Shown: positions 1 through 37,784 of the stretch, one piece after another
How the letters are laid out: each line of letters opens with the position of its first letter
Position numbering within the stretch: the first letter of the stretch is position 1
Made by a program: the position numbers and the translations under genes
IMG/VR virus record: IMGVR_UViG_2529292883_000004
Span: 1 to 37,784 of that record
Length of the DNA stretch: 37,784 nt
Source of the DNA: a virus
Lineage: Duplodnaviria; Heunggongvirae; Uroviricota; Caudoviricetes
Reading direction: 5' to 3' (one strand)
Notes under the pieces: model-generated
What the model was told of the DNA's origin: nothing
What the model saw: only the letters and a program-made list of their open reading frames with translations
Databases searched by the model: none

Positions 1-561
1 ATGCCCACTCAAATTTCTGTCGACACTCTTCCTGCAATCACCCACAACCAGGTCCCCGTTATTACAACTGAACTTCTGGCGCAGTTATACGGAACAAAAA
101 TCAAAAACATTTCTGATAACTTTCTGAACAACACGACGCGATTCGTGGTAGGAAAGCATTACTTTAAAATTGAAAAAAACGAATTACGCGAGTTTAAGAA
201 CAGACCCGAAACAATCGGGTTAGTTGGTAAAAATGCCCGTTCCCTTATCCTCTGGACAGAACGTGGCGCAGCCCGCCATGCCAAAATGCTCGAAACCGAT
301 CAGGCATGGGAAGTGTTCGAAAAACTGGAAGACTGTTATTTCAGCCAAAAACAACCACCAGCAACACAAAACTCACCCACCCCAAATGATGGATGCGCAT
401 TACTGATCCACTTTGATAAACACGGTCAGGTAGAGTTCACAGAAAAAGTCCCCGCCGATGCGATGGTATGCACTCTGGAACGGTTTAAATTTTATCTGGA
501 GCAACACGGCTGGCTCGTTGCCCGTAAAGAACAACTGGTGGAAAGGCTGATGCAGCTTTAG
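1..561 (+). CDS. ORF6N-domain protein (antirepressor-like), paralog of 32425..32988
   Basis: 186-aa ORF with ATG at position 1. The C-terminal half is nearly identical to the minus-strand ORF at 32425..32988; the N-terminal motif (ITHNQVPVITTELLAQLYG...RFVVGKHYFKI) is recalled as ORF6N/Bro-N-like. Family assignment is from memory. Confidence 0.55.
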   Translation: MPTQISVDTLPAITHNQVPVITTELLAQLYGTKIKNISDNFLNNTTRFVVGKHYFKIEKNELREFKNRPETIGLVGKNARSLILWTERGAARHAKMLETDQAWEVFEKLEDCYFSQKQPPATQNSPTPNDGCALLIHFDKHGQVEFTEKVPADAMVCTLERFKFYLEQHGWLVARKEQLVERLMQL

Positions 562-746
562 CAGATATAACAAGTGTTTTTTCTCGTATGCACGCGCACA
601 TATGAATTATTGTGGGGCGCATGGGGGAGCTGAAAAGCTCGTCGGTCGGTTTCCCGGTAGTTCCAACCCTGTGCGTCTCTCCACCCGATGATTGGAACCT
701 GACGGTGGTGATAGTTTAAGTTTAGAAACCACTAGAGGACGTCATT

Positions 747-960
747 ATGACAACTCAAATCTCTGTTGAAACCATATCCCCGCTCATCCATAACCAGATT
801 CCTGTTATCACCACCGAACTTTTGGATCAGCTTTAGGTGCCAAGATCAACAACATCAAAGTCAATTACACCCGTAACTCTGAGCGGTTTGTTTGTGGGAG
901 GCACTACTTCAAATTAGAGGGAAATGATTTGCGAGAATTTAAGAACAAACTGCGACAAAA
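747..960 (+). pseudogene. Remnant of a third ORF6N-family copy (N-terminal fragment, frameshifted)
   Basis: ATG at 747 encodes MTTQISVETISPLIHNQIPVITTELLDQL then a stop; similarity resumes in another frame (RFVCGRHYFKLEGNDLREFKN) and then decays. The upstream RBS context resembles that of the 32988 copy. Confidence 0.6.
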
Positions 961-1179
961 CACAACACGTATGAGGCGTGTTGTCGCACGTAAAAGTCTT
1001 AGATTTACTATTAAACCCATGCTTTTATACCCTAACGAATACTTGACAAGATTATCTCCATCTTGGTAGATAAACTTCAGAAGGTTTTTGACAAGTGGAT
1101 TTCTGTTCAGCAGGTCAATAAAGCTCTTCGCTATCATTAGTCAAATGTACAACATAACTGTCTAAATAACGGAGTACTC

Positions 1180-1967
1180 ATGAATTTTACGTTTACTGAC
1201 TCTGGATACACTGAAACAAATAAAAACAATCCCCCTATCATATTCGTTCATGGATTTTTCATGAATAATGAAATGTTCAAATACCAGTTTGACGAACTAA
1301 AAGAAAAACATAGAGTTGTTTGCATTAATGTTCGGGGTTTCGATGCCACCTCCGAAAAAACTGAGCCATTCTCGCTCTATGACATCGTTGATGACATTGT
1401 AAACGTCGCAGACTCACTACAACTGGATAAGTTTATTTTAGGGGGATGTCGATGGGGGGGTATATATCATTACGATTTGCCCTGTCACATCCAGAGCGTT
1501 TGTCAGGACTAATCCTTATGGCAACTCAGGTCGAGCAGGACCCGCCAGAAATTGCATCCAGTTATATGGAACTATGTAATGGATGGCATAACTCACTCAT
1601 AAAAGAAGAGATAATATCCTCATTATTACCCGTTTTCTTTGGAAAGAATATCTCTGAAGCAGAGATATGGAGACAAGTATGGCTACGTCATAAACCTGAA
1701 AACATCAAACCAGCTATGAATGCAATGCTGGAGCGAGACGATATTTCAGATAAAGTTCATACGATCAAAGCGCCCACACTGATTCTTCATGGATCCGTCG
1801 ATACAGGAATACCACCGGAGAAAGCTCTTGAAATGCACAAAATGATCCCGCACTCTGAGCTTGCGATTATACCTGACGCCAATCATGCATTGAATGTCAC
1901 TCATGCAAAAGAAGTAAATACCATAATAAAAAAATGGTTACAAAAACACACTGAGAGTCAAAGTTAA
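1180..1967 (+). pseudogene. Alpha/beta-hydrolase fold gene, frameshifted at a G-run
   Basis: Two overlapping ORFs (1180..1512 and 1446..1967) read as one hydrolase when joined: HGFFMNNEMF near the N-terminus and a nucleophile elbow GG-MSMGG (GxSxG) that straddles the frame break. The break sits at the G5 run 1441..1445, just 5' of ATG 1446. The region is visibly AT-rich. Confidence 0.6.
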
Positions 1968-2116
1968 CTCTTATATGTATAAATAGGTCATAAAAAATCA
2001 CGAAACGATAAATTAATAACAATACACAGGTATATACTTGATTCAAATATGCCTTTTGGTTAGTTTGTCTCTCCTGAAATCCTTTTATACTTATTTTATA
2101 TCGTACTTTGATATAA

Positions 2117-2143
2117 CCGGCATGAACCATGCCGGTTTTCTTT
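2117..2143 (+). terminator. Rho-independent terminator downstream of the hydrolase gene
   Basis: Hairpin ccggcatg-aac-catgccgg followed by ttttcttt on the plus strand. Confidence 0.6.
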
Positions 2144-2206
2144 AAACACGATGCTACAGTAGCCAATATTTTGTTTCACTGAAGCAAAAAAGCTTCTCAG
2201 TAGCCT

Positions 2207-2746
2207 TTATGACGTGACTCTAGGTTCGTCCGGCCAGACTGTCGCGTTGTAGCTCGCCTCATCCGTCACACCACTTAAATCCAGCGCCTGAAGCGCCTTT
2301 ATGTAAGCCAGCCATTCCGTCAGGCTTTCCTTGTCATCATTAGTGATGATGTCCAGCAGAAGCTCTGACTGCCAGAGGCTGATTCTCTCCTTCGCATCCG
2401 ATATCAATGCGCTTCGTTGCGATTCCGCCTTTGCCTGCCACTCCGCTGCTGTCAGCGTTCGCGCAACCACACTCTCCCCGTCGAACACCCAGTTGCCGTC
2501 GATATCCGCACCGTCCGGCAGCGACTCAACCTCAGCAACACTCAGACTGACAGGACAAAGTGCCGACACATCGGTCGAAATACTGCGCACTATACCGTCA
2601 CTGTCATACGCAACTTTGTATGTATCCTCTGCAAACTGCGTCTGGCATTCATACCAGTCCTGACCATCCTCGCTGATGAGATATGTCGCCCACGCCACGG
2701 GCGGGTTTTCCGGGGTGTATTGCCTGAAATTTTTGATGTTTATCAT
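2207..2746 (-). CDS. Tail fiber assembly protein (P2 gpG-like)
   Basis: 179 aa, immediately downstream of the fiber gene. Internal region (SEDGQDWYE...VAYDSDGIV...SVAEVESLPDG...NWVFDGESVVAR...EWQAKAESQRSALISDA) resembles P2 gpG as recalled, and the protein ends with a WPDEP-type tail. Confidence 0.8.
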   Translation of the reverse strand: MINIKNFRQYTPENPPVAWATYLISEDGQDWYECQTQFAEDTYKVAYDSDGIVRSISTDVSALCPVSLSVAEVESLPDGADIDGNWVFDGESVVARTLTAAEWQAKAESQRSALISDAKERISLWQSELLLDIITNDDKESLTEWLAYIKALQALDLSGVTDEASYNATVWPDEPRVTS

Positions 2747-2758
2747 TAGTGCTCTCCT

Positions 2759-3550
2759 TTACAGTGATATCGCATTTATCCATGTACCGTTTATGCAGTA
2801 CTGAATCTGCCTGTAATAAATTCCGCCAATGTTATCTGCTGAATTTGATCCCGTTTCCTGAACAATAATACCTGTGAGCACATTTCCGGAGGAGAGATTA
2901 CTGGTCCACGACACCTCGTTACCGGAAGGCGTGTATGAGCTGGCGCTACTCAGTCTCACTGCCGACACACCGCCCGTCGTCAGCAGGTAACGGGCATCGA
3001 GCGTACTCAGATCCTGGGTTGCCACATCTCCCAGCCCCAGATTTGTTCTGGCCCCTGACGCAGTCGTGGCCCCGGTACCGCCACTGCTCACCGGCAGTGT
3101 GCCGGTCACGCCCAGCGTGACATTCGCACTGCCATCAAAAGTAACTGCACCCGTACTGCCAAGATTTATCTGGATTGTCCGGCCCGTTTTCAGTTTTGTG
3201 GCTGTATCCGCATTGCCCGTCAGGTCACCCGTGAGGGATGTCCCTGTTATCGCGCCGCCGGTGATATTCACCGCGTCACTGTTCTGACCGGCCATCGTAC
3301 CCAGAGCACCAATGGCGGTGTTCACATTCTCCTGTGAGGCAAAATATTTCGATAACGCCTGCCAGAGTTGTGTGTCATCAGTCGGATCCAGCGTCAGCCC
3401 CGCACTCTCCACAACCTTCACCAGCTCCCGCTGAATGAGGTTAAACCACGCCGCCAGCAACGGCGTTGGCTTCAGCCCTGTGGCAGGCGCGCCGTCAGTG
3501 AACTCGTCGTTTTCATCAACATACGGTGTGATATCAGATATTTTCTTCAC
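2759..3550 (-). CDS. Tail fiber protein with P2 gpH-like C-terminal receptor-binding domain
   Basis: The ORF-track start (GTG at 3571) lies inside a hairpin. An in-frame GTG at 3550 has an AAGGAG RBS 6 nt upstream and gives a protein starting MKKISDITPYV. The C-terminus ...YYRQIQYCINGTWINAISL matches the P2 H ending ...KYINGTWYNVAQV; a Gly/Thr-rich middle is present. Confidence 0.8.
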   Translation of the reverse strand: MKKISDITPYVDENDEFTDGAPATGLKPTPLLAAWFNLIQRELVKVVESAGLTLDPTDDTQLWQALSKYFASQENVNTAIGALGTMAGQNSDAVNITGGAITGTSLTGDLTGNADTATKLKTGRTIQINLGSTGAVTFDGSANVTLGVTGTLPVSSGGTGATTASGARTNLGLGDVATQDLSTLDARYLLTTGGVSAVRLSSASSYTPSGNEVSWTSNLSSGNVLTGIIVQETGSNSADNIGGIYYRQIQYCINGTWINAISL

Positions 3551-3595
3551 GCATATCTCCTTACCCGCCACCGGAGCGGCGGGATCCTCCTGTTA

Positions 3596-6500
3596 TTAAA
3601 CCCAGACTGGATAACGCTCAGACAAGATGCTGAAATCGCTCAGGGATACGCAGTTATAAAACGCATCCGCGTAACTCGTCACGCCAGGCAACTTCTCAAT
3701 GAGCGCACATCCGCTTCCCTGCAATGACCGGCAGTTGTAAAAACAACGGTACACACTGGTTATTTGCGGGTACTCTTCCGCCGGGAGAATGTCATTCACA
3801 TCACTCTCCAGCCCTGTGCAACCGTAAAAGGTGCCCTCAAACGTCGTCGCACTGACGCACCCCGCAAACAAGCCGTCGCCCACAGTGGTCAGCCCCGTAC
3901 AACCGTTAAAGGTCTCTCTGAATGTTGTGACGCTGGCGAGTCCTGCAAACAGTCCGTCTGGTATCGTCATCAGCCCCGTGCAACCATCAAAGGTCTGATA
4001 GAACGATGTCACTCCGGTACAGTTTTCAAACAGCCCGGCAGGCAGCACCGCCAGCCCCGTACAGCCGTAAAAAGTCTGACTGAACGTGGTCACAGCAGTG
4101 TTGTTGTCAAACAACCCTTCCGGCAGTGTCTTCAGACCTGTACAGCCCCGGAACGTCCGGTAAAACGACGTCACACGGTTACAGTTATCAAACAATCCTG
4201 CAGGTAACATCGTCAGCCCCGTACAGCCGAAAAACGTATCCTGGAAAGACCCTGCGCTGACACAACGGTCAAATACCGCCTCAGGCACCGTCGTCAGGGC
4301 GGCACACCGGTAAAATGTCCGGTAGAAGGTTGTCACGCCGTGGCTGCTGTCAAACAGCCCTGCAGGTATTGCTGTCAGCTTCGTGCAGCCACTGAAAGTC
4401 TGATAGAACGACGTCACACCTGTACATCCGTCAAATACACTGTCTCCCAGCGTTGTCAGCTTCGTGCAGTCGTAAAATGTGCCTTCGAACGTCGATGCAC
4501 TGCTGCAGCCTGCAAACGCCCTTTCACCCACCGTTACCAGTTCCGTGCAGCCATAAAACGTCCGGAAGAAGGTCGTCACACGACTACAGTTTTCAAACAG
4601 CCCGGCAGGCAGCGCCTTCAGTCTCACACAGTCGCCAAAGGCATAACTGAACGTCGTCACAGAGACGCAGTTGTCAAACAGCCCTGCCGGTATCGCTGTC
4701 AGAGCCGTACAGCCATAAAAAGCACTACTGAACGTGGTCACGGCAGTGCAGCTGTCAAACATCCCTTCCGGCAATGCCGTCAGTCCCCTGCAGTTATAAA
4801 AAGCACTACTGAACGTCGTCACAGCAGTACAACCTGCAAACACTCCCTCTCCTATGGATGTCAGCCCCGTACAGCCGTAAAACGCCCGGTAGAACGTCGT
4901 AACACTGGTACATCCGGCAAACACGCCGTCTCCCACCGTTGTCAGCCCGGCACAACCATAAAAGGTGTCTTCAAACGTTGTGGCACTGACACAACCGGCA
5001 AACACATTGTCGCCCAGCGTTCTCAGCCCGGAACAACCGTAAAAGGTCCGCCTGAAGGTTGTCACACTTACACAGTCTGCAAACAATCCTGACGGTATCG
5101 CGGTCAGGCCCGTGCATTCGTAAAACGCCTCAAAGAAAGTGGTGACACTGGCGCTGTCAGCGAACAACCCTGCCGGTATCGTTGTCAGCCCCCGGCATCC
5201 CGAAAACACCCCCTCAAACGTCGTGGCACCGGTACAGTCTGCAAATAATCTGGCCGGTACCTCCGACAACCCGGTACATTCGCCAAAAGTCTTATAGAAA
5301 GACTTTGCTCCGGTACAACCGGAAAACAACTCTGCAGGAACTTCCGACAGACGGGTACAACGGTAAAATGTCGTATAGAACGTCGTGGCTCCGGTACAAT
5401 CTGCAAACAATTCCGGGGGGACCATTGCCAGTCCTGTACACCCCAAAAACGACCGGTAAAACGATCTGACACCCGAACAACCAGCAAACACGTCAGCCGG
5501 TATCGTGACCAGTCCGGTGCAACCTTCAAATAAGCTTGCGAATGTTGTGGTACCTGTACAACCAGCAAATACTCTGTCACCCACTGTTGTCAGTGCTCTG
5601 CACCCGTAAAACGCGCTGTCAAACGTCGTGACACTGGTGAGTTTTTCAAATAACCCTGCCGGTATCGTTACCAGCCCCGAGCATCCCGAAAACCCCCCCT
5701 CAAACGTCGCAACCTCTGTGCAGTTTGCGAACAATTTTGCCGGTATCGCTGTCAGGGCCGCGCAGCCATAAAACGTCCGGTTGAATGTCGTCACCCCGGT
5801 ACAACTGTCAAACAACCCTTCCGGTATTGCTGTCAGAGCCGTGCAGCCATAAAAGGCATTACTGAACGTGGTCACGGCAGTGCAGCTGTCAAACATCCCT
5901 TCCGGCAATGCCGTCAGTCCCCTGCAGTTATAAAAAGCCTGGAGGAATGTCGTCACCCCGGTGCAGTCTGCAAATATCCCCTGACCTAATGATGTCAGCG
6001 CCTGGCAGCCATAAAAGGCCTGCAAAAACGTTGTGGCACTGGCACATCCGGCAAACACGCTGTTACCCACCGTGCTCAGTTCCCTGCAGTTATAAAAGAC
6101 CCTGTAAAATGTTGTCGCACTGGTGCACCCGGCAAACACATGGTCCCCCACGGCGCTCAGTCCGGTACAACCATAAAAGGTATCCTCAAACGTCGTGGCA
6201 CCGGTGCACCCGGCAAACACGCTCTCACCCACCGCTCTCAGCCCGGTACAGCCGTAAAACGCCTGACGAAAAGTCGTTACGCCTGTGCAGCCGGCAAACG
6301 CGCTGTCACCGACTGCAGTGAGTCCCGTACATTCGTAAAATGCCTGATAGAACGTCGTGGCGCTGGCGCACTCAGCAAACAGCCCCGGAGGTATCGCAGT
6401 CAGTCCTTTACACCGGTAAAATGCACTGTCGAATGCCGTAGCGTTTTTGCAAAAACGGAATGCGCCGCTGTCAATACTCACCAGACTGGGGGTATTACTC

Positions 6501-7939
6501 GCAAGGTAGCTACAGGATTTTTGTCCCGCCGGAAGTTGACGTAGTCTGACCAGGTCGTTGTAAGCCGTGCTGCTGTACCCGTACACCCTGAACCTGACAC
6601 TCCCCGCCGTTCTCACCCTGATTGTCCGGAGCTCCCCGTCTGCCAGTGAGTCGGGTAACAGGATATTCGCCCAGCCCCCGCTGGTTGTCGTTTCAAGCTG
6701 GTCCGCAGCAACATATCCGTCGCCGAAGCTGACACGACAGTTCACCACATCAGCAACACTGACCAGCGCTTTTGACGATGAAGCACAGACCGAATCAAAA
6801 ACCGCCGGCACGTAACAGCTGACCTGTAATGTTGCCGTGTGTCCGCCGTCATTTGTCGTCACCGTCACCACCGCATCACCTTCGCTCACCCCGCACACGG
6901 TCAGTGAACTGTCGCTGTTGACCACCACCGACACCACGCTTTCATCGCTGACCGTCACAGTCCAGCTCCGGTCTTCAGCATTCTCCGGCCAGACATTCAC
7001 CGCAACCGCGACATGCTCATCATTATCAAGCTCCAGCTCAGTGACCGACAGGTTCACACCGCGCACACTCACGATTTTCCGCAGATTTATCACCTCACTG
7101 CGTACCGGTACTGTCACGTCATCCGGCATATCAACGGCAGCCTCTGCATACGCCGAATACCAGCCGTTCGCAAAATCATCATCCTCCATTTCATACGACC
7201 AGTGCCCTTCACTGTCCGTTGTCACTGTCGCCACATACCGCTGTCCCGACGCGGATTTGATGACAACATTCACCGTCCCCCCCGACACCACCACCCCCTC
7301 ATCTGCCGTGAGCGCACCGGAAAGAACGTGTGTGATGTTGTCCCACGCAATGCTCAGGGCGGCGCTGTACGATGACTGCCACTCAAACGTCACCAGCGTA
7401 TGCGCCGGGGCATAACGACGAAACAGGCACTCCAGGTACGCCCGTGAGGTGGTCACCTCATCCCCCGGCGGGGCCACCACCACGGTCCAGTTAAACCGGT
7501 TGTCGTCACTCAGCAGATGCCCGCTCCACGAAAATCCGCACAGTGGTGTGCGGTACTCACGGATAGTGATGCTGTACCCCATCGTCGCCGCAAGCTCCGT
7601 GAAATACGCCACACTCTGCCCGCCTGTCGACAGCAGTTTCGCCAGAATGAATTTTCTGGCCTGCGCCGGGTCTGTGGTGGATGCCTGCGTCCCGCATTCA
7701 TCATTCAGCCCCAGCGAGGCATACCACTCATCAGTGAGCGCATCCGCCGTTTCCGGGAAGGCGCCCGTTATCAGTGCGCACGCATCAGCGTCACTCTGCC
7801 GGTACGCCTGTGCCAGTCCGCGTATCAGCCTGTGCTGCACACTGTCAGGCAGACGGCTCCAGGCAATCCCTGACGGCAGAAGGTTCAGCATCGCGCGCGT
7901 GTAGTCATCATGTGAAAAACGACTCATCTTTTTCCTCAT
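3596..7939 (-). CDS. Giant baseplate-associated protein: Mu gp48/DUF2313-like N-terminal domain + Ig-like domain + ~30 x 27-aa Cys-containing LRR-like repeats
   Basis: 1447-aa ORF whose start overlaps the stop of the J-like gene (7936..7939). The N-terminal ~190 aa resemble Mu gp48-type baseplate proteins as recalled. An Ig-like stretch follows (VTVSDESVVSVVVNSDSSLTVCGVSEGDAVVTVTTNDGGHTATLQVSCY). Then a long array of 27-aa units with consensus about xVFAGCTGxTTFxxxFYGCTGLTxxGD, flavoured like BspA-type LRRs. Confidence 0.85.
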   Translation of the reverse strand: MRKKMSRFSHDDYTRAMLNLLPSGIAWSRLPDSVQHRLIRGLAQAYRQSDADACALITGAFPETADALTDEWYASLGLNDECGTQASTTDPAQARKFILAKLLSTGGQSVAYFTELAATMGYSITIREYRTPLCGFSWSGHLLSDDNRFNWTVVVAPPGDEVTTSRAYLECLFRRYAPAHTLVTFEWQSSYSAALSIAWDNITHVLSGALTADEGVVVSGGTVNVVIKSASGQRYVATVTTDSEGHWSYEMEDDDFANGWYSAYAEAAVDMPDDVTVPVRSEVINLRKIVSVRGVNLSVTELELDNDEHVAVAVNVWPENAEDRSWTVTVSDESVVSVVVNSDSSLTVCGVSEGDAVVTVTTNDGGHTATLQVSCYVPAVFDSVCASSSKALVSVADVVNCRVSFGDGYVAADQLETTTSGGWANILLPDSLADGELRTIRVRTAGSVRFRVYGYSSTAYNDLVRLRQLPAGQKSCSYLASNTPSLVSIDSGAFRFCKNATAFDSAFYRCKGLTAIPPGLFAECASATTFYQAFYECTGLTAVGDSAFAGCTGVTTFRQAFYGCTGLRAVGESVFAGCTGATTFEDTFYGCTGLSAVGDHVFAGCTSATTFYRVFYNCRELSTVGNSVFAGCASATTFLQAFYGCQALTSLGQGIFADCTGVTTFLQAFYNCRGLTALPEGMFDSCTAVTTFSNAFYGCTALTAIPEGLFDSCTGVTTFNRTFYGCAALTAIPAKLFANCTEVATFEGGFSGCSGLVTIPAGLFEKLTSVTTFDSAFYGCRALTTVGDRVFAGCTGTTTFASLFEGCTGLVTIPADVFAGCSGVRSFYRSFLGCTGLAMVPPELFADCTGATTFYTTFYRCTRLSEVPAELFSGCTGAKSFYKTFGECTGLSEVPARLFADCTGATTFEGVFSGCRGLTTIPAGLFADSASVTTFFEAFYECTGLTAIPSGLFADCVSVTTFRRTFYGCSGLRTLGDNVFAGCVSATTFEDTFYGCAGLTTVGDGVFAGCTSVTTFYRAFYGCTGLTSIGEGVFAGCTAVTTFSSAFYNCRGLTALPEGMFDSCTAVTTFSSAFYGCTALTAIPAGLFDNCVSVTTFSYAFGDCVRLKALPAGLFENCSRVTTFFRTFYGCTELVTVGERAFAGCSSASTFEGTFYDCTKLTTLGDSVFDGCTGVTSFYQTFSGCTKLTAIPAGLFDSSHGVTTFYRTFYRCAALTTVPEAVFDRCVSAGSFQDTFFGCTGLTMLPAGLFDNCNRVTSFYRTFRGCTGLKTLPEGLFDNNTAVTTFSQTFYGCTGLAVLPAGLFENCTGVTSFYQTFDGCTGLMTIPDGLFAGLASVTTFRETFNGCTGLTTVGDGLFAGCVSATTFEGTFYGCTGLESDVNDILPAEEYPQITSVYRCFYNCRSLQGSGCALIEKLPGVTSYADAFYNCVSLSDFSILSERYPVWV
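3784..6440. repeat. Imperfect tandem array of 81-bp coding repeats (about 30 units) inside the giant gene
   Basis: An 81-nt periodicity is visible in the DNA (recurring gtacagccgtaaaa-like cores) and as a 27-aa periodicity in the protein. Boundaries are approximate. Confidence 0.8.
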
Positions 7940-9090
7940 GTTGCCCAGGTTATCGTTCCGGTCACCGGCAGCTCTCCCTGCGACAGCGTGATGTTGCTGT
8001 CAGGAGACACCAGAATGAACCCGTCTGTCCCCTCTGTGTCCGCAATGGCGTACCAGAGGTCTGAAAGGTGAATCACCCCGCTGCCGTCCGGTTCACCCAC
8101 GTTGTACAGCACCTCGCTGATGGCACTCTCCACCCGTGCCTTCAGTGCCGCCGTGGCACTGCTCAGCCCCTGTATCTCAAAATCAATGCTTCTGGCCACC
8201 GGCGACATCACGTACACCACCGCTGTGACCGGCTGGTACTGCCGGATATGGTCCGCCACCGTCAGCTGCACCCCCGTGGCTTTCCGGTCCGTCCAGTCCT
8301 CATCCGTTGCCACCCCGTCCGTGCCGTCAGGAAAGCCCCCGGCGTTGTCTTCATCATCTCCGTCCGTCATGATGTAAACACCCACCGTCCCGAACCCCAG
8401 CGCACGGTTCACACACCATGCGCGGGTCACACCGGGAACTTCCAGCGCCCACTGCACATAGTCCGCCGCCGCCCCGCCCTGAGGCGGGTTCTGGTACGCA
8501 TACAGCACGCGCTGGCGGTACGCTTCCTCATCCTCAGTGTCACTGCCGCCGGTGGCGGCACTCACCATCGTCACCGTTGAGTCGATGCCTGACCAGGTGA
8601 CATCCGGTGTCAGGGTCGTTCCGGCATCCGCGTTACCGTCATCACCACCGCCGGTGCGGTCATCCGTCGGGTCCGGCAGCACCGCCGTGATACTCCCCGT
8701 GCCGCTGCCGTCACTGTCAATGCTCACATCCTCATCCAGCGTGTACTGATACCCGTCCGCACGGTTCAGCACCGCCTCCGCGCACACCGTGCTGCCCGGT
8801 GTGCCCGTAAAGCGCACCGCCTCACAGGTGGCCGCCACTGCTGCCCTGCGGATGATGCCCTTCAGTGCCCCCCACGCCGCCAGATACTCCCCGGTGGCCG
8901 TGGCCGGTGTGCACTGCTGCGCTATCCAGTCAAGATAGCCGTAATGCAGATGCGTCATGCCCGCCACGGCATCCGCCAGAATCCCCAGCGTGGAAAACCG
9001 TAGCAGGGCACCGGCCTCATCCAGCTGGCCGGTCACATACGACCGGCTTTTCTCACGCAGTTCGCTTAATCCGGGACGCTCAAACGGCAT
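7936..9090 (-). CDS. Baseplate J-like protein (Mu gp47-like)
   Basis: Start chosen at the ATG at 9090 (MPFERPGL...), which avoids overlap with the upstream gene whose stop is at 9092. Acidic Gly/Asp-rich middle; synteny between the gp46-like and gp48-like genes. Confidence 0.65.
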   Translation of the reverse strand: MPFERPGLSELREKSRSYVTGQLDEAGALLRFSTLGILADAVAGMTHLHYGYLDWIAQQCTPATATGEYLAAWGALKGIIRRAAVAATCEAVRFTGTPGSTVCAEAVLNRADGYQYTLDEDVSIDSDGSGTGSITAVLPDPTDDRTGGGDDGNADAGTTLTPDVTWSGIDSTVTMVSAATGGSDTEDEEAYRQRVLYAYQNPPQGGAAADYVQWALEVPGVTRAWCVNRALGFGTVGVYIMTDGDDEDNAGGFPDGTDGVATDEDWTDRKATGVQLTVADHIRQYQPVTAVVYVMSPVARSIDFEIQGLSSATAALKARVESAISEVLYNVGEPDGSGVIHLSDLWYAIADTEGTDGFILVSPDSNITLSQGELPVTGTITWAT

Positions 9091-9091
9091 C

Positions 9092-9529
9092 TCATACCTC
9101 CCACACCCGGTAAAATTTCTGGTATTCCGTCGTGTCCGCATCCGGACGCTGGTATGCAATGGTCATGTACAGCCGGTCCGGCGGCACTATCCACGCTTCC
9201 ACATCCAGCGAGGCCACCACGCCGTCATCCTTCAGCCACTGCAGCGCCTCCCGGGCGTATGCCTCCGCCTTAAGCGCCACCTGTGTGGTCAGTTTCTGCC
9301 TGCGCAGCAGCCACAGCCGGGAGCCGACCCGGTAGTCCTGCTCAAGGTCACCCCACCATCCGCGCCGGTTGCCGTCATCCGTCTCATCTGATGCATCCGC
9401 CAGCCTGTCCGTGAACAGGCTGATGAGAATGGCCGTCTGCAAATCATTTCCGCAGACAATGTCACCTGTGCCCACGGACCAGTCGCACCGCAGCACCTCT
9501 TCATCGTACAAAAGCGTGATATCGCTCAT
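9092..9529 (-). CDS. Baseplate protein, Mu gp46 / GPW-gp25-like
   Basis: 145 aa with size and position typical of the gp46 family between the spike (V) and J genes. Family recalled from memory. Confidence 0.6.
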   Translation of the reverse strand: MSDITLLYDEEVLRCDWSVGTGDIVCGNDLQTAILISLFTDRLADASDETDDGNRRGWWGDLEQDYRVGSRLWLLRRQKLTTQVALKAEAYAREALQWLKDDGVVASLDVEAWIVPPDRLYMTIAYQRPDADTTEYQKFYRVWEV

Positions 9530-9530
9530 C

Positions 9531-10112
9531 TCACACCGTCTCCGTGGTTGCCTGACTTGTCACCGCGCTGCCGCCGCTCTCCACACCGCTGACCGGGTGG
9601 GTGTGGATGTTGTATGCCTCCCGCAGCGCCTTCAGCGTGGTGCTGTTGGTTTCACAGTTGTCCGTGATATCCCCCGTCACCTTCAGCGACGGCGTTTCAA
9701 GGGTGACCCCGTCCGTCGCCGTCACCTTCAGCGTGGTGGCACTGTTCACCGTCACCGGCTGCCCGGCGGCCTCCACCACAATCCCGTCCTCACCCAGACG
9801 GACGAACTGCCCCCACTGGTTGTACACCACCACCTCACCGCTGCTCAGACCGTTAATCCGGTATGACTGATGGCCGGACGCCACCACCACCGCGCTGCTG
9901 CGGTTACCGGCAAGACTCAGTACCACCACATCCGTTCCGTCGGGCAGCACCGAGGAAAAACCAAACTGCTGAAGAACCGGCGTGTCGCTGCGTACCTCTG
10001 ACGGACTCTGCACCTGCACTGTCTGCACCACACCGCTGTCATCACCCGCCGTCACGCGCCCCACACTCAGCAGTGACACCAGACGGCGAAAAAGCACCTG
10101 TACAGGATTCAT
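9531..10112 (-). CDS. Baseplate assembly protein V / spike (Mu gp45-like)
   Basis: 193 aa, beta-rich, with position between the P-like and gp46-like genes; sequence is typical of gpV-like spikes. Confidence 0.6.
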   Translation of the reverse strand: MNPVQVLFRRLVSLLSVGRVTAGDDSGVVQTVQVQSPSEVRSDTPVLQQFGFSSVLPDGTDVVVLSLAGNRSSAVVVASGHQSYRINGLSSGEVVVYNQWGQFVRLGEDGIVVEAAGQPVTVNSATTLKVTATDGVTLETPSLKVTGDITDNCETNSTTLKALREAYNIHTHPVSGVESGGSAVTSQATTETV

Positions 10113-11197
10113 GACGACACATCCCTTCCGGCCACGCCGGAATAAAAACGGTACGGCTGCACGCTGAACGCCTCCGGCGGCATCAGGACCAGCGATGCCG
10201 TGGTCCCCGTCTCATCGTCACGGCTGAACGTCACCTCAGAGACCAGCCAGTTCAGACTGTCCGCCCTCAGTGCCGGTATGCTCACCGGCACAAAGGTGTT
10301 GGGCTGCCACAGCGCCCCCGCACTGTCACGCCAGCTGTCCACCGTCACATTCAGGGACACTGAACGCCCGTAGCGCCGGTTCATCTCCCAGTTCACCGCC
10401 TGCTGTGCGCACCCCGTCGTCATCAGCGTGCTCTCCACTATCGTCACGTGACGACGGGTGCGCATACTGACGGCTTCCGGGTCACGGGCCGTCGCCAGCA
10501 GCACGCTGTCATAACCGGATGCCGGTGACAGCTCGCTGAGGCTGTTTACCGACACCGACAGGCCGGTGTATTCCGAAAACCGTTCATTCATGCTTCGTGT
10601 GTACTCCGCCTTCTGCAGGTTCACCCCCTGCGTCACCCCGCTGGCTGCCGACGCCGTTCCTGCCCGCGTCAGGAACAGGCTGCCATCCGGCAGGTCGTAA
10701 TACAGCAGCCCCTCATACCGGCAGATGCGGTCGATGATTTGCTGCGACGACTCCCCCCAGTTGATGACAAAATCCGGCACCGTGGTGAAACTGTCGATGT
10801 CTGTCGTCACCGTGATGCCGTACACCGACGCCAGTTTTCTGATGATGGCCAGCGCATCGCCGCCCTTTATCATGTTGTTCTCCCACCAGGCTGCGCAGTC
10901 CACAAGGTCCTGGCACATTCCCCTGCCCGTCACCCGGATATCATGCGACTGCGGCGTCAGGGTGTTCACCCACTGGTCGACATAGCCGGTCATCACCCGG
11001 TCATCACCAATGGATATCGTGCAGCTGCTCCCCGGCGGGGCCAGCTGAAAGCCCTCCTGCGGATACCAGTCCGTCAGCGAAAGCTCAAAATCCGACGGCA
11101 GGCGCTCAATACCCCGCGTCACCCGGATATGGCTCCACCCCGACATGACGGTGTTGTTCACCTTCAGCGTCAGGGTGTCATCTGTGGTTGTACTCAT
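10109..11197 (-). CDS. Baseplate hub / tail protein (Mu P, gp44-like; P2 gpD-like)
   Basis: 362 aa, translationally coupled between the N-like and V-like genes. Assignment is mainly by synteny. Confidence 0.55.
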   Translation of the reverse strand: MSTTTDDTLTLKVNNTVMSGWSHIRVTRGIERLPSDFELSLTDWYPQEGFQLAPPGSSCTISIGDDRVMTGYVDQWVNTLTPQSHDIRVTGRGMCQDLVDCAAWWENNMIKGGDALAIIRKLASVYGITVTTDIDSFTTVPDFVINWGESSQQIIDRICRYEGLLYYDLPDGSLFLTRAGTASAASGVTQGVNLQKAEYTRSMNERFSEYTGLSVSVNSLSELSPASGYDSVLLATARDPEAVSMRTRRHVTIVESTLMTTGCAQQAVNWEMNRRYGRSVSLNVTVDSWRDSAGALWQPNTFVPVSIPALRADSLNWLVSEVTFSRDDETGTTASLVLMPPEAFSVQPYRFYSGVAGRDVSS

Positions 11198-12600
11198 GTG
11201 TTTCTCGCTGTGAAGGAAAGCGGCATGAACGCCGGATGGACGGGAGAGACCGCCTGTACCAGCTCGTCCGCACGCGCGGCGTCCTGATACAGCCGGTTTG
11301 CCAGCGCCAGCGACGGCTGCGGTGAGCGGCTGGTCACCTTCATCACCTCCTGTTGTGACAGATAATTCGTCTGCCAGTGGGTGACAAACTGCGTGTACTG
11401 CGCATTCAGCGCGTCATAACTGTCGTCATCCGTACGGTCAGCCAGTAACAGCAGGACGGTTTCCGTCACCGTGCGGGCTTTCCGCATCACCAACACCGCG
11501 TCGTCGTGACCACGGGGGGAATACTGCATCAGCCGCCACAGCATCGCTCCGGCCCCCAGTGTGCGGATAAGGGCCTGCACCGCCGCAGAGATGGCATTTG
11601 CCGCCTCCCCTTCGTAATACTTCCCGTCTTCCGCCGACGCAATCTCTGCCATGACGCGGATTTTCTCCGTGTCGCTGCCCGTGGCCTCCGCCAGAGTGAT
11701 AATGACCGCCTGTATCGCGGACACTGCACCGGACACGGATGTGATATCCTCCAGCACCGCTGTCGCCGACTCCGCCGCCGACCGGTCCTGCACGGAGCAG
11801 GCCTGAATGGTTTCCAGGATACTGTCATCATCCGCATCCGTGGTGGCAAGCCACGTTGAAAGCGACGAGGCCGTGCTGCCCGACGGCGTGTCACTGCCCC
11901 GACAGTAACGCCCGTAACTGTCCGGGGCATACAGTGATGACACCGTGCTGGTCATGCTGGTCACCGATGTCACCGCCCGCGAAAATATCGTCTTCCACGC
12001 GCTCACCGTGCTCTTTATCGTTTTTACCGCGCCGGTGACACTGTTCATCTCACCGGTAATCGCCGCCAGCGTCACGGTGGCCGTTGTGGTCAGCGTCTGA
12101 TACCACGTCTCCGATGACGTGGAGGTTGTCCCCGTCACCAGCGAAAACGCTTTTTCCCCTGACTCAATGACCGTGAGCGTGAACGAAAACACACGCCCGG
12201 ACTCCACGCCCTCCTCAATACGCAGCCCGCCGTCCGGGACATACACCGTCATCTCACCCAGAGTCGGATGGACCAGCAGACCTCCGCCGGATGTTTCACA
12301 GGCCGCCACCAGGGCATCCCGCTGACTGAACACATCCCCCGCGCTGTACACCAGACTGTCCTGTATCAGGAACCCGCGCAGTGTGAACTTCCGGGTGGCG
12401 CGCCCCAGGTCTTCCACCCAGACCGTATCGCGGTACGGGTATTCATGCACCGCCACCCGGCGACCATACACCCCCTCTCCGGCAATCACGCCGAACGGCA
12501 CGCCACAAAATGACGCCTGGTGAATATGCGACTGCCACTCCCACCCGCCGGAGGAAGACAGCCCCAGGGCGGATGACACCGCGTCTGTGATAATGCCCAT
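11194..12600 (-). CDS. DNA circularization protein N (Mu gp43-like) tail protein
   Basis: Start chosen at the ATG at 12600 (MGIITDAVS...) with a GAGGAG RBS 6 nt upstream; the ORF-track start at 12618 is that RBS itself. N-terminal region resembles the Mu N family as recalled. Confidence 0.65.
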   Translation of the reverse strand: MGIITDAVSSALGLSSSGGWEWQSHIHQASFCGVPFGVIAGEGVYGRRVAVHEYPYRDTVWVEDLGRATRKFTLRGFLIQDSLVYSAGDVFSQRDALVAACETSGGGLLVHPTLGEMTVYVPDGGLRIEEGVESGRVFSFTLTVIESGEKAFSLVTGTTSTSSETWYQTLTTTATVTLAAITGEMNSVTGAVKTIKSTVSAWKTIFSRAVTSVTSMTSTVSSLYAPDSYGRYCRGSDTPSGSTASSLSTWLATTDADDDSILETIQACSVQDRSAAESATAVLEDITSVSGAVSAIQAVIITLAEATGSDTEKIRVMAEIASAEDGKYYEGEAANAISAAVQALIRTLGAGAMLWRLMQYSPRGHDDAVLVMRKARTVTETVLLLLADRTDDDSYDALNAQYTQFVTHWQTNYLSQQEVMKVTSRSPQPSLALANRLYQDAARADELVQAVSPVHPAFMPLSFTARNT

Positions 12601-12610
12601 CTTCTGCTCC

Positions 12611-14569
12611 TCACACATTCATCGCCGTGACCACCGCGCCCCCCTTCACCGTCCGGCGGGTTGTCTGCCCCGTGGCGGTGTTGGTGACGTTAATGTCCAG
12701 CCGGATTTTGTTTTCGCTGAAACCGCGACTGATTTCATCCCGCACGTCAGTCCCTGAACTGCCGGACTGCGGCATGATGATGCTGCCGCCGGATACCTGC
12801 GACATGTACCTGAACACCTTCGGCGAGTAGGTCTGTGTCTCCTGTGGCATCCCCTTCTGTCCGCGAAGCCAGGCGCTCATATTGCCTTCGCCCCAGTTGT
12901 AAGCCTGAAAGGCGCGCTGCATATCACCACCATACTGCGCCATCAGCCCCGCCAGTTTTCTGGCCGCTGCCTCCGAGGCCCGGTAAGGGTTGAATACATC
13001 CATACCGGAAAGGCCATACTCCCGGGCCGTCGGGTCAATGAACTGAAACATCCCCTTTGCCGTGCCGTAACGGGTGAGCGGCCCGACAGCATCCGCCCGC
13101 CCGGAAGACTCCGTCATGGCCAGACCGTACAGCGTGTTTTCCGGCAGGTTGTACTGCTTCTCCAGCGCCGCAAAATGCGCCCGCAGTTCAGGGGTGATAT
13201 CACGACCACCGGCACCGTTTTTTTGTGGTGACGTGACCTGTGACAGGGCCGGAGACACCATAACTTTCGACAGATCGTCATTCAGCATCGTGGTAAGCGC
13301 ATTCAGTCTGTCGGACCGCTGACCGGACAGACGCGTGTGCATCTCCAGGAGATCTGATGTCGCGATATTGTTATCGAGATTGTATCTTTGCCGGGACGTC
13401 AGTGATTTCAGTTGCTCCGGATGGGCATACAGATAACCGCGCAGCTCTGACAGACGGTCACCCGTTTTCTGCTGACTGCTGCGCTGACCGGTCAGGACAT
13501 CGGTCGCCCAGTCCACGGAGGCGGTGACAGCATCACTGCCCAGTACCTTCGCCTTCATCCTGCCGGTGAAACCATCCCACGCGGCTGACAGACGGTTCAG
13601 GTTGCTGTTGGCCTGAACCAGCTTCGCATTCAGACTGTCCGGCATCGACAGCCCCAGACGATCGGACTCCGCCAGCGCCGCATTCAGGTTTTTCGTTCCC
13701 CGCAGCAGCGCCAGTTGTGCATCCGACAGCCCCAGCGCGTCCGCCACCACCTTCTGCGACGAACTGTTCAGTCGCCCGAAGGCATCAATCAGGTTCTGCG
13801 TGCTCTTTTCCAGGTTCACCGTGTGGTCGCTGTTCTCCGCCAGCTTCACACCAAACTGGTTAAGAATGCCCGTGACCTCCGGTGAACGGGTGTTCAGCGC
13901 ATCGTTCAGTGTCGTGAACAATGCACCGGTCTCCGCCTGTGCCTGATCTGCCGACAGGCCCATCAGACGGAACACCCCGGCAAAGCGGCTGAACGCACTC
14001 ACGCTCATTCCGGCGTTCCTTGCGTTCACATCCAGGCTGTATGCCGCTTTCGAAGCATCATAAAGATTACTGACGACCGCCTTCACCGCCATGCCACCGC
14101 CAGCGACCGCAAGCCCCGCAAGACCTCCGCGCCCCAGCGCACTGAACAGCTCTGATGACAGTGCCCCGACATTGCGCAGCGGCGGCACAATATCCCCGAA
14201 ATGCTGTGACGTGTCCTTCCCCAGCCGGGACAGCCGTTCAAAATATCCGGACATCCTGTCCGCATTCTCCTGACTCTCCCTTCCCAGCACCCTGTTACCC
14301 GCCCTGTCTGTGGCCAGCAGCGCGTTCATCAGTAGCGTAACCGAATCGTGGATCTGCGTTATCTTCCCGCCCAGCGCATCCGCCGCACCGGATGCCCCCT
14401 TCAGGGGCATTTCATTTACCGCATCAAGCCCGTCACACAGTTCTGACACGCAGGCCGCCGCCTGCCCTGCGCGACCTGCCAGCGAACCGGCAGCCTCTGA
14501 GGCTCTCAGTAAAAGCGCATCCGCGTTACCCTTTGCATTCAGCTCAAAAACAAAAGCATTACCCGCCAT
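12611..14569 (-). CDS. Tail tape measure protein with C-terminal lytic transglycosylase (SLT) domain
   Basis: Long Ala/Leu/Gly-rich helical protein. The C-terminal part carries an SLT-like signature (GLAMTESSGRADAVGPLTRYGTAKGMFQF...AYNWGEGN). ATG at 14569 has a GAGGAG RBS 5 nt upstream; the ORF-track start is a GTG at 14575. Confidence 0.8.
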   Translation of the reverse strand: MAGNAFVFELNAKGNADALLLRASEAAGSLAGRAGQAAACVSELCDGLDAVNEMPLKGASGAADALGGKITQIHDSVTLLMNALLATDRAGNRVLGRESQENADRMSGYFERLSRLGKDTSQHFGDIVPPLRNVGALSSELFSALGRGGLAGLAVAGGGMAVKAVVSNLYDASKAAYSLDVNARNAGMSVSAFSRFAGVFRLMGLSADQAQAETGALFTTLNDALNTRSPEVTGILNQFGVKLAENSDHTVNLEKSTQNLIDAFGRLNSSSQKVVADALGLSDAQLALLRGTKNLNAALAESDRLGLSMPDSLNAKLVQANSNLNRLSAAWDGFTGRMKAKVLGSDAVTASVDWATDVLTGQRSSQQKTGDRLSELRGYLYAHPEQLKSLTSRQRYNLDNNIATSDLLEMHTRLSGQRSDRLNALTTMLNDDLSKVMVSPALSQVTSPQKNGAGGRDITPELRAHFAALEKQYNLPENTLYGLAMTESSGRADAVGPLTRYGTAKGMFQFIDPTAREYGLSGMDVFNPYRASEAAARKLAGLMAQYGGDMQRAFQAYNWGEGNMSAWLRGQKGMPQETQTYSPKVFRYMSQVSGGSIIMPQSGSSGTDVRDEISRGFSENKIRLDINVTNTATGQTTRRTVKGGAVVTAMNV

Positions 14570-14722
14570 CGCCACTCCTCAGCCTGTTGATCCGCTCTGC
14601 CTGCGACGACCACCAGAGAATTTCCCCTGACGTCAGCCCCCACGCCTCGCGCGGGGACCAGTGAAAGAACCACGTCAGTTCAGCCGCCCTCGCCTGCCAC
14701 TGGCTCAGGCCTCCAGGAAAAA
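14559..14722 (-). other. Putative -1 programmed frameshift site (T TTT TTC) and ~60-codon extension of the chaperone (GT-like product)
   Basis: The minus-strand heptamer T-TTT-TTC (plus coordinates 14716..14722) lies in the chaperone zero frame (ggt ttt ttc). The -1 frame then stays open for about 60 codons (FFPGGLSQWQARAAELTWFFHWSPREAWGLTSGEILWWSSQAERINRLRSGDGG) and stops at 14559..14561, overlapping the tape measure start. Confidence 0.6.
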
Positions 14723-14986
14723 ACCCGTCAGGAACCGCTCACACTTTTTGTAATCGGACACCGCCATGAATTTCAGCGGGGCAGACGGCACGCCCGCCAC
14801 TGCCGCAATCAGCTCACGCATGGCCGCCATTGCGCCCAGTGAGGCGGTATTGCGGTGAAAGTCCTCCGCCTGGAACAGCACCGGCTCTTTCAGGCGAAGC
14901 TCACGGAACTCCGTCCTGGTATCCGGATCCCTTACCGGACGCTTCAGGGTCACCACCAGTTCTTCGGTCTGTTTCTCATTCATCAT
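14705..14986 (-). CDS. Tail assembly chaperone (G-like; Mu gp41-like)
   Basis: 93-aa ORF immediately upstream of the tape measure gene. Carries a canonical slippery heptamer near its 3' end (see next feature). Confidence 0.7.
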   Translation of the reverse strand: MMNEKQTEELVVTLKRPVRDPDTRTEFRELRLKEPVLFQAEDFHRNTASLGAMAAMRELIAAVAGVPSAPLKFMAVSDYKKCERFLTGFFLEA

Positions 14987-15354
14987 CAGCTCTCCGTCAC
15001 TTCCTGCCCTTCAAAACGGGCCGTAAAGGTTGCATCGTTGTTGTCTGTCTCAATCCGGCCAGTCAGCCACATGTTCTGACCGAGAATGGTCTTGCCGTTC
15101 ACCAGATAGGCCGCCACCGTCACATCCGTATATGCCGCAAAATCCTTCAGTGACAGTGAGCCGGAATCACGCACCGTCATCTCGATAAACGGCGCTTTGT
15201 ACGACTCCTTAAAGCCATGTATGCCGCTCATCCCCGTGAGCGTTTCACGCTCGATTTCACCCACGGAATATCTGAACGTTCCGGCCACATTGACCGACAC
15301 GCCGTCAATCGTCACGGTACAGGTGCCCGCTAACGCGTTCTGACTCATCATCAT
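14986..15354 (-). CDS. Tail tube protein (Mu gp40/M-like)
   Basis: 122 aa, immediately downstream of the sheath gene; size and position typical for a myovirus tube protein. Confidence 0.65.
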   Translation of the reverse strand: MMMSQNALAGTCTVTIDGVSVNVAGTFRYSVGEIERETLTGMSGIHGFKESYKAPFIEMTVRDSGSLSLKDFAAYTDVTVAAYLVNGKTILGQNMWLTGRIETDNNDATFTARFEGQEVTES

Positions 15355-15390
15355 CTCCCGTAAAAAAGCCGCCCGCAGGCGGCATCATGG

Positions 15391-16893
15391 TTAATCGCTG
15401 CGGCTGTTCAGCCTGAACTGGTTCAGCACCGCAAAGATGCGTAACTGGTTCATCAGGCGGCCCGGCCACACCACGTTCACGCGGTTCGGGTTGTCACTGT
15501 CACGCTCAACCACCACCTGCTCCGCAAACGCATCCGCATTCTGCACGTAGCCGTTGCTCGCCAGCGTCCGGAACCGGGCGATCAGCTCAGCACGAATAAT
15601 CGCAGGTGTGGCTATCGCAGCCCCTGCCGGAATATTCGCGTCGTCATCTGCCAGCTTCATCCGTCCAAACTTCGAGGTCACCTGTGTGCGCATGTCGCGG
15701 CATACATACATCAGCGTGTACATCGTCTCGATCTGCAGGTAGCTGTCGTCTGCCGCACCGTATCGGTTGGTCTGGTACGTGGTGATGGTATTCTCAAGCG
15801 TCACCGTATCGTCGTCCGACACCGTGAAGGTTGAGATACCGCTGTAGAGAAGCGTGTTCCGCTCCGTCAGGGTGAAACGGCTTGCCAGCGGCGGGGCCAG
15901 CACACCGGATACCGGCAGCGTCTGGGTGGGTCTCGCCGGATCGTTGCGGACCGACTGCGCCAGCGCCCCCACCATCGCGGCGGCATAGTCATATGAGGTG
16001 TTCGGACCGTCATACACGCCCCAGAGTGTCATGTGCTGGTCGTTGCGGCGCTCTCCCTTGTCTGCCAGCTCGCCATAGCTGCCGTTTGCCGCCGTGAAGG
16101 CATGGCCGTAAATTTGTTTGTCCCACGCCCAGCGACCTTCGTCATCCGACAGAAAATCCTTCATGTCGTTGAGCGATGTGGTGTCGGAATACGCCAGGAC
16201 AATGAAATCAAACGTGCGGTCGCCCAGAGAGGCGAGCGCATCCGCAAGGTCCGGCGCACCCTCCCCGCCACTCATCGCCGTGATGGTCAGCGTCAGGCCG
16301 TCCGGGGTGGACTCGCCGCCGGATGACCCGAGATAGTTCAGCCGGATATCAATGGTGTTTCCCGTCTCACCGGCATTTCTGGCCGTAAGCTCAACGGTCG
16401 TGCCATCACGGGGCACGGAGGCCGTCACCGGCAGCCCGGAGGTGGCGTTGATTCTGTCTGCCAGCAGACTGGCAATCTCTGCCCGCGTGTACGCTGGCTT
16501 CACCGTCAGGCGCACGCGGGTGCCTGCGATGTACAGGTAAATGATGCCGGATGCCGTCGACACACTGTCAACAGATATACTGCCTGTGGCCGTCGTCATG
16601 CTGCTGTCATCATCTGCCAGCGGCAGCAGCCAGGTCTCTCCGTAGCTGTCATTTTTAAGGTAGGCCATCAGCATGGTATGCAGCATGGAGCCTTCCCCGC
16701 ACAGCCCGGCAGCCATGGAGGCCGATGAACAGCGGTATGCCGTCCCTGCCGTGGCCGTTCCCGCAGCCGTCATCTGACCAATCAGCAGGGTGCGCTGCGT
16801 CTCCGTGGCGCTGTTCGCCATTGAGTTGTCCACTTCAACATAGAACAGTGGCACACGGAGATTTGACGGGATATTGCTGAACGATACCGTCAT
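15391..16893 (-). CDS. Tail sheath protein (Mu gp39/L-like)
   Basis: 500 aa with an N-terminal MTVSFSNIPSNLRVPLFYVEVDNS-type motif as in contractile tail sheaths; followed by tube and chaperone. Confidence 0.8.
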   Translation of the reverse strand: MTVSFSNIPSNLRVPLFYVEVDNSMANSATETQRTLLIGQMTAAGTATAGTAYRCSSASMAAGLCGEGSMLHTMLMAYLKNDSYGETWLLPLADDDSSMTTATGSISVDSVSTASGIIYLYIAGTRVRLTVKPAYTRAEIASLLADRINATSGLPVTASVPRDGTTVELTARNAGETGNTIDIRLNYLGSSGGESTPDGLTLTITAMSGGEGAPDLADALASLGDRTFDFIVLAYSDTTSLNDMKDFLSDDEGRWAWDKQIYGHAFTAANGSYGELADKGERRNDQHMTLWGVYDGPNTSYDYAAAMVGALAQSVRNDPARPTQTLPVSGVLAPPLASRFTLTERNTLLYSGISTFTVSDDDTVTLENTITTYQTNRYGAADDSYLQIETMYTLMYVCRDMRTQVTSKFGRMKLADDDANIPAGAAIATPAIIRAELIARFRTLASNGYVQNADAFAEQVVVERDSDNPNRVNVVWPGRLMNQLRIFAVLNQFRLNSRSD

Positions 16894-17126
16894 GCATCAC
16901 CCCCTTTCGCCGTGCTGGCAGACGTGCTGCCTGTTGCTGTCGTGGACGCGGTCACTTTGCCGGTGGCTGCCGTGGTGGCCCTGTCAGCCAGTACCACATC
17001 CCCCTGCTTCAGGCGGCGTCGCCAGAACAAATCACGATCCGGCACCTCCGCCCCCTCATCAGGCAGCAGACGTGACGGGTCGCCGGGGTAGCGCACCCTG
17101 CGCCCCGGTACAGGTTTCACAAACAT
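16890..17126 (-). CDS. Mu gp38-like small virion protein (DUF2635-like)
   Basis: Start chosen at the ATG at 17126 (MFVKPVPGRRVRYPGDP...) with an AGGAG RBS 7 nt upstream. The MFVKP...DLFWRRRLKQGDVV pattern resembles the family as recalled. Confidence 0.5.
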   Translation of the reverse strand: MFVKPVPGRRVRYPGDPSRLLPDEGAEVPDRDLFWRRRLKQGDVVLADRATTAATGKVTASTTATGSTSASTAKGGDA

Positions 17127-17139
17127 GGAATTTCTCCTG

Positions 17140-17703
17140 TCAGGTTTCACTGCCGGTTTCATCACCGGCAGACAAATCAAAATGCAGGCGGAATGACGGA
17201 TACACGCCGCGCACGTTCACCTCACGCAGCGGGACAATCTCAGACGGGAAGAAATCCTCCGGCCCCTGGTAGTACTCCAGATCCAGCTCCAGCACCACAA
17301 TACCGGTGTGCGCTTCACCGTCGGAATCCACGCCGATATGCGACCGGATCCTGCTGATTTGCTGAAACTTCATGCGGACGTCCGGATTACCGATGACGGC
17401 ACGCTCTATCGCCTCCTTCATCGCCTCCGCCTCTTCCCACGCCACGCCTGCTGCGTTTTCCGTCTCGTCCCCGCTGTCATACGCCAGCACGCGACCGTCG
17501 ATACGCAGGGTCGTGGTGGTGGTGAACTGCGGCACATGCCGCCCCTGTGACACCTTGTGTTCGGACTGCACGGACACAATGATGAGCGGGTACTGGTCCG
17601 GCATCACCGGCAGGGTGCGCGGGGAATACACCCGACCGCCAAAACCGGAACAGTCGTTCAGTGCCCGGGTGACAATTTTTCTGGCTTCTGCGGTATTCAT
17701 CAC
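17140..17703 (-). CDS. Tail completion / Mu gp37-like protein
   Basis: 187-aa ORF between the FII-like gene and the sheath module. Assignment by synteny only. Confidence 0.4.
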   Translation of the reverse strand: MMNTAEARKIVTRALNDCSGFGGRVYSPRTLPVMPDQYPLIIVSVQSEHKVSQGRHVPQFTTTTTLRIDGRVLAYDSGDETENAAGVAWEEAEAMKEAIERAVIGNPDVRMKFQQISRIRSHIGVDSDGEAHTGIVVLELDLEYYQGPEDFFPSEIVPLREVNVRGVYPSFRLHFDLSAGDETGSET

Positions 17704-18035
17704 TTCACCCTGTTCAGTTCAAGTCGCGTGCCGCCGTGGCTGTCCGGTTGCACATCCCGCACGATATACAGCTCCCCCGTGCGCACGATGAGGAAAATAT
17801 CGCCCTGCTTCGGCTTCACGCGACACGCCGCATCCCGCACGCCCAGCACGGGCAGCGTGGAGTTTGATTCCGTGCCCCCGTCCTCGCCGACAAGCTGCTG
17901 CGTGTACGCCCGGTCAAAAATCCCCGTCAGCCGGTACACCTCACCGCCACGCGGGCGGTGTTCGCATTCCTCACCAAACACCCCGAACAACGGGGACAGC
18001 AGGTTTTTGTCCCAGTCAACCGGTCCGGTCATCAC
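17700..18035 (-). CDS. Head-tail joining protein (lambda gpFII-like)
   Basis: 111 aa; the C-terminal part (QGDIFLIVRTGELYIVRDVQPDSHGG) parallels lambda FII (RGDTLTIGEENFWVDRVSPDDGG) as recalled. Confidence 0.6.
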   Translation of the reverse strand: MMTGPVDWDKNLLSPLFGVFGEECEHRPRGGEVYRLTGIFDRAYTQQLVGEDGGTESNSTLPVLGVRDAACRVKPKQGDIFLIVRTGELYIVRDVQPDSHGGTRLELNRVK

Positions 18036-18201
18036 CCTTCATCTCCGCCAGTGGAACAATCACCCCCAGACGCAGAAGACGCTGCGCCTCGCTTTCGCTC
18101 AGGGTGATCACATTACCCTGCGCCACCCGTTGTCCGTTGTGCTGCACACAACCGCGCAGCACAACATAGTCAACCGGCGCGCCCTTTTTGCCGGACGCCA
18201 T
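18016..18201 (-). CDS. Small hypothetical head-completion protein
   Basis: 61-aa ORF from the ATG at 18201 (MASGKKGAPVDYVVL...), directly after the capsid gene stop, with a GGTGGTG-type RBS. Function unknown. Confidence 0.4.
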   Translation of the reverse strand: MASGKKGAPVDYVVLRGCVQHNGQRVAQGNVITLSESEAQRLLRLGVIVPLAEMKGDDRTG

Positions 18202-18202
18202 C

Positions 18203-19258
18203 TCACACCACCGACGCGCACAGGCACGCATTGACACGGGACGGGATGACAATCGGTGCCGACTGCATCATCAGGAAACGCTGTGCCGGATCCTGCTGAT
18301 CCCACATTTTCGGGGCATAGGCCATCTGGCCGTAATTAAACGCCGGATCCATGATACAGCCGAACGCGCGGGTCCCCATCAGGGCCGCCCCGGTCAGAAT
18401 GACGTTGCCGTCATCCAGCATCGGTTTTTCGGTTCCGTCATCCGGATCGATGAACCAGTCGTTATACAGCCAGAGGTTGAAGTTCCCCCACCTGCCCTTG
18501 TACACCGCACCGGTGTTGATCTGCGTCCCCGGGTTCACCACGTTGCTGGTCGGGTTCAGGGCGGGCATGTTGATGGCGTTCTCACGAATGAAACTGTCGT
18601 TCATGAACGCTGTCCAGGCTGACGGCGTGAAAATCACCTCGGTCGGGTACGCACCGGATTTTTTCAGCATCAGCGTCGCCCACGCCTCAAGGCAGGAGGT
18701 CGGGATCGTGCTGCTTTCCTCAGAAGGCCAGACATCATCCCCGCTCAGTGTCACCGTCAGGTCGCTGTCACGACGAAAATCCACTTCCGTGGTCGGGTAG
18801 CCCTCACCGGCGATCGTCACCTTCGCGTACTGGAGCGCCTGTGCCGCCATCCATTCAAGACGACGGTTCAGCATGTTGATCTGGTCGGCCATCTCGTACT
18901 GGAGGTTCAGCATTGCACGCTCTGCTGGCGTGTACTCACGCCCGCCCAGGCGTTCGCCGATCATACGGCGCACCGGACGAAGCAAATCGGGAACGCGCTT
19001 ATCCTTGATGTAGGCCGGTCTGAAGGTGTTGGTCTGGTACGGCAGGGCCTCAACCATTGGTCCTTCCACCAGAGGGGAGCAGAACGGTGACATACGGCGT
19101 GCGCCCACTTCCACATCAATGGCCACATACTCCGTATCGCTCAGCACGATATTCGGGAAGAAACTGTCCAGCAGCCAGTTCTGAGCCACAAACAGGTTCG
19201 GCACCACCTGCGCCAGAAACGCGGTGTCGTACAGCAGATTAAAGTCTTTTTCGCTCAT
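18203..19258 (-). CDS. Major capsid protein (lambda gpE-like)
   Basis: 351 aa; the C-terminal region (YKGRWGNFNLWLYNDWF...TRAFGCIMDP...RFLMMQSAPIVIPSRVNA) parallels lambda E as recalled. Confidence 0.8.
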   Translation of the reverse strand: MSEKDFNLLYDTAFLAQVVPNLFVAQNWLLDSFFPNIVLSDTEYVAIDVEVGARRMSPFCSPLVEGPMVEALPYQTNTFRPAYIKDKRVPDLLRPVRRMIGERLGGREYTPAERAMLNLQYEMADQINMLNRRLEWMAAQALQYAKVTIAGEGYPTTEVDFRRDSDLTVTLSGDDVWPSEESSTIPTSCLEAWATLMLKKSGAYPTEVIFTPSAWTAFMNDSFIRENAINMPALNPTSNVVNPGTQINTGAVYKGRWGNFNLWLYNDWFIDPDDGTEKPMLDDGNVILTGAALMGTRAFGCIMDPAFNYGQMAYAPKMWDQQDPAQRFLMMQSAPIVIPSRVNACLCASVV

Positions 19259-19313
19259 AAAAATCCCATAAAAAAAGCCGCATCATGCGGCTGTCAGGCT
19301 GTCAGAGGGGAGA

Positions 19314-19715
19314 TCACGGTACCGTGACCGGATTGCGCAGAAAGATTTTCTCTTTCTCCAGCGCCACGCTCAGATCATCAATGTCCCAGCTTTCATCAAA
19401 AATCACCCGGTTTGCGTTGAACTCACCCATCAGGTAGACACCGGCCAGCACATCACCGGACGAGGCATCCGCCATGTCCGCCAGAATCGCCACCGGCGTT
19501 TCGCTGCCGTCCGTCACGCCTGCCCCCTGCTTGCAGAGGGTGTACGCCCCACTTTCCGTGATGCGCCCCAGCACCGTACCGCGCTGATACACCTCGCCAC
19601 CAGTGATGGTCACAGTTTTTGTGACCACCTGAAGCGGTCCGCACAGCAGCTGGTCCGGCTGGTATGCACCGGACCAGTAACCCGGTACCGACGGGTTGTT
19701 TCCGTATGTGCTCAT
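19314..19715 (-). CDS. Head decoration protein (lambda gpD-like)
   Basis: 133 aa between the scaffold and capsid genes; the ...VAILADMADASSGDVLAGVY... pattern resembles the gpD family as recalled. Confidence 0.7.
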   Translation of the reverse strand: MSTYGNNPSVPGYWSGAYQPDQLLCGPLQVVTKTVTITGGEVYQRGTVLGRITESGAYTLCKQGAGVTDGSETPVAILADMADASSGDVLAGVYLMGEFNANRVIFDESWDIDDLSVALEKEKIFLRNPVTVP

Positions 19716-20293
19716 TGCGCTTTACCTCCCGTCGCCTCGTTGTACAGTTTCATGGCGTGCTGTGCCATCGCGTGCGCCTCCGTCGGTGCAGGGCGGACAT
19801 CACGTCCGGTTCCCGGCTGTGGTACATGCTGCATACGGGAAGTCAGTCCGCCTTTCTGGCCTGCGCCCCCTGCCACCGCCGCTTTCATCACGGCTCTGGC
19901 CTGTTTCACACTCATGCGGGTGTTGAAGGCCAGCTCTGCGGCAAGGGCCGGATTTTTCGCTGCATACGGCGTGGCGAAGATGGCTGCGCAGCGATGACGT
20001 TCGCTGGCGCGGGCCTTTTCTTCGTCATCGTCGTCTTCTGCGTTTTCATCGTCGTCGTTATCGTCATCATCCGCACGGGAGCGCGCCTTACGGCTTTCGC
20101 GGCAGTTTTCGTCGTCATCCGCCTGTCCGTCGTCGTCGTTATCGTCGTCATCCGCACGGGAGCGCGCCTTACGGCTTTCGCGACGATCCTCGTCATCCTC
20201 CGCATTCTCCCCGTCGCGTTTGTCCTCCGGATCGTCATCCATTCGCGAACGACCGCCCATGCCTACCAGGTGCATGAAAGAAAATTTACCCAT
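19712..20293 (-). CDS. Putative head scaffolding protein with acidic repeat region
   Basis: 193 aa, translationally coupled to the protease gene (8-nt overlap). Highly acidic N-terminal half containing the duplicated RESRKARSRADDDDNDDD unit; helical Ala-rich C-terminal half. Confidence 0.5.
   Translation of the reverse strand: MGKFSFMHLVGMGGRSRMDDDPEDKRDGENAEDDEDRRESRKARSRADDDDNDDDGQADDDENCRESRKARSRADDDDNDDDENAEDDDDEEKARASERHRCAAIFATPYAAKNPALAAELAFNTRMSVKQARAVMKAAVAGGAGQKGGLTSRMQHVPQPGTGRDVRPAPTEAHAMAQHAMKLYNEATGGKAQ
20051..20182. repeat. In-frame 81-bp tandem duplication inside the scaffold gene
   Basis: Core gtcgtcgttatcgtc(a/g)tcatccgcacgggagcgcgccttacggctttcgcg occurs twice with an 81-bp period. 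Confidence 0.75.
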
Positions 20294-21146
20294 TGTTTGC
20301 TGTCTCCTTTAACAGAAAAGAAAAGGCCTCATCCGGCGACATCACGTCGTCGGCAAGCCCTGCCTGCACCCCTTCGTCAGCCCGCAACGTCCGGGCCTCA
20401 AGTGCACGCACCGCATCCGCGCTGATGCCACGGTTGCGGGCAACGGTTTCGATAAAAAGCGTGCCTGCAGCGTCAGTGTCCGCCTGAAGTGCCGCCTGTG
20501 CCGCCTCACTCAGCGGACGCAGCGGACTGGTCTCCGCCTTCCGGCTGCCGCAGGTGATGATGGTCACGTTCAGCCCCTCATCCTTCATCTGGCGCGACAT
20601 GTCACAGTGCACGTAGATGACACCGACGGATCCCACGCCGCCCGTGCGGGGGACCAGGATCCGGTCGGCGGCGCTGGCAAGGGCATAGGCCGCCGAGTAC
20701 GCCGACTCCGAGAGAATGGCGTGCACCGGTTTCTGCCCGCGACAGGCAAAAATCGTGTCCACCAGATCAAAACACCCGGCCACTTCTCCGCCGGGTGAAT
20801 CGATATCAAGACAGATGCCCTTAACATCAGGGTCGTTAAGCGCCGTCAGAAAATTTCGCCGGATGCCGTCATACCCCGTCATGCCGGAGTAAGGCCGTAG
20901 CGTCCCCAGTTTCTGTACCAGGGTGCCGTGCACGGGAATGATGGCGATCCCTTCCAGAATGTCGTACCCGCTTTCACGGGCGGGACGGCAGAAATCGTCT
21001 TCATCATCGTCATACCAGGCCCCCGTTTTTATCCGGGTGATCCCGAGTCGTTCTGCCAGTGCCGTAACAATGATTTCCGCTTTTCGCGGATGAATGGCCA
21101 GCGGCGTGTTCAGCAGGCGCTGGCTTAACAGTGCAAGTTGATTCAT
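20286..21146 (-). CDS. Head maturation protease, S49 (SppA/ClpP-like) family (lambda gpC-like)
   Basis: 286 aa, immediately downstream of the portal gene, with Gly-rich motifs typical of S49 peptidases (GGEVAGCFD...GGVGSVGVIYVHCDMS). Confidence 0.75.
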   Translation of the reverse strand: MNQLALLSQRLLNTPLAIHPRKAEIIVTALAERLGITRIKTGAWYDDDEDDFCRPARESGYDILEGIAIIPVHGTLVQKLGTLRPYSGMTGYDGIRRNFLTALNDPDVKGICLDIDSPGGEVAGCFDLVDTIFACRGQKPVHAILSESAYSAAYALASAADRILVPRTGGVGSVGVIYVHCDMSRQMKDEGLNVTIITCGSRKAETSPLRPLSEAAQAALQADTDAAGTLFIETVARNRGISADAVRALEARTLRADEGVQAGLADDVMSPDEAFSFLLKETANNG

Positions 21147-22783
21147 GAAACATCAGGCTCCTTCGGCTCTGCCGGGTCACTGCCCGTCGGTGTGGAGGCA
21201 AACTGCTCTGCCTGAAACCAGGAAGGCGGTGTCAGGCCTCTTTCCTTAAAGGCCCGCTCTTCTCGCGCCCGCTGATCGAGAATGTCCTCGAAATCTTCCC
21301 CCACGTTCTCAGCCACTTCGATTTCCAGCGTGGACATGCCGGCCTCCATCGCCAGAATCGCCCCTTTTTTCTCCGCGACCGGATCCACCCAGCCACGCCC
21401 CGGTCCCATCCAGTGGGCACGGGTGTAAGCGGCCCGCGCCGCCAGAAAATCCGGTGCGCCTGCAGGCAGCGGCAAATCCTCTTCTTCGTGCAGCTCTTCC
21501 AGAAACGCCGTCAGCACCGGCTGGGCAAAGCCAACCGCAAACTCATCACGACGGCGGGTCAGTGTTTTCCACGCCTCAAGGAGTGCCGCACGGGCAGAGC
21601 TGTAGTTAACGTCCGACCAGTCCTGTGTCACCTGCTGGGTGGACAGACCCAGTGCAGCGGCAATATTCCTGAGCACCGTGCCCTCGAACTCCTTAAAGTT
21701 ACTGACCGGGCGGGCGGCGCTCACGGCTTTTGGCTCTTCGCCGGGGAACGTGATGGGAATACGCACGCCCGACATCGAAATCCGGTTAGTATCGTGATAC
21801 TTCATGCGCGCATCCTGGTAGCCATTAATCACCTCCGCGTCACTCATCAGATCTTCTGTCAGTTTCGGGTCATAGGGCGACGTGATGAAAAAACCGAACA
21901 TGGCATTGATGATGGCGGCTTCCAGCTCCACCTGGTCGTACTTGATAAGCATTTTCAGACGCTGAACCACGGGATTGAGAATACCGACACCACGATGCTG
22001 GCCCGCACGGTCATGATCAAAGTCATGCACCACCACCGGCCTTCCCCACGACGTTTCACGCGGCACGCGTTCCCAGTGCATCGTGTCACTGCCGCTCCAC
22101 CAGTCCCCCATGTGTGCGGACCGGATGTGATAGGCTACCGGCACCCCGTCCGCGTCAATTTCCACACCGCCACGAATATGCGGCATGTCAAACGCATCGT
22201 TCGGGTTACTCAGCCGGTCGGGGTCAATCACCTGTACCACCGTACCGTAACGCCCGCGACCGGGGGCTATTCTGTCCGGTCGCCAGTGGATGACCGCCAG
22301 CGCATCGCCGTCGATCATCTTGTGGCGGAATGCCAGCCGGAAAAGCTGCGGCAGGGTCTGTCTGCGTTCAAGGTCGCAGTAACACCCGGCATCACTGGCC
22401 CAGTTGCGCCAGTGTGCCTCCACACAGCGCCCGTACTCATCCGCCCAGTCTGCATCAAATGCCCGGTTGCCGGTCATCTCTGCCAGCATCCGGTAGTCAG
22501 GCTTCATCCTCGGGCGAAAAACCACCCCCATGGCATTGTCCAGCAGACGGGTGATACTGCCATTCGCCCAGCCGTCATTGCGGACAAGGTCGCGCATTCT
22601 GGCAACCATACGGTTACGCCAGATATTCACTTCATTGTCCGGTGACCACAGTACCGGGTTCCAGCCCGCCACCGAACCGTGCGAGAAACCGGCAGAGTCG
22701 TAGGGGATCCGCCCGCTGTCATTCAGTGCGCGTTTTTTTTCCGTCTGTTGCGGAAAAGGTCTGCCATTTTTATCGACTATCAT
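21143..22783 (-). CDS. Portal protein (lambda gpB-like)
   Basis: 546 aa, positioned between the W-like gene and the protease gene. Confidence 0.8.
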   Translation of the reverse strand: MIVDKNGRPFPQQTEKKRALNDSGRIPYDSAGFSHGSVAGWNPVLWSPDNEVNIWRNRMVARMRDLVRNDGWANGSITRLLDNAMGVVFRPRMKPDYRMLAEMTGNRAFDADWADEYGRCVEAHWRNWASDAGCYCDLERRQTLPQLFRLAFRHKMIDGDALAVIHWRPDRIAPGRGRYGTVVQVIDPDRLSNPNDAFDMPHIRGGVEIDADGVPVAYHIRSAHMGDWWSGSDTMHWERVPRETSWGRPVVVHDFDHDRAGQHRGVGILNPVVQRLKMLIKYDQVELEAAIINAMFGFFITSPYDPKLTEDLMSDAEVINGYQDARMKYHDTNRISMSGVRIPITFPGEEPKAVSAARPVSNFKEFEGTVLRNIAAALGLSTQQVTQDWSDVNYSSARAALLEAWKTLTRRRDEFAVGFAQPVLTAFLEELHEEEDLPLPAGAPDFLAARAAYTRAHWMGPGRGWVDPVAEKKGAILAMEAGMSTLEIEVAENVGEDFEDILDQRAREERAFKERGLTPPSWFQAEQFASTPTGSDPAEPKEPDVS

Positions 22784-22791
22784 CGCTCACC

Positions 22792-23013
22792 TCAGTAACG
22801 CACGCTCAGAGACCTTCTCGTCCTTATCCCCAGCGCCCGCTGGAGCGTCGCGATCAGCGCCAGCAAATCCGCACTGCTGGCCTGTGAATAAGTCACGGTG
22901 CGCGTGCCGTCCCCCTGTGCATAGGAGAAACTCACGCCACGCCGCCCTGAAAGCAGCTCAATATAGGCCGCCTGAGCTTCATTCAGTGCCGCCTTCAGTT
23001 GTTCTTTTGACAT
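22792..23013 (-). CDS. Head-tail joining protein W-like
   Basis: Starts at the internal ATG (MSKEQLKAALNEAQAAYIELLSG...); about 73 aa, resembling lambda gpW in size and helix pattern, directly after the large terminase gene. Confidence 0.6.
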   Translation of the reverse strand: MSKEQLKAALNEAQAAYIELLSGRRGVSFSYAQGDGTRTVTYSQASSADLLALIATLQRALGIRTRRSLSVRY

Positions 23014-23039
23014 TCCGGCAAACACGCCGGGGGTATTCA

Positions 23040-25019
23040 TCATCGTCTCACTCCTGCAAGCCTCATATGCAGCGGTATTTTCTTACGGGGTGTCTCCGGT
23101 GCTTTTGCGCCCGGCATACTTAAACTGATTTTTTCTTCCGGCTGCGCGGGAGGCGGCTCCATGAATGACAGATCCTGCGCCGCCCGTTCAGCCAGACTGT
23201 TCAGTTTCAGACCGTGATGCAGCAGCCCCTTCAGGGCCGCGTAACCGTACACCATGCAGTCCAGCGCCTCATTCGCCCGCCCGGCAGACAACTCCCAGAC
23301 ACGGTACACCTGCCCGCCGTTCTCCTTACGCACCAGACGCTCAGAGAGCAGCTGACTGAAATAATGCAAATCCAGAAACGACGGAAAATGGATACAGCCT
23401 GCGGCAGGCGCGCCTGCCGGATCCGGCTCAATATGGAGCCGGTGCCTGATGTCGTCCTTCGCGGAGTTCACCCCCAGAATGACGGGGCGGAAGGATTTCC
23501 GGTTGCGGGACGAAACGACACGCGTCGGCCAGACAGGGTTACGTTTACCGCCCGTCGCCGACTCACCTTTTGTCGCCCAGATACGACGCCCGATACGCGC
23601 CTTCGAGAACTCATACACTTTGTTGGTGTGATGACCGCCCGAGTCATGGCAGACCGCCGAGAGCGTCAGCCCGAAACCGTCAGCCCGCCGCCAGACCTGC
23701 TTCAGATACGCATCAAGGCGCTCCCACGGCTCTTCTGTTTCAAGGTCACCAAAAATCATGTCATGCGCAATCACCCAGCATTCTTCGTTCATGCCCCAGC
23801 CGAGAACGGTGATTTCGAAGCGGTCATCCTGCGTATCCACCCCGGCGGTGAGCAGGAGCACGCCATACGGCACCTCCGCCCCCCAGACCTCAACGCGGGC
23901 GATCAGCCGCTGCTCACTCATCGCAAACTCGCCTGCATCCTCGTAAGGCTCGCCCAGCGTGGTATTGATGAATGTCTGGCGCATCAGCGGATCGTCCTTC
24001 ACCCTCAGCCATTCGGCGACCAGATTCGGCCAGGAGGCATTTGAGTGCGGGCTGTAGCCCGTCCAGATATGAAAACCGGCATGCCCCCTGAATGGTGCAC
24101 CGGCGCGCCATTCGCCTTTTTCCAGCATCCCGGGCAGTTCACTGTGCACAATCACACAGCCGTGGTGGCGGCACAGGTAGTAAGCGGTCTCCGGCAGCCC
24201 GTTATCTTCGCTGTCCTTTTCCCACTTGATGCCGTAAGGGGTGCTTTTGCTGCCCCACTCCAGCACCTGATATTCACCGCAGTGAGGACAGGGCACGAAG
24301 TAGCGGCGCTGATCGCTTTCCAGCCAGGCTTTTTCAATACGGCTCACGCCTTTCACGGTTGGCGTTGAGCCGAGAACAATCTTGCGGTTCCAGAAGGTTT
24401 CGGAACGTTTTGTTCCCAGCGCAATCTGATCCCCTTCGGACCCTGCGCCCCCTGCCGGATACCCGTCCACCTCATCAAAAAGGATGATGCGGCATGTGAT
24501 ACGGCGAAAACCGCCGGGGGAGTTGGCCCCGACCAGCGTGAGGTTTGCGCCGTTGGAAAAGGTTTTGCGAAGAATGGTCTGGTTGCTGTTTTTTGCCTTC
24601 GGGTCGCCGCTGATGGCTGCCAGCACCGGCGTGTCGCGCAGCATCGGGGCAATTTCGGTTTTACTGTAGTCTTCGGCATCCTCCACCCTCGGCTGAACCA
24701 CCAGGATGGGGGACGGATCATGTGCCAGGTAATAGCCCACCACATGATCAAGAATTTTCGTGTATCCCACACGGGCTGATTTCATCACAGACACATACGT
24801 GACTGACGGGTCGGTGATGGCATCCATTATGCCGTCCTGATAGGGATAGGAGCGGAATTTCCCCGTCTGGGCACTGGTCTCACGGGACAGTACAGCGAAG
24901 GTGTTGGCCCACTGGCTTAAGGATAATGGCGGCGGAGGCGCAAGATAACGCGGACACGAAAGCAGCGCATCCTCAAACTGTATCTCCGTGGGTTTCGCGC
25001 CTGTCAAATGCAAGTTCAT
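23040..25019 (-). CDS. Terminase large subunit (lambda gpA-like)
   Basis: 659 aa; motifs VMKSARVGYTK, ILFDEVDGYP, CPHCGEYQVLEWG, FHIWTGYSP and NEALDC parallel lambda A as recalled. Confidence 0.9.
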   Translation of the reverse strand: MNLHLTGAKPTEIQFEDALLSCPRYLAPPPPLSLSQWANTFAVLSRETSAQTGKFRSYPYQDGIMDAITDPSVTYVSVMKSARVGYTKILDHVVGYYLAHDPSPILVVQPRVEDAEDYSKTEIAPMLRDTPVLAAISGDPKAKNSNQTILRKTFSNGANLTLVGANSPGGFRRITCRIILFDEVDGYPAGGAGSEGDQIALGTKRSETFWNRKIVLGSTPTVKGVSRIEKAWLESDQRRYFVPCPHCGEYQVLEWGSKSTPYGIKWEKDSEDNGLPETAYYLCRHHGCVIVHSELPGMLEKGEWRAGAPFRGHAGFHIWTGYSPHSNASWPNLVAEWLRVKDDPLMRQTFINTTLGEPYEDAGEFAMSEQRLIARVEVWGAEVPYGVLLLTAGVDTQDDRFEITVLGWGMNEECWVIAHDMIFGDLETEEPWERLDAYLKQVWRRADGFGLTLSAVCHDSGGHHTNKVYEFSKARIGRRIWATKGESATGGKRNPVWPTRVVSSRNRKSFRPVILGVNSAKDDIRHRLHIEPDPAGAPAAGCIHFPSFLDLHYFSQLLSERLVRKENGGQVYRVWELSAGRANEALDCMVYGYAALKGLLHHGLKLNSLAERAAQDLSFMEPPPAQPEEKISLSMPGAKAPETPRKKIPLHMRLAGVRR

Positions 25020-25590
25020 TCAGCGCCTCGTAAATCAGTTCCTGCAATGCCGCCGTGAATCCCTGATCGTCTGTCATCCCCGCCAGCGCCCGCAGACGGG
25101 GACCATGTTCCGGCGCAAGGGCAACAAGGCGCGTCCTCACCCGGGTATACTCCGCCCCGACCCGCTCAATGATGGGTTTCCAGGGAAGCAGTGTCCCTTT
25201 CTTTTCGTCATACTCGAGTTTTGCCAGCAGCGCGAAGTAGTTCTCTTTCATGGTTCTGGCTTCATCGAGCGTCATCATAGCTCCGTGGCTGGCAATGAAC
25301 TGTTCGACCCGTGCTTCTTTCGATACATCAGAGGAGTCATCGTACAGGGCAATGCTGTTACCTTCGTTGTTACCCGGAGTGTTACCTTCGGGTGTTACCC
25401 TGTTACCGAAAGTGTTACCTTTTTGCTCATTTTTTATTCGGGTAACAGTTTTCCGGTAACGCCGGATCCGCTCGTTTGAGGCATCAACATCGATGTCCTC
25501 ACCGTCCAGAACCAGCCAGCCACGGGCCTTCCACGCCGTTACCGTCTTGCGACTGACACCGTGAAGTTTTGCGAATTCCGCCTGATTCAT
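24973..25590 (-). CDS. Terminase small subunit (Nu1-like)
   Basis: 205 aa with an N-terminal HTH (MNQAEFAKLHGVSRKTVTAWKARGWLVL), just upstream of the large subunit gene. Contains a low-complexity GN-rich linker encoded by GGTAAC repeats. Confidence 0.8.
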   Translation of the reverse strand: MNQAEFAKLHGVSRKTVTAWKARGWLVLDGEDIDVDASNERIRRYRKTVTRIKNEQKGNTFGNRVTPEGNTPGNNEGNSIALYDDSSDVSKEARVEQFIASHGAMMTLDEARTMKENYFALLAKLEYDEKKGTLLPWKPIIERVGAEYTRVRTRLVALAPEHGPRLRALAGMTDDQGFTAALQELIYEALNELAFDRRETHGDTV

Positions 25591-25625
25591 CTGTTACCCT
25601 CTGTTACCTGTTACCCAAATTTCAA
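25350..25625. repeat. Array of at least 9 GGTAAC(A) hexamer repeats inside and just upstream of the small terminase gene (candidate terminase-binding, cosB-like sites)
   Basis: Plus strand shows gttacc repeatedly at 25365..25480, and three more copies immediately 5' of the ATG (minus strand gggtaacaggtaacagagggtaacag-ATG). Confidence 0.55.
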
Positions 25626-25821
25626 AATTTTATAGCTAGCGAAACACCGCGCTCGCGCAATGCCCGTGCAATAACTCGCTCAGGAAGGACCCGTTACCCT
25701 GCCAGGCGACAGTGTCGATATCCGTCTGCGGTTTCAAAAATCTCAAGATAACGATAAATCACAATGCCATCACAAAACCCTGTGATGATTTTTTCACGAC
25801 TGATGGTTTTCATATATTTCC

Positions 25822-26025
25822 TCACGTTTCATCAGACAATAACGCAACCAGATGGCAGGTCGCCTCCTTATTGAGAGGGAACACGAGCGTTTCACCTCCT
25901 GTGCGGTGGATATACAATGTCCTGCCCCCGGATTCATCTCTTTCAACATCAAGATATGAAACAACGGGGCGGCATATCGCTATGCCGCGTTCGCTAATGT
26001 GAGTTTTGTTTATGAGGTTATTCAT
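25822..26025 (-). CDS. Hypothetical small protein
   Basis: 67-aa ORF with no recognisable motif; orientation matches the late operon. Coding status uncertain. Confidence 0.25.
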   Translation of the reverse strand: MNNLINKTHISERGIAICRPVVSYLDVERDESGGRTLYIHRTGGETLVFPLNKEATCHLVALLSDET

Positions 26026-26110
26026 GGGAATACTCTCCGAATTAAATACACTTCTGGAAAAGATACCACTCTGAAAAAAACTTCAGTCAGTCCCACAGGA
26101 AATAGAAGAT

Positions 26111-26302
26111 TTGAAGCGAAGAGTTGCTGAACTGGAATCGAACCATTGTTCTGCAACCAGCGCACAATTCTGTCCCAAATGCCAAAGAGCGTCTTTTCAG
26201 CTCGACAGAACTGAAAATGATCCAACATTTGGAGTATTAGGCCTTCAGCGGGACATTTATGTTTGCAGAGAGTGTGGTTACTCTCGCCATGAATCACGTT
26301 AA
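26111..26302 (+). CDS. Hypothetical small zinc-ribbon protein (CxxC...CxxC), opposite strand to the late operon
   Basis: 63-codon ORF with a TTG start and paired CxxC motifs (CPKC ... CREC). It overlaps a minus-strand ORF of odd composition. Only one of the two is likely real. Confidence 0.3.
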   Translation: MKRRVAELESNHCSATSAQFCPKCQRASFQLDRTENDPTFGVLGLQRDIYVCRECGYSRHESR

Positions 26303-26350
26303 TAAAAACGCTGCTGGCACGTTCTTTCTTCAGGGCAGCAATGCCCTGCA

Positions 26351-27016
26351 TCACTTCGCCGTCTTTAAAGCCTGTTCAAGCACCACACTCAGCTCCGTCT
26401 TCATGAGACGCGATGCCATGTTGTGCGCCAGCGCCTGATAACCCAGTACCGGCGTGACCGGCAGTGCATCACCAAAACGTATCAACAGCTTTGGTGAGCG
26501 GCTTTTTTTGCGGGGAGCGCGTGTGCCATTGGGGGAGCGTTTTCTCCGCTTCCTGGTTTTTGCCACTTTTTTCGCTTTCTTACGCTGCCAGACGCCACCA
26601 ACATCCTCACCATAGTTGTTCGTCACCTTACCGATGAACACATCCGGTCTGGCCTTCAGCTGTTGCAGTTTTGCCTTTGGCAGGTTGCCGTATTTGTTCA
26701 GCCGGATATTTTTCGGGTTCAGTACAGCTTTCTGCCCCTCACCGAGATAATGCAGCCCGCCCACCTCAAAGGGTTCAAGGTAAGGCACGGCGGTATCCAT
26801 GATGAACACCCGACCGGTCAGATTGTCCCTTGTTGCCCCTTTTGAGCGCACCGAGTTCACGGTGAACGGCGTCGGGTTATCCAGCTTCCGGCGAAGGTTT
26901 TCTTTCTCTGCCGCTTCAATTTTTCTCACCGTGGCAGTGATGGCGCGCGCAGTGGCAAAACGCACCTGCTTCTGCATTCCCAGAAGCTGTCTGTGAAGGT
27001 CGTTAAGGTCAGCCAT
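26351..27016 (-). CDS. Hypothetical protein with a strongly basic K/R-rich C-terminal segment
   Basis: Start chosen at the ATG at 27016 (MADLNDLHRQ...) with an AGGTGG RBS. Contains KKAKKVAKTRKRRKRSPNGTRAPRKKSRSPK. No family recognised. Confidence 0.55.
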   Translation of the reverse strand: MADLNDLHRQLLGMQKQVRFATARAITATVRKIEAAEKENLRRKLDNPTPFTVNSVRSKGATRDNLTGRVFIMDTAVPYLEPFEVGGLHYLGEGQKAVLNPKNIRLNKYGNLPKAKLQQLKARPDVFIGKVTNNYGEDVGGVWQRKKAKKVAKTRKRRKRSPNGTRAPRKKSRSPKLLIRFGDALPVTPVLGYQALAHNMASRLMKTELSVVLEQALKTAK

Positions 27017-27083
27017 ATTCCACCTTCTCATGCTGCATTATCGCAGCCCCTCACTGAAGGGCTGCCCGGATTAACCAGCAGAA

Positions 27084-27615
27084 TCACACCATTCCGGGCA
27101 AATACATTTGCACTTCATTTGCTGCTCTCTCACGAGCAACATGAAGCAATCTTTTTCGCCCACCAACGCCCCACTTAGCCATTTGGCTTGCGCACTGGCT
27201 TATCGCTTTGGTTTCAGTATTGATGATGTGATCGATTCTATTCAGACGGGACATTGCGCCAACGCCGAGACGGACAACCGTTTTGAAAACTTCATAAACT
27301 TCGATTTCAAATTCCGGCTTAATCCATGCTGCATATCTGATTGCCAAAAGTTCAACACCCCACACACCTGGTTCTGCACCACCTTTGATTATTTTAAGTG
27401 GTTGAATTTTTTTCCAAAGTGCTTTTTTGCACTTTGGCCTCCAGTGCTTTTATGAAGCGTTTTATCTGCGCGCTACGCAAAAACTGGCTTGGGCGCTGTT
27501 GCTCTGTAGCCTCTCCATTTGCAACTGCTGCTGCATGGAGATCGTTTAAGTTGTAGCGTCCGTCCTCATCAATACGAACGGACACACCATTGACAATAAC
27601 TGTTTGGTACTTCAT
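27084..27615 (-). pseudogene. KilA-N domain gene split by a frameshift at a T7/A7 homopolymer
   Basis: ORF 27394..27615 (MKYQTVIVNGVSVRIDEDGRYNLNDLHAAA...) and ORF 27084..27365 (...GVELLAIRYAAWIKPEFEIEVYEV...) together match a KilA-N domain but are in different frames. The junction is at the run of seven T at plus 27407..27413. Confidence 0.6.
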
Positions 27616-27762
27616 CAGTGATCACCTTTTAGTGATGAACCTTGTCACACAGGATTCCGGCCCACAGAAAGGCACCGATCACCAAACCGGCATCCTCAAG
27701 GGTCATCCTGAAAGGTTCTGTGTTCATAAGTCGCGCGTGTGAAGCGCGTTTACTGCGGACAT

Positions 27763-27786
27763 AAAAAAGCCCCGCATCGCGAGGCT
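27763..27786 (-). terminator. Rho-independent terminator after the lysis cassette
   Basis: Minus strand hairpin gcctcgc-gat-gcggggc (one mismatch) followed by tttttt, about 30 nt after the Rz stop. Confidence 0.55.
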
Positions 27787-27817
27787 CATTAAATGGACTT
27801 TGTGATTTGCAAAAAAA

Positions 27818-28255
27818 TTATTTCAGGCACTGAGTTCTGATGTACTCCTGCAGGTAGTTAACCTGCGCGGTTATCCTGTCGATTCCACTTCGGAGACGGT
27901 AATAATTGAGTTCAGCATCTGCTGTAAGTCCTGGGCTTTCTCCATCGCCCATGCTGCTGGCTCCGGTCGTTGACTTTGCACAGGTGGCGGCGACTTGCAG
28001 GCGCTTACGACCAGCAGAAACATCAGCACGGAGGCTTTCGATAGTCGCGTTAGCATTAGCAAGCTCCTTTGTGTATCTGGCGTCAAGTTCTGCTAAATCA
28101 CGTTGACGCTTCTGCATGTCAGCGATTGTGGATGCGGCCTTATCGCGCTGCTCTTTGTAGGTAATGGCATTATTACGGTAATGATTAACAGCCAATGACA
28201 GGCAGACAATGATGCAGAAAACCAGAGGGGAGATAATCGCAGTAACTCTGCTCAT
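27818..28255 (-). CDS. Rz-like i-spanin
   Basis: 145 aa with an N-terminal transmembrane segment ([16 protein letters not shown]) then a coiled-coil-like periplasmic domain; contains an embedded +1-frame lipoprotein ORF. Confidence 0.8.
27871..28056 (-). CDS. Rz1-like o-spanin lipoprotein, embedded in Rz
   Basis: Embedded ORF with signal peptide plus lipobox ([20 protein letters not shown]) followed by a proline-rich segment ([13 protein letters not shown]). Start chosen at the internal ATG. Confidence 0.7.
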
Positions 28256-28270
28256 ATTCAGCCCCTGCTG

Positions 28271-28654
28271 TCAGCGCTTCAGCTGGAAATGTGGTCCGTC
28301 TTTCAGTGTTTTCCAGTCCCCGCCCCATTCGATGGCGATTCCCAGCTCTGCACCAGCCAGCTTAAATGCCTGTGCGATTTTCTCGTACAGAGGCCAGTCC
28401 CATGACACCTGGCTGCCAACGTAGGCCACAACATCCACTGCATCACCGGTCAGGTGACGGCTGTTCATGGTCTGACTTTTTCCTTCCGCGACCAGTTGTT
28501 TCTGGCGCTCTTTCGTGCGCAGACCTTCCGTAATACCAAAATCAACCTCCGTCAGTTCAAGGGCACGGCGAACTACAGCAACCAGCTGTGGTTTAACACC
28601 CTCCAGATTTTTCTCGCTCCGGCGGCTGAATCTGAATTTACCCGACATATTCAC
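28271..28654 (-). CDS. Endolysin, peptidase M15 family (L-alanyl-D-glutamate peptidase-like)
   Basis: 127 aa with an HxxxxxxD...DxxH pattern (SRHLTGDAVDV...WGGDWKTLKDGPHFQL) typical of M15/VanY-like phage endolysins. Confidence 0.75.
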   Translation of the reverse strand: MNMSGKFRFSRRSEKNLEGVKPQLVAVVRRALELTEVDFGITEGLRTKERQKQLVAEGKSQTMNSRHLTGDAVDVVAYVGSQVSWDWPLYEKIAQAFKLAGAELGIAIEWGGDWKTLKDGPHFQLKR

Positions 28655-28926
28655 CTCAACAATGGAAAGATTCTTGTGACGTTCCCGCGTGCGCGTATCA
28701 CCAGCACGCAGAACAGCAGATTAAAAAACACCTCCAGCCAGCCCGTTGCTAACGAGCGACCACACAGATAGCTGAGGGGGGCAAAGGCATACAGCAGCAT
28801 CAGCAGCCAGGCCAGCCATGACATCAGCGGTTTGTGCCTGGAGTCACGACGACGATAAAAAAAGAGCGTCAGCACGATAACCGTGCATAACGCCACATTC
28901 AGCAATCCGGGAAGGTTACTTAACAT
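28651..28926 (-). CDS. Holin/antiholin-like small membrane protein
   Basis: 91 aa with 2-3 hydrophobic helices, between the first holin-like gene and the endolysin. Confidence 0.55.
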   Translation of the reverse strand: MLSNLPGLLNVALCTVIVLTLFFYRRRDSRHKPLMSWLAWLLMLLYAFAPLSYLCGRSLATGWLEVFFNLLFCVLVIRARGNVTRIFPLLR

Positions 28927-29308
28927 TGCCGCCTCCTCCGCCCCGCAGGCGCGAGAACAGACCAGACACCAGTGATGCGATATCCTGCTGGTGGATGAAT
29001 GACATAATCTTTACCGACACCAGCGATACCAGCACCGCACACAATGCATCTGCAGACGTGCCGTCATAACCAGTTTTTGATGCCACCCAGGCTGAAAGCA
29101 AACGCGCACCCAGTACGCCGACGATAAATGACACAAGAAAATGTGCCGCCACCCGCCATGCTGAAAGCGCCTGCGGTATCGTTGCAACAAACAACGCCCC
29201 CGCAAATGCGCCAAACACAATCCCGAAATCCGTTCCGGTAAACAGCCCGAAAACAGTCGCCCCACCGAGCGCAGCAGCTGTGCCGGAACCGGATAAGGGT
29301 TCAGACAT
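28916..29308 (-). CDS. Holin-like membrane protein (first gene of the lysis cassette)
   Basis: Start chosen at the ATG at 29308 (MSEPLSGSG...) with an AGGAG RBS 7 nt upstream. Gly/Ala-rich transmembrane helices. Confidence 0.6.
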   Translation of the reverse strand: MSEPLSGSGTAAALGGATVFGLFTGTDFGIVFGAFAGALFVATIPQALSAWRVAAHFLVSFIVGVLGARLLSAWVASKTGYDGTSADALCAVLVSLVSVKIMSFIHQQDIASLVSGLFSRLRGGGGGNVK

Positions 29309-29348
29309 ACTTTTTCTCCTGTAAATTAAAAAAGGCCACCAGCGGACC

Positions 29349-29395
29349 AAAAAAAACACCACACCAAAGACATCCGCAGATGCCTTTGTGTGGTG
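29349..29395 (-). terminator. Strong rho-independent terminator immediately upstream of the lysis cassette
   Basis: Minus strand caccacacaaag-(loop)-ctttggtgtggtg with a 12-bp stem followed by T8. Confidence 0.65.
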
Positions 29396-29459
29396 TTATT
29401 CAGATTTGATATGTATGGGACGTGGAGCGAATACAAAAAAGCCCGTCAGAACAGGCCTC

Positions 29460-29488
29460 AAAAAAAAGCCAGCTCTGGGGAGGCTGGC
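29460..29488 (-). terminator. Rho-independent terminator
   Basis: Minus strand gccagc-ctccccagag-ctggc followed by T8. Confidence 0.55.
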
Positions 29489-30111
29489 AGGAATGAAAAA
29501 TGACTCTCGAGATTATTCATCACAAAACGGATTACTTTGCGCTGAACAGAATGCTCCTTCATCGTATATTTCTCAACTGGAGAGACTCATTTTCAGATTT
29601 TGTTATCTGTCATATTGACAGTCCCCACTTCTCCGGGGTAGTGAAGTAAGTAGCGTTTGCTTCCTGTAAATGCCCGAGGGTTATCCATGATCTCTTGTAT
29701 AAGGCATTCCTCAGTGGACTAATTTCGGAGTTATCATCCCGTTCAATTTCATCCAGGATCCCCTACTAAATAAGTTCACCATTCTTCAGGTGGCAGTTTC
29801 TTTCAGCCAACCGTGCACTCAACAGCACATTCTTGTCGGACTCAGAATAACTCCTGCAAATGCAACAATGATGGCCGTCGCCCCAATAACCTTGTGCTGC
29901 CCGCATCCGTAAAAAGCGAAGGCCCCAAATTACCAGAATAAAACCGAGCAGATATCCGACCTTCGTTACCGCATGGACTTCATTGTCTCATACACCAGGA
30001 TCAGCGAATTGCAAAGGATGAAGCACGCCCCATGAAGATTCTCCCAAAAACTATAATTGTAAAAACCAAAGTAGTGGAAGCGAGCACTTGTAACCCCGAA
30101 CTTTGAATAAA

Positions 30112-30131
30112 AAAAACCGCCTGGAGCGGCG
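30112..30131 (-). terminator. Rho-independent terminator downstream of the tRNA pair
   Basis: Minus strand accgcc-gctcca-ggcggt followed by T8. Confidence 0.55.
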
Positions 30132-30487
30132 GTTAATGGCATATAAAAACGCATGATTTAATTGTATTCAGAAGTGTCGGGTGCCACCCGAAGCATCCAG
30201 CCCCACAAGGATACTGTGGTTTCCCGCTAAACCGACTCTTTAAACCACCCTCGCACTGAGGAACACCTCTGTAGTGTTTTTACAACACCGGGATAGTGCA
30301 TCATCAGCCCTGCCAGGAAATACTAAATCTCCACCGATAATGCACCATTCCATTGTTGTAAAAAATCAGCACTGAGGCTATAACCGACCTCAAACCATAG
30401 CCTGAGGACCAAAGATGTATTAAAACAACCTGCCCCCACGTAAAAAAACACGCCAGTGCTGTATAATTCGTGTTGCCAGAATAATGA

Positions 30488-30562
<75 letters not shown>

Positions 30563-30565
30563 ATA

Positions 30566-30641
<76 letters not shown>

Positions 30642-30806
30642 ATTGGTTCCTCAGGTGTGGATGAGATGCCCGGATACATAAATTACCCTCCCTTGGAACC
30701 GACGAAGAATAATAATGAATTCCGCTCCTGTTTCAATACAAACAATGTCAGGTATTTAAAACATAATTATACAATATTATAAAAATTAAAAAGTTCGCAA
30801 AAAAAG

Positions 30807-31853
30807 TTAACTATTATTTCTTATTTCATCAACCGTTTGATTAAACCTGTCCGTTTCCAGCTCTACACCAATAGCTCTACGTTCCAGAGAGAGCGCAGCC
30901 TTTATAGTCGCCCCCGATCCCATAAAAAAGTCTGCAACCAGTTCCCCCGGACGACTGCTGGCTGTAATTATCTGCCGCAACATATCTGCTGGCTTCTCAC
31001 ACGGATGTTTACCCGGATAATACTGCACAGGTTTGTGCGTCCAGACATCCGTATAAGGAACGGCAGCTGATACGGAAAAATAACGCCGCAAAGATTTATA
31101 CTCTTCCAGCAGGCTGACATATTGCCGGTTCAGTTCGCTGTATGTGCTGACCAGATGGTGGTGTGGCTTTTCCAGTTCTCCGCGTTGATGTTTTTCTGCT
31201 GCAACACGCACAAACAACGCCTGAAGCTTTCTGTAATCAGCTTCGTTCGGTAACTGCCACTGGCTGGCACCAAACCAGTGCGAAGCCATGTTTTTCTTTC
31301 CGGTAGCTTCCGCTATCTGTTTCGGCGTTATTCCCAGTGATTCACGCGCATCACGAAAGTAAGAAATCAGCGGGGCCATGACATGCTGTTTTAGCTCGCG
31401 CCCCTTTGCCGCATAGCCGTCATTTTTGGGCTGGTATGGCCCCTGATAATGTTCTGCAAACAGAATGCGTTCTGTTGCAGGGAAATACGCCCGCAGGCTT
31501 TCCTTGTTGCATCCGTTCCAGCGTCCGGACGGCTTCGCCCAGATAATGTGGTTCAGCACATTAAAGCGTTCACGCATCATGATTTCGATATCAGATGCCA
31601 GACGATGACCACAGAACAGGTAGAGACTTCCGGCAGGTTTCAGTACCCGCCAGAATTGCGTCAGACACTGATCCAGCCATTTCAGGTAATCATCGTCGCC
31701 CTTCCACTGGTTATCCCAGCCCTGGGGCTTCACTTTAAAGTATGGCGGGTCTGTGACTATCAGATCGACAGAATTTTCCGGTAAGGTCTGGATAAATTCC
31801 AGGCAATCAGCGTTGATTAACTCACAACTGGATATTTTTACAGTATTAGCCAT
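30807..31853 (-). CDS. Orphan DNA N6-adenine methyltransferase (beta-class, DPPY motif first)
   Basis: 348 aa. Motif IV (LIVTDPPYF) is near the N-terminus and an FxGxG SAM-binding motif (ADFFMGSGAT) near the C-terminus. No adjacent restriction endonuclease gene. Confidence 0.8.
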   Translation of the reverse strand: MANTVKISSCELINADCLEFIQTLPENSVDLIVTDPPYFKVKPQGWDNQWKGDDDYLKWLDQCLTQFWRVLKPAGSLYLFCGHRLASDIEIMMRERFNVLNHIIWAKPSGRWNGCNKESLRAYFPATERILFAEHYQGPYQPKNDGYAAKGRELKQHVMAPLISYFRDARESLGITPKQIAEATGKKNMASHWFGASQWQLPNEADYRKLQALFVRVAAEKHQRGELEKPHHHLVSTYSELNRQYVSLLEEYKSLRRYFSVSAAVPYTDVWTHKPVQYYPGKHPCEKPADMLRQIITASSRPGELVADFFMGSGATIKAALSLERRAIGVELETDRFNQTVDEIRNNS

Positions 31854-32003
31854 AGATCAATAAGCACTTCTCTGATAGGCTCATACCGCTTTTGCGCAAA
31901 GCAGATGGGCCTGAGGTTTGCTTGTGACCCCAACGCATGAGCAGATGGCTGGCAGGTGCCGCTAACACCCACCAGCCGCCCATTACCACAAATAAAAAAG
32001 CCT

Positions 32004-32201
32004 TCACTGCGGAAGGCGTCTGTAACAACCGAACTGATAATCTGCCAGGCCCGCCATAACAAGCTGGGTCAGTATTAACTGGCAGCGCTCGCGTGAAAGG
32101 TAAGTATTCTGCGCAATCTCCCCGACGGTCGCCGGTTCGGTGACGCTTAATTCATTAAACACCACTCTGGCGGTTTCGGTCATATCCTGCTGTTTTAGCA
32201 T
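32004..32201 (-). CDS. Small winged-helix-like DNA-binding protein (hypothetical)
   Basis: Start chosen at the ATG at 32201 (MLKQQDMTETARVVFNELS...) with an AAGGGA RBS; about 65 aa. The VGEIAQNTYLSRERCQLILTQLVMAGL segment looks like an HTH. Confidence 0.45.
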   Translation of the reverse strand: MLKQQDMTETARVVFNELSVTEPATVGEIAQNTYLSRERCQLILTQLVMAGLADYQFGCYRRLPQ

Positions 32202-32424
32202 GTCTTTTTCCCTTTTCTGGTTAACGTGACATACCAATAACTCTTGTCAAAAAAGCCAGCAAGCTGAAAGGCCGATATTCGCAACCACCAGCGCGTTTAA
32301 CGTCCTGTGTCGCTTTTGGGGCACAAAAAACCCCCTAGGCGGCGGGTTTAAGCTGTGTGGCGTAGTAACCATTCTTAACAGGATATTCAACTTTTTACGA
32401 TCGTAAAGCGTTCAGGAAAAATTT

Positions 32425-32988
32425 TTAAAGCCGCATCAGTCGTTCCAGCAGCTGCTCTTTACGGGCAACGATCCAGCCGCGTTGTTCCAGATAAAATTTG
32501 AACCGTTCCAGAGTGCATACCATCGCATCGGCGGGTACTTTTTCCGTGAAGTCGACCTGACCGTGTTTATCAAAGTGGATCAGTAATGCGCATCCATCAT
32601 TTTCGGTGGGGGAGTTTTGTGTTGCTGGTGGCTGTTTCTGGCTGAAATAACAGTCTTCCAGTTTTTCGAACACATCCCACGCCTGATCGGTTTCCAGCAT
32701 TTTGGCATGACGGGCTGCTCCGCGTTCTGTCCAGAGGATGAGGGAGCGGGCTTTGGGAGAGATGGGATTTTGTGAGTAGTTTAAAGCTACCCGCAATTCT
32801 TTAAGGTCATTACCAACAACTTTGAAAAAGTGTTTCCCTTCAACGAAGCGTACTTTGTTCTCATGATGATTCTGGCGAATACGCACCGGCTCAGTGCGGT
32901 AAAGCTGCGCCAAAAGTTCGGTGGTAATAACAGGAATCTGGTTATGGGTGATCGGGGAGAGAGTTTCAACAGAAATTTGAGTTGTCAT
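32425..32988 (-). CDS. ORF6N-domain protein (antirepressor-like), first gene after the late promoter
   Basis: 187 aa; C-terminal half nearly identical to ORF 1..561, N-terminal middle divergent. Preceded by cagagggtgtcattATG. Confidence 0.6.
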   Translation of the reverse strand: MTTQISVETLSPITHNQIPVITTELLAQLYRTEPVRIRQNHHENKVRFVEGKHFFKVVGNDLKELRVALNYSQNPISPKARSLILWTERGAARHAKMLETDQAWDVFEKLEDCYFSQKQPPATQNSPTENDGCALLIHFDKHGQVDFTEKVPADAMVCTLERFKFYLEQRGWIVARKEQLLERLMRL

Positions 32989-33146
32989 AATGACACCCTC
33001 TGATGGTTTCTTAATAACTCACCACCGACGACGCCAATCGTCTGGTGGTGAACTGTGCAGGGTTGGCGTAACCGGGAAACCGACCGGCGCGGATCTCTCC
33101 GCCCCCACACAGCCCACCATAATTCAGATGTGCGCGTGCATACGAC

Positions 33147-33172
33147 AATAAAAAACACGCTCGCGGCGTGTA
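33147..33172 (-). terminator. tR'-like rho-independent terminator just downstream of the late promoter
   Basis: Minus strand acacgc-cgcga-gcgtgt followed by tttttatt, about 60-70 nt downstream of the candidate pR'. Confidence 0.55.
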
Positions 33173-33231
33173 TCTGTCGCGGTCTCTATCCAGGACGCCA
33201 ATCCCGACGCCAGATTTTGCTGGCGCGTGAG

Positions 33232-33262
33232 GAATATAGCCCCGGACAATGTGTCTGGTCAA
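33232..33262 (-). promoter_or_regulatory. Candidate late promoter pR' (with presumed Q-utilisation region) directly after Q
   Basis: Minus strand TTGACC (plus 33257..33262), 18-19 nt spacer, TATATT (plus 33232..33237), beginning 5 nt after the Q stop codon. Confidence 0.45.
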
Positions 33263-33266
33263 GCGC

Positions 33267-33662
33267 CTACATAATTCGTTCTACGTATCGGTCCATCTCC
33301 AGTCGGATATCAAGCATCATCAACATGCCATCAATAACCCCTTCCGCTTTCTGCAGGCGCTTGCCAATACAGGTATCCGAACACCCATGCTTTCGTGCCA
33401 ACCCCATAAAAGTCATTCCACCTACGTAATAATCCACCAACAAATCGTGCAAATCCTGATTTTTCTTGTTCAACCGGGCCATACAGCCACAAATTATCAT
33501 TGCATCATCATCAGAACACTGAGGGCGTGATTTCACTTTCGGCGGGATTAATCCTTTAAAACCAGCAGCGATTGACGCCCATGACACATCTTCGTGATTG
33601 TTTGCAGCCCATGCTCCCCACCGCTCCATAACCTGCTGAATATCACGCGCCATCGTTATCAC
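33267..33662 (-). CDS. Late-gene antitermination protein Q (phage 82 / QuuD-like family)
   Basis: 131 aa; [26 protein letters not shown]...[17 protein letters not shown]...[11 protein letters not shown] resembles 82-type Q as recalled. Followed by a promoter-terminator pair. Confidence 0.85.
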
Positions 33663-34020
33663 CTGTAATTTCGTAAATCTTCACACCCAACCGGCCACCA
33701 GGAACAAGCTGACCGCGCACAATATTGATTTCATCAAACTGCTCGTCGTCTATGAGTAGTCCGGCATGCGTCAGCGCATCCAGTGGTGCTTTCAGGATAT
33801 TGTCCAGGTCACGACGGCGCTTATCCGGTGGCTCTGCAATAATCTTTATCGCCAGCCTTCCGGACAGGTTTAATTTCAACCGCTGCTGGCGAACAATTAG
33901 CGCCACATCACGGCGATAACGCTTTCCGGCCTCCGAGATGAAATACGTATTGCCATGACGTCGCCAGTAGGTATTCACCGTCGGCGGGTAAGGCAAAACA
34001 AATTCTATGCGTTCAGTCAT
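33643..34020 (-). CDS. rusA: Holliday junction resolvase RusA
   Basis: 125 aa; motifs [12 protein letters not shown] and [29 protein letters not shown] match the RusA family. Immediately upstream of Q, as in lambdoid nin regions. Confidence 0.85.
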
Positions 34021-34061
34021 TCATGCTTTCCACTTCAGGACACCCGAATTTCTCGCGTGCA

Positions 34062-35075
34062 TTAAAAAACGATCAGCAACAACAGCTGGCTGCCGTGTTT
34101 TTCTTCAAAATCTTTTACCCCGACGTGCAGTTCGTTATGACATTTACGGCACAGCGGAATAACAAACAAATCATCAGCCTTTGTTCCCATCCCTCCCAGT
34201 CCATGACCAATGATGTGATGCGGATCATCTGCCTGATTACCGCACGTCATGCATTTCTGTGTTTTTACCCAGCGCGTGTATACAGGCATCTCTTCCCGTT
34301 GTGGTTTCTGGCGCTGGAGATACTGAGCCGGTGACTCCGGATCAACGGCAATGCTGACCACCGTCTTTTCCTGTGGCGGGTTTTGCTGGTGGGCGTGAGG
34401 CAGCGGCGCAAGATTTTTTGTGCGCTGCTTCAGTATGCTGGTGGCGGTCTGCTCTCCCGGTACGATGTCGCTTTCACGGTACATTGAGCGGATTTTTTCC
34501 GCACGCAACCCCAGCGAACGACGTAATACCGCTTCCGGTAGCGCGTCCGCCACCTGATTGCGGACCGCCCACCAGGATAATTCAGCCAGAGATAATTCAC
34601 GCTCCTGCGTACCGCTTATTGCGTGACCGATGACGTCAATCATCCATGCTGCCAGGTTTTGATGAGCAAGTTGCTCTAGTGATTCGGCTGTCTGGTCACG
34701 CAACTGGTTGTCGCAGTGCCAACACAACACCATTGCGCCGGTACCATAACGGTGAATGACGGTTTCGCTGTGATGATAATCGCCGTGTGGCCACTGGCAG
34801 GATTTAATATGGCGCAACAGCCAGTCAGACAATGCACCAGCACCACCAGCAGCACGAATCACCCGTGCGTTACTGAAAAACGGCAGCAATGTTTTGTCTT
34901 CCACCAACGGCTGGCGAACGGCAGGCACGACCCCGGACGGCAGACTGCGCATGCTTTTTGGTTCCGGCTCCACCAGCACCCGGGGATTGTGAAATACCTG
35001 CATGGATTCACGACCTGGCTTAAGGACCACCAGCCCGAGTTCCGGTACCAGAACCGGTCGAAGTAATACCCGCAC
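34062..35075 (-). CDS. DUF968-like protein with C-terminal Cys/His cluster (YdfU-like, nin-region)
   Basis: Start chosen at the GTG at 35075 with a GGAGG RBS; the ORF-track N-terminal 42 aa look like out-of-frame junk. C-terminus CMTCGN...HHIIGHGLGGMGTKADD...PLCRKCHNELH. Family recalled from memory. Confidence 0.6.
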   Translation of the reverse strand: MRVLLRPVLVPELGLVVLKPGRESMQVFHNPRVLVEPEPKSMRSLPSGVVPAVRQPLVEDKTLLPFFSNARVIRAAGGAGALSDWLLRHIKSCQWPHGDYHHSETVIHRYGTGAMVLCWHCDNQLRDQTAESLEQLAHQNLAAWMIDVIGHAISGTQERELSLAELSWWAVRNQVADALPEAVLRRSLGLRAEKIRSMYRESDIVPGEQTATSILKQRTKNLAPLPHAHQQNPPQEKTVVSIAVDPESPAQYLQRQKPQREEMPVYTRWVKTQKCMTCGNQADDPHHIIGHGLGGMGTKADDLFVIPLCRKCHNELHVGVKDFEEKHGSQLLLLIVF

Positions 35076-35076
35076 G

Positions 35077-35355
35077 TTACCTCCAGATCCGTTGCTGGAA
35101 TGTGCGGGACGGACGCGGTGGGCGTTCAGAGTAAGGCAGTCTGACTGAGATGATCCAGTGTCGGAAGTCGAGGCTGAGGTCTTTCTGAAACTCGTAACCA
35201 CGTCTGCGGTAGTTCTGAATCAGCCATTCGGCCTGTTCTTCAGTGCATGGATCATGCTGGAACCAGTCAGATTTGAATGCATGAGAACGCCGCCCGCGCC
35301 TGCTGGCAAGGACGGCGAGATTATCAGAATTGTGATGTTTGGTATTGTGCGCCAT
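35077..35355 (-). CDS. Hypothetical protein, translationally coupled to the DUF968 gene
   Basis: 92-aa ORF whose TAA stop lies within the RBS of the next gene. No family recognised. Confidence 0.4.
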   Translation of the reverse strand: MAHNTKHHNSDNLAVLASRRGRRSHAFKSDWFQHDPCTEEQAEWLIQNYRRRGYEFQKDLSLDFRHWIISVRLPYSERPPRPSRTFQQRIWR

Positions 35356-35426
35356 TGGTTTTCTCTGCTGGCGCAGCAGGTGTCAGGTGTTCAGGCTGAC
35401 GTGCGAATTGTAAACCAGGATGCTCA

Positions 35427-35454
35427 GAAAAAACAAAACCCGCCGAAGCGGGTT
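35427..35454 (-). terminator. Rho-independent terminator after the HTH/ImmA gene
   Basis: Minus strand aacccgc-ttcg-gcgggtt followed by ttttgtttttt, 5 nt after the stop codon. The 21-nt core aaaacccgccgaagcgggtta is identical to the copy at 37270..37290. Confidence 0.7.
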
Positions 35455-35458
35455 ATGC

Positions 35459-36580
35459 CTAGTGAATTTTGCCTCTAAGAGTTCGGTAAGATTGTAGTGA
35501 AACAACATCACCACTTCCTGGCAGTTCATGAACCGCAGGAAGATCATCTCCTACTAACTCATAAAAAATGTCCACTTCTATATCCATTTCATCAGCTATA
35601 CGCTGTGGGTCGTATCCTAACTCTTCAAATAAAAACGATAAAGCCCGACGGAATAACTCAGGACGCTCATGAGGGATTAGATAATCTTCTTTTTCATCAA
35701 TAGCTTCCCCTTTCCGTTTCAACCCCATAAATGCAGTTCTGTACTGCTCATCAGTCAAAAGTCCTAATTGATGAGCCCTGTAAACAATGGCAGCCTTACT
35801 TACTTTCCATGTCAACTTAAATTGGCTTAGTCCCTGCCAATTTATCCTCCCCCCCACAGGTCTTGGAAAATATTTCGCCATCGACGTTCTGGGAAGCAAC
35901 AGAGCAGAGGCAAAGCGGTTTGCCTGGGATTCAGTTAATCTATCCCCAGTAGAAATTCCTTCATGAAGAATCAAATGGGCAACCTCATGAGCAATATCAA
36001 AGCGTTGCCTACAAGGTGAATTTTTAGCTGTATTTCGAACAATAAAAGGCCTTCGTAGAGGAACAGACAGTGCATCTACTTCATCCGAAACGGAGTCAAA
36101 TGAAGTAACAAACGCCCCAAGTTTCTCGGCAAGGCGAGTCATATTTTCAATTGGGCCAAAGCCTAAGCCCCACTCAATACGACATTTTTCTGCCGCTCGC
36201 TCGATATCTTCTTGTGTATGGACACGAAATTCAGGAAATCGAACAGGTGACAAATTAAGGTTATCTTCAAATACATCAATAAAACGACGATAAAACTCAG
36301 CCTTAGCGAGTGTTGATAGCTTCGTTGACATCCTTGTCGAGGCGCGTTTACGAAAATGTACAATCTCTTCATTAACAGGAGAATGTTCCTGCCCTTCGAA
36401 AAAGGCGGGCTTCACGCGCAAAACCTCGGCTAATTTATTTATAAGCTCTGGGGATGGAGTAGCTGAACCAGACTCCAGTCGCTGTACATACTGGCGTGTT
36501 TTTTCAACCTTCTCAGCAACCTGCTCCAGAGATAGCTCGTGATACAGACGAGCAAGTCTTAAATTAGTACCGTTAAACAC
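35459..36580 (-). CDS. Fused HTH-XRE DNA-binding domain + ImmA/IrrE-family (COG2856-like) zinc metallopeptidase
   Basis: 373 aa. N-terminus LRLARLYHELSLEQVAEKVEKTRQYVQRLESG is a typical XRE HTH. Central HEVAHLILH is an HExxH zinc-peptidase motif in an ImmA/IrrE-like context. Probable GTG start. AT-rich. Confidence 0.75.
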   Translation of the reverse strand: MFNGTNLRLARLYHELSLEQVAEKVEKTRQYVQRLESGSATPSPELINKLAEVLRVKPAFFEGQEHSPVNEEIVHFRKRASTRMSTKLSTLAKAEFYRRFIDVFEDNLNLSPVRFPEFRVHTQEDIERAAEKCRIEWGLGFGPIENMTRLAEKLGAFVTSFDSVSDEVDALSVPLRRPFIVRNTAKNSPCRQRFDIAHEVAHLILHEGISTGDRLTESQANRFASALLLPRTSMAKYFPRPVGGRINWQGLSQFKLTWKVSKAAIVYRAHQLGLLTDEQYRTAFMGLKRKGEAIDEKEDYLIPHERPELFRRALSFLFEELGYDPQRIADEMDIEVDIFYELVGDDLPAVHELPGSGDVVSLQSYRTLRGKIH

Positions 36581-36590
36581 ATTTCACCCA

Positions 36591-37184
36591 CTATTTGCTA
36601 TTTTGTTTCTTTTCCTTCTCAGTCTTAGACGCACTGATAGGTTCTAGTTCGATAGGTACCGGTGCTGGAGGTACATCATCGACAGAGTTCAGCATAACAA
36701 CACGGTCCGCACCATATGTCCAAGTTGACACGATCTCACCAAACACGTTATAGCCATTAAAAATGACTCTACCACCCTCGCCTTCAAATTCAGGCTTTTC
36801 AACCACAAAGCGATGCATAGTTGGAGTGGTCTCCTCTGACTCAAAGAGTCGATCAGCATCATTTCTTTTGAAAAAACCGCGTTTCTTGGGGTTATCTGCG
36901 TCATCAGTAAAGAAACGAATAGGGACATTCCCAATTGAAAACGTAAGATCCATGCCAGGATTAAGTAGTCTTAACCAGTCATATGTCTTTCGTATGCACA
37001 TTTGTAGCAACGCCTGCCGCTGACGCCCAAATGTACAACCACCACGAGTGTAATTATCATCATAGGGCGATGACAATAACTCATGAGTAATATCCTGTAT
37101 CCTGAGCAACTCCTCAGCTATAATGGTTAAACGATCCTCTGTTAACTCAGGAAAGAACTCCCAAGGGAATGGATGGTTCTGCAT
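36591..37184 (-). CDS. Hypothetical protein (unknown function), first gene of the two-gene module
   Basis: Start chosen at the ATG at 37184 (MQNHPFPWEFFPEL...) with a GGAG RBS 8 nt upstream; 197 aa. Its stop is 10 nt before the HTH/ImmA start. No recognisable motif. AT-rich. Confidence 0.6.
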   Translation of the reverse strand: MQNHPFPWEFFPELTEDRLTIIAEELLRIQDITHELLSSPYDDNYTRGGCTFGRQRQALLQMCIRKTYDWLRLLNPGMDLTFSIGNVPIRFFTDDADNPKKRGFFKRNDADRLFESEETTPTMHRFVVEKPEFEGEGGRVIFNGYNVFGEIVSTWTYGADRVVMLNSVDDVPPAPVPIELEPISASKTEKEKKQNSK

Positions 37185-37227
37185 AGACACTTCTCCGCCT
37201 AATCCGTGCAAAAAACGACTTTTGTCA

Positions 37228-37264
37228 ACCAAGATATTGGTGCATATTCATAATTTTGTCAACC
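37228..37264 (-). promoter_or_regulatory. Candidate promoter/operator of the two-gene module
   Basis: Minus strand TTGACA, 17 nt spacer, CAATAT. Two direct copies of GGTTGACAA about 34 bp apart (plus ttgtcaacc at 37222..37230 and 37256..37264) are candidate operator half-sites. Confidence 0.4.
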
Positions 37265-37265
37265 A

Positions 37266-37289
37266 ATAAAAAACCCGCCGAAGCGGGTT
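37266..37289 (-). terminator. Rho-independent terminator insulating the module from upstream (IS-side) transcription
   Basis: Minus strand aacccgc-ttcg-gcgggtt followed by tttttt; same 21-nt core as the terminator at 35427..35454. Confidence 0.65.
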
Positions 37290-37345
37290 AAGTGCGGGTG
37301 CGTTGAGGATGCCTGACACATCAGAGGTGGCGAGGGATTTCTCCC

Positions 37346-37784
37346 CATAAGCGCTAACTTAAGGGTTGTGGTATTACGCCTGATATGATTTAACGTGCCG
37401 ATGAATTACTCTCACGATAACTGGTCAGCAATTCTGGCCCATATTGGTAAGCCCGAAGAACTGGATACTTCGGCACGTAATGCCGGGGCTCTAACCCGCC
37501 GCCGCGAAATTCGTGATGCTGCAACTCTGCTACGTCTGGGGCTGGCTTACGGCCCCGGGGGGATGTCATTACGTGAAGTCACTGCATGGGCTCAGCTCCA
37601 TGACGTTGCAACATTATCTGACGTGGCTCTCCTGAAGCGGCTGCGGAATGCCGCCGACTGGTTTGGCATACTTGCCGCACAAACACTTGCTGTACGCGCC
37701 GCAGTTACGGGTTGTACAAGCGGAAAGAGATTGCGTCTTGTCGATGGAACAGCAATCAGTGCGCCCGGGGGCGGCGAGCGCTGA
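37346..37784 (+). mobile_element. IS186 (IS4 family) left end, partial - runs off the window
   Basis: Sequence cataagcgctaacttaagggttg at 37346..37368 is recalled as the IS186 terminal inverted repeat. The downstream ORF matches the IS186 transposase N-terminus as recalled. Confidence 0.7.
37401..37784 (+). CDS. IS186 transposase (InsL-like), N-terminal part
   Basis: ATG at 37401 gives MNYSHDNWSAILAHIGKPEELDTSARNAGALTRRREIRDAATLLRLGLAYGPGG...LRLVDGTAISAPGG. An in-frame TGA coincides with the last 3 nt of the window, so the copy is either truncated/frameshifted or the residue-level recollection is imperfect. Confidence 0.7.
   Translation: MNYSHDNWSAILAHIGKPEELDTSARNAGALTRRREIRDAATLLRLGLAYGPGGMSLREVTAWAQLHDVATLSDVALLKRLRNAADWFGILAAQTLAVRAAVTGCTSGKRLRLVDGTAISAPGGGER

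What the first reader, a model, noticed from the sequence alone, without database searches (positions are those of the whole stretch)
30807..32201. Orphan beta-class N6-adenine methyltransferase with an upstream small wHTH gene, in the Q-dependent late operon
The MTase has DPPY before FxGxG and no partner endonuclease, and lies downstream of pR'. It could protect phage DNA from host restriction or act epigenetically. The small wHTH gene upstream might be a controller-like regulator.
Basis: partly seen in the sequence, partly recalled or inferred. Interest (0 to 1): 0.45.

Follow-up and report, generated by a model that had tools for sequence, protein, structure and literature searches.

The report
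Phage non-specific adenine methylase, RNA-gated
The gene is an ordinary member of the known M.EcoGII family of phage enzymes that methylate almost every adenine in DNA, but just in front of it lies a conserved folded RNA leader, absent from Rfam 15 and from the papers I searched, that probably keeps this toxic enzyme switched off until it is needed.

Summary
A 348-aa beta-class DNA methyltransferase (30807-31853, minus strand; DPPY at residue 35, FMGSG at 310) follows a 65-aa winged-helix gene (32004-32201). Both lie downstream of Q and a pR'/tR'-like promoter-terminator pair in a phiP27-like lambdoid prophage. No endonuclease is nearby.

The enzyme is not new. It is about 84% identical to M.EcoGII, the characterised non-specific adenine methyltransferase of E. 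coli O104:H4 prophages, and 88% identical to a reconstructed ancestor that is also non-specific. The same small-gene/methylase/tRNA block sits before stx in phiP27 and many Stx phages. A discrete target motif is therefore not expected.

The small protein is a real, conserved, stand-alone winged helix (PHROG 331, function unknown). It is not an R-M controller protein.

The 131 nt between the two genes (31984-31854) are a conserved structured RNA with no Rfam match. It always ends at the methylase start codon and stays 72-90% identical where synonymous sites are saturated. It conserves two mutually exclusive folds. One pairs the start region with an upstream segment; the other, a three-way junction, frees it. 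I read it as a translational gate with an unknown trigger.

The parts
30807..31853 (-). M.EcoGII-family beta-class N6-adenine DNA methyltransferase, 348 aa, apparently intact
   Evidence: PF01555 at E=6e-42. DPPY at residue 35 and FMGSG at 310. About 84% identical to M.EcoGII, 88% to Anc291 and 71% to SUPREM. 91% identical to phiP27 L24 and 84% to the phage 1720a-02 MTase.
31854..31984 (-). Conserved structured 5' leader RNA of the MTase, a candidate translational switch
   Evidence: Covariance model R1 finds exactly one copy per locus, always ending at the MTase ATG (91 hits, E<=3e-14). 86.5% of cells pair against 25-43% in slid controls, and 15 pairs changed on both sides against 5.6 in shuffles. 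Identity is 72-90% where 4-fold sites of the MTase are 32-44% identical. No Rfam match even at E<=10. The reading frame is not conserved.
31947..31977 (-). P1: 12-bp hairpin GGCUGGUGGGUG / CACCUGCCAGCC
   Evidence: Compensatory and wobble changes. The helix has an entirely different sequence in L052 and L056. It is the only leader part kept in Photorhabdus/Xenorhabdus loci and in 4 viral contigs where the MTase is replaced.
31978..31983 (-). Segment a (AUGGGC): pairs with c to form helix J of the three-way junction, or with b
   Evidence: Helix J is paired in 100% of cells, with compensatory changes in L052 (G-C to A-U) and L056 (C-G to G-C). The a:b pairing is 99.2% paired.
31919..31943 (-). 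P2 hairpin. Its 5' half holds segment b (GCUCAU, 31942-31937); its 3' half holds the anti-start segment (GGUCAC-AAGC, 31930-31920)
   Evidence: The closing pair occurs as UA 34, CG 27, AU 18 and UG 4. Conserved tandem C.A/A.C mismatches become Watson-Crick pairs in L026 and L169.
31905..31911 (-). Segment c (GGCCCAU): 3' strand of helix J, or partner of d
   Evidence: The c:d pairing is 82% paired; pair 97:119 occurs as CG 51, UA 14 and UG 3.
31888..31902 (-). P3 hairpin GCUUU(loop)AAAGC
   Evidence: 88% of cells paired, mostly invariant. Weakly supported.
31878..31884 (-). Segment d (AUGAGCC): pairs with c or with b
31851..31865 (-). Translation-initiation region GCUUAUUGAUCU-AUG. It has no GGAGG-type Shine-Dalgarno and a near-invariant GAUC at -5 to -2
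   Evidence: It pairs with the anti-start segment in 91.2% of cells against 21-39% in slid controls, with 5 pairs changed on both sides. This pairing is part of the minimum-energy fold.
32000..32017 (-). P0: terminator-like hairpin plus U-run overlapping the stop codon of the small gene
   Evidence: Terminator scan. A hairpin of variable sequence occupies the same place in nearly all loci, whatever the upstream gene.
32004..32201 (-). Stand-alone 65-aa winged-helix protein, PHROG 331, function unknown
33233..33262 (-). pR'-like late promoter (the isrK promoter) directly after the Q stop codon
   Evidence: TTGACC-18-TATATT, 10 of 12 matches. The Rfam isrK match starts about 7 nt downstream.
33150..33226 (-). 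IsrK-type short RNA ending in the tR'-like intrinsic terminator (33171-33155)
   Evidence: Rfam RF01394 at 75.5 bits against a gathering score of 50, E=2e-15. Terminator scan. Gifsy-1 locus described in PMC4825925.
33267..33662 (-). Q-family antiterminator (AntQ-like)
   Evidence: PF06530 at E=2.5e-52.
30488..30641 (-). tRNA-Thr(UGU) and tRNA-Gly(UCC) directly after the MTase, with their own promoter-like site at 30736-30709
   Evidence: ARAGORN, Rfam tRNA, promoter scan. phiP27 and Stx phages carry tRNAs in the same position.

Best explanation
The 348-aa gene encodes a member of the M.EcoGII family, the phage-borne beta-class methyltransferases that convert adenine to N6-methyladenine in essentially any sequence context.

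It sits in the late transcription unit of a phiP27-like lambdoid prophage. The gene order is Q, a pR'/IsrK promoter with its terminator, a variable accessory gene (here an ORF6N anti-repressor), a small winged-helix gene with its own terminator-like hairpin, a 131-nt leader, the MTase, tRNAs and the lysis genes.

In the lysogen the gene is kept silent by termination. After induction, Q-modified RNA polymerase reads through, the enzyme is made late, and it heavily methylates replicating phage DNA before packaging. Progeny then resist many adenine-sensitive restriction systems. These steps are inferred from the family and the gene order, not shown here.

A second layer of control is the conserved leader RNA. 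In its most stable fold, the region just before the AUG (GCUUAY-UGAUCU, no canonical Shine-Dalgarno) pairs with the segment GGUCAC-AAGC. In the alternative fold that segment forms hairpin P2 inside a three-way junction (J, P1, P2), and the start region is free. I propose a translational gate that limits synthesis of a toxic enzyme. Its trigger is unknown; candidates are a ligand, a protein, RNase III processing or folding kinetics.

The winged-helix protein is a frequent but dispensable companion of unknown role.
For: Family assignment:
- About 84% identical to M.EcoGII over the full length, 88% to Anc291 and 71% to Anc284/SUPREM. All three are experimentally non-site-specific (PMC5778455, PMC11551740).
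- The phage 1720a-02 MTase, which Murray et al. name as very similar, is about 93% identical to M.EcoGII. It carries the same small gene and the same leader.
- Homologues with about 93% similarity are listed as 'nonspecific' and give no signal in lysogen methylomes.

Context:
- Q, promoter and terminators.
- The same block lies before stx in phiP27 and in 39 phage records, and is present in 2169 of 5426 complete E. coli genomes.
- No endonuclease is nearby.

Leader:
- It always ends at the MTase ATG. In viral contigs, 112 of 116 motif hits have the MTase start 129-131 nt after the motif.
- There is one covariance-model hit per locus.
- Covariation and pairing statistics support the helices.
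- It is under strong purifying selection relative to synonymous sites.
- The OFF fold is the minimum-energy structure in 60 of 84 distinct sequences. The three-way-junction fold is a median 3.8 kcal/mol higher.
- The window leader folds at -63.1 kcal/mol, z=-3.3.
Against: No activity, expression or methylome data exist for this copy.

The M.EcoGII sequence I compared against was machine-read from a supplement and contains a few reading errors, so the identities are approximate.

Specificity could have changed within the 16% divergence, although the bracketing by non-specific ancestors argues against it.

Anti-restriction benefit has been proposed for this family but, in the papers I read, not demonstrated with phage.

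For the leader, much of the helix support comes from invariant columns. Several compensatory changes rest on a few divergent sequences (L026, L052, L056, L169). The alignment used for counting (A5) was fitted to the three-way-junction model, which favours that fold. P3 and P4 are weakly supported: 23 of 84 distinct sequences have a C.A mismatch in P4. The ON/OFF assignment is an inference from pairing alone.

Photorhabdus/Xenorhabdus loci keep only P1, and a few homologues (L018, L054, L055) lack the leader, so it is not obligatory.
Confidence: 0.8

Rival explanations
1. The MTase is a conventional sequence-specific orphan methyltransferase, Dam- or CcrM-like. It marks a defined motif for epigenetic regulation in the lysogen or for protection from one restriction system.
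For: Automated annotation calls its relatives 'site-specific DNA-methyltransferase'. The nearest solved structures and NCBIfam models are sequence-specific beta-class enzymes such as RsrI, MboIIA and CcrM, but only at E=1e-14 to 1e-24 and far below family cut-offs.
Against: It is 84-88% identical over the full length to enzymes shown to be non-specific, and lies within the span of sequences between M.EcoGII and SUPREM. Close homologues give no motif in lysogen methylomes. The gene lies behind predicted terminators in a late operon.
Confidence: 0.08
2. The small winged-helix protein is the regulator of the MTase. It would bind the P1 inverted repeat as DNA, or the leader as RNA, and set the timing or level of methylase synthesis. 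This is functionally analogous to an R-M controller protein.
For: The small gene lies 100-150 nt upstream of the MTase in most genome loci (about 40 of 56) from at least ten genera, and in 107 of 113 viral loci with enough upstream sequence. It is under purifying selection. In 4 viral contigs where the MTase is replaced, the small gene and P1 stay together. Winged helices bind DNA, and sometimes RNA, as in SelB.
Against: The full leader and the MTase occur without the small gene in at least 12 genome loci, and no copy is found elsewhere in those 9-kb loci. P1 varies through G-U wobbles and one-sided transitions, as expected for an RNA stem rather than a DNA palindrome. The protein has a net charge near -1 and a largely hydrophobic third helix (read from the sequence). 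It has no HTH_3 or C-protein signature and no fusion to an MTase anywhere.
Confidence: 0.25
3. The conserved 131 nt are not a regulatory RNA. They are kept for another reason: recent horizontal spread of one module, a DNA-level element such as a promoter, operator or recombination linker, or a small overlapping ORF.
For: Much of the sequence is invariant, so direct covariation evidence is limited to a subset of pairs. Lambdoid phages exchange modules by recombination at conserved boundaries (own knowledge). The 4 contigs with a replaced MTase break exactly after P1. ORFs of 35-66 aa can be drawn through the region in many loci.
Against: Adjacent synonymous sites are saturated (32-44% identity) while the leader keeps 72-90%, so recent transfer cannot explain the conservation. 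The reading frame and stop positions of the drawn ORFs differ between loci, and 1-nt indels occur. Compensatory changes appear in J, P1, P2 and the start-region helix, and all exceed the slid and shuffled controls. No sigma-70-like promoter was found there.
Confidence: 0.12
4. The small winged helix acts on the product rather than the gene. It would read or shield m6A-rich DNA, for example against m6A-dependent type IV nucleases, or act as a partner of the MTase.
For: Winged-helix domains of DpnI-type and related nucleases sense m6A, and M.EcoGII-modified DNA becomes a substrate for such nucleases (PMC11037411). Winged-helix domains of small-molecule O-methyltransferases, known as dimerisation domains (own knowledge), are among the top Foldseek matches.
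Against: There is no specific structural or sequence match to DpnI-type readers among the top 50-60 hits of either fold search. The key Z-alpha residues are absent. This rests on association only.
Confidence: 0.1

Closest known systems
M.EcoGII and M.EcoGI of E. coli O104:H4 C227-11 (Murray et al. 2018, PMC5778455)
   Same: Beta-class enzyme of the same length (348 against 349 aa). About 84% identical end to end, with DPPY, a central target-recognition region and a C-terminal FxGxG. Prophage-borne with no endonuclease partner. The closely related phage 1720a-02 copy has the same small upstream gene and the same leader.
   Different: About 16% of residues differ and the C-terminal tail differs. 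Activity of this copy is untested. The upstream leader and the small gene are not mentioned in the passages of the M.EcoGII papers returned by my term searches, including one for 'upstream' and 'promoter'.
phiP27 genes L23-L24 and the Q-to-stx region of Stx2 phages
   Same: The same block: small winged-helix gene (100% identical protein), a 150-nt spacer, the MTase (91% identical), tRNAs, then holins and endolysin.
   Different: phiP27 carries stx2e after the tRNAs and a GIY-YIG gene between Q and L23. This window has no toxin genes (1.1 kb without ORFs) and has an ORF6N anti-repressor with IsrK/C4-type RNAs after Q.
Type II R-M controller (C) proteins
   Same: A small helix-turn-helix-type gene placed just upstream of, and co-oriented with, a modification-related gene.
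   Different: C proteins are Xre-type HTH proteins that time an endonuclease gene through C-boxes (own knowledge). Here the fold is a winged helix, there is no endonuclease, and there is no HTH_3 match.
Translational RNA switches, such as riboswitch expression platforms and phage leaders that hide or expose the ribosome-binding site
   Same: A conserved leader with two mutually exclusive, both-conserved pairings. One of them occludes the start region.
   Different: It matches none of the 4227 Rfam 15 families. No ligand, protein or processing event is known, and the loops are variable while the junction strands are conserved.
Gifsy-1 antQ-isrK-orf45-anrP locus (PMC4825925)
   Same: A Q-family gene followed by an IsrK match above Rfam's gathering score, a C4-type RNA match and an ORF6N anti-repressor, in the same order.
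   Different: In Gifsy-1 the locus is followed by isrJ and the lysis genes. Here the winged-helix gene, leader, MTase and tRNA block is inserted before the lysis genes.

Membership tests
Beta-class amino (N6A/N4C) DNA methyltransferases (Pfam PF01555) | Match to the family profile above the curated cut-off | tested here: met
   144.5 bits against a cut-off of 26.7, E=6.2e-42, residues 29-340.
Beta-class amino (N6A/N4C) DNA methyltransferases (Pfam PF01555) | Catalytic motif IV (DPPY) lies N-terminal to the SAM-binding motif I (FxGxG), with the target-recognition region between them | tested here: met
   DPPY at residue 35 and FMGSG at 310. Motif order as defined in PMC7544214 and PMC5778455.
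M.EcoGII family (non-specific adenine methyltransferases of enterobacterial prophages) | High full-length sequence identity to M.EcoGII, placing it among experimentally non-specific sequences | tested here: met
   About 84% to M.EcoGII (a machine-read sequence, so approximate), 88% to Anc291 and 71% to SUPREM. M.EcoGII itself is 70% identical to SUPREM.
M.EcoGII family (non-specific adenine methyltransferases of enterobacterial prophages) | Prophage location without a cognate endonuclease | tested here: met
   Late region of a phiP27-like prophage. The neighbours are an anti-repressor, a winged-helix gene, tRNAs and lysis genes.
M.EcoGII family (non-specific adenine methyltransferases of enterobacterial prophages) | Methylates adenine in any sequence context | not testable with these tools
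   Needs expression followed by LC-MS and long-read methylome analysis.
M.EcoGII family (non-specific adenine methyltransferases of enterobacterial prophages) | Silent in the lysogen | not testable with these tools
   Only indirect support: predicted terminators at 33171-33155 and 32017-32000 between the late promoter and the gene, and the start-occluding leader fold.
R-M controller (C) proteins | Xre-type helix-turn-helix fold (HTH_3) | tested here: not met
   No HTH_3 hit. The only hit is a weak TrmB match. The AF2 model is a winged helix. The nearest folds are IclR, ArsR, MarR and Z-alpha type winged helices.
R-M controller (C) proteins | Controls an adjacent restriction endonuclease gene | tested here: not met
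   No endonuclease gene lies in the operon.
R-M controller (C) proteins | C-box operator upstream of its own gene | not tested
   The region upstream of the small gene was not analysed for conserved repeats across loci.
Z-alpha (Z-DNA/Z-RNA binding) domains | Conserved Asn/Tyr on helix 3 and Pro-Pro-x-Trp in the wing (own knowledge) | tested here: not met
Lambdoid Q-dependent late operon | Q antiterminator gene followed directly by a constitutive promoter and an intrinsic terminator that produce a short RNA | tested here: met
   PF06530. Promoter-like site and terminator. Rfam isrK at 75.5 bits spanning exactly that interval.
Lambdoid Q-dependent late operon | Downstream genes are transcribed only after Q-mediated antitermination | not testable with these tools
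   Inferred from gene order and from the Gifsy-1 and Stx phage literature.
Any described RNA family (Rfam 15, including SAM and SAH riboswitches and ribozymes) | Covariance-model match to the leader | tested here: not met
   No hit at E<=0.1 in a 6-kb scan. Only chance-level hits (E>4) appear in a 191-nt scan with permissive filters.

The most novel reading that the evidence does not exclude
The 131-nt leader is a previously undescribed class of cis-regulatory RNA dedicated to M.EcoGII-type non-specific methyltransferases. It would be a bistable switch whose three-way-junction form is stabilised by a specific trigger. That trigger could be a metabolite such as SAM or SAH, a late phage protein, the neighbouring winged-helix protein, or RNase III processing. 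Stabilising the junction would free the start codon, and so license a burst of genome-wide adenine methylation only during lytic growth.
Probability: 0.4. Interest if true: 0.65.

Novelty: new member of a known kind. Interest (0 to 1): 0.45.

Why it matters
The enzyme family is already important. M.EcoGII is the standard tool for footprinting chromatin and protein-DNA contacts by adenine methylation (PMC6293860, PMC10705563). How phages keep such a dangerous, indiscriminate enzyme harmless in lysogens, and when they release it, has only been guessed at (PMC5778455).

This analysis reclassifies the finding as a member of that family, which spares a fruitless search for a motif. It also shows that the native gene carries two conserved companions that the passages I read of the enzyme papers do not mention: a small winged-helix protein and a structured leader with ON and OFF folds.

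If the leader is a true switch, it would explain the silence in lysogens. It would also be a compact, portable off-switch for toxic methyltransferases. Finally, it is present in roughly 40% of complete E. coli genomes, including the Q-to-stx interval of many Shiga-toxin phages, where transcription and RNA structure bear on toxin expression.

Tried and rejected
- Restriction partner: none among the neighbours scanned with Pfam, PHROGs or PADLOC. The DUF968/HNH protein at 34062-35201 has no PADLOC hit and lies upstream of Q, among genes typical of lambdoid phages (own knowledge).
- C-protein membership of the small gene: rejected on fold and context.
- Z-alpha or DpnI-type m6A reader: the fold resemblance is generic only and the key Z-alpha residues are absent. 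DpnI is not among the top hits. This remains a speculation.
- Fusion (Rosetta-stone) evidence linking the small protein to MTases: none in 1.84 billion representatives.
- Known RNA families for the leader: none.
- A conserved upstream ORF or translational coupling: frames and stop positions differ between loci.
- An internal sigma-70 promoter in the leader: none found.
- RNAalifold on the raw MAFFT alignment gave a poor consensus (-13 kcal/mol), because indels in loops shifted the helix arms. I rebuilt the structure by hand, then with a covariance model.
- P4 (AUCAG:CUGAU) as the main start-occluding hairpin: downgraded, because 23 of 84 sequences carry an uncompensated C.A mismatch. The long-range anti-start helix is better supported.
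- Exact M.EcoGII sequence: only a machine-read copy from a supplement was available. The supplement of the original paper is not held.
- The 1.1-kb ORF-free stretch in the 'stx slot': only about 30% of it resembles two E. coli phage records, one of them the LT-IIb phage. Not pursued.
Full report
**What is there**

All genes of the region lie on the minus strand. The 348-aa ORF at 31853-30807 matches Pfam N6_N4_Mtase at E=6e-42. It has DPPY at residue 35 and FMGSG at residue 310, which is the beta-class order.

The 65-aa ORF at 32201-32004 lies 150 nt upstream. The two genes sit inside the late region of a phage.
- Upstream are a DUF968/HNH gene, RusA and a Q-family antiterminator (33662-33267).
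- Downstream are tRNA-Thr and tRNA-Gly (30641-30488), about 1.1 kb without ORFs, two holins, an M15 endolysin and Rz.
- Further down are a lambda-type terminase, a portal and tail genes.

Directly after the Q stop codon lies a promoter-like site, TTGACC-18-TATATT (33262-33233). An intrinsic terminator follows at 33171-33155. The interval between them matches Rfam isrK above its gathering score, and a C4-type antisense RNA match follows. Next comes an ORF6N anti-repressor at 32988-32425.

This is the antQ-isrK-anrP arrangement studied in Gifsy-1. There the promoter is active in lysogens and most transcripts stop at the terminator (PMC4825925). It is analogous to pR'/tR'/StxS in Stx phages (PMC7547250).

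A second terminator-like hairpin (32017-32000) overlaps the stop codon of the small gene. Dependence on Q is inferred from the layout.

**What the methyltransferase is**

The 1.85-kb block has 80-92% nucleotide identity to phiP27 and to 38 other phage records, mostly Stx2 phages. It occurs in 2169 of 5426 complete E. coli genomes. In phiP27 the order is Q, a GIY-YIG gene, L23 (65 aa, 'TrmB family'), L24 ('DNA methyltransferase'), tRNAs, stx2e, holins and endolysin.

The window protein is 91% identical to L24 and 84% identical to the MTase of phage 1720a-02. [quoted passage not shown] I compared the window protein with sequences printed in the supplement of the SUPREM paper. These are machine-read and contain a few obvious errors.
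- Window protein to M.EcoGII: about 84% identical over its full length.
- Window protein to the reconstructed ancestor Anc291: 88%.
- Window protein to Anc284/SUPREM: 71%.
- M.EcoGII to SUPREM: 70%.

That paper reports largely non-site-specific RNA methylation by M.EcoGII, Anc291 and SUPREM. The DNA non-specificity of M.EcoGII comes from Murray et al.. The window enzyme therefore lies within the span of sequences that have the non-specific activity.

Homologues of about 93% similarity in O111 STEC are listed as 'nonspecific' and give no signal in lysogen methylomes (PMC6602927). No solved structure of this family exists. The best PDB sequence matches are distant beta-class enzymes at E about 1e-23.

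I conclude with about 0.8 confidence that this is a functional M.EcoGII-family enzyme. Two consequences follow. A methylome of the lysogen should show nothing. Expression should give dense, motif-less m6A.

**The small protein**

It is a real gene. The ORF is found 100-150 nt upstream of the MTase in most genome loci (about 40 of 56). These span Escherichia, Mixta, Kluyvera, Klebsiella, Enterobacter, Citrobacter, Salmonella, Mangrovibacter, Buttiauxella, Rosenbergiella, Photorhabdus and Xenorhabdus. Identity falls to 37-41%. In viral contigs it is present in 107 of the 113 loci with enough upstream sequence.

Median dN/dS is 0.24. It belongs to PHROG 331, of unknown function, and has no NCBIfam or PADLOC match. 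AlphaFold2 gives a minimal winged helix; the best of five models has pLDDT 89.7 and the other four 57-68.

- the winged-helix domains at the start of small-molecule O-methyltransferases, known as dimerisation domains (own knowledge);
- MarR and ArsR regulators;
- SelB;

A profile search of 1.84 billion representatives finds only 84 clusters. Apart from two weak matches to long proteins, all are short stand-alone proteins, and none is fused to a methyltransferase.

It is not an R-M controller protein. The fold is different and there is no endonuclease to control. Its role is open. I keep regulator of the MTase (0.25) and reader, shield or partner for m6A DNA (0.1) as rivals.

**The leader, the part that is new**

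The spacer between the two genes is conserved at the nucleotide level across the genome loci. This includes at least 12 loci in which a different gene replaces the small winged-helix gene. The reading frame through it is not conserved, and 1-nt indels occur.

In viral contigs, a 20-nt motif from its 5' end is followed by the MTase start 129-131 nt later in 112 of 116 cases. In the other 4, only the first hairpin remains and an unrelated 237-aa gene replaces the rest.

Where the neighbouring MTase genes are 55-85% identical in protein and their 4-fold sites are near saturation (32-44% identity), the leader keeps 72-90% identity. No Rfam 15 family matches, even in a permissive 191-nt scan.

A covariance model built on a hand-derived structure finds exactly one copy per locus and one in the window. 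That gave 91 hits of 64-169 bits.

On that alignment, 86.5% of cells pair against 25-43% when partners are slid by 1-3 columns. Fifteen pairs have changes on both sides, against 5.6 in shuffles (0 of 500 shuffles reach the observed value). The best-supported helices are:
- **J** (UGGGC:GCCCA): 100% paired, with compensatory changes in L052 and L056.
- **P1** (12 bp): wobble and compensatory variation, and a wholly different sequence in L052 and L056.
- **P2**: the closing pair occurs as U-A 34, C-G 27, A-U 18 and U-G 4. Its conserved tandem C.A/A.C mismatches become Watson-Crick pairs in L026 and L169.

**Two folds**

Four segments are mutually complementary:
- a, AUGGGC;
- b, GCUCAU;
- c, GGCCCAY;
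- d, RUGAGCC.

Each possible pairing is conserved:
- a:c (helix J) is 100% paired.
- a:b is 99.2% paired.
- b:d is 96.6% paired.
- c:d is 82% paired, with covariation at one pair.

In addition, the 3' half of P2 (GGUCAC-AAGC) is complementary to the region just before the AUG (GCUUAY-UGAUCU). This pairing holds in 91.2% of cells against 21-39% in slid controls. Five of its pairs have changes on both sides, and none of 500 shuffles reached that number or the observed covariation score.

The MTase start has no GGAGG-type Shine-Dalgarno. The near-invariant UGAUC at -6 to -2 could pair with the GAUCA near the 3' end of 16S rRNA (own knowledge).

Constrained folding of the 84 distinct sequences gives two states:
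- The fold with a:b, c:d and anti-start:start is the minimum-energy structure in 60 of them.
- The three-way-junction fold (J, P1, P2) is a median 3.8 kcal/mol less stable.

The simplest reading is a translational gate. It is OFF when the start region is paired, and ON when the junction forms and captures the anti-start segment. What shifts the balance is unknown. Candidates are a ligand, a protein, RNase III cleavage of the long a:b+P1 duplex, or co-transcriptional kinetics.

Several caveats apply. Many columns are invariant. Several compensatory events come from a few divergent sequences. The alignment was fitted to the junction model. P3 and P4 are weak. The element is reduced to P1 in Photorhabdus/Xenorhabdus and is absent from a few homologues.

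**Comparison and verdict**

The finding as given is an ordinary, already characterised kind of gene. It is a new copy of the M.EcoGII family in its usual place, between Q and the lysis or toxin genes of phiP27- and Stx-type prophages.

The 'controller' idea fails the membership test. The protective role is plausible but remains an inference.

The added value of this second look has three parts:
- It reclassifies the enzyme.
- It shows that the small winged-helix gene is a conserved, narrowly distributed companion of unknown function.
- It describes a conserved, apparently bistable leader RNA. That RNA is not in Rfam 15, and I did not find it described in the M.EcoGII, Stx-phage sRNA or Gifsy-1 papers I consulted.

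Noticed in passing
window 33267-32425 (minus strand): Right after Q there are three Rfam matches above their gathering scores: isrK (33226-33150), c4-a1b1 (33239-33187) and C4 antisense RNA (33124-33041). An ORF6N anti-repressor follows. This is the Gifsy-1 antQ-isrK-orf45-anrP regulatory module, here placed ahead of the methylase block.
   Followed up: partly
window 29363-30487: About 1.1 kb without any ORF over 76 aa occupies the slot that holds stx2e in phiP27. Only about 30% of it resembles two E. coli phage records, one of them the LT-IIb enterotoxin phage SerU-LTIIb. It contains two terminator-like hairpins (30134-30115 and 29459-29438).
   Followed up: partly
window 30709-30736 (minus strand): A promoter-like site (TTGAAA-16-TATTAT) lies between the MTase stop codon and tRNA-Thr. 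This fits the separate tRNA promoter mapped in Stx2 phage Sp5 (PMC7547250).
   Followed up: no
between Q and the small winged-helix gene: window 32425-32988; L002 2742-3971; L062 6118-6936: The slot holds a different accessory gene in each relative: an ORF6N anti-repressor here, a GIY-YIG nuclease in phiP27, a CPBP protease in E. coli 'numer 3', and an OB-fold protein in others. It is a variable cargo site next to a conserved block.
   Followed up: partly
L080, L119, L145, L165 (viral contigs): The small winged-helix gene and hairpin P1 are kept, but the rest of the leader and the MTase are replaced by an unrelated 237-aa ORF. The break lies exactly after P1.
   Followed up: partly
L123 (viral contig), 402-421 and 3388-3407: Two copies of the leader's 5' motif lie about 3 kb apart on one strand. 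This may be a tandem duplication of the block.
   Followed up: no
window 1-561 (+) and 35459-36580 (-): A second ORF6N-domain protein lies at the window start on the opposite strand. An HTH_3 plus Peptidase_M78 (ImmA/IrrE-type) fusion protein lies near the early region.
   Followed up: no
window 3596-7939 (minus strand): A 1447-aa tail protein combines a Mu Gp48-like N-terminus with Big_2 and BspA-type leucine-rich repeats.
   Followed up: no
L019, L025, L043, L057, L059 (genome contigs): Near-identical enterobacterial prophage sequence appears in assemblies labelled Vagococcus, Chryseobacterium, Collinsella and Bacillus or Bacillota. These are probably contamination or mis-binned contigs.
   Followed up: no

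Follow-up and report, generated by a model that had tools for sequence, protein, structure and literature searches.

The window, that is, the whole 37,784-nt (37.8-kb) stretch of DNA analysed, carries near its right-hand end two co-oriented minus-strand genes encoding proteins of 197 and 373 aa, as originally predicted. The first gene of the operon, rmrT (36591..37184, minus), encodes the 197-aa protein, assigned as a toxin from PADLOC, family alignments, kinship to Vmi480 and a published T46S suppressor, all described below. It is followed after a gap of 10 nt by rmrA (35459..36580, minus; GTG start at 36580), whose 373-aa product is assigned as antitoxin and repressor from Pfam, PADLOC and its identity to WP_000481765.1. 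Although the mechanical open reading frame of rmrT reaches back to a TTG at 37232, RefSeq and all homologues use the ATG at 37184, and a Shine-Dalgarno GGAG (37193..37196, minus), read from the sequence, lies 8 nt 5' of this ATG; GGAG or GAG is kept at this position among rmrT orthologues. Pfam placed HTH_3 at residues 7-61 and Peptidase_M78 at residues 151-269 of RmrA, with the metallopeptidase motif HEVAH at 198-202, confirming the predicted fusion of an XRE-HTH to an ImmA-type HExxH peptidase. The module is also more AT-rich than the phage backbone, as had been noticed: GC is 0.428 across 35456-37269 versus 0.546 (54.6%) for the window and 0.552 for positions 1-35434, which puts the module among the lowest 3.4% of equal-sized windows.

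The region upstream of rmrT has a conserved organization. Two minus-strand copies of TTGGTTGACAAAA are present (plus-strand positions 37220-37232 and 37254-37266); the duplicated sites originally reported are real. The same region holds two operator-like units of the form GTTGACAAA-N10-TGCAC, 34 bp apart; across seven orthologous promoters that were aligned, where the spacing is 33-34 bp, the cores do not vary. Unit 1 (37240..37263, minus) overlaps the putative promoter, and unit 2 (37206..37229, minus) falls downstream of the putative transcription start, ahead of the ribosome-binding site; these two are the only exact matches to the motif in the 37.8-kb window. The candidate TTGACA promoter fared less evenly. 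By eye, a perfect -35 TTGACA (37262-37257) is followed by a 17-nt spacer and a -10-like CAATAT (37239-37234), but CAATAT agrees with TATAAT at three of six positions and a consensus promoter scan called no promoter upstream of rmrT. Because the element is conserved, we keep it as a putative promoter with a perfect -35 and a weak -10. We infer from the sequence that RmrA regulates its own operon through the two operator-like sites; the two-operator promoter is a new detail for this module and offers a concrete target for tests of RmrA autoregulation.

Two copies of the same 21-nt hairpin, AAAACCCGCCGAAGCGGGTTA, flank the gene pair at 35435-35455 and 37270-37290, in agreement with the original prediction. 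They are identical, and each was scored as an intrinsic terminator on the minus strand: a stem of 7 bp capped by a UUCG loop and trailed by a U run (-15.6 and -13.1 kcal/mol, respectively). The downstream copy (35435..35455, minus), with its stem at 35454-35437 followed by the U run (z -5.0), would end the rmrT-rmrA transcript 4 nt past the rmrA stop codon. The upstream copy (37270..37290, minus) marks the left boundary of a cargo slot and, in intact relatives, is the 3' terminator of the hokD transcript. Comparison of sites showed that the downstream hairpin is a copy of this slot-boundary hairpin, duplicated solely in occupied slots: the empty site (L002) has a single copy, hokD lies directly beyond the hairpin in three loci (L001, L002 and L003), and empty, RosmerTA-occupied and otherwise occupied sites have exact boundaries in common. 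Among 5426 E. coli genomes, the hokD-side slot was empty in 2131, occupied by RosmerTA in 23 and occupied by another HTH+ImmA pair in 49. That the hokD terminator hairpin bounds a cargo-exchange slot, at a junction present in roughly 40% of the complete E. coli genomes, is a second new detail of this analysis. With its low GC, its own promoter-like regulatory region and terminator, and its presence/absence polymorphism at a fixed prophage site, the module is a self-contained moron, as had been proposed, carried by a lambdoid prophage at its hokD / DUF968 slot in the nin region. The adjoining insertion sequence is likewise real but is a neighbour and not part of the module. Its left end (37346..37784, plus), of the IS186/IS421-type IS4 family, runs off the window; from about 37346 it matches RefSeq elements annotated as 'IS4-like element IS421 family transposase' (IS186/IS421 group), and the insertion point lies 55 nt past the hairpin, within the 3' region of hokD. 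The module-plus-IS junction was found in no complete E. coli genome of the collection.

Profile searches indicate that the two-gene block, with rmrT ahead of rmrA, is very probably a RosmerTA toxin-antitoxin module. In PADLOC, the 197-aa protein matched RmrT model PDLC03929 (E 8.8e-93, 1-197/198) and the 373-aa protein matched RmrA model PDLC03943 (E 4.3e-201, 1-368/370) together with 13 more RmrA models; capP (2.8e-17) and capH (5e-10) models were matched by RmrA as well. The NCBIfam spr1629 antitoxin model hit RmrA at 4e-51 and 174 bits, against an NCBIfam cut-off of 335 bits. All 52 diverse relatives of the 197-aa protein, with identity down to 21%, matched PDLC03929. The layout is also that of RosmerTA: an RmrA within the ~360-400 aa range, with an N-terminal XRE HTH and an ImmA/IrrE (M78, HEXXH) Zn-peptidase, next to a co-oriented gene on the same strand, across the 10-nt gap, that matches the RmrT model. 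Pfam and NCBIfam returned nothing for the 197-aa protein, even when 41 family members were searched at E<=10, so the earlier description of a protein with no recognisable domain holds for these two databases, but it does not hold for PADLOC (RmrT) or PHROGs (phrog_5786). Contrary to the earlier suggestion, the module is not novel, because both proteins match PADLOC models end to end and RmrA is identical to WP_000481765.1, the published accession of an antitoxin from E. coli E101; PADLOC or DefenseFinder would label the pair RosmerTA. The proposal of an immunity or abortive-infection cassette survives without its novelty, since the family is classed as toxin-antitoxin/abortive-infection phage defence.

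A genetic dissection of the same module has in fact already been published for E. coli E101 (Rousset et al., bioRxiv 10.1101/2020.05.25.114553; Nat Microbiol 2021). In that strain clpP is essential owing to a prophage toxin-antitoxin module, E101_02645/E101_02644; moving the module to K-12 makes clpP essential there too, CRISPRi of the toxin restores growth, and a T46S substitution in the toxin is a suppressor (10.1101/2020.05.25.114553). RmrA of the window is 100% identical to WP_000481765.1 (the UMNF18 protein), the accession under which E101_02644 is listed. For the toxin, the alleles encountered here, WP_001179381 and WP_001179382, are next in number to WP_001179380.1, which is E101_02645. 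From the adjacent accessions, the identical partner and the like identities to the Vibrio mimicus pair Vmi480/Vmi470 (33/42% published, 31/41% measured here against an orthologue), rather than from a residue comparison, our toxin allele is putatively identified with E101_02645. Both modules are prophage-borne and toxin-first, and T46 is present in the RmrT of the window; an IS186/IS421 element beside the module distinguishes the window. T46 falls within the conserved RmrT motif D42-D-N-Y-T46-R-G48 in family alignments. The E101 link came from the lambdoid alleles; E. coli homologues in the P2 hotspot (P0046 type) were considered as the E101 toxin and set aside, as they carry WP_097445532.1 and WP_061357490.1 instead. 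For the fold of the toxin, hmmsearch of PDB sequences with the toxin family profile gave no match and structure comparison gave weak restriction-endonuclease-like matches only; a PD-(D/E)XK nuclease fold was rejected because the catalytic acidic/lysine pattern is not conserved in the family.

A more distant relative supports the toxin and antitoxin assignments. Vmi480/Vmi470, on the mobilisable genomic island MGIVmi1 of V. mimicus (PMC4671572), belong to the same toxin and antitoxin families; measured against an orthologous locus, identity was 31% for the toxin (Vmi480 orthologue P0259) and 41% for the antitoxin. Both pairs are toxin-first and of similar size (198/362 aa versus 197/373 aa here), with a gap of 5 nt versus 10 nt, and upstream of the Vmi480-like locus the two-unit operator layout recurs in degenerate form. 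The sequences are distant, and the element is a genomic island rather than a prophage. Vmi480 alone is lethal and is neutralised by co-expressed Vmi470 (PMC4671572, Luo et al. 2015), and the vmi470 antitoxin gene could not be deleted alone (PMC4671572). The link between vmi480 and RosmerTA was made via published primers; in the Millman supplementary tables, no entry for Vibrio mimicus VM573 or for ETEC connects the two. One toxin family, PDLC03929, thereby joins three hitherto unconnected threads of the literature: the essentiality of clpP in E101, the Vibrio vmi480 counter-selection toxin, and RosmerTA.

The gene pair moves as a unit. Among the sampled loci, 11 had downstream sequence that could be read, and in these the gene 5-23 nt after the RmrT-like one encodes a 360-387-aa HTH_3+Peptidase_M78 protein. 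The loci belong to lambdoid and P2-like prophages, to genomic islands and to metagenomic contigs. A tblastn search of isolated phage genomes with the toxin turned up no true phage that carries it. This mobility bears on whether the HTH-peptidase could instead be a derepression switch of the ImmR/ImmA type that regulates prophage genes, with the 197-aa protein as a regulatory partner and no toxin involved. ImmR/ImmA (ICEBs1), DdrO/IrrE (Deinococcus) and CapH/CapP (CBASS) do combine an XRE HTH repressor with a signal-responsive COG2856/M78 metallopeptidase, RmrA has the same architecture and matches the capP and capH models, and another cargo at the hokD slot is a separate HTH + ImmA pair. In those systems, however, the two activities are separate proteins that control other genes, whereas in RmrA they are fused and paired with a toxin. 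Control of host-element genes from operators located there was not seen, as the operator motif is confined to the module's own promoter in the 37.8-kb window; 2131 E. coli genomes have the same prophage junction without the pair, which otherwise travels among lambdoid and P2-like prophages, genomic islands and plasmids; and genetics identifies the upstream gene as the one that is toxic. We consider such a switch highly improbable, and the related suggestion of a prophage repressor/anti-repressor pair of this phage type fails on the same confinement of the motif and movement of the pair between unrelated elements.

Within RosmerTA, phage protection has been demonstrated for systems with other toxins. 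E. coli OLC-716 RosmerTA protects against phage, and its delta-rmrA mutant is not transformable (Millman et al. 2022). This system is likewise a two-gene, toxin-first operon carrying the RosmerTA label in PADLOC and DefenseFinder, and its RmrA (~370 aa, XRE HTH + M78 peptidase) shares 31% identity over 311 aa with ours (E 2e-38), but its RmrT of 239 aa is unrelated in sequence to the 197-aa toxin here. Homology between the two toxins was rejected (BLASTP E 7; hhalign probability 0.4%), although toxin homology is no requirement of the RosmerTA definition, which pools several toxin families. RmrTA of Gordonia phage Kita, whose toxin also differs from ours, defends against Bas54 and Bas59 according to the text of the report, with Bas60 in place of Bas59 in its Fig. 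5 legend. Because OLC-716 RmrT shows no detectable homology to RmrT of the window, the defence label of our module rests on the common RmrA and the family definition; a literature search found no report of anti-phage activity for the PDLC03929 RmrT subtype.

Given this, the pair might serve addiction only, securing retention of the prophage or cassette by post-segregational killing and having no role against other phages. This would fit the phenotypes shown for the toxin family, which are limited to toxicity, its neutralisation and synthetic lethality with clpP, as well as the presence next door of hokD, an addiction-type toxin in its own right, and the location of Vmi480/470 on a mobilisable genomic island. 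Genomic context argues the other way: relatives occupy recognised defence hotspots, including the P2-like slot that gpA and the portal gene delimit in E. coli, Serratia and Proteus, the neighbourhood of an HNH/methylase/giant-helicase cluster in Aeromonas, and, for the Vmi480-like locus, a site adjoining AAA + reverse-transcriptase genes, and the OLC-716 and Kita systems do protect against phage. We regard addiction as the sole function as unlikely, and the two roles are not mutually exclusive.

Dependence on ClpX(P) recurs in this kind of module, having been described for S. pneumoniae RipAB (Spr1630/Spr1629) and in Pectobacteriaceae. RipA/RipB is a Rosmer-type pair with an HTH-ImmA antitoxin. 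RipA targets DnaN and triggers competence upon ClpX depletion (10.1101/2025.09.02.673660); it is restrained by ClpX, in mirror image of classical type II systems (10.1101/2025.09.02.673660). In classical type II toxin-antitoxin systems Lon or Clp degrades a labile antitoxin, so that the protease activates the toxin, whereas loss of ClpP or ClpX unleashes toxins of the present kind in the literature, so the protease logic is inverted. The DnaN target and the competence output belong to RipA and are not established for RmrT. By analogy, the module might be a RipAB-like sentinel that reports the state of ClpXP or DNA replication and releases toxin under proteotoxic or replication stress, to the benefit of the population and independently of phage. 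The behaviour of RipA and the activation of the E. coli module by clpP depletion speak for such a sensor, but E. coli is without a comparable competence circuit, and the location in a prophage moron and the defence-hotspot contexts of relatives point to phage conflict, which makes a phage-independent stress role very unlikely in our judgement.

Returning to RosmerTA as a defence module, these data allow a working model. Transcription of rmrT-rmrA would start from the TTGACA-N17-CAATAT promoter just 3' of the hokD terminator and stop at the second hairpin, and RmrA would bind the two conserved 24-bp sites, one overlapping the promoter and the other in the 5' leader, to repress its own operon. 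Published work on the module or on homologues makes RmrT the toxic component and RmrA the antidote, and shows that ClpP depletion unleashes toxicity, which T46S, in the most conserved RmrT motif, abolishes (10.1101/2020.05.25.114553). RmrA and ClpXP would together hold RmrT inactive, via sequestration and/or proteolysis, until certain phage infections upset this control, freeing RmrT to arrest the cell by abortive infection. The RmrA peptidase could respond to a signal, as in ImmA/ImmR, IrrE/DdrO and CapP/CapH, or the trigger could be interference with ClpXP or host transcription. A possible though doubtful extension is that the module guards ClpXP itself: RmrA would mark or retain RmrT so that it is removed continuously in a ClpXP-dependent manner, and phages would release the toxin by inhibiting, saturating or hijacking ClpXP or by triggering the RmrA metallopeptidase. 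If so, RosmerTA would sense the integrity of a host protease, unlike a conventional labile-antitoxin system, and the target of RmrT might be a component of the replisome, as for RipA.

The AT-rich block consists of two ORFs on the minus strand, rmrT (197 aa, ATG 37184 to 36591) and rmrA (373 aa, GTG 36580 to 35459), which share one orientation, are separated by 10 nt and are annotated as the same two genes in the RefSeq entries of related genomes, confirming the two-gene module of the original prediction. The GC content of the block is 42.8% against 54.6% for the window and ranks within the lowest 3.4% of windows of equal size, bearing out the proposed AT-richness. Pfam search assigned HTH_3 and Peptidase_M78 domains to the 373-aa protein and gave no match for the 197-aa protein, as expected from the suggestion that the latter has no recognisable domain. 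However, PADLOC matched it end to end to RmrT (PDLC03929, E 8.8e-93, 1-197/198), as it did the 373-aa protein to RmrA (PDLC03943, E 4.3e-201, 1-368/370), and PHROGs holds families for both. The module is a RosmerTA system, a name given by Millman et al. 2022. RmrT family members are stand-alone proteins of ~200 aa forming 429 clusters at 50% identity, every one annotated hypothetical, and all 52 aligned diverse members, with identity down to 21%, matched the same PADLOC RmrT model. At the 11 sampled loci where the sequence downstream could be read, a 360-387-aa HTH_3+Peptidase_M78 gene comes directly after the toxin gene. The pairing is kept in lambdoid prophages (E. coli, Phytobacter), in P2-like prophages at the gpA/portal slot (E. 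coli, Serratia, Proteus), on an Aeromonas island beside genes for HNH, methylase and giant-helicase proteins, on an integrase island and on metagenomic contigs. RosmerTA of the PDLC03929 subtype tends to lie among other defence-like genes.

Although the cassette had been proposed as novel, it is already known, both as the RosmerTA family and as the E101 clpP-essentiality toxin-antitoxin pair. Rousset et al. (10.1101/2020.05.25.114553) found that the strain-specific need of E. coli E101 for clpP stems from a prophage-borne toxin, E101_02645 (WP_001179380.1), and its antidote, E101_02644 (WP_000481765.1); this pair rendered clpP essential in E101 and, once transferred, in K-12 too, growth was restored by CRISPRi of the toxin, and the toxin substitution T46S suppressed the clpP effect. 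The window RmrA is 100% identical to a UMNF18 protein labelled WP_000481765.1 in RefSeq, the sister-genome toxin alleles (WP_001179381.1, WP_001179382.1) show 2 differences from that of the window, and our family alignments place T46 within the most conserved RmrT motif, D42-D-N-Y-T46-R-G48. In a second study, Vmi480 (198 aa) was lethal alone and was neutralised by Vmi470, a 362-aa protein with an HTH plus a Zn-peptidase (Luo et al., PMC4671572). The published vmi480/470 primers match a Vmi480-like locus (L023) in 30/36, 20/24 and 17/22 bases at homologous positions, and against the window RmrT and RmrA the toxin and antitoxin of this locus show identities of 31% (E 1e-25) and 41% (E 2e-83), mirroring the 33% and 42% given for the E101 pair against Vmi480/470 (Rousset et al., 10.1101/2020.05.25.114553). 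These two studies directly concern the window's own toxin family, unlike the OLC-716 system of E. coli verified by Millman, whose RmrA is related (31% identity) but whose toxin is unrelated to the window RmrT (BLASTP E 7; hhalign probability 0.4%). RmrT has been shown to be the toxic partner and RmrA the antidote, with toxicity appearing on ClpP depletion, and the module is plausibly a candidate abortive-infection cassette. Among Pectobacteriaceae, only RosmerTA-bearing strains require clpX. The S. pneumoniae Rosmer pair RipA/RipB (Spr1630/Spr1629) likewise makes clpX essential, the toxin targeting the DnaN clamp (10.1101/2025.09.02.673660); the window RmrA matched NCBIfam's model of the spr1629 antitoxin (4e-51), under the cut-off set for it. 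RmrA and ClpXP may jointly silence RmrT, and a signal-dependent proteolytic step during infection would be plausible by analogy with ImmA/ImmR, IrrE/DdrO and CapP/CapH (Makarova 2009); RmrA also matches the capP and capH models of PADLOC. In E. coli O6:H16 2011EL-1370-2 (L027:151-1271) and ETEC4090 (H22), two ORFs of 245 and 118 aa stand in place of a full-length rmrA, beside an intact rmrT of allele WP_001179382.1, which carries D17V and I64V when compared with the window; either a shortened antitoxin is enough or this toxin allele is attenuated.

Positions 35435-35455 and 37270-37290 hold the same 21 nt, AAAACCCGCCGAAGCGGGTTA. Read on the minus strand, each copy has a 7-bp GC-rich stem closed by a UUCG loop, with a U tract; the two were called as terminators, as the predicted bracketing required. 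In E. coli MB06231, the same prophage junction lacks the module and has one hairpin (L002:4038-4055) between hokD and the small gene beside DUF968, while in E. coli 2013C-4830 other cargo lies within the same boundaries, with the hairpin again in two copies (L003:4038-4055 and 5386-5403). Among 5426 complete E. coli genomes, the slot is empty, with an uninterrupted junction, in 2131, holds RosmerTA in 23 (mostly ETEC) and holds an alternative HTH + ImmA cargo in 49. RosmerTA loci carried by other types of element lack the hairpin, which is therefore a feature of the slot: it terminates hokD and marks the boundary for cassette exchange. In Qin/Rac-like lambdoid prophages this terminator is the exact slot boundary, single when empty and double when occupied, and at least two different cargos share it, RosmerTA and a separate HTH + ImmA/IrrE pair. 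The alternative cargo of 2013C-4830 (L003:4389-5227) pairs a 119-aa XRE HTH gene with a downstream gene for a 147-aa ImmA/IrrE peptidase and includes no obvious toxin; PADLOC gave a weak HTH_VI match only for the former and none for the latter. Just past hokD, MB06231 carries further defence-type cargo, a 626-aa 'ATP-dependent nuclease' (L002:5002-6882) that matches PADLOC Old (1.4e-55), AriA (5e-45) and numerous GajA models. The expected IS186 neighbour is present as the end of an IS186/IS421-type IS4 element (from about 37346 to 37784), inserted in the hokD 3' region 55 nt past the hairpin. In other E. coli genomes (H31-H34, matches beginning at window 37269), this junction holds an IS421-family element but no RosmerTA, which suggests a recurrent or inherited insertion site; module and IS together were not found in any complete E. 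coli genome of the collection.

Between the upstream hairpin and the rmrT start codon, TTGGTTGACAAAA occurs in two copies 34 bp apart, in line with the duplicated sites claimed. The duplicates noted as GGTTGACAA are in fact two 24-bp units, GTTGACAAA-N10-TGCAC, with no further exact match in the window: unit 1 (37263-37240) overlaps the -35 element and spacer, and unit 2 (37229-37206) falls after the likely transcription start and ahead of the GGAG ribosome-binding site. The putative rmrT promoter has the predicted perfect TTGACA (37262-37257), a 17-nt spacer and CAATAT, but a consensus scan called no promoter upstream of rmrT, and the promoter is the weakest element of the described block. 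An alignment of seven orthologous promoters, from loci with protein identities of only 42-86%, shows variable bases around a set of invariant cores, GTTGACA and GC in unit 1 and TTGACAAA and TGC in unit 2, with a unit spacing of 33-34 bp; L023 has a degenerate version of this layout. We read the units as putative RmrA operators for autorepression. Transcription of rmrT-rmrA would begin downstream of TTGACA-N17-CAATAT and stop at the hairpin at 35454-35437. The gene, GC, hairpin, repeat and IS findings agree, and the description of a self-contained moron was therefore accurate, the moron being real.

In the AlphaFold2 model of RmrT (pLDDT 82, pTM 0.74), six strands are combined with two long helices, and the C-terminal tail is disordered. 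At L023:5883-8600, the Vmi480-like module adjoins a resolvase and an AAA_15/AAA_21 ATPase plus a reverse-transcriptase gene, and at L017:4716-6725 a distinct HTH + Peptidase_M78 + Peptidase_C1 cluster, the second there, comes after a metagenomic RosmerTA locus. Elsewhere in the window, minus-strand Rfam matches at gathering score include two tRNAs (30491-30562 and 30569-30641), isrK (33150-33226) and a C4 antisense RNA (33041-33124), whose a1b1 target is at 33187-33239; another copy of C4 lies on the plus strand (605-688). The RNA matches lie upstream of the prophage's Q-like region, and a second low-GC patch (30600-31050, 0.38-0.41) is found around the tRNA genes.
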